Shown here piece by piece: positions 1 through 24,473 of a DNA stretch of 24,473 nucleotides. The translations under genes and the position numbers were made by a program. The notes beneath the pieces were generated by a model, which worked only from the letters and a program-made list of their open reading frames with translations, had not been told where the DNA came from and made no database searches. How positions within the stretch are numbered: the first letter of the stretch is position 1; every line of letters starts with the position of its first letter. Source of the DNA: Candidatus Hermodarchaeota archaeon (GTDB lineage: Archaea > Asgardarchaeota > Heimdallarchaeia > Hodarchaeales > Hodarchaeaceae); contig JBHLKY010000039.1 in the NCBI GenBank assembly GCA_048886185.1, forward strand, positions 1-24,473, written 5' to 3'.

Positions 1-104
1 TCGAAAGCTTCTAAACTCATGAAGCTCAAAGCTATGAGTTGAAGATTCAAAAGGAATGAAGAGAGTAAATAACACTTGTTTGAAAAGGGCTGAGAGTAAC
101 TATC

Positions 105-1928
105 TTGTATGACCAACAATTAGAGCAGATTGAACAGTTGGTGGATCAAGCCAAATATGTTAAAGCATTGAACACGATAACCAACCTTGAACAATCAGAA
201 CTGATGAACAATGAACGATTGGCTTTACAATATCTGAAAAGCACTTTGTACTTGAAGAAGGGGCAACTTAAGGAGGGAAAAAGAGTGGCAGAACATTTAC
301 TAGAAAAAAGTAGAGAAACTGGAAACCAATTACGAGAACTAGATGCTCTCATGAATATTTCTTGGGCCTTACAATGGTTAGGACAAATAAATAAGGGATT
401 ACAACTGGTTAAGAGAGGTGAGAAGCTACTAAAGATTCTTGTTCAAGAACACCAGTCAGGATTGAGAACTAGAGAGGCAGCGCTCCTCTATAGAAAAGGT
501 TCACTTCTTTTAGACCAAGGGAAGCTAAATCTCGCATTTTCTTTCTTGAAAAAAAGTATGTCTTTAAGAGAAAAGGAGGAGGACAATAAAGGTATTTCTG
601 AAACTATGATGGAAATTGGACGATACTACTTTGATAAGGGCGAACTGAACCAAGCCCAAGAATACACCCTGAAAAGCCTAGCTATCAACGAGGCAATTGG
701 CGACCAGCGAGGAATAGCTCATTCTCTAGACAATATCAGTTGGATTTATTCAAATAAAGGCGAACTTAATAAAGCTTTAAACCATTCCCAAAAAAGTCTG
801 GCTATCAGCGAAACAATCGGAGACCAACAAGGAATAGCACAATCTCTAGACACAATCGGTTTTATTTATGCAAGTAAAGGCGAGTTGGACCAAGCCTTAG
901 ATCATTTCCATAAAAGTTTGAACATCAGTGAAGCAATCGGATACCAACATGGAGTAGCTCACGCCCAAAATGGAATTGGTGTTGTAATTGGTTATAAAGG
1001 TGAACCAGCTCAAGAACTAAAACATTATCAGAAAAGTTTGACTATTTATGAAGCCATCGGAAATCCACGACGGATTAGCGTACTCCTCAACAATATCGGA
1101 TATTATTTCGGGGAGCAGGGTGATTTTCGATCTGCCACTGAATATTTTGAAAGATCTCTCACTCTTGCTAGAAAGAATGAATTTGATTTATTGATATCTG
1201 ATATTCTTTATACATCAATTCGGCTTTTTGTCAATGAGCTTCCTTCAGAGACTGTACGGAGTTATTTAGATGAGTTACGCCAAATCAATAAGCGAAATAA
1301 AGACATTCCAAGAATTAGTCAAAGGTTTCGGCTAGCTGAAGCAATCGTTCTGAAAGCCCGCGGAAGATTAACTGATAAAGTGACTGCTCCAAACCTCTTT
1401 CAACAAATCTTTCGGCAGGTAGCTGAGGAAGATGTTATATGGCTTGAGCTGACTGTGGAGGCACTGATCAACTTATGTGAATTACTCTTAGTTGAGTTAG
1501 AAATCACAGGAAATAAAAACACTCTAAATGAATTAAACAAGCTTTCAGAACAATTATTAACCATTTCCAAGGCACAAAATTCTCATTGGTACATTGCTGA
1601 AACATATCTTATCCAATCCAAATTGAAGTTACTAGAGCTAAATTTGGCTGAAGCACAGGAATTATTAACTCAAGCTCACATCATTGCTCAGGAAAAGGGA
1701 CTTCACAGGTTGGAAAGGCTCATTTCCATTGAACACGATTCATTGGTCAGCCATTTAACTACTTGGGATAAAATCATCTCCCAAAAGCTACCTATGAGTG
1801 AAATTATCAAATTGACGCAGATTGAAGAATTTTTAACACGGATAATCCATAAGAGATTGTATCAAAATGAAGAAGAAGTCCTAGACTATGCAAAAAAAGC
1901 TCGTCAGCTTGTTAAAACATGGAAATAA
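105..1928 (+). CDS. Tetratricopeptide repeat protein (40-aa TPR units plus Asgard-type C-terminal helical module)
   Basis: 607-aa ORF with TTG start. Tandem 40-aa repeats of the form KGELxxALxHxxKSLxIxExIGxQxGIAxSL, also visible as ~120-nt DNA repeats at ~610-1080. The C-terminal module (LCELLL...SKLKLLE...AQEKGL...W...LP) is shared with the ORF at 12652. Confidence 0.9.
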   Translation: MYDQQLEQIEQLVDQAKYVKALNTITNLEQSELMNNERLALQYLKSTLYLKKGQLKEGKRVAEHLLEKSRETGNQLRELDALMNISWALQWLGQINKGLQLVKRGEKLLKILVQEHQSGLRTREAALLYRKGSLLLDQGKLNLAFSFLKKSMSLREKEEDNKGISETMMEIGRYYFDKGELNQAQEYTLKSLAINEAIGDQRGIAHSLDNISWIYSNKGELNKALNHSQKSLAISETIGDQQGIAQSLDTIGFIYASKGELDQALDHFHKSLNISEAIGYQHGVAHAQNGIGVVIGYKGEPAQELKHYQKSLTIYEAIGNPRRISVLLNNIGYYFGEQGDFRSATEYFERSLTLARKNEFDLLISDILYTSIRLFVNELPSETVRSYLDELRQINKRNKDIPRISQRFRLAEAIVLKARGRLTDKVTAPNLFQQIFRQVAEEDVIWLELTVEALINLCELLLVELEITGNKNTLNELNKLSEQLLTISKAQNSHWYIAETYLIQSKLKLLELNLAEAQELLTQAHIIAQEKGLHRLERLISIEHDSLVSHLTTWDKIISQKLPMSEIIKLTQIEEFLTRIIHKRLYQNEEEVLDYAKKARQLVKTWK

Positions 1929-2432
1929 GTTTCCTTGGCAGGAGCACAGTGGAAAGTAACTACCAAACATTAGTATACCTAATATCACAGTAAAAATATT
2001 AACCCTGAATTCAGCCCACATTTGAAATGGTAGGGAAATAATGAAACCTAATAATATCTACCATTTATACTTAATGAGGAATGTCGAATAGTATTCTCCA
2101 GAAAGATATCTGTTCCCCATAAATCTTATCACACATATATTTAAGGATTGGATCTTATAAATCATTCTTTTTCGGACATCTCGAGCATACGTGGGAATCC
2201 ATCCAATTATGATTTTTCCAGATGAAAATTCCAGTCAAGGATGATATTCCTTATAGTAACAAATTAAAAATTATATATTTATGAGCTAAAAATCCTTATG
2301 TGATTGTCTTTTAAGTTTTAAGAATTAGAGAGGAAATATTGGATATTTTCTTGTTTATCTGAATAATTTTATGATGTTTTGTGATATAAAGATAATTAAT
2401 TATTAATCCATTATCTTAGAAATTGTTTCGAC

Positions 2433-2645
2433 TCAACCTTTTCGTTGTCTAGTCAAGCGAAGAAATCTTTGTTTGTAGGTCTCAGGCAAAGGTGGTATAT
2501 TTTCAGGATCGTAGATTTTTGGAAGTGGTTTTTCTCTCTTGTAAATATACTTGCATTTTGGATATGCTGCACAACCAATGAATAACCCCTTACCGCTTTT
2601 ACGTTTTCTTTTAACTAATGCATGTCCCCAAGGACATACATGACA
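2433..2645 (-). pseudogene. Topoisomerase-type (zf-C4_Topoisom-like) zinc-ribbon small protein lacking an in-frame start
   Basis: Hand translation gives CHVCPWGHALVKRKRKSGKGLFIGCAAYPKCKYIYKREKPLPKIYDPENIPPLPETYKQRFLRLTRQRKG*. LVKR...G.FIGC..YPKC.Y is the topoisomerase Zn-ribbon signature. An in-frame TGA lies at 2646-2648, and an ATG overlaps the 5' end one base out of frame. Confidence 0.7.
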
Positions 2646-2789
2646 TCAGAACCTATAAATACCAATTGACTTTAAAAAGAATTTTAAGATCCTTGTCAAA
2701 AGATGTTTATTTAATGAAATAATATGTAAAGCTTTGAGGAAAAAACCCTGTCTCAAATACTCTAGCAGAAATGCAAAAAGGAATTCATT

Positions 2790-3647
2790 ATGCCTCGGAA
2801 GTGGAATGATTTAACCGATGATTCAATTGAGAAGCTTAAAGCTGCAAAGCCATTAGCAGAAGTGATCCGAGCTAAGTCCAAACCAGTCACACCAGACGAA
2901 CTTCATCGTGTCTTACTAATCCTTATTAATATGAGAGAAGAAACACCAATATTTATTTCACAGATCTCAGAACTTACTGGCATTGCTAGAATTAAACCCA
3001 TTCTAGATCATTTGCTTGAAAAAGACTTGATTGAGGGAGAATTCTTATCTGTCGCAGTTAGGGATGATGTCTTTATTAAAAAGCAAAGGAAAGGGATGGA
3101 AAAGGAAAATTTGTATACAGAGCACGATGAACAAAACAAGATAATGATCGATTTGCTGAATAGAAAAGCTATACTCATCTCCGCAATCAGGGCGGCTTTT
3201 GAATGCACAGAAATCGATATACCTTCCAGAATAAAATCTTTACTTAAAAACCCCCAAAAAAACCTCCTCACTTTGAGAAATGGCCTATTTCTCATAGAGA
3301 TGCAGAGCCCGAAATTCATATGCCAATTATGTTTAGGAGAAATTTCTGCTAAAACGTATTTTCAGTGTGTGACATGTAAACGGTATACTTGCACTACACA
3401 TTATGTTGAGAGCCAAAAGGTGGGTTATGATAAGTGCACTACATGTGGAAATAAGATGATTTTCTTTCCCTTTATGTGTGAGGGGTGTCAGCTTGACTTC
3501 TCTTCAGTAGATGAGATTAAGGGGAAAAACTGCCCTCTGTGCGGTTTTTTTCTCCCAGACCAGAAGAAACTCATTTCAACCAACATCAAAACGGTTCCTT
3601 CAAGTCAAATGGATCCGTCTCAAGATTTCACTGATGTTAAGAAATAG
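2790..3647 (+). CDS. Winged-helix (PCI-like) domain plus C-terminal RING-like and Zn-ribbon multi-cysteine protein
   Basis: 285 aa. N-terminal ISQISELTGIARIKPILDHLLEKDLIEGEF is wHTH-like. The C-terminus has CQLC-x11-CVTC-x4-CTTH-x11-CTTC followed by CEGC...CPLC. Confidence 0.75.
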   Translation: MPRKWNDLTDDSIEKLKAAKPLAEVIRAKSKPVTPDELHRVLLILINMREETPIFISQISELTGIARIKPILDHLLEKDLIEGEFLSVAVRDDVFIKKQRKGMEKENLYTEHDEQNKIMIDLLNRKAILISAIRAAFECTEIDIPSRIKSLLKNPQKNLLTLRNGLFLIEMQSPKFICQLCLGEISAKTYFQCVTCKRYTCTTHYVESQKVGYDKCTTCGNKMIFFPFMCEGCQLDFSSVDEIKGKNCPLCGFFLPDQKKLISTNIKTVPSSQMDPSQDFTDVKK

Positions 3648-3967
3648 AATACAAAATTAGAATATAAAATTACGAAATCTCCCTTAGGAAGATGTATTGA
3701 GATGCACTTCCCTCTCCTTGAAAAACCCATGAATGTTAAATTACCTTTCTAGCAATGAGTATTCCTGAACCACTCTGTCAAAAAGGTTTGATTTTTCAGA
3801 AAAACTTAGTACTTTTTTCTGAAAAGAGTTAAGGAGTTAAAGGAATTTATTAGTCCGATTTTGAAATAATAAAAAAATGGTACAGATAGATTGCGTAAGG
3901 ACAATCACATTAGTAAGCAAAAACGTAAAATTTATAATCCAATGGTTCAAAAAATTAAAAATATTGC

Positions 3968-5437
3968 TTAATCAACTGGTTGTTGTTTCACTAAATCGAG
4001 TGCCTCCTGTAAATAATCCCGAAATTCTGCATAATCAACAGGTTCTTTCATATCAGATCCGCGATAATGTGTCTTCTGCATCAGTAGTGCCAACTCCTTC
4101 TCAATCTTCTGTTCTAGGTTTTTGAGTTGTAACTCTTTCATTTGTTCCATTGTATGTTTCAATATTTCAAGTGCTTTTGCACCATTATTTTTTAGATAGT
4201 ATGTATATTTCGCTAATAATATTTGCTGTGAAGTATATCCAAATACCGCTTTGGGGTCTCTAAGTAATGGATACTCCCCTAAACGATTCATTATTGTTTC
4301 TATCTCTTTTACTATTCTTTCATCTTCAGTAATCGCAACATTCTCGAATAAAAGATCCATTAAATGTATTGCAACTTCTCTATGATAAAGTGATTCACTT
4401 TCTACCTCCATTAGCTGCTTAAATATTTCTATTGCTTGTGCTTTTTCCTTAAATGACCCGTGTTTCAGAAGTAATGCGTTATCATGTTTTATAAGAAACA
4501 TGGACAAACTATCCTCGTATAATTTATCTCTGAGATCCTCCATTTTCAGCAGCTGTTCTCCCGCTTTCTTCAAAAACAGTCTGTTGTTTTCCATCCTAAA
4601 CCTTTCATAATAATATATAAATAGACTATTATACCCTAAAAATATCATTGAAGGTTGATCTGTTTGAATCTTATATTGCAAACTCTCCTGATGAGATGCT
4701 AGTGCTTCTTTATATTTTCCTTCTTGAAAAAAACAGTACGCTATGTTATCCAATGCTTTAATAATCTCGTTCTCTTGGTTATACTTTTTTGCTGTTACTA
4801 ATCCTTGATTACTGTACTCATGTGCCTTTTGAATATCTCCTTTTAAACTATAAAACCGCGCAAGCGAAATAAGGTTGAATGGTAGATACCTACTATTATA
4901 TTTCTTCCCCACCTCCATTCCTTGTAGGAAGTACTCTTCCGCTTGATCCAGCTTGCCGATTTGTATATACCAATATGCCACACCAAAGTTTAATGATTGA
5001 ACAATGTCCTCTCCATCATCTGGGATTTTCGCGAAGGATTTTCTTCCTTTTTCTATATAAGTAATATTCCGTTCTATCTCCTCTTTTGTCGTTCCTCCTC
5101 GAAAACCCAAGTAATTCATATAATAAATCCCTTCAATCATGTATTTTTCCCATGTGTTTTCTAACTCTAATTTTAAGAATGAATTCTCTGCTAATGCCGC
5201 ATACTTCTTGCTTAATTCTTGATTGTGCCGTATTTGACTGTAGTACAACCGATATGAAAGGTAGAGTATACATAGAAGATATTCATCTTTGAGTTCTGCA
5301 ATTCTCTCCTCTACATCAACCATTATACTAAGGAATTTCTCAATGTTATATTTGGAATAAAGATAGTATTCTGCAATCCAAATCCTTGCAAACGTAATAT
5401 CTCTTGGATCATCTAAAGCATCGGTCATTTCTTCCAT
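3968..5437 (-). CDS. Tetratricopeptide repeat protein
   Basis: 489 aa. TPR-like units (GKLDQAEEYF, KGDIQKAHEYS, EGKYKEALASH) and a C-terminal helical module (LLLKHGSFKEKAQAIEIF...DYLQEAL) related to the other two TPR genes. Confidence 0.85.
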   Translation of the reverse strand: MEEMTDALDDPRDITFARIWIAEYYLYSKYNIEKFLSIMVDVEERIAELKDEYLLCILYLSYRLYYSQIRHNQELSKKYAALAENSFLKLELENTWEKYMIEGIYYMNYLGFRGGTTKEEIERNITYIEKGRKSFAKIPDDGEDIVQSLNFGVAYWYIQIGKLDQAEEYFLQGMEVGKKYNSRYLPFNLISLARFYSLKGDIQKAHEYSNQGLVTAKKYNQENEIIKALDNIAYCFFQEGKYKEALASHQESLQYKIQTDQPSMIFLGYNSLFIYYYERFRMENNRLFLKKAGEQLLKMEDLRDKLYEDSLSMFLIKHDNALLLKHGSFKEKAQAIEIFKQLMEVESESLYHREVAIHLMDLLFENVAITEDERIVKEIETIMNRLGEYPLLRDPKAVFGYTSQQILLAKYTYYLKNNGAKALEILKHTMEQMKELQLKNLEQKIEKELALLMQKTHYRGSDMKEPVDYAEFRDYLQEALDLVKQQPVD

Positions 5438-5919
5438 TTTATTTATATCTCCCTCTATTACATAACAACTAAAGATTTCCTTTGCTTTTTGTGAAATGGG
5501 AGACAGTATTCATTCCTCCGTAGCTCATTCCTAATGATTAGACAATATATTTCTAGCTCCTTAATGTTCTTAACTTGTCTTTATTTTTTTCAAAGATTAT
5601 AAATCTATGTGTTAGACTATGTTATCGTCTCCTCTCTGTTATAGCTTTAAGTTGTATCAATTATGATCTTTCACTCCTGTAAATTTCGATACAGAATTAA
5701 TGAAAAAATTCGGGTTTAAGTGCTTCTAGAATGAAATTACGCAGAAAGACTCCTTGTGGTGTTCCCACGAACGGGCATCTATCTCGTATAAAGAAGGAGG
5801 GATAATATCTAAAAATATCTATTACATATCGATTTTTTCTAAGGAGGGGAAGGAATATCAAGTAGGTTAACTAAATGTTTATTAATGTCAAGATTTTTGT
5901 TATCTTCTTCGCTTTTATT

Positions 5920-6180
5920 TCATTCAGATCCTTTATGGGGAAAAAAGAGTACTGAAAGAATGATTAAACAAACTGACCAAATACTCCAAAGAATAGTTTC
6001 AACTGCCTTGATAATATCAGTACCGTTAACAGTTGTATATCCCCTTTCATTAATACTCTCATTTAGAAGGTTAAAAGAGCTAAAACTGAAGAGAAATGAT
6101 AGAAGAGCTGCCCAAAGTATAATTCCAATTATAACATAACGAATAGATGATGGATTGGTAAAATTTGATTTATTTACCAT
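5920..6180 (-). CDS. Small membrane protein, two predicted TM helices
   Basis: The ORF track starts at 6204, but GAGGT (SD-like) lies just upstream of the ATG at 6180, giving 86 aa. Hydrophobic stretches are YVIIGIILWAALLSFLFSF and ILWSIWSVCLIILSVLFF. Confidence 0.7.
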   Translation of the reverse strand: MVNKSNFTNPSSIRYVIIGIILWAALLSFLFSFSSFNLLNESINERGYTTVNGTDIIKAVETILWSIWSVCLIILSVLFFPHKGSE

Positions 6181-6295
6181 TCTGTTTACCTCTTTCTCGA
6201 GCATTTGTTAAAGCTCGTGTTGACTGGCCTTAGATGAGAATAAAGGTTATATAAAGATATTAGTACATATGACTAATGATATCTGACATTAGTCA

Positions 6296-6550
6296 ATGCA
6301 TAAAGCCAGGAAAAAGAGTGAAACACTCCCTCCTCACCCTAATCACCGATTGGGGGAACTATTTGGAATAGATCTGTTCGACTTCGGGTTGGGACAAGAC
6401 ATAGAGGGACTAACAATAACAAAAGCAAAAGCTGGAAAAATCACAAGACTCTTTTACAAAATTATGAGAGCAGAGAATCAATTTGAAGAAATGGAGAAAA
6501 GGCAAGCCAAGGAGGAACCCTTGTACCAGGCTTATCTTAAGACCTTATAA
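6296..6550 (+). CDS. Hypothetical 84-aa ORF, possibly spurious or a mobile-element remnant
   Basis: Open frame with no recognisable motif. It contains the 41-bp repeat whose second copy (14490) is not in an ORF. Confidence 0.3.
   Translation: MHKARKKSETLPPHPNHRLGELFGIDLFDFGLGQDIEGLTITKAKAGKITRLFYKIMRAENQFEEMEKRQAKEEPLYQAYLKTL
6368..6408 (+). repeat. 41-bp direct repeat, copy 1
   Basis: ATAGATCTGTTCGACTTCGGGTTGGGACAAGACATAGAGGG, 39/41 identical to 14490-14530. Confidence 0.95.
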
Positions 6551-6672
6551 ATTTAGCACTGACAAATATTAGAAATCTCTTATGTTAATTGATTTGATGT
6601 TATTTAATGTCATTCCAGTCATTACTGAATTCGACCCACGACTTTAATTGTTTGATGTACCTTTTAATTTTT

Positions 6673-8148
6673 TTAAAGTTTTTCTGGAGAAAAATCAAAG
6701 AGTTTTCCGATCTTCCTAAATCTTGATCGTTCATAATTAAACCAAAGATCGTCTTTGAGATCTTCAAAGAATACTATAAATTTAGCCCCTCCTGGATTTC
6801 TGGTGTAAAATTCCATAGGTGTCAGGGTGTTCTTCTCATTAGGAAAAAACACTGTAGGAGGGATAGCAAATTCATGTTTGTCAATACTTTGAACCATTAT
6901 TGATGCAAATTCTCCAGAGATTTTTATCCTTCCAGTTTCATTAAATCCTTCATAAATGCCATTCAATCTCTGGAAATGTTTGCGTTCAACAAGAAAATGG
7001 ATTTTTTCCTCAGGAGTACCCGCTATCATGGCTAGAATTGACCCTATTATTGGTCTTGGACCAAGCAAATTATTAGCTAAGGCTATTATTCCAATGTTTA
7101 ATGAAGGTATAAAACTAAAATCAGCTGTTCCACCGAACATATTTCCTCCATGTCCTACCATATAATGTCCATAGAAATCTGAATTTGTAAAAAATCCATA
7201 CCCATAACCCATTGATTTTTGAGGAACATTATTGGAAAGGACTTTTTCAGCCATTGTACCAGGTTTAATAGAATTCTTTTGCATCTCATTAGAAGAAGCT
7301 TTACTAATTATTGTTACATCTTTATAAGTTCCTCCATCAATATGCATCATCATGTAAACCGCCATGTCCTTTACACAGGAGTAAATCCCACCTGCTGCCA
7401 TAAATTCCCATCTGTTCTCAAAAATTCCTATTTTCCTAGTGTTGCCTCCTTTATCTTTTGGATTCACATGATATCCTTGGGCAAGGTTTTCATTATCCTT
7501 TAACTCTTCAGGAAAAAAAGTGGTAGATGTCATCTGCAGTGGTAGAAAAATCCTTTCTTTAATGAACTCTCTATAATCCTCTCCAGTAACCTTTGTGATA
7601 ATCATTCCAAGCATAGCATATGCATAATTATTATAATGGAAATATTCATCGATTTCATGAGAAAATTCCCTACTATTGTTAATAACTCTAAAGAAATCAC
7701 CTTCAGATGACATAGGAACTAGTTTTGCATTAGCAGGAATTATTAATTCCTCTTTGGCCATATTATACGAAAAAGTGTCATTACTAAGATCTGGGATTCC
7801 CGATGTATGATTCATAAGATGTTTAATTGTTATCGGATTACTGTCTGTTCCAAGTTCTAAAGGAATATAATTCTTCACAGGATCCGTAACTTTCAGTTTT
7901 CCCTCATCCACCAGTATCATTATTGCAGTACAAATAAATGATTTAGTGGTTGAAGCTATGTTATAAATGGTGTTTTCATCCGCAGGGAGGTTTTTATCTA
8001 GATTTTTTGCCCCAAAACCTTGTTTGTAAGCTATTTTACCATGTTTAATGATAGCAAAAGATAAGCCACTAATCTTCATCTTTGCCATTTCATCAGCAAT
8101 TAGTCTATCCAACTTGTCGATAATAGATTTATTTAATTCTAAAACCAT
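6673..8148 (-). CDS. Serine hydrolase, class C beta-lactamase/esterase (AmpC/EstB-like) fold
   Basis: Catalytic SxxK (ASTTKSF), YxN (HYNNYAY), LMNHTSGI and HGG (VGHGGN) motifs. AGGAGG SD upstream. No signal peptide. Confidence 0.92.
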   Translation of the reverse strand: MVLELNKSIIDKLDRLIADEMAKMKISGLSFAIIKHGKIAYKQGFGAKNLDKNLPADENTIYNIASTTKSFICTAIMILVDEGKLKVTDPVKNYIPLELGTDSNPITIKHLMNHTSGIPDLSNDTFSYNMAKEELIIPANAKLVPMSSEGDFFRVINNSREFSHEIDEYFHYNNYAYAMLGMIITKVTGEDYREFIKERIFLPLQMTSTTFFPEELKDNENLAQGYHVNPKDKGGNTRKIGIFENRWEFMAAGGIYSCVKDMAVYMMMHIDGGTYKDVTIISKASSNEMQKNSIKPGTMAEKVLSNNVPQKSMGYGYGFFTNSDFYGHYMVGHGGNMFGGTADFSFIPSLNIGIIALANNLLGPRPIIGSILAMIAGTPEEKIHFLVERKHFQRLNGIYEGFNETGRIKISGEFASIMVQSIDKHEFAIPPTVFFPNEKNTLTPMEFYTRNPGGAKFIVFFEDLKDDLWFNYERSRFRKIGKLFDFSPEKL

Positions 8149-8421
8149 ATACTTTTCCTCCTACTAGTAGAGAATTGTTATTTAATAATAATTATTAAAG
8201 TTACTGCCAGTGAATTAACTATATTATTTTCTAATTCCTATTATATATCTTGGAAGGAAATTCTAAACTCGAAATTAATCTGTTGCCAACCAACTTGAAA
8301 TTTTGCTTCAATTTCGACCAACTTATGAGTTTCTTTCAGATAATCAGGAACCACGCCTAATTAGGAATTTTTACATCGGTTATTACATATCTGTTTTAGA
8401 ATAATTGAGAATCTGACTATG

Positions 8422-9261
8422 CTAAACATGTTTTTCTAACCAGTCAGTAAGATCCTTCAACACCATTATTCGATCGTTTTCTAGCTCGTTGTAGACCTCG
8501 TGGTAAAGCCCATCATAGATATTAATCTCCTTATCTTCCATTTTAAAAACATTTATTAGATCTTCCTTGAAATCTTTAACCTTCATCAATCTATCTTCAG
8601 AGCCACACTGTACTAGTAGTGGAAGTGTAAAATTTTTGTAAACATCCACCAATCCATCAATATATCTTGTTATTTCTCCAGCAAGTCTGATAGTTATTTT
8701 TTCTGCATGAACATAGGGATCTTCTTGATATGCCTTTACGACTTCAGGATCGCGACTAAGCACGTTTGGATCTACATTTGGATTAATTGTAAGTTTTGGA
8801 GTTATTTTGGACAATATTTTCATCATCATTTTCAAGAGTTTGGGAAAAGCAGCTGAGCTTGTAGTAGTTCCCGAAAGAATTAATCCAGCCAATAGCTCTT
8901 CATATTTTTGGGCAAAATAAGCTGCAATTATAGCCCCCATTGAATGTCCAAGCATAAAGATTGGCAAATTTGGATATATTTCCTTTATAATGTCATATAC
9001 TTTTTTTTCGTCTTCAATAAATTGATCAAATGAATCAACATAATTACGGGTTCCTTCAGATTTTCCATGCCCTCTGTGATCATCGGCATAGACAGTGTAA
9101 TTGAGCGGGATTAACTCATTTACTACGTTTAGATATCTCCCACTATGTTCAAATCCTCCGTGAACAATTTGAACCACGGCTTTTGGATTATCTGGTAACC
9201 ATGCTTGATAATAAATCTTTAATCCGTTCGCTCCTTCAAATTCTCCTTCTTGGTGATTCAT
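8422..9261 (-). CDS. Alpha/beta hydrolase, lysophospholipase/monoacylglycerol lipase family (Hydrolase_4-like)
   Basis: GHSMG nucleophile elbow, DHRGHGKSEG, acid in GSEDRL and catalytic His in YHEVYNE. Confidence 0.95.
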   Translation of the reverse strand: MNHQEGEFEGANGLKIYYQAWLPDNPKAVVQIVHGGFEHSGRYLNVVNELIPLNYTVYADDHRGHGKSEGTRNYVDSFDQFIEDEKKVYDIIKEIYPNLPIFMLGHSMGAIIAAYFAQKYEELLAGLILSGTTTSSAAFPKLLKMMMKILSKITPKLTINPNVDPNVLSRDPEVVKAYQEDPYVHAEKITIRLAGEITRYIDGLVDVYKNFTLPLLVQCGSEDRLMKVKDFKEDLINVFKMEDKEINIYDGLYHEVYNELENDRIMVLKDLTDWLEKHV

Positions 9262-9613
9262 TTTGAAATCCCATCCTATATTTAGATAAAATAAATAGTG
9301 ATAGTTCTCATTGCCTTAGAACTCAAAACTTTAAAAGGTAATCGTGGCTTGAAATAACAATGTTCTCTCAGAAACTTGAGAGAAATTTAGTAGATTTGGA
9401 AATGAGATTACATCTTTAATCCCACCCATTCATGATGTAGGCCAAACTTTGAAGAAGTATTTTTATGATCTCATGTAAGAGTCAACGAGATTTTAACTTT
9501 AAGGAATTCCCTTCTGTAATTATAAAAAAAGATTCAGAAACAGGAATAAGTTTTGGAAGACCAGAAAATCCCGAGGTTGATATTGCACAAGTTATATATA
9601 ACCAATGCTTCTG

Positions 9614-11410
9614 TTAATATTTCCTTCCAAGCCATTTACGTGATTGCCATAATTCATCAATATTTTTGGCCTTTTCACCATAACCCCAAAAGGGAAATTT
9701 AGCCATAACATCATCCAACAATACCATAGAGCGGTCTAGAAACCTGAAATGCTTAATAAAGAATCTCGCAATGCCATGACTAAATACGAATACTCCATCT
9801 GTTGGCTTGGTAAATGGACAGGCTCGGATACAGTTTGAACAATCCGCACCATTTCGTACCCATTGTTCATAGCATTTTTCTACATCAACATACCACTTAT
9901 ATACCCCAGAATGGTTAGATTTGTAATTATAATCCGGATCGGTTTTGGCTCTGTAATTTGGCTCCCATATAGGCATTTTATCATAAGAAATTGCCTGTGA
10001 TGGGCAATGCTTAGCACATTTCTTACAAACTTTACAGAATTCAGTTACACCGAAGTTTATAGGCTTATCTACTTTCATGGGAAAATCTGTTAGCACTTTT
10101 ACGATTCTTATACGCTGGCCATATTTAGGAGTGATGAGTAACCCATTCCGTCCCAATTGGCCTAGTCCTGCTTTGATCGCTAATGGTACTGATAATCCAA
10201 CCCAGTTATCTGCTGGTATTGCCTTATAGCCTAAATTTCGAATGAATTCAGCAACTGAGGAACCTGTAAATGCCATCCGTGAGTACCCATTCCCCACAGC
10301 CATTGATGCTGGAATTTGTGGTGAAGATTTGATACAATCATAATCCATCTCAATAAGCATCACTATTGCATATTTTATTCCTTTAGGATAGGTTATCTTT
10401 GCTCCCATCATATTATCCGAATATAGGAATTCATAATTATCTAATTTACATATTCCAACATCACAGGCACCATTAACGATTGCAACACGTTTCACTATGT
10501 CAGCATTATGCTGTAAATCTGTACTCTCATATTTCGGTATAAAATGACCAACGCCAGCTGGATTCATTTTCTCTCCTTTTTCTCCACTCATAAATTTCTC
10601 CATGAGCTTTATTGGATCTGTCAAATCTTCTGGGCTTAATTCCTGGTCCATAAGTTCTGAATCCATACCAGCCATAACTCCATCCATCACTTCGGCTGCT
10701 GGGGCACCTCCACCACCTAAGTTCATCATTACTGCCATTATATCTGCAAATTCTGGAAGAGCGCTTTCCCAATCAAGAATTCCTAAATATCCTGTTTGAA
10801 TTGTCCACGCAGCAGATTGTGCAGCAAAATCTAATGGAGAATACCCAGGTTTGTTCCATTTTTTGGACGCTGCGTCGAACATTGATTTTTGGTAACTAGA
10901 AAATGTTGGATCCCATAACATTCGTGACATACACATATTTTTTGATTCAAACTGTTCAATATCATCATCCATTGCATATGGAATTTTTCCCTTTAAGAAC
11001 TGCTTCTCTAGTTCTTTTCTCCGCGCTTGCCGATCAGCTTCACTTAATTTTACTCGCGGTCTTGTGGGTTTCCTTTCTATTTTTCCCATTACACTCTGTA
11101 ATTTCATCATTTCCCTCATTGATGCTTTTAGTTTGAACTTTCCTGATCGCATCGCACTCATTGGATTGATTTTTCCATCATTTACACCAATAAATGTCGC
11201 TGTATCTACGATCATTCTTGGTCCTTTTCCTGTTGGTTCTCCCTCTTGTAGGTCGCTACATAAACCATTCACGATGTTTACATGAAACACTTTTTCTAAA
11301 TCTGTAAACTCGAAAGAAACTGGTTTATTCCATTTTTTGAAACTTTTTTTGTTTCCTTTTAAATTTTCAACTATATTAACTAATATTTCTCTTACTTCTG
11401 CTTCACTCAT
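9614..11410 (-). CDS. rdhA: Reductive dehalogenase (cobalamin, 2x[4Fe-4S]) with N-terminal SCP2 sterol/lipid-binding domain
   Basis: RdhA motifs: RMLWDP, GYSPLDFAAQSAAW, VKRVA..NGACDVGI, GYSRM, AGLGQLGRNGLLITPKYGQRIR, FCKVCKKCAKHCP (10001-10036) and C-x10-CSNCIRACPF (9812-9874). Aa ~1-108 match the SCP2 pattern (DGKINPMSAMRSGKFKLKASMREMMKLQSVM). No twin-arginine signal. Confidence 0.88.
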   Translation of the reverse strand: MSEAEVREILVNIVENLKGNKKSFKKWNKPVSFEFTDLEKVFHVNIVNGLCSDLQEGEPTGKGPRMIVDTATFIGVNDGKINPMSAMRSGKFKLKASMREMMKLQSVMGKIERKPTRPRVKLSEADRQARRKELEKQFLKGKIPYAMDDDIEQFESKNMCMSRMLWDPTFSSYQKSMFDAASKKWNKPGYSPLDFAAQSAAWTIQTGYLGILDWESALPEFADIMAVMMNLGGGGAPAAEVMDGVMAGMDSELMDQELSPEDLTDPIKLMEKFMSGEKGEKMNPAGVGHFIPKYESTDLQHNADIVKRVAIVNGACDVGICKLDNYEFLYSDNMMGAKITYPKGIKYAIVMLIEMDYDCIKSSPQIPASMAVGNGYSRMAFTGSSVAEFIRNLGYKAIPADNWVGLSVPLAIKAGLGQLGRNGLLITPKYGQRIRIVKVLTDFPMKVDKPINFGVTEFCKVCKKCAKHCPSQAISYDKMPIWEPNYRAKTDPDYNYKSNHSGVYKWYVDVEKCYEQWVRNGADCSNCIRACPFTKPTDGVFVFSHGIARFFIKHFRFLDRSMVLLDDVMAKFPFWGYGEKAKNIDELWQSRKWLGRKY

Positions 11411-11454
11411 GTTTCTTATTTCCTACATTTAACTATTGGATTAGATGTTATTGT

Positions 11455-11664
11455 CTAATCACACTGCAAAATGAGTCGACTTAAGTCGACTTTGAGAAAA
11501 TGTTCATATAGTCTTTTTCCACTTTCAGATAACGTCACTTCGACTTTTCTTCTATCTTTTTTAGAATTATGACAGTTGACAAAACCAAATTCAACAAGAC
11601 GGGCGATTCGTTCCGTAGCTGTACTTGGAAATTTTAGATTGAAGAATTTCGTAATTTCTGTCAT
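11455..11664 (-). CDS. MarR-family winged-helix regulator, N-terminally short (possibly pseudogene)
   Basis: STATERIARLVEFGFV...DRRKVEVTLSESG is the MarR wing signature. Only 69 aa. The upstream in-frame segment SIFTINFLGKSKSRT is cut off by TAG at 11710-11712. Confidence 0.7.
   Translation of the reverse strand: MTEITKFFNLKFPSTATERIARLVEFGFVNCHNSKKDRRKVEVTLSESGKRLYEHFLKVDLSRLILQCD
11474..11491. repeat. Perfect 18-bp palindrome
   Basis: AGTCGACTTAAGTCGACT equals its own reverse complement. It lies in the 3' end of the MarR-like gene, ~65-80 bp upstream of the rdhA start. Confidence 0.85.
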
Positions 11665-11711
11665 TGTGCGCGATTTGCTTTTTCCTAAAAAGTTGATTGT
11701 AAAGATTGACT

Positions 11712-11763
11712 AAATATTGCACATTTTACTGAATATTGCACCTTTTTAAACATTTCACCTTTT
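11712..11763. promoter_or_regulatory. Three degenerate 16-bp direct repeats, candidate operator array
   Basis: AAATATTGCACATTTT (11712), GAATATTGCACCTTTT (11731) and AAACATTTCACCTTTT (11748), upstream of the MarR-like/rdhA genes. Function is inferred. Confidence 0.5.
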
Positions 11764-11868
11764 CTAGTCCTATCTCTTTATCTTCAAAACAATAATTTCG
11801 TGTGGGTTCCCAAGAACATTGTCCGATTCGTGATTTTTTTTTGTTTATACAGATCCTGTTCCAGCCAC

Positions 11869-12324
11869 TTACCATTGTTGGGACAGATTTTTTTTCTGTA
11901 AGTTTTGTGTACCCCTAAAGAGTACTTTCTTCATTTCTAGAAAACCATCACATCTGTCCCAATCACCTGAATAAACACACGAATCACATATATTTTTCAT
12001 ATGAGAATATCTAATGAATGAAAAGATGATTAAGATGGAGTAAAAAAATATTAATCCAAAAATTAGTATTAATAGATCTCCGTACAAAAGCAGAAAATAA
12101 AATACTGTTCCTGTAAACACTCCAAAGAATAATCTTCTTATAAATACGAACTTCTCATGAAAAATGCCAATTGAGATAACTATAGCGATCGTAAGGGCAA
12201 TAACAGCTATTATAAATGATAAACTGAGAGAAACCTCAATAATGACTGAAAAAACAAATAGCAGAGCAGCGACAGGGTATGCAACCAGACAACCCTTACA
12301 AACCCATACTCCTCTAATTGGTTC
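11869..12324 (-). pseudogene. 5'-truncated multi-TM membrane protein with CxxC motifs (loosely DUF2085-like)
   Basis: The track ORF 11869..12120 stays open upstream to 12324: EPIRGVWVCKGCLVAYPVAALLFVFSVII...CDSCVYSGDWDRCDGF. There is no start codon before TAA-TGA at 12325-12330. Confidence 0.6.
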
Positions 12325-12326
12325 TC

Positions 12327-12620
12327 ATTACAATAATACAGAGCGATTCCTATAGAGGTATTAGAACAGTATTGGTTTTTCACGATCGTGTTGTTACAAT
12401 TTACGAGGATAAGCTGTCCATACGTCCTAGTGATCGTATGTTCAGTTACATTCTCAAAATAACCTAGGAGGAGGTTATTAACTGTGTTATTCTCAATTGT
12501 GTACGAAAATAATTCCTTTTTAGAAGATGCCTCAAAATGAAGTTCATCATTGAAATACGGAAATGGAACAGGACGTAGTAATTGGTAATACCATGTGAAT
12601 ATACTTATAAATAGTGGCTG
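12327..12620 (-). pseudogene. Internal fragment of a right-handed parallel beta-helix (NosD/CASH-like) protein
   Basis: Hand translation gives ...NDELHFEASSKKELFSYTIENNTVNNLLLGYFENVTEHTITRTYGQLILVNCNNTIVKNQYCSNTSIGIALYYCN, an Asn-rich beta-helix pattern. There is no start codon for this part, and an in-frame TAG lies at 12621-12623. Confidence 0.6.
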
Positions 12621-12651
12621 CTAGTGAGTATGAAGTAACTGTTATCAAGGA

Positions 12652-14217
12652 TTGACACTGGAAAGAAGCATCCGAGGAAACATAGGAGATTGCCACAGGA
12701 GCGACTCAGTTTTGGGGCTTGACAAGCTGTACCAATTGATAAATAGCGGACGAATAGACGAGATAGCACGGGAAGTCGAAACACTGGAAGGAGAAGAACA
12801 TATAGAAGGGCAATACTGGAACATTTTCTGGTCATTTTATAAAACACGTGACTTCGAACGGGCTAAAAGAGAAGCTGGTGAATTAATCGGCCAGGAGCCT
12901 GTATCATTGGTAAGTCAGGTCTTCCAGTTACTCATGGAGGCGTTCATTCTCCCTTTCGAGAACAAATCTGATGCAGCCTTGAGTAAGCTTGCTGCTGCAG
13001 GAGAGATAATCACGGCGTTACCAGGAGAAACGGTCAAGAAACAGCTGCTAGAAGCCTGGTCGTTGTACTGGAGAGGTTACTGCAAGTGCGGCATGGGTCT
13101 TGATGATGAAGCTTTAGAGCTATATGCCAGAGCACTGGACATTGCTTTAGCTGGACACTTTCCGTTGAAATACATGGCACCTGACATTCATTTGTGGACG
13201 GGAGTGTCATGCGGCCGTAAAGGTGAATTCCAGTTAGCTCAAGATCATTACGTGAAAAGTCAGCACGGTTTCAGAGAGTTAGGCAATGAATTTATGGAAG
13301 CATTCGCGTTACTAGGTATTGGATTCTGTCACCATCTTCAAGGAGATCTCGATACAGCCCTGGAGAAGTACCTAGGAAGTCTAGAACTCAGCCAGCGAAC
13401 GGGCAATAAAGCAAGGGAGATGAGCGGGCTGTTTGAAATCGGCCATGTTTACTACAGCAAGGGTGAATTCCAACAAGCAGTGAACTGTTATCAACAGAGC
13501 TTGATCCTGTCCAAGAAAGACAAAACGGAACAGGGGTTAATTAGTCAAGTTGACTCACTGTACGGTTTGATTGCTGTCTATCTAGACTTGCAGGATAAAG
13601 GACAGGTCAACCAGCACCTGGTAGAGTTAGAGGAGCTGAGCAAAAGTGAAACCGGTAACAAATTCGGTTATCCTTACGTGGAAGTCCACTATTCATTAGC
13701 AAAAGCGCGCGTACTCAAAACACAGGAGCAATTCAAGGCTAAAGCGCAAGCCAGTGACTTGCTAAGAAATTTGCTAGAATATGATAAACTTGCTAAAAGA
13801 GAACGGTATCTTGTCCTGCTCGAGCTATGCGATCTACTGGCACAGGAAGCCAAGGTGATGGGAGATGAAGCTGTTTACCAAGAAATGAAGGCCATATTCG
13901 GTGATTTAAAGACTCTTGTCCGTGGTTGGAATACTGCACCTTATACCATCGACATATTGATCCTGGAGGCCAAACTCGCGCTGGTTGAGGGTGATATGGA
14001 GCAAGCATTCACAATACTGGAACGGGCACGGGAGCTAGCCGAAAAGAAAGGACTCGGTTACCTGACAGGCAAGGTGCAGGACCAGCAAGAACAGGTCAGG
14101 AAAGCACTAGACCAATGGCAGCAGCTGCTCGATAGGAACGCTCCCCTGCAGGAACGGCTGATGATGGCTGAACTGGAATTGTACATCAGAACCGCCATCA
14201 AGAAGTTCGAATTATGA
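12652..14217 (+). CDS. Tetratricopeptide repeat protein with atypically high GC
   Basis: 521 aa, with TPR units (KGEFQLAQDHY, QGDLDTALEKY, KGEFQQAVNCY) and the same C-terminal module as ORF 105. The true start may be the TTG at 12712 (AGGAG at 12697-12701). Confidence 0.88.
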   Translation: MTLERSIRGNIGDCHRSDSVLGLDKLYQLINSGRIDEIAREVETLEGEEHIEGQYWNIFWSFYKTRDFERAKREAGELIGQEPVSLVSQVFQLLMEAFILPFENKSDAALSKLAAAGEIITALPGETVKKQLLEAWSLYWRGYCKCGMGLDDEALELYARALDIALAGHFPLKYMAPDIHLWTGVSCGRKGEFQLAQDHYVKSQHGFRELGNEFMEAFALLGIGFCHHLQGDLDTALEKYLGSLELSQRTGNKAREMSGLFEIGHVYYSKGEFQQAVNCYQQSLILSKKDKTEQGLISQVDSLYGLIAVYLDLQDKGQVNQHLVELEELSKSETGNKFGYPYVEVHYSLAKARVLKTQEQFKAKAQASDLLRNLLEYDKLAKRERYLVLLELCDLLAQEAKVMGDEAVYQEMKAIFGDLKTLVRGWNTAPYTIDILILEAKLALVEGDMEQAFTILERARELAEKKGLGYLTGKVQDQQEQVRKALDQWQQLLDRNAPLQERLMMAELELYIRTAIKKFEL

Positions 14218-14272
14218 ACTAGTAAACGGGAAAGAATTGACAGCTGTTTTAAGGGAATCCCTGTAACTCGAA

Positions 14273-14434
14273 TCATAAGAATAGAATATGAATGCCATGA
14301 TTGCTATTTTTTCTAGTAAGGAATGCCAATAATGCTAAATTAGTAATAGCTCCAGCTGACCCAGCAATTAAATAACTACCAACGATTACCAAGTAAAAAA
14401 CAAGTCTTATCCAACGTTATATGACATTGAGCAT
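14273..14434 (-). pseudogene. Possible degraded membrane-protein fragment
   Basis: MLNVI*RWIRLVFYLVIVGSYLIAGSAGAITNLALLAFLTRK... has hydrophobic helices interrupted by an in-frame TAA (14417-14419). Confidence 0.3.
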
Positions 14435-14489
14435 CAACAAAAGAAAAGATAAAAAACACCCTCCACACACGAAATAACCCTTACTTCAT

Positions 14490-14530
14490 ATAGAGCTGTT
14501 CAACTTCGGGTTGGGACAAGACATAGAGGG
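14490..14530 (+). repeat. 41-bp direct repeat, copy 2
   Basis: ATAGAGCTGTTCAACTTCGGGTTGGGACAAGACATAGAGGG, intergenic. A weaker upstream match also exists (AAACACCCTCCACAC at 14454 vs AAACACTCCCTCCTCAC at 6321). Confidence 0.95.
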
Positions 14531-14979
14531 CCGCAACACCAAAAATGGTGCCGAAGGGAATATTGAAGAGATTCAAGGCAGCAATGACCATAGTGCCAAT
14601 CCGACCTGAGTTTTGATACTGGAGGAGACGCTTGCCACAGAGTCAAGAGTATTTCAGATTATATCATTAATAATTTTAAAGGACTATTTTATCAACGAAA
14701 AGAGAAACACTCTATTTTAAGTGATTTTAGGATAAATGAAGTAATCAAGTGTGCTCAGATATGTCGAATATCTTTTGTTAGAAGCCTGAACATTAAATTA
14801 ATCAGAGCGACATTGTAACCCATTTGTTCGCTGAAACTCGGAGTACATTGAAGTATGAGCTGAAATCTCAAATCAAGAATCGCTCAAGAAATGGTCATTT
14901 TTTACCTCTGAAAAGTATATATAGCTTTTGGCCATTAAATTTCTATTGTTTTTCAAGGAGGTTCATGAGGAATAACTGA

Positions 14980-15690
14980 ATGCCTAATCGCTATTTTGTT
15001 GCCATCTGGTTATTTCTTCTCTCCATTCCCCTCTTTTTTCTTATAATTTGTCCTTTTTTCGCCTCATTAAATGCTGAATTAGATCAAAAATTGACAGATT
15101 CTTATATTTTTAGGGATAAATATGATCTGGAGAGTCCTATCTCTTATGATTTTCAGTGGAGTGTGTCTTTTTCATTAAAAGGCTACCCTTGGGGATATTT
15201 AATTTGGCCAAAAATTCCTTATGGGGGTAATTGGTCTGCTTCAACTGGTCAAGGTGCTTTTGTAGGTAATTTTTCGATTTATCTTAATGGAGAGAGTGCT
15301 TATAATTTTCGGGTCAGTTTAACTGTCCCCTATGATCCTGATCCAAATTCATGGGGATTTTCTGAAGTGAAGGCCCCTTCATTAGAAGATGTAAAAGATG
15401 TAGTTGACTTTTCTTCATTGGGTTCAGGAGAAAATAATCTCACTATCAAGTGTCATTTCTATTCTAAAATTGAAAAAGCAGGTAAGGCAAACATGGATAT
15501 TCATATTGGCCCTTTAACTGTGGATATTACAGGACTTAGGGGAGCTGATGGGATACCTGATATGGCCCAACCTCTTCCGGGGTTAAACGCTTATCTTTTC
15601 ACCCTTGTTTGTGGGATCCTATTCTTTCCTGTGGCAGAAGCAATTCGTTATTATGGGAAGCGATTAATACGTAAGGTGAGGAGTTCCTAA
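14980..15690 (+). CDS. Exported protein with N-terminal signal/TM and C-terminal TM anchor
   Basis: 236 aa. Hydrophobic N-terminus, beta-rich middle, and C-terminal PLPGL + TM helix + basic tail (KRLIRK). Confidence 0.8.
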   Translation: MPNRYFVAIWLFLLSIPLFFLIICPFFASLNAELDQKLTDSYIFRDKYDLESPISYDFQWSVSFSLKGYPWGYLIWPKIPYGGNWSASTGQGAFVGNFSIYLNGESAYNFRVSLTVPYDPDPNSWGFSEVKAPSLEDVKDVVDFSSLGSGENNLTIKCHFYSKIEKAGKANMDIHIGPLTVDITGLRGADGIPDMAQPLPGLNAYLFTLVCGILFFPVAEAIRYYGKRLIRKVRSS

Positions 15691-16596
15691 AAGCTGGAAA
15701 AATTTCTAGTAGAAATCACAGTTGGTTCTTGAGACATACTTTAATAAGGAATGATGTAATTAGGACAAAATACATTGTATCAGCAATGTGGGGATTCTAG
15801 TCTTGTCAATGCTGTCGGACAAAATGGCATAGTTATCCCTTACCTTGGTCAATAAAACACTTTTTGAAACATCTAAAGATCGATGATTTCACTGTTTAAG
15901 TAAGTTATCAATCAGTATTACGAATCATGGTATAAATTTTTAGTGAAAATAGTGACTTCTGAAGTCAAGATAGAATTAAAGGATTAACGATTCTAGAATT
16001 AATGAATACTCTTTCGCTTGGTGAGGAAAATAATTAAGCTTAATCCTTTGTGACTACTAGTTCTTTCTAAAAGTATTTAAGGAAGAAAAGAGATAATAAA
16101 CTAGAACTCGTTTAGGAGTAAAATAATATAAAGGAAGGGTTGAAAATTGACAAGAAAAACGAATTTCCTTTTATTTACATCTGCAGAGTTGGTTTTAAAA
16201 ACACAAGAGGAGAAAAACAGTAGATCAAAAAAATTAAAAACGTGTGATTATAATCTAATTTTAATGTGAATATGTATTGAGTATTTTATAATGACTTTGT
16301 ATCTACTTCGAAATAATTTTTCTAGAATAATGCTAGGAAAATATCAATAAAGAGAAAAAACCAGATTAGAATAGTATTGGGGAATTTCATATTTCACTTG
16401 CATAGATGAATCCCAATTTCTTATATGGTTCAATTCTAGGTGAATCCTTATCTAAATATGTAAAACTTATGTACAGTTCAGCACGTTCCAGACCAATAAT
16501 ACAAGAAAGATATCCTATCAGGGAAAGACCAATATGCAATCGACCTTCACGAGAAGCTATTCAAGGAATCTATTAACAGAGATTAAAATTTGTGTT

Positions 16597-19491
16597 TTAG
16601 GGGAACCCTGGGGACCATTTATATACATATAAGCTTTCAGTGTGTTGTGAATATAAGTGTGAACCTAATTTGTCATAAATACTCCAGCGAACATAGCAAA
16701 CGCCATTTTGAAGCGGTATAAAGAGAGCTTCTGTAATAGTTTTCGTTCCAGAAGAACTCCATGACATAGATTTCTTGTTATAGATGTTATCAATTGTCCA
16801 TGTATTATCGCCTGGCCGTTTGTATTCTATCGATATTTTATATGTGCCTGATGTCCGAAGATAAAGTTTCATGACAGACCAAACAATATCATCGTTATCT
16901 TGATAGATATAACTACCTGAATGGACGTACGCTGGTTTATCCATTGTTAGATACTTTGTTTCAGTATCAATCAATATGCCTCTAACATGAACAGACCACA
17001 CAACTGTGTACATATAACCAAATTTAGCACTGCTGTAGAGAAGATCATAGAGATGATTTAGCCCTATATCATATGAATGAGCTTCATGATCTCTTCTATA
17101 CCACCAAGAGCCACCTGATTCACGCCACATGATAGAAAATTCATATGTCCCTGAAGTACCAATATCAAACCAGAAATAGGACTTCAAATCCTGTGAATTC
17201 CAGTCATCATCGTACCCTTGACTAAGGTAGGCATCTGAACTAATTGAAGCACTAGGAATCGCAGCAATATATTGCTTAGAAAGAGAATCAATCAATAGGG
17301 GATCATCCATTGACGGAGCAGTAAAGATATACCAAGTTACCTCTATTGTATCAAAACGATTATATTCCGTGAAAAGAATTATATCAGTAATACTTTTCAA
17401 ACCAGTAGAAAAATAAGTTCTATCAGAATCAAATACTACAATTGAGCTGTGCCAGACAGAAGACCCATAATCTTTCGTCCTATATTCGATAACTATCTGA
17501 TAGTATCCTGCTGTGTAGATAGTAAAATCCATTGTGGTACAAGCTATTTCACCTGAAGAGTAAATTAAGCTACTTGCTTCGACCATTGCAGAAGGTAAGT
17601 TATTATATGGTATATCAGAGCCAAAATCAAGTATTACTGCCCCAGTCCATATATACCATTCAACTTCAACCATACAAAATTCATCATCTTCAATTGTTGC
17701 CCACACAGCATCTACTCTCTCATATGAACCAGGTTCATACCAATCAATCTCATCTACTTGAGTAATCCAACCATTAGGATCAGGATTAGAGCCAAAAGGT
17801 GTATGACGTACCCTAATTTCGATTCGAAGACCTCCTTCTACGTTGACATCAAATACCAGATCAGTCCAAAGTATCTCTCCTTTTAGTGGAGAATTTGGTG
17901 TGAAATAAATATAACTCGCAGCAACATCAAAAATTCCAGAACCCCAATCTGGAGATAAAGGGTTACGATTTTTTTGCCATTCTCCTAGATTTGACAACGT
18001 ATCTCCATCAGGGTCTTCATTTGCATCATTGATAAGCGGATTGAGATAATATGCTATTTCCCAACCATCAGGCATCCCATCATCATCTGTATCATTATTG
18101 TAAGGTAAGGTGTCATATATCAACTCTTCTGCATTAGTTAAACCATCGTCATCTGGATCGTTTGCCATACCCCAATCTCGATTAACCAAGATTGTTTCAT
18201 AATTATGATCATCCCAATCAGGTCTGTCATTGCCAATGATGTAACAATCTAGATAGTCCATAAGAGAATAAATTATAGGATAATCTGAATCGTTTGCCAA
18301 AAAGTAATAATAAGGAGGATGATGAGGATTAGAAGCCTCGGAATACCAATCAATTTCAACATTTCCGTTTGCATCATGCATTTTTTCTATAATGTCTCCA
18401 TTTTGATTTCTAAATGAAAATATGTGTGAAAATTCATGCAATAAAACATCTCTGCAGCCTACAATGTTCCAAGGCACAACTGGAGCGCTCCATGGATGGA
18501 GAAATGAGGCTGCAATAGCATAATACCCATCATAGAAAGAACTGTCACCTGCTGCGATTCTATCCGTTAAATAAATTAATAAAATATCATATTTATTCTG
18601 TGTAGAATCGTTTTTATTCCAAATACGTCCATAAGCATCCTGCATTACGTCATGATGAGATGTAAAATCAGTTGGAAATTCAGAAACCTCTATTACATCA
18701 AACTCAATATCAAAATTTGTTTCAAAAATATCTAAACTTGTCTCTACAAATTCTTCAAGATTAATAGCCCAATCATCACCCCAGTCAAAACCTCCTTCAT
18801 ACCAAGGGTCTTTTAGAAAATCAACAAGACCATCTGTTGCAGCAATTTTTACAGTGTAGTACGCTAAGGTAAACCTGTCTCGTGGAACGGCTTTTCGTTG
18901 AACATAGAGAGGATCATTATAGAAATTTTGAAAATAGTAATTTTGATAATAAGGGATTGCTCTAGAAATAAGTTGGGAAAACATAATTATATCCATAGCA
19001 GCAACATATGAATCTATTAGTTTGGGATAACCAATAGCTATTTTTGTACAATAAAAATTGATATTTGCTGAATAACAAGCAGCGGTGAAAAGGCATTCGA
19101 TCGTCGATTTCTCATAATACGAACTGATGGCTTTCCAAGACCAAATAGCGTTCTTTAATTTTAGTCCAGAAGGGGTACCATGGCCAATTATCACAACATA
19201 TACCCCAGAGAATGAATCAACAGATTTTTGAATCTCAGTCCTGGATGTTTTATATTGTATTAACCAATGTTGATTCTTAGTATTTATTTGCCCTGATATT
19301 TCCTGTACAACATCTAATGTGGCTTTATTTATTTCAGTAACAATAATTAATCCATTAGTTTCTTTAGATTCCAAATTTTGTCTAATTAAAGAATCTGGTG
19401 AACTAATTGAAGTTAATTGAACAGTTATTATAAAAAATAATATTCCACAAAGAAATATTAGTTTGAGTCTTGATCTATACTTTTTAAACAC
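16597..19491 (-). CDS. Large exported multidomain protein: clan-CD-like His/Cys domain, zincin metallopeptidase, TSP3-like Ca-binding repeats, four beta-sandwich-like repeats
   Basis: GTG start with AAGGAGG SD and an N-terminal signal/TM. GHG (H104) and ACYS (C139); HEFSH (aa 352-356) with a later His and SLMDY Met-turn; DPDDDGL/DTDDDGM/DPDGDTL repeats; four ~100-aa repeats with a TSGTY.I.I.YR...W consensus. Confidence 0.8.
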   Translation of the reverse strand: MFKKYRSRLKLIFLCGILFFIITVQLTSISSPDSLIRQNLESKETNGLIIVTEINKATLDVVQEISGQINTKNQHWLIQYKTSRTEIQKSVDSFSGVYVVIIGHGTPSGLKLKNAIWSWKAISSYYEKSTIECLFTAACYSANINFYCTKIAIGYPKLIDSYVAAMDIIMFSQLISRAIPYYQNYYFQNFYNDPLYVQRKAVPRDRFTLAYYTVKIAATDGLVDFLKDPWYEGGFDWGDDWAINLEEFVETSLDIFETNFDIEFDVIEVSEFPTDFTSHHDVMQDAYGRIWNKNDSTQNKYDILLIYLTDRIAAGDSSFYDGYYAIAASFLHPWSAPVVPWNIVGCRDVLLHEFSHIFSFRNQNGDIIEKMHDANGNVEIDWYSEASNPHHPPYYYFLANDSDYPIIYSLMDYLDCYIIGNDRPDWDDHNYETILVNRDWGMANDPDDDGLTNAEELIYDTLPYNNDTDDDGMPDGWEIAYYLNPLINDANEDPDGDTLSNLGEWQKNRNPLSPDWGSGIFDVAASYIYFTPNSPLKGEILWTDLVFDVNVEGGLRIEIRVRHTPFGSNPDPNGWITQVDEIDWYEPGSYERVDAVWATIEDDEFCMVEVEWYIWTGAVILDFGSDIPYNNLPSAMVEASSLIYSSGEIACTTMDFTIYTAGYYQIVIEYRTKDYGSSVWHSSIVVFDSDRTYFSTGLKSITDIILFTEYNRFDTIEVTWYIFTAPSMDDPLLIDSLSKQYIAAIPSASISSDAYLSQGYDDDWNSQDLKSYFWFDIGTSGTYEFSIMWRESGGSWWYRRDHEAHSYDIGLNHLYDLLYSSAKFGYMYTVVWSVHVRGILIDTETKYLTMDKPAYVHSGSYIYQDNDDIVWSVMKLYLRTSGTYKISIEYKRPGDNTWTIDNIYNKKSMSWSSSGTKTITEALFIPLQNGVCYVRWSIYDKLGSHLYSQHTESLYVYKWSPGFP

Positions 19492-19851
19492 ATTAAATTC
19501 CTCCTTATTTACTTTTTATACTATTCTCTACCCTTTCAATAAGGATATCAAACAACATTAACCTTTTTTAAATCAGAAAGGAATAGGATTCTAAAAAATA
19601 AACCTCAGAGGGATCATTGAAAATGATAATTTGTATCTTTCTCGCATCTACTATCATCTTTTCTCAATGTAACCTCTGATTCTCCTCTTTAGAATAGTGT
19701 ACAATAGAAAATTCTAATATATAAAACTTTACGTAATTATGATGATTGGAAAAAATAGGATAGTATAGACAACTATGAACATTCTAAACCCGCAAAATAG
19801 ACATTAATATAATTTATTCATATTTTATAGATTAACTACTAATTTTAAGAA

Positions 19852-19989
19852 ATGAGAGGCCCTGATGGAATTCCTGATGTGGTCCAATCACTCCGTAACA
19901 CAAATGCCTATCTTATTACAATGATATGGGGAATACTTTGCATATCTGTTATAGAAGTACTATGTGTCTATGGTATAAGTCTGTTATGA
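19852..19989 (+). pseudogene. Orphan paralogous copy of the C-terminal anchor of the 14980 protein (45-aa mini-ORF)
   Basis: MRGPDGIPDVVQSLRNTNAYLITMIWGILCISVIEVLCVYGISLL* aligns gap-free with LRGADGIPDMAQPLPGLNAYLFTLVCGILFFPVAEAIRYYGKRLI, 22/45 identical. Confidence 0.8.
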
Positions 19990-20544
19990 CAGTTAAAGCA
20001 TAGATAGGTTTCATTCCATCTAAGTTAAATAAGTCAAGAATTTGACTTTTATTCATTTGATCCTCTATGTCGTTCAACCAACGATATATACCTTAGTTTA
20101 TACTTTTCTTGTCTAAATGTGCGATAGACGGAGTTCGAATTATTTATATTCGACCTTTTAAAAAAAATCGCATTACAAACCTATTATTCGGAGAATAAGT
20201 AATATCCTTATCATGGATTGCATAATCCTTCTCCCAAGCAATAATCCTTTTCAATTCTGCTTCTCTCAGAGTTCCACTGTCCATTTGTCCATCTAATTTA
20301 TAGTTGCTATTTTTCAACTAAGGAATTGATAAAAAGAATCTTGGAAAGAAAAGAAAAAACACACGATCAATAATCTATGGAAAGTGTATGAAAAAACACC
20401 ATTAGACTTAATACAAACAAAGTGTGTAGACCATCTATCATTGGTAATGAGTTTAGTCTTGTGGAGGAATCAACCTGGGAAGTAAAAATGGATTTTAGAA
20501 TTCTTTTCTATAAAGACGAATTAACAAAGGAGAAGGAATTTAGA

Positions 20545-21741
20545 TTGAAAAAGAAAAAAGTAGCAAATAAATTCTTGATTCCTTCAATTCTTCTACTAAT
20601 AATACTTAGTACAGTTATCGTTATGAATATTTTTAATAAATCGGATTTTAAATGGGATCATATTTACGGTGGTCAATCAAAATACGCTATAAACGATATC
20701 ATTCAATCTAAAGATGGAAATTTTGTAATTATCGGGACTAAGAATTATGGTTCAAGTGCAGCAAAGATTTGGTTGATAAAAGTAAACACTGAAGGCCAAC
20801 CATTGTGGAATAAATTATTAACAGACGAATATAACTCAACAGCAGAAGGAAGTTCAATTACAGAATGTCCTGAAGGGGGATTTATAATAACTGGGGAATT
20901 TTATAATGAATCAATAAGAAAATGGCAAATCTTACTCTTTAGAGTTTCAGAAGATGGAACTGTTTTGTGGAGTAAAGGTTTAATCAATGATATCCAAGAT
21001 GAAAGGCCATACAACATCATTCAATCTAGTGACGGTGGATTCGTTATTACTGGTTCCATTGATAATGATAGTTATCATAGAGATTGTCTGGTCACAAAAA
21101 TCGACTCCGCTGGTAATAGAGTTTGGAATTGTAGCTTTGGGGGATATTCGACTGATATTGCTTACAGAATTGTAGAAATAGTCACAGATCAATTTGTAGT
21201 AGCAGGTCGAACACGTTTTCTTCCAGGTAAGGGGAATACCAACATGTATCTAGTTAAATTAAACAGTAGTGGAGTAATTTGGGAAAAAACCATTGGTGGA
21301 GGTTTATATACAAAAGCTTTCGACTTAATAAAGACATCTGATGGAGGATTAGTTTTGGCTGGATCTTCACGAGAAAGCTATGAAGATGACCAACAGTTTG
21401 CTGTGGTTAAAGTAAATAGAGAAGGAGAAACTGAATGGAGTAAAGTTTATGATTTCAAGGGAATTGGTTTATGTATAATTCAGTCCAAGGATGGAAACTT
21501 GGTAATAACTGGACAATCAATTGATAATACCTCACTTGGGGGAGCAGTGTTAGTTCTTAAAACAGACATGAATGGAAATATAATCGATTATCACCATTAT
21601 GGTAGAGAAGAACATAGGGAAAGAGTAACAGCTATTATCCAAGCTACCACGGAATACATAATAATCGTAGGTTATGGTGAAATAGGTGGAGATTGGAAAC
21701 CACTAATAATTGAGTCATGGTTTCACAAAATCTCGATTTAA
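20545..21741 (+). CDS. Secreted/membrane-anchored beta-propeller repeat protein
   Basis: Repeats of Q(S/T)xDGG(F/L)V(I/L)xG...(K/R)(V/I)(D/N)xxG...W. The TTG at 20545 follows an AAGGA SD and gives a classic signal peptide (MKKKKVANKFLIPSILLLIIL). The ORF track starts at 20422. Confidence 0.8.
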   Translation: MKKKKVANKFLIPSILLLIILSTVIVMNIFNKSDFKWDHIYGGQSKYAINDIIQSKDGNFVIIGTKNYGSSAAKIWLIKVNTEGQPLWNKLLTDEYNSTAEGSSITECPEGGFIITGEFYNESIRKWQILLFRVSEDGTVLWSKGLINDIQDERPYNIIQSSDGGFVITGSIDNDSYHRDCLVTKIDSAGNRVWNCSFGGYSTDIAYRIVEIVTDQFVVAGRTRFLPGKGNTNMYLVKLNSSGVIWEKTIGGGLYTKAFDLIKTSDGGLVLAGSSRESYEDDQQFAVVKVNREGETEWSKVYDFKGIGLCIIQSKDGNLVITGQSIDNTSLGGAVLVLKTDMNGNIIDYHHYGREEHRERVTAIIQATTEYIIIVGYGEIGGDWKPLIIESWFHKISI

Positions 21742-21742
21742 A

Positions 21743-21749
21743 TTTTTTT
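21743..21749 (+). terminator. Archaeal-type oligo-T terminator candidate
   Basis: T7 tract directly after the stop codon of the beta-propeller gene, between convergent genes. Confidence 0.4.
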
Positions 21750-21788
21750 CTTAATCTAACCTTCTAGCTTAAACCGACCCCCTACTAT

Positions 21789-22733
21789 CTAGAGAGCATT
21801 AGAATAATCATCGATATCAATAACCTTCCATTCTTGTTCAGTCGAGTGCGCTAGTTTTCCTTCAAAGCATAACTTTTGGAGGAATGCATAAACAGTATGC
21901 CATTCTGCATGAATCCCGAAACCCAATTCCTCTTCATCTCTATCGAGTTGGAAACGCTCAACTAGTCTATTTCGTACCTTGGGTAGGGTTAAACCGTCTT
22001 CCGCACTAATGATCTGAATCATCTCTGATTCAATCTTTTCAAATCTCTCAATGTGCTTTAGAATGTCTTTCTTTGAGTCCAATTTCTCACGTATAGGTCC
22101 ATGTCCAGGTAGAAACAAATCTATTCTTTCGTTTGATAAACGATGTAGACTCTCCATATGGTACCTAGCATCAACGATAAATCCTAACCATTCTGGAAAC
22201 CACTCAACTGGTGTTGTTACATCTCCAGTGATAATCGATTTTGACTCCTTTTCATACAAACAAATGCTACCCAAGCTGTGTCCAGGAGTGTGAATGATCT
22301 CCAACTCTGTGGTGCCTACTCTTAATATATCTCTATCATATAGCATTATGTCGACCTTACTACCGCATCCCCCTACCATTTCTATGAAATCCGCATACTG
22401 TTCCTCGGTTGGTGTAGCATAATGATAGAGAACGGAGAATATGGACCATGGGTCTTCAATGAAACATTTGTCTGAAAAATGGGCAGCGGTGCGTGCTGAG
22501 GTTCTTTCCTTTATTTTCGGACATGCACCTACATGGTCCGGATGTCCATGGGTGAGAATAACCATTTTCAATTGACTTAGGTTCACAATTTCCTGTATTG
22601 CTGCCAATATCCTGTCTGCCTCTGGTCCTACATGGGCATCTATCAGTGCAGCTTCTCCATTGTCGACTACAAGGTACAAGTTAGTATCAGCTTCGTCAAA
22701 ACGTAGTAAGTGAATCTTATCCGTGAGTTGCAT
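21789..22733 (-). CDS. MBL-fold metallo-hydrolase with C-terminal extension
   Basis: THGHPDH (HxHxDH), HTPGH, TGD and PGHG motifs. The ATG at 22733 is preceded by an AGGAGA SD. The ORF track starts at 22751. Confidence 0.93.
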   Translation of the reverse strand: MQLTDKIHLLRFDEADTNLYLVVDNGEAALIDAHVGPEADRILAAIQEIVNLSQLKMVILTHGHPDHVGACPKIKERTSARTAAHFSDKCFIEDPWSIFSVLYHYATPTEEQYADFIEMVGGCGSKVDIMLYDRDILRVGTTELEIIHTPGHSLGSICLYEKESKSIITGDVTTPVEWFPEWLGFIVDARYHMESLHRLSNERIDLFLPGHGPIREKLDSKKDILKHIERFEKIESEMIQIISAEDGLTLPKVRNRLVERFQLDRDEEELGFGIHAEWHTVYAFLQKLCFEGKLAHSTEQEWKVIDIDDYSNAL

Positions 22734-22865
22734 AACGCTATCTCCTGACAATCCTATTTACCTCAATCCTCAAATGATTATGTATGTCTTTTCTTTTTGT
22801 ATCTCTTCTCGAAATTGCGCTGAAATTTACTGTAATTTTTCGCTTAATCCATGTTAGATTAATAA

Positions 22866-22885
22866 TTATATAACGTTTTATATAA
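22866..22885. promoter_or_regulatory. Twin palindromic TATA-like elements in a divergent intergenic region
   Basis: TTATATAA at 22866-22873 and 22878-22885, between the divergent MBL and ATC-hydrolase-like genes. Confidence 0.4.
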
Positions 22886-22925
22886 AAGCTTTAACCTACC
22901 CAACGTTTAATGACAATTTTTACGT

Positions 22926-22971
22926 ATTTCTTAAGACTCTTGAGTTTAGAATTTCTTAAGACTCATGAGTT
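22926..22971 (+). repeat. Tandem 21-bp direct repeat with internal palindromes
   Basis: ATTTCTTAAGACTCTTGAGTT (22926) and ATTTCTTAAGACTCATGAGTT (22951), 20/21 identical, 25-bp period. Confidence 0.9.
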
Positions 22972-23093
22972 CCTTTACAAATTATGACCTTAGTCGAGAT
23001 TCAGTAAAAGAAAGCGTTCCAGAATTCCTCCATTACCAGGATTATCTTCGTGAGGTCAAGTCTCTTGCGCAGGAGCATGTGAAAGACGGATAG
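22965..23093 (+). pseudogene. Possible relic of a TPR-family C-terminal tail (42-aa mini-ORF)
   Basis: MSSFTNYDLSRDSVKESVPEFLHYQDYLREVKSLAQEHVKDG* resembles the TPR ends FRDYLQEALDLVKQQ (3968 gene) and LDYAKKARQLVK (105 gene). Confidence 0.35.
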
Positions 23094-23171
23094 GGTAGAA
23101 TTATAACAAACCATAAAGTTGTAAAAAAGAAGTCTTCTTTTGTTAAAAAATCAGAACCTAGAGGGTGAGTT

Positions 23172-24008
23172 ATGAAGATTATTAAGAAAAAAGTCTACAA
23201 TCACTCAAAAACCATGAAAATAAGCTATTTTGATATTTTAAAAGATGAATGGCATTTCCTCAATGAGATTATAAATAGAGTAAACATTGATTTCAAATCA
23301 AAGTTCCCAATCTATCTTGAAAGCATAAAGAAGAGTCTGAAACAATATATAGACAGAGAATACGAGTCTGTGGATACTGATACTTTACTATCGACCAATA
23401 AAATGTTAAAAGACCATCTAGAGATAGCCCGAGTTTCAAAAGACGCTATTCTCTCATTAGCAGAATGTCAAGAAACCTCTGAAGAAAAATTTAGTGAAGC
23501 CAAAGATTTGCATATTATTCCATTTTTAAGGAGTTTAGCATTTGGTAGATATGAGAGCGTAAAAGCATTGACAGCAATCCTCCCCAGAAATGAGGCTTTA
23601 CACTATGCTAAGAAAATTGTTGATCAAATTATTAGTACTGATGTCTCTGCAAAGATAGGTGATCCTATAGTAATGGAGGACATTGAGAAATACTTGGTCG
23701 GTTGGACAGAAGATTATGACGGAGAAATCTTTACTGCCTACATTTTGAATGAAAAGCAAGCTGGAGCTAAAATGTATAAATGTTGGGCTTCCGAAGTTTT
23801 GAAAGACGTGGAAGACAAAGAATTCCTCTATATAGTGACCTGTAACACTGATATACCATTTTTCCCAGCTAAATACCAAAATCTACGTCTCACACGGACA
23901 AAGACACTACTTGAGGGTGATCCTTATTGTGATTTCTGTTTTCATGATACTCGTTATGCTCCCGATACTCCCCATCCTGATGAAAAATTCTGGGAAGGTC
24001 TTGAATAG
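23172..24008 (+). CDS. L-2-amino-thiazoline-4-carboxylic acid hydrolase (ATC_hydrolase)-family / H-NOX-like protein
   Basis: C-terminal KCWASEV...VTCNTD...LRLTRTKTLLEGDPYCDFCF is the family signature. GGTGA SD upstream. Confidence 0.8.
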   Translation: MKIIKKKVYNHSKTMKISYFDILKDEWHFLNEIINRVNIDFKSKFPIYLESIKKSLKQYIDREYESVDTDTLLSTNKMLKDHLEIARVSKDAILSLAECQETSEEKFSEAKDLHIIPFLRSLAFGRYESVKALTAILPRNEALHYAKKIVDQIISTDVSAKIGDPIVMEDIEKYLVGWTEDYDGEIFTAYILNEKQAGAKMYKCWASEVLKDVEDKEFLYIVTCNTDIPFFPAKYQNLRLTRTKTLLEGDPYCDFCFHDTRYAPDTPHPDEKFWEGLE

Positions 24009-24232
24009 AAAATTCCATCTGCTATAAACACTCTTGCATCTTATACACCTTATATTATTAAAAGAGTTTTTTCCTGAAGATAGGAATGTTTTATGTTACA
24101 GTTTCTCCCGCTGAAGTAATTTTGTAAGGTACCAAACAATAAGTACAGAATTAATACCTCTGGATTATCTTTTTTTTAACCATGGAAAATATCAAAATCT
24201 GTACTCAAATAACAAGAGGTAGGTAATCCCAA

Positions 24233-24394
24233 ATGATGAAACTCATTACAGTACATTTATTGAAAACACAAGTGTCAGGTTTAGACGAGCTAGTACGTAG
24301 CGGAAAGTATACTAATCGGGGCGAGGCTATCCGATATGCCATTCATGACATGTTGAAAGATGAACAGAGGAGACAACAAATGAAGGTACATTAA
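24233..24394 (+). CDS. Ribbon-helix-helix (CopG/Arc/MetJ) transcriptional regulator, 53 aa
   Basis: Hand translation gives MMKLITVHLLKTQVSGLDELVRSGKYTNRGEAIRYAIHDMLKDEQRRQQMKVH*, with a GAGGT SD upstream. It is below the ORF-track length cutoff. Confidence 0.88.
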   Translation: MMKLITVHLLKTQVSGLDELVRSGKYTNRGEAIRYAIHDMLKDEQRRQQMKVH

Positions 24395-24473
24395 CAGTTG
24401 AATCTGGTACGAAAGAGAAAAGAGGAATTCATTAACTTATCCTGGGTTAAAGTACATTATACATATCAATATA

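What the first reader, a model, noticed from the sequence alone, without database searches (positions are those of the whole stretch)
9614..11410. SCP2 lipid-carrier domain fused to a reductive dehalogenase in place of the Tat signal
Seen: a complete RdhA core (cobalamin-binding region, GYSRM and GQRIR active-site-type motifs, two Fe-S motifs) preceded by ~108 aa matching the SCP2 pattern. There is no twin-arginine peptide and no small rdhB-like anchor gene next to it. Known: respiratory RdhAs are Tat-exported with RdhB, catabolic ones are cytoplasmic, the fold is shared with epoxyqueuosine reductase QueG, and SCP2 binds fatty acids, acyl-CoAs, sterols and isoprenoids. Inference: a cytoplasmic B12 reductase with a built-in hydrophobic-substrate carrier, acting on halogenated lipids or on a non-halogen lipid substrate such as an epoxide. 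I do not know of a characterised SCP2-RdhA fusion, but cannot exclude that it has been noted in Asgard genomes.
Basis: partly seen in the sequence, partly recalled or inferred. Interest (0 to 1): 0.82.

Follow-up and report, generated by a model that had tools for sequence, protein, structure and literature searches.

The report
SCP2 lipid-binding domain fused to dehalogenase
One species of Asgard (Hodarchaeales-type) archaeon has a real gene in which a lipid-binding SCP2 domain is joined to the front of a vitamin-B12/iron-sulfur reductive dehalogenase-type enzyme. The combination was not found in any other organism searched, and it hints, without proving, that this enzyme works on greasy substrates.

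Summary
Window 9614-11410 (-) is one uninterrupted 598-aa frame. It has an N-terminal SCP2 domain (Pfam above cutoff; confident SCP2 fold), a roughly 15-aa basic/Pro linker, and a complete PceA-like RdhA: TIGR02486 at 206 bits against a cutoff of 160, catalytic Tyr376/Asn402/Arg435, and eight Fe-S cysteines. There is no Tat signal, no membrane helix and no RdhB-like partner.

The fusion is not an assembly artefact. It recurs as at least five micro-variants in NCBI and Logan assemblies, and contigs from other samples and another study span the junction.

It is, however, confined to one species. None of the following has it: 40 relatives, 56 RdhAs in 83 genomes of the class, 80 RdhA loci from other phyla, or two billion-scale protein searches. 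The whole Asgard clade already lacks Tat, so SCP2 did not replace a signal peptide.

The core belongs to a small paralog subfamily with a Met-rich insertion and shows changes next to the catalytic residues.

Most likely it is a soluble corrinoid reductase with a tethered module that captures hydrophobic ligands. That role is inferred, not shown.

This scan earlier noted bacterial QueG/RdhA-like proteins with a C-terminal SCP2 on other DNA. I did not test those notes here.

The parts
9614..11410 (-). Whole fused gene: 598 aa plus stop, SCP2-linker-RdhA
   Evidence: Single frame. The same 598-aa product occurs in 5 other near-identical variants from NCBI and Logan assemblies.
11081..11410 (-). 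SCP2 domain, aa 1-110
   Evidence: PF02036 at 28.8 bits, above the 21.3 cutoff. AF2 pLDDT 88.7 with an SCP2 alignment. Foldseek top hits are all SCP2 structures. Groups at 96/89 support with Asgard stand-alone SCP2 genes.
11039..11080 (-). Linker, aa 111-124: basic and Pro-rich, low model confidence
   Evidence: pLDDT 30-53 in the full-length model. No relative aligns here. An X5 contig (10937-11127) bridges it.
10757..11038 (-). Conserved N-terminal RdhA region, aa 125-218, shared with the ~405-aa Asgard RdhAs
   Evidence: Aligns with the N-termini of P0003-P0006 and others. pLDDT about 90.
10580..10756 (-). 59-aa Met-rich, acidic insertion, aa 219-277, shared in kind with P0003 and P0007 only
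   Evidence: More than 80% of aligned relatives are gapped here. Met 9/59, Asp+Glu 13/59. Low-confidence helices.
9617..10579 (-). Corrinoid-binding catalytic core and 2x[4Fe-4S] region, aa 278-598, with Tyr376, Asn402, Arg435 and Cys459/462/465/469/513/524/527/531
   Evidence: TIGR02486 at 206.5 bits. PceA alignments. Invariant columns. pLDDT above 90. Foldseek to 8q4h_A at E 7.6e-27.
11455..11664 (-). 69-aa MarR-like fragment 44 nt upstream on the same strand. It has only the recognition helix, wing and following helix, and is probably a remnant.
   Evidence: PF01047 profile positions 21-59 only, 20 bits, below cutoff. Weak FabT/LdtR-type matches. No longer frame upstream.

Best explanation
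The gene encodes a soluble, cytoplasmic member of the reductive-dehalogenase (RdhA, class III cobalamin/2x[4Fe-4S]) family. Its core is PceA-like and keeps the catalytic Tyr/Asn/Arg set.

In one Hodarchaeales-type species, a divergent RdhA paralog acquired an N-terminal SCP2 domain on a flexible linker of about 15 residues. That paralog already carried a Met-rich insertion, shared with two relatives. The SCP2 domain derives from the Asgard family of stand-alone SCP2 genes.

The most likely working model has three steps. SCP2 binds a hydrophobic molecule, or docks on the membrane surface, and so raises the local concentration of a poorly soluble substrate at the entrance of the active-site channel. 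The corrinoid, reduced through the two Fe-S clusters by an unidentified cytoplasmic donor (probably a ferredoxin), then carries out reductive chemistry. By homology that chemistry is most likely dehalogenation of a lipophilic organohalide. The corrinoid itself would have to be imported.

Shown: the architecture, its reality in nature, the family assignments, conservation of the catalytic and cluster residues, and the restricted distribution.

Inferred: the cytoplasmic location, the role of SCP2, the substrate class and the electron donor.
For: - Architecture and family scores.
- PceA is the closest solved relative by sequence (183 and 161 bits) and by fold (E 7.6e-27).
- Tyr376/Asn402/Arg435 and eight Cys are invariant. 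They match the PceA Tyr246/Asn272/Arg305 set reported as conserved in Asgard RDases (PMC6737245).
- SCP2 fold is confident, and its closest structures include SCP2 domains that recruit hydrophobic substrates in alkylsulfatases and MFE-2.
- The SCP2 sequence keeps the family's conserved blocks.
- The fusion occurs in at least five micro-variants from several assemblies. A 4886-bp contig of another sample spans the gene, and a contig of another study bridges the linker.
- Readable population SNPs are 7 synonymous to 2 nonsynonymous.
- The fused SCP2 is only about 41% identical to the genome's own stand-alone copy, so this is not a fresh duplication.
- The fused core has the longest branch in its clade, and it departs from over 85% consensus next to the catalytic residues (T372V, G401D, V434I) and in the N-terminal region, where its sister P0003 keeps the consensus. 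This fits an altered substrate pocket.
- No signal peptide or TM segment.
- CobS and CobD/CbiB were not found in the 96%-complete genome.
Against: - The fusion is restricted to one species. No SCP2 gene is adjacent to or fused with RdhA in 80 other RdhA loci, 40 relatives or 83 genomes of the class, so no comparative signal shows that SCP2 and RdhA cooperate.
- There is no expression, ligand or activity evidence.
- In-frame ATGs at residues 101, 102 and 108 could allow an SCP2-less product.
- The flanks hold gene remnants (a MarR fragment, a truncated membrane-protein frame and a 109-bp relic), so the locus is a rearranged region where an accidental fusion is plausible.
- The departures from consensus near the active site could equally reflect relaxed constraint.
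- The SNP count is too small to test selection on the SCP2 part alone.
Confidence: 0.5

Rival explanations
1. Real but functionally indifferent fusion. A recent, lineage-specific rearrangement placed an SCP2 coding segment in frame before an RdhA paralog. The enzyme works like its ~405-490-aa relatives, and SCP2 contributes nothing specific, at most solubility or oligomerisation.
For: Single-species distribution. No SCP2-RdhA neighbourhood elsewhere. Gene remnants on both sides of the gene. The sister P0003 works without SCP2, and P0007 even lacks the N-terminal region.
Against: The SCP2 part keeps the family's conserved blocks and folds confidently. It is about 41-47% identical to every stand-alone relative, so it has persisted and diverged well beyond a fresh duplication. 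The frame is intact in all variants, with mostly synonymous SNPs.
Confidence: 0.25
2. SCP2 is a membrane- or quinone-docking module. It binds menaquinone-like isoprenoid quinols or the membrane surface and so takes over the role that RdhB plays for respiratory RdhAs, linking the enzyme to an electron-transport chain from the cytoplasmic side.
For: The core is closer to quinone-dependent respiratory PceA, including the RdhB complex 8q4h, than to catabolic NpRdhA. UbiJ-type SCP2 domains that bind isoprenoid quinone intermediates are among the structural matches. No reductase domain or dedicated donor gene lies nearby.
Against: No comparative or structural evidence for quinone binding. The closest SCP2 relatives are small stand-alone proteins next to aldehyde:ferredoxin oxidoreductase and sugar-acid genes, not quinone genes. 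In the known complex RdhB is a membrane-integral quinol site, and a soluble SCP2 is not an obvious substitute.
Confidence: 0.1
3. Non-halogen chemistry on a lipid. The corrinoid core reduces an epoxide or another group on a lipophilic molecule, as QueG does on epoxyqueuosine, rather than removing a halogen.
For: The superfamily includes non-dehalogenating QueG. No Asgard RdhA has been assayed. There are departures from consensus next to the catalytic residues.
Against: QueG similarity is marginal: 46 bits against a cutoff of 200, 31 bits to PDB QueG, Foldseek E 1.5e-6. The PceA-type Tyr/Asn/Arg set is intact.
Confidence: 0.08
4. The gene is part of a co-regulated 'hydrolyse-and-reduce' lipid module: MarR - SCP2-RdhA - alpha/beta hydrolase - beta-lactamase-family esterase.
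For: Same-strand order. Hydrolase_4 (MGL/lysophospholipase-like, 234.6 bits) and Beta-lactamase/Pab87 (209.4 bits) lie downstream. P0003 also has a Hydrolase_4 neighbour.
Against: The intergenic gaps of 352 and 273 bp are long, and the first holds a relic of another gene. The MarR is a 69-aa fragment. The window's hydrolase has no detectable similarity to the one beside P0003 (tblastn E<=1e-5 found nothing). The arrangement is seen in this species only.
Confidence: 0.07
5. Assembly chimera or frameshift artefact joining two separate genes.
For: MAG-derived contig. The architecture is unique to this cluster.
Against: Identical architecture in several NCBI and Logan assemblies with distinct SNPs. 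A 4886-bp contig from another sample spans the gene, and a contig from an independent study bridges the linker with no joints or indels. No stop or frame change anywhere.
Confidence: 0.02

Closest known systems
Tat-less ~400-aa Asgard 'putative reductive dehalogenases' (Loki/Thor/Heimdall/Hodarchaeales; Manoharan et al. 2019, PMC6737245), including this genome's own 406-aa copy on contig C26
   Same: Same RdhA clade: 45-59% identity over aa ~125-598. No Tat signal, no RdhB. Conserved PceA-type Tyr/Asn/Arg and two Fe-S motifs.
   Different: They have no SCP2 domain and no 59-aa Met-rich insertion. In the genus the conventional copy sits in a conserved NurA-RdhA-2-hydroxyacid-dehydrogenase arrangement, which the fused paralog lacks. 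Known Asgard N-terminal additions are extra 4Fe-4S domains, not SCP2.
P0003 (490 aa, GCA_016839505.1) and P0007 (352 aa, GCA_016840305.1): the insertion-bearing RdhA subfamily
   Same: Sister sequences in a clade with 100% support, 55-63% identity. They share an insertion at the same site and the longer loop between the Fe-S motifs.
   Different: Neither has SCP2 in frame or upstream. P0003 keeps the family consensus at the positions where the fused protein departs from it.
PceA, respiratory tetrachloroethene reductive dehalogenase (PDB 8Q4H, 4UQU)
   Same: Closest solved structure by sequence and fold. The catalytic Tyr246/Asn272/Arg305 equivalents and both clusters are conserved.
   Different: PceA is Tat-exported and anchored by RdhB. 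The window protein has neither and carries SCP2 plus an internal insertion.
Catabolic NpRdhA/BhbA-type cytoplasmic reductive dehalogenases (PDB 4RAS, 6ZXU)
   Same: Cytoplasmic, Tat-less RdhAs. The core aligns at 107 bits with Foldseek E about 1e-17.
   Different: They are more distant than PceA. Some members of that class carry a C-terminal NAD(P)H-reductase module, and no such domain is present here.
Enzymes with a built-in SCP2 substrate-recruiting domain: alkylsulfatases SdsA1/PisA1 (2CFU, 2YHE) and peroxisomal MFE-2 (1IKT); also UbiJ (6H6P)
   Same: Same SCP2 fold, TM 0.6-0.7. The design principle is the same: a catalytic domain acting on a hydrophobic molecule joined to SCP2.
   Different: The catalytic domains and chemistry are different, and in those enzymes SCP2 is C-terminal. 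The functional analogy is from my own knowledge of those families and was not tested here.
Bacterial 'QueG/RdhA-like Fe-S protein + C-terminal SCP2' family, noted earlier in this scan (e1-1118389, e1-702272, e1-5199241), and atlas clusters 'SCP2 + Fer4' of 440-550 aa
   Same: An SCP2 domain combined with a Fe-S protein, which the notes call B12-type, often beside a MarR or TetR gene. A MarR fragment also lies upstream here.
   Different: Those proteins have SCP2 at the C-terminus and a core described as QueG-like, not a TIGR02486 RdhA, and they are bacterial. I hold no member of that family and did not test the claim. The Fer4+SCP2 proteins I could test (P0135, P0153) show no RdhA or QueG core.

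Membership tests
Reductive dehalogenase RdhA (TIGR02486 / PF13486; class III cobalamin enzymes) | Scores above the curated family cutoff | tested here: met
   TIGR02486 at 206.5 bits against a cutoff of 160.35. PF13486 alone is partial at 18.6 bits, below 24.3.
Reductive dehalogenase RdhA | Two Fe-S cluster binding motifs C-terminal to the corrinoid core | tested here: met
   C459/462/465/469 and C513/524/527/531, invariant in 69 aligned sequences.
Reductive dehalogenase RdhA | PceA-type active-site Tyr, Asn and Arg | tested here: met
   Tyr376, Asn402 and Arg435 align with PceA 'CYSRM', 'SCNGVG' and 'VRLTKV' and are invariant. The residue set is as listed in PMC6737245.
Reductive dehalogenase RdhA | RdhA fold | tested here: met
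   AF2 core pLDDT above 90. Foldseek to 8q4h_A at E 7.6e-27 and to 4ur3 at E about 2e-22.
Reductive dehalogenase RdhA | Binds a corrinoid and dehalogenates an organohalide | not testable with these tools
   Needs biochemistry. No Asgard RdhA has been assayed, according to the papers read.
Respiratory RdhA subclass (PceA type) | N-terminal Tat signal and adjacent rdhB membrane anchor (or N-terminal TM helices) | tested here: not met
   The N-terminus is SCP2, and there is no TM segment. No rdhB-like neighbour. The upstream hydrophobic frame is unlinked to RdhA in a congener.
Self-sufficient catabolic RdhA subclass (RdhA fused to a C-terminal reductase) | C-terminal flavin/NAD(P)H and 2Fe-2S reductase module | tested here: not met
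   No such Pfam or NCBIfam domain. The protein ends about 30 aa after the RDH model match.
SCP2 (PF02036) | Scores above the Pfam gathering cutoff | tested here: met
   28.8 bits against 21.3, aa 19-108. 32.9 bits in the genome scan. phmmer relatives are strong PF02036 proteins.
SCP2 (PF02036) | SCP2 alpha/beta fold | tested here: met
   pLDDT 88.7, pTM 0.77. 46 of 46 significant Foldseek hits are SCP2 structures.
SCP2 (PF02036) | Binds a lipid or other hydrophobic ligand in an internal tunnel | not testable with these tools
   Needs binding assays or a structure with ligand.
Epoxyqueuosine reductase QueG (TIGR00276) | Scores above the family cutoff / is closest to QueG | tested here: not met
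   46 bits against a cutoff of 200. 31 bits to PDB QueG against 183 to PceA. Foldseek E 1.5e-6 against 7.6e-27.

The most novel reading that the evidence does not exclude
An Asgard archaeon converted a PceA-like corrinoid reductase into an enzyme for lipid-phase substrates. It did so by adding a lipid-transfer (SCP2) domain and a methionine-rich flexible lid and by remodelling residues beside the catalytic Tyr/Asn/Arg. The enzyme would pull membrane-dissolved organohalides, such as halogenated fatty acids, lipids or alkyl-phenols, out of the bilayer and dehalogenate them in the cytoplasm. This would be the first RdhA with a built-in substrate-delivery module. If the untested bacterial QueG-like/SCP2 family is real, it would also be an independent second case of SCP2 being recruited to class III cobalamin enzymes.
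Probability: 0.3. Interest if true: 0.65.

Novelty: new variant of a known kind. Interest (0 to 1): 0.45.

Why it matters
What the abundant Tat-less RdhA genes of Asgard archaea do is an open question. No member has been assayed, and their substrates and electron donors are unknown.

A natural fusion to a lipid-binding domain is a rare, testable clue that at least this paralog deals with hydrophobic molecules. It also offers a convenient experiment: the same enzyme with and without SCP2, and the isolated SCP2 domain as bait for its ligand.

It adds a new accessory domain to the known RdhA architectures (Tat+RdhB, N-terminal TM helices, N-terminal ferredoxin, C-terminal reductase).

Its weight is limited because it occurs in a single species and has no comparative support for a wider SCP2-RdhA partnership.

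Tried and rejected
1. Combined SCP2+RdhA alignment for one full-length fold. MAFFT placed the stand-alone SCP2 rows inside the RdhA part twice, so the modules were folded separately. The full-length model therefore says nothing about how SCP2 sits on the core.
2. Complex prediction of the SCP2 module against the RdhA core gave no verdict. It is not used as evidence either way.
3. RNA evidence: no RNA holder was listed for the gene.
4. Run X7 (small share of words) laid nothing.
5. Precedents among relatives of this SCP2. P0135, P0153 and P0144 are ferredoxin (RnfB-like) + SCP2 proteins. The others are SDR/MaoC (MFE-2-like) or tandem SCP2 proteins. hhalign, NCBIfam and PDB searches found no RdhA or QueG core in those tested (P0135, P0153, P0144).
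6. SCP2-profile search among longer proteins returned only the window's own cluster. By the tool's own caveat this is weak negative evidence.
7. Hydrolase_4 as a conserved partner: rejected, because the window's hydrolase is not detectably related to the one next to P0003.
8. The upstream hydrophobic frame as an RdhB analogue: rejected. Its homolog in G015 lies about 150 kb from that genome's RdhAs.
9. Cobalamin riboswitch or any other Rfam RNA around the gene: none. No tRNA in the window.
10. A second copy of the 109-bp downstream element in this genome: none at the DNA or protein level.
Full report
**1. What is there**

Window 9614-11410 (minus strand) is one open frame of 598 codons. A stop lies four codons upstream of the ATG, and nothing interrupts the frame.

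- Pfam finds SCP2 (PF02036) at aa 19-108: 28.8 bits against a gathering cutoff of 21.3. It also finds a 4Fe-4S dicluster domain at 459-533.
- NCBIfam's reductive-dehalogenase model TIGR02486 scores 206.5 bits against a cutoff of 160.35 over aa 337-569. The QueG model reaches only 46 bits against a cutoff of 200.
- The protein has no membrane-spanning segment. The maximum 19-residue hydropathy is 1.19. Its N-terminus is the SCP2 fold itself, so there is no signal peptide.

**2. Is the SCP2 assignment sound?**

Yes.

- An exhaustive HMMER search with aa 1-125 against 1.84 billion representatives gave 77 hits. Those checked are clear SCP2 proteins. The best is a 112-aa stand-alone protein at 45% identity.
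- Folded with an alignment of 36 such sequences, the module reaches mean pLDDT 88.7.
- All 46 Foldseek matches at E<=0.001 are SCP2 structures: archaeal AF1534, the SCP2-like domains of alkylsulfatases, the MFE-2 SCP-2L domain, UbiJ, and insect and yeast SCP2.
- The sequence keeps the subfamily's conserved blocks.

**3. Is the core a true RdhA?**

Yes, as far as sequence and fold can tell.

- The nearest solved proteins are respiratory PceA of Desulfitobacterium (8Q4H, 183 bits) and Sulfurospirillum (4UQU, 161 bits). Catabolic NpRdhA follows at 107 bits, and QueG is far behind at 31 bits.
- Foldseek on the AF2 model gives the same order.
- In an alignment of 69 relatives, Tyr376, Asn402, Arg435 and all eight Fe-S cysteines are invariant.
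- These three residues align with the PceA Tyr246/Asn272/Arg305 set that Manoharan et al. reported as conserved in Asgard RDases (PMC6737245).

**4. Is the fusion real?**

Yes.

- The 90%-identity cluster holds six full-length 598-aa sequences and one fragment, from four NCBI records and several Logan assemblies. They differ by a few substitutions: K21R/K22E, T264A, I481T, P492L, S501T.
- Two Logan contigs from different runs carry the whole gene.
- Laying contigs from other samples on the region showed three things. A 4886-bp contig spans the entire gene. A contig from an independent estuary study covers 10937-11127 across the linker. There are no joints or indels.
- These are contigs, not raw reads, which is a limitation.
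- Of the nine SNPs readable at the DNA level, seven are synonymous.

**5. How widespread is it?**

It was found in one species only.

- Word-indexed searches of 5.8 billion proteins, using the SCP2 region and using an SCP2 profile against longer proteins, returned only the window's own cluster. The exhaustive HMMER search found no other SCP2 joined to an RdhA.
- None of 40 related genomes has the fusion, including 21 species of the same genus. They carry a 403-408-aa RdhA and a separate SCP2 gene of about 113 aa.
- Among 56 RdhAs above the family cutoff in 83 genomes of the class, open frames run from 215 to 506 aa. The window's is 602 aa.
- In 80 RdhA loci from many archaeal and bacterial phyla (1.07 Mb with flanks), an HMM of this SCP2 subfamily hit nothing, either in frame or within 10 kb. 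It scored 127 bits on the window as positive control.
- So there is no Rosetta-stone signal for a general SCP2-RdhA partnership.

**6. Where did the parts come from?**

- The core groups at 100% support with two Asgard sequences, P0003 (490 aa) and P0007 (352 aa). These share an insertion at the same site. The clade sits among the Hodarchaeales-type ~405-aa RdhAs, and the fused protein has the longest branch.
- Neither relative has SCP2 in frame or upstream.
- The genome's other RdhA, a 406-aa ORF on contig C26, belongs to the conventional genus-wide group. That group keeps a NurA-RdhA-2-hydroxyacid-dehydrogenase arrangement in 8 of 9 loci examined.
- The SCP2 part falls at 96/89 support in a clade of Asgard stand-alone SCP2 genes. 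This includes the genome's own copy, which lies in an AFOR-SCP2-aldolase-FGGY cluster. The fused part is only about 41% identical to that copy.
- The fusion is therefore not a fresh duplication. The domain has been kept and has diverged.

**7. Peculiarities of the fused paralog**

- A 59-aa insertion (aa 219-277) is Met-rich (9 of 59, against 5.5% overall) and acidic. It is modelled as low-confidence helices.
- The protein departs from over 85% consensus at a dozen positions. Three lie next to catalytic residues (T372V, G401D, V434I), and five lie in the N-terminal region (153-195). The sister P0003 keeps the consensus at nine of these twelve, including all of those named.
- This fits either a re-shaped substrate pocket or relaxed constraint.

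**8. Context**

- Upstream on the same strand lie a 69-aa fragment of a MarR-type regulator and a hydrophobic frame (11872-12324). That frame has a genuine 209-aa homolog in a congener, about 150 kb from that genome's RdhAs, so it is not an RdhB analogue. Here it looks truncated.
- Downstream, after 352 bp, come a Hydrolase_4 alpha/beta hydrolase and, after a further 273 bp, a beta-lactamase/Pab87-family protein.
- The first gap contains a 109-bp piece with an open frame. In three metagenomes this piece continues into other sequence at higher depth, so it looks like a relic of another gene.
- The hydrolase is not related to the one beside P0003.
- I therefore do not support a conserved 'MarR-RdhA-lipase-esterase' module. 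The locus looks like a rearranged region.
- CobS and CobD/CbiB were not found in the 96%-complete genome, so any corrinoid is probably imported.

**9. Mechanism**

Shown:
- a soluble SCP2-linker-RdhA polypeptide with intact catalytic and cluster residues.

Inferred:
- SCP2, tethered by a flexible linker of about 15 residues (pLDDT 30-53), captures a hydrophobic molecule or docks on the membrane and feeds the active site. This is by analogy with SCP2 domains of alkylsulfatases and MFE-2, and the analogy rests on my own knowledge of those enzymes.
- Electrons come from an unidentified cytoplasmic donor.

I give this model about 0.5. The rivals are a functionally indifferent fusion (0.25), quinone or membrane docking for electron supply (0.1), non-halogen chemistry (0.08), an operonic lipid module (0.07) and an artefact (0.02).

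One caveat: in-frame ATGs at residues 101, 102 and 108 could give an SCP2-less product.

**10. Comparison with what is known, and novelty**

- Published RdhA architectures comprise Tat+RdhB, N-terminal TM helices, an extra N-terminal ferredoxin domain in Thor/Heimdall proteins, and C-terminal reductase modules.
- No paper in the searched library combines SCP2 or 'sterol carrier protein' with reductive dehalogenase. The one Asgard paper that mentions SCP-2 treats a stand-alone homolog.
- Earlier notes of this scan describe a bacterial family of QueG/RdhA-like Fe-S proteins with a C-terminal SCP2, often with MarR or TetR. Atlas clusters 'SCP2 + Fer4' fit that description. I could not obtain a member and did not test the claim. 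The Fer4+SCP2 proteins I could test have no RdhA or QueG core.
- The window's protein is a different thing: a bona fide RdhA with SCP2 at the N-terminus.

I class it as a new variant of a known kind. It is real and unreported, and useful as an experimental handle on Asgard RdhA function. Its single-species distribution and the lack of functional evidence limit its weight.

Noticed in passing
window 9484-9592: A 109-bp piece in the gap between the RdhA stop and the hydrolase start has an open + strand frame (35 codons). In three metagenome runs it continues into different flanking sequence at 2-3x depth. It looks like a relic of a gene whose intact copy lives elsewhere in the community. No second copy exists in this assembly at the DNA or protein level.
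   Followed up: partly
window 11455-11664 (-): A 69-aa MarR-like fragment 44 nt upstream of the fused gene, holding only the recognition helix, wing and next helix. It has no N-terminal half in any frame, so it is probably a pseudogene remnant. MarR regulators accompany rdhA genes and the bacterial Fe-S/SCP2 family noted earlier in this scan.
   Followed up: partly
window 11872-12324 (-): A hydrophobic 151-codon frame with CxxC motifs at both ends and no good start codon. It is 48% identical to a 209-aa frame in a congener (G015:C1:1065151-1065561), so it is a real membrane-protein family of unknown function, apparently truncated here. Gene callers called an opposite-strand 63-aa ORF instead.
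   Followed up: partly
L021 (G000:C26) 6190-8433; L011-L018: The genome's conventional 406-aa RdhA is followed after 10 bp by a D-2-hydroxyacid-dehydrogenase-family gene and preceded by NurA/HerA genes. The RdhA-dehydrogenase pair is conserved in 8 of 9 same-genus loci, suggesting a functional pair, possibly an NAD(P)H link.
   Followed up: partly
L023 (G000:C28) 90-2204 (-): A 704-aa arylsulfotransferase-family protein (PF05935) with a weak N-terminal SCP2-like segment (25.2 bits, about aa 93-178), next to a sulfotransferase. This is a second enzyme in the genome with an SCP2-like N-terminal extension.
   Followed up: no
L022 (G000:C27) 1030-6655; contig of P0127: The stand-alone SCP2 most like the fused domain sits in a conserved cluster: aldehyde:ferredoxin oxidoreductase - SCP2 - class II aldolase - FGGY kinase - 2-hydroxyacid dehydrogenase.
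   Followed up: partly
P0135, P0153, P0144; atlas clusters: Proteins that join an RnfB-like ferredoxin dicluster module to a C-terminal SCP2 (297-505 aa), and sizeable bacterial atlas clusters annotated SCP2 + Fer4 (440-550 aa). An uncharacterised pairing of electron-transfer modules with a lipid-binding domain.
   Followed up: partly
L020 6001-7059 (P0007): The sister RdhA P0007 starts inside the insertion region and lacks the conserved N-terminal ~200 aa. No matching sequence lies upstream, so it is a naturally truncated form or a rearranged gene.
   Followed up: partly
whole genome G000: No CobS (PF02654) and no CobD/CbiB (PF03186) were found in a 96%-complete genome that carries two RdhA genes. 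It is probably dependent on imported, complete corrinoids.
   Followed up: partly
window 105-1928, 3968-5437, 12652-14217: Three large TPR/MalT-like repeat proteins lie in one 24-kb window. The third lies in a stretch of raised GC (0.46 against about 0.32-0.39 elsewhere).
   Followed up: no
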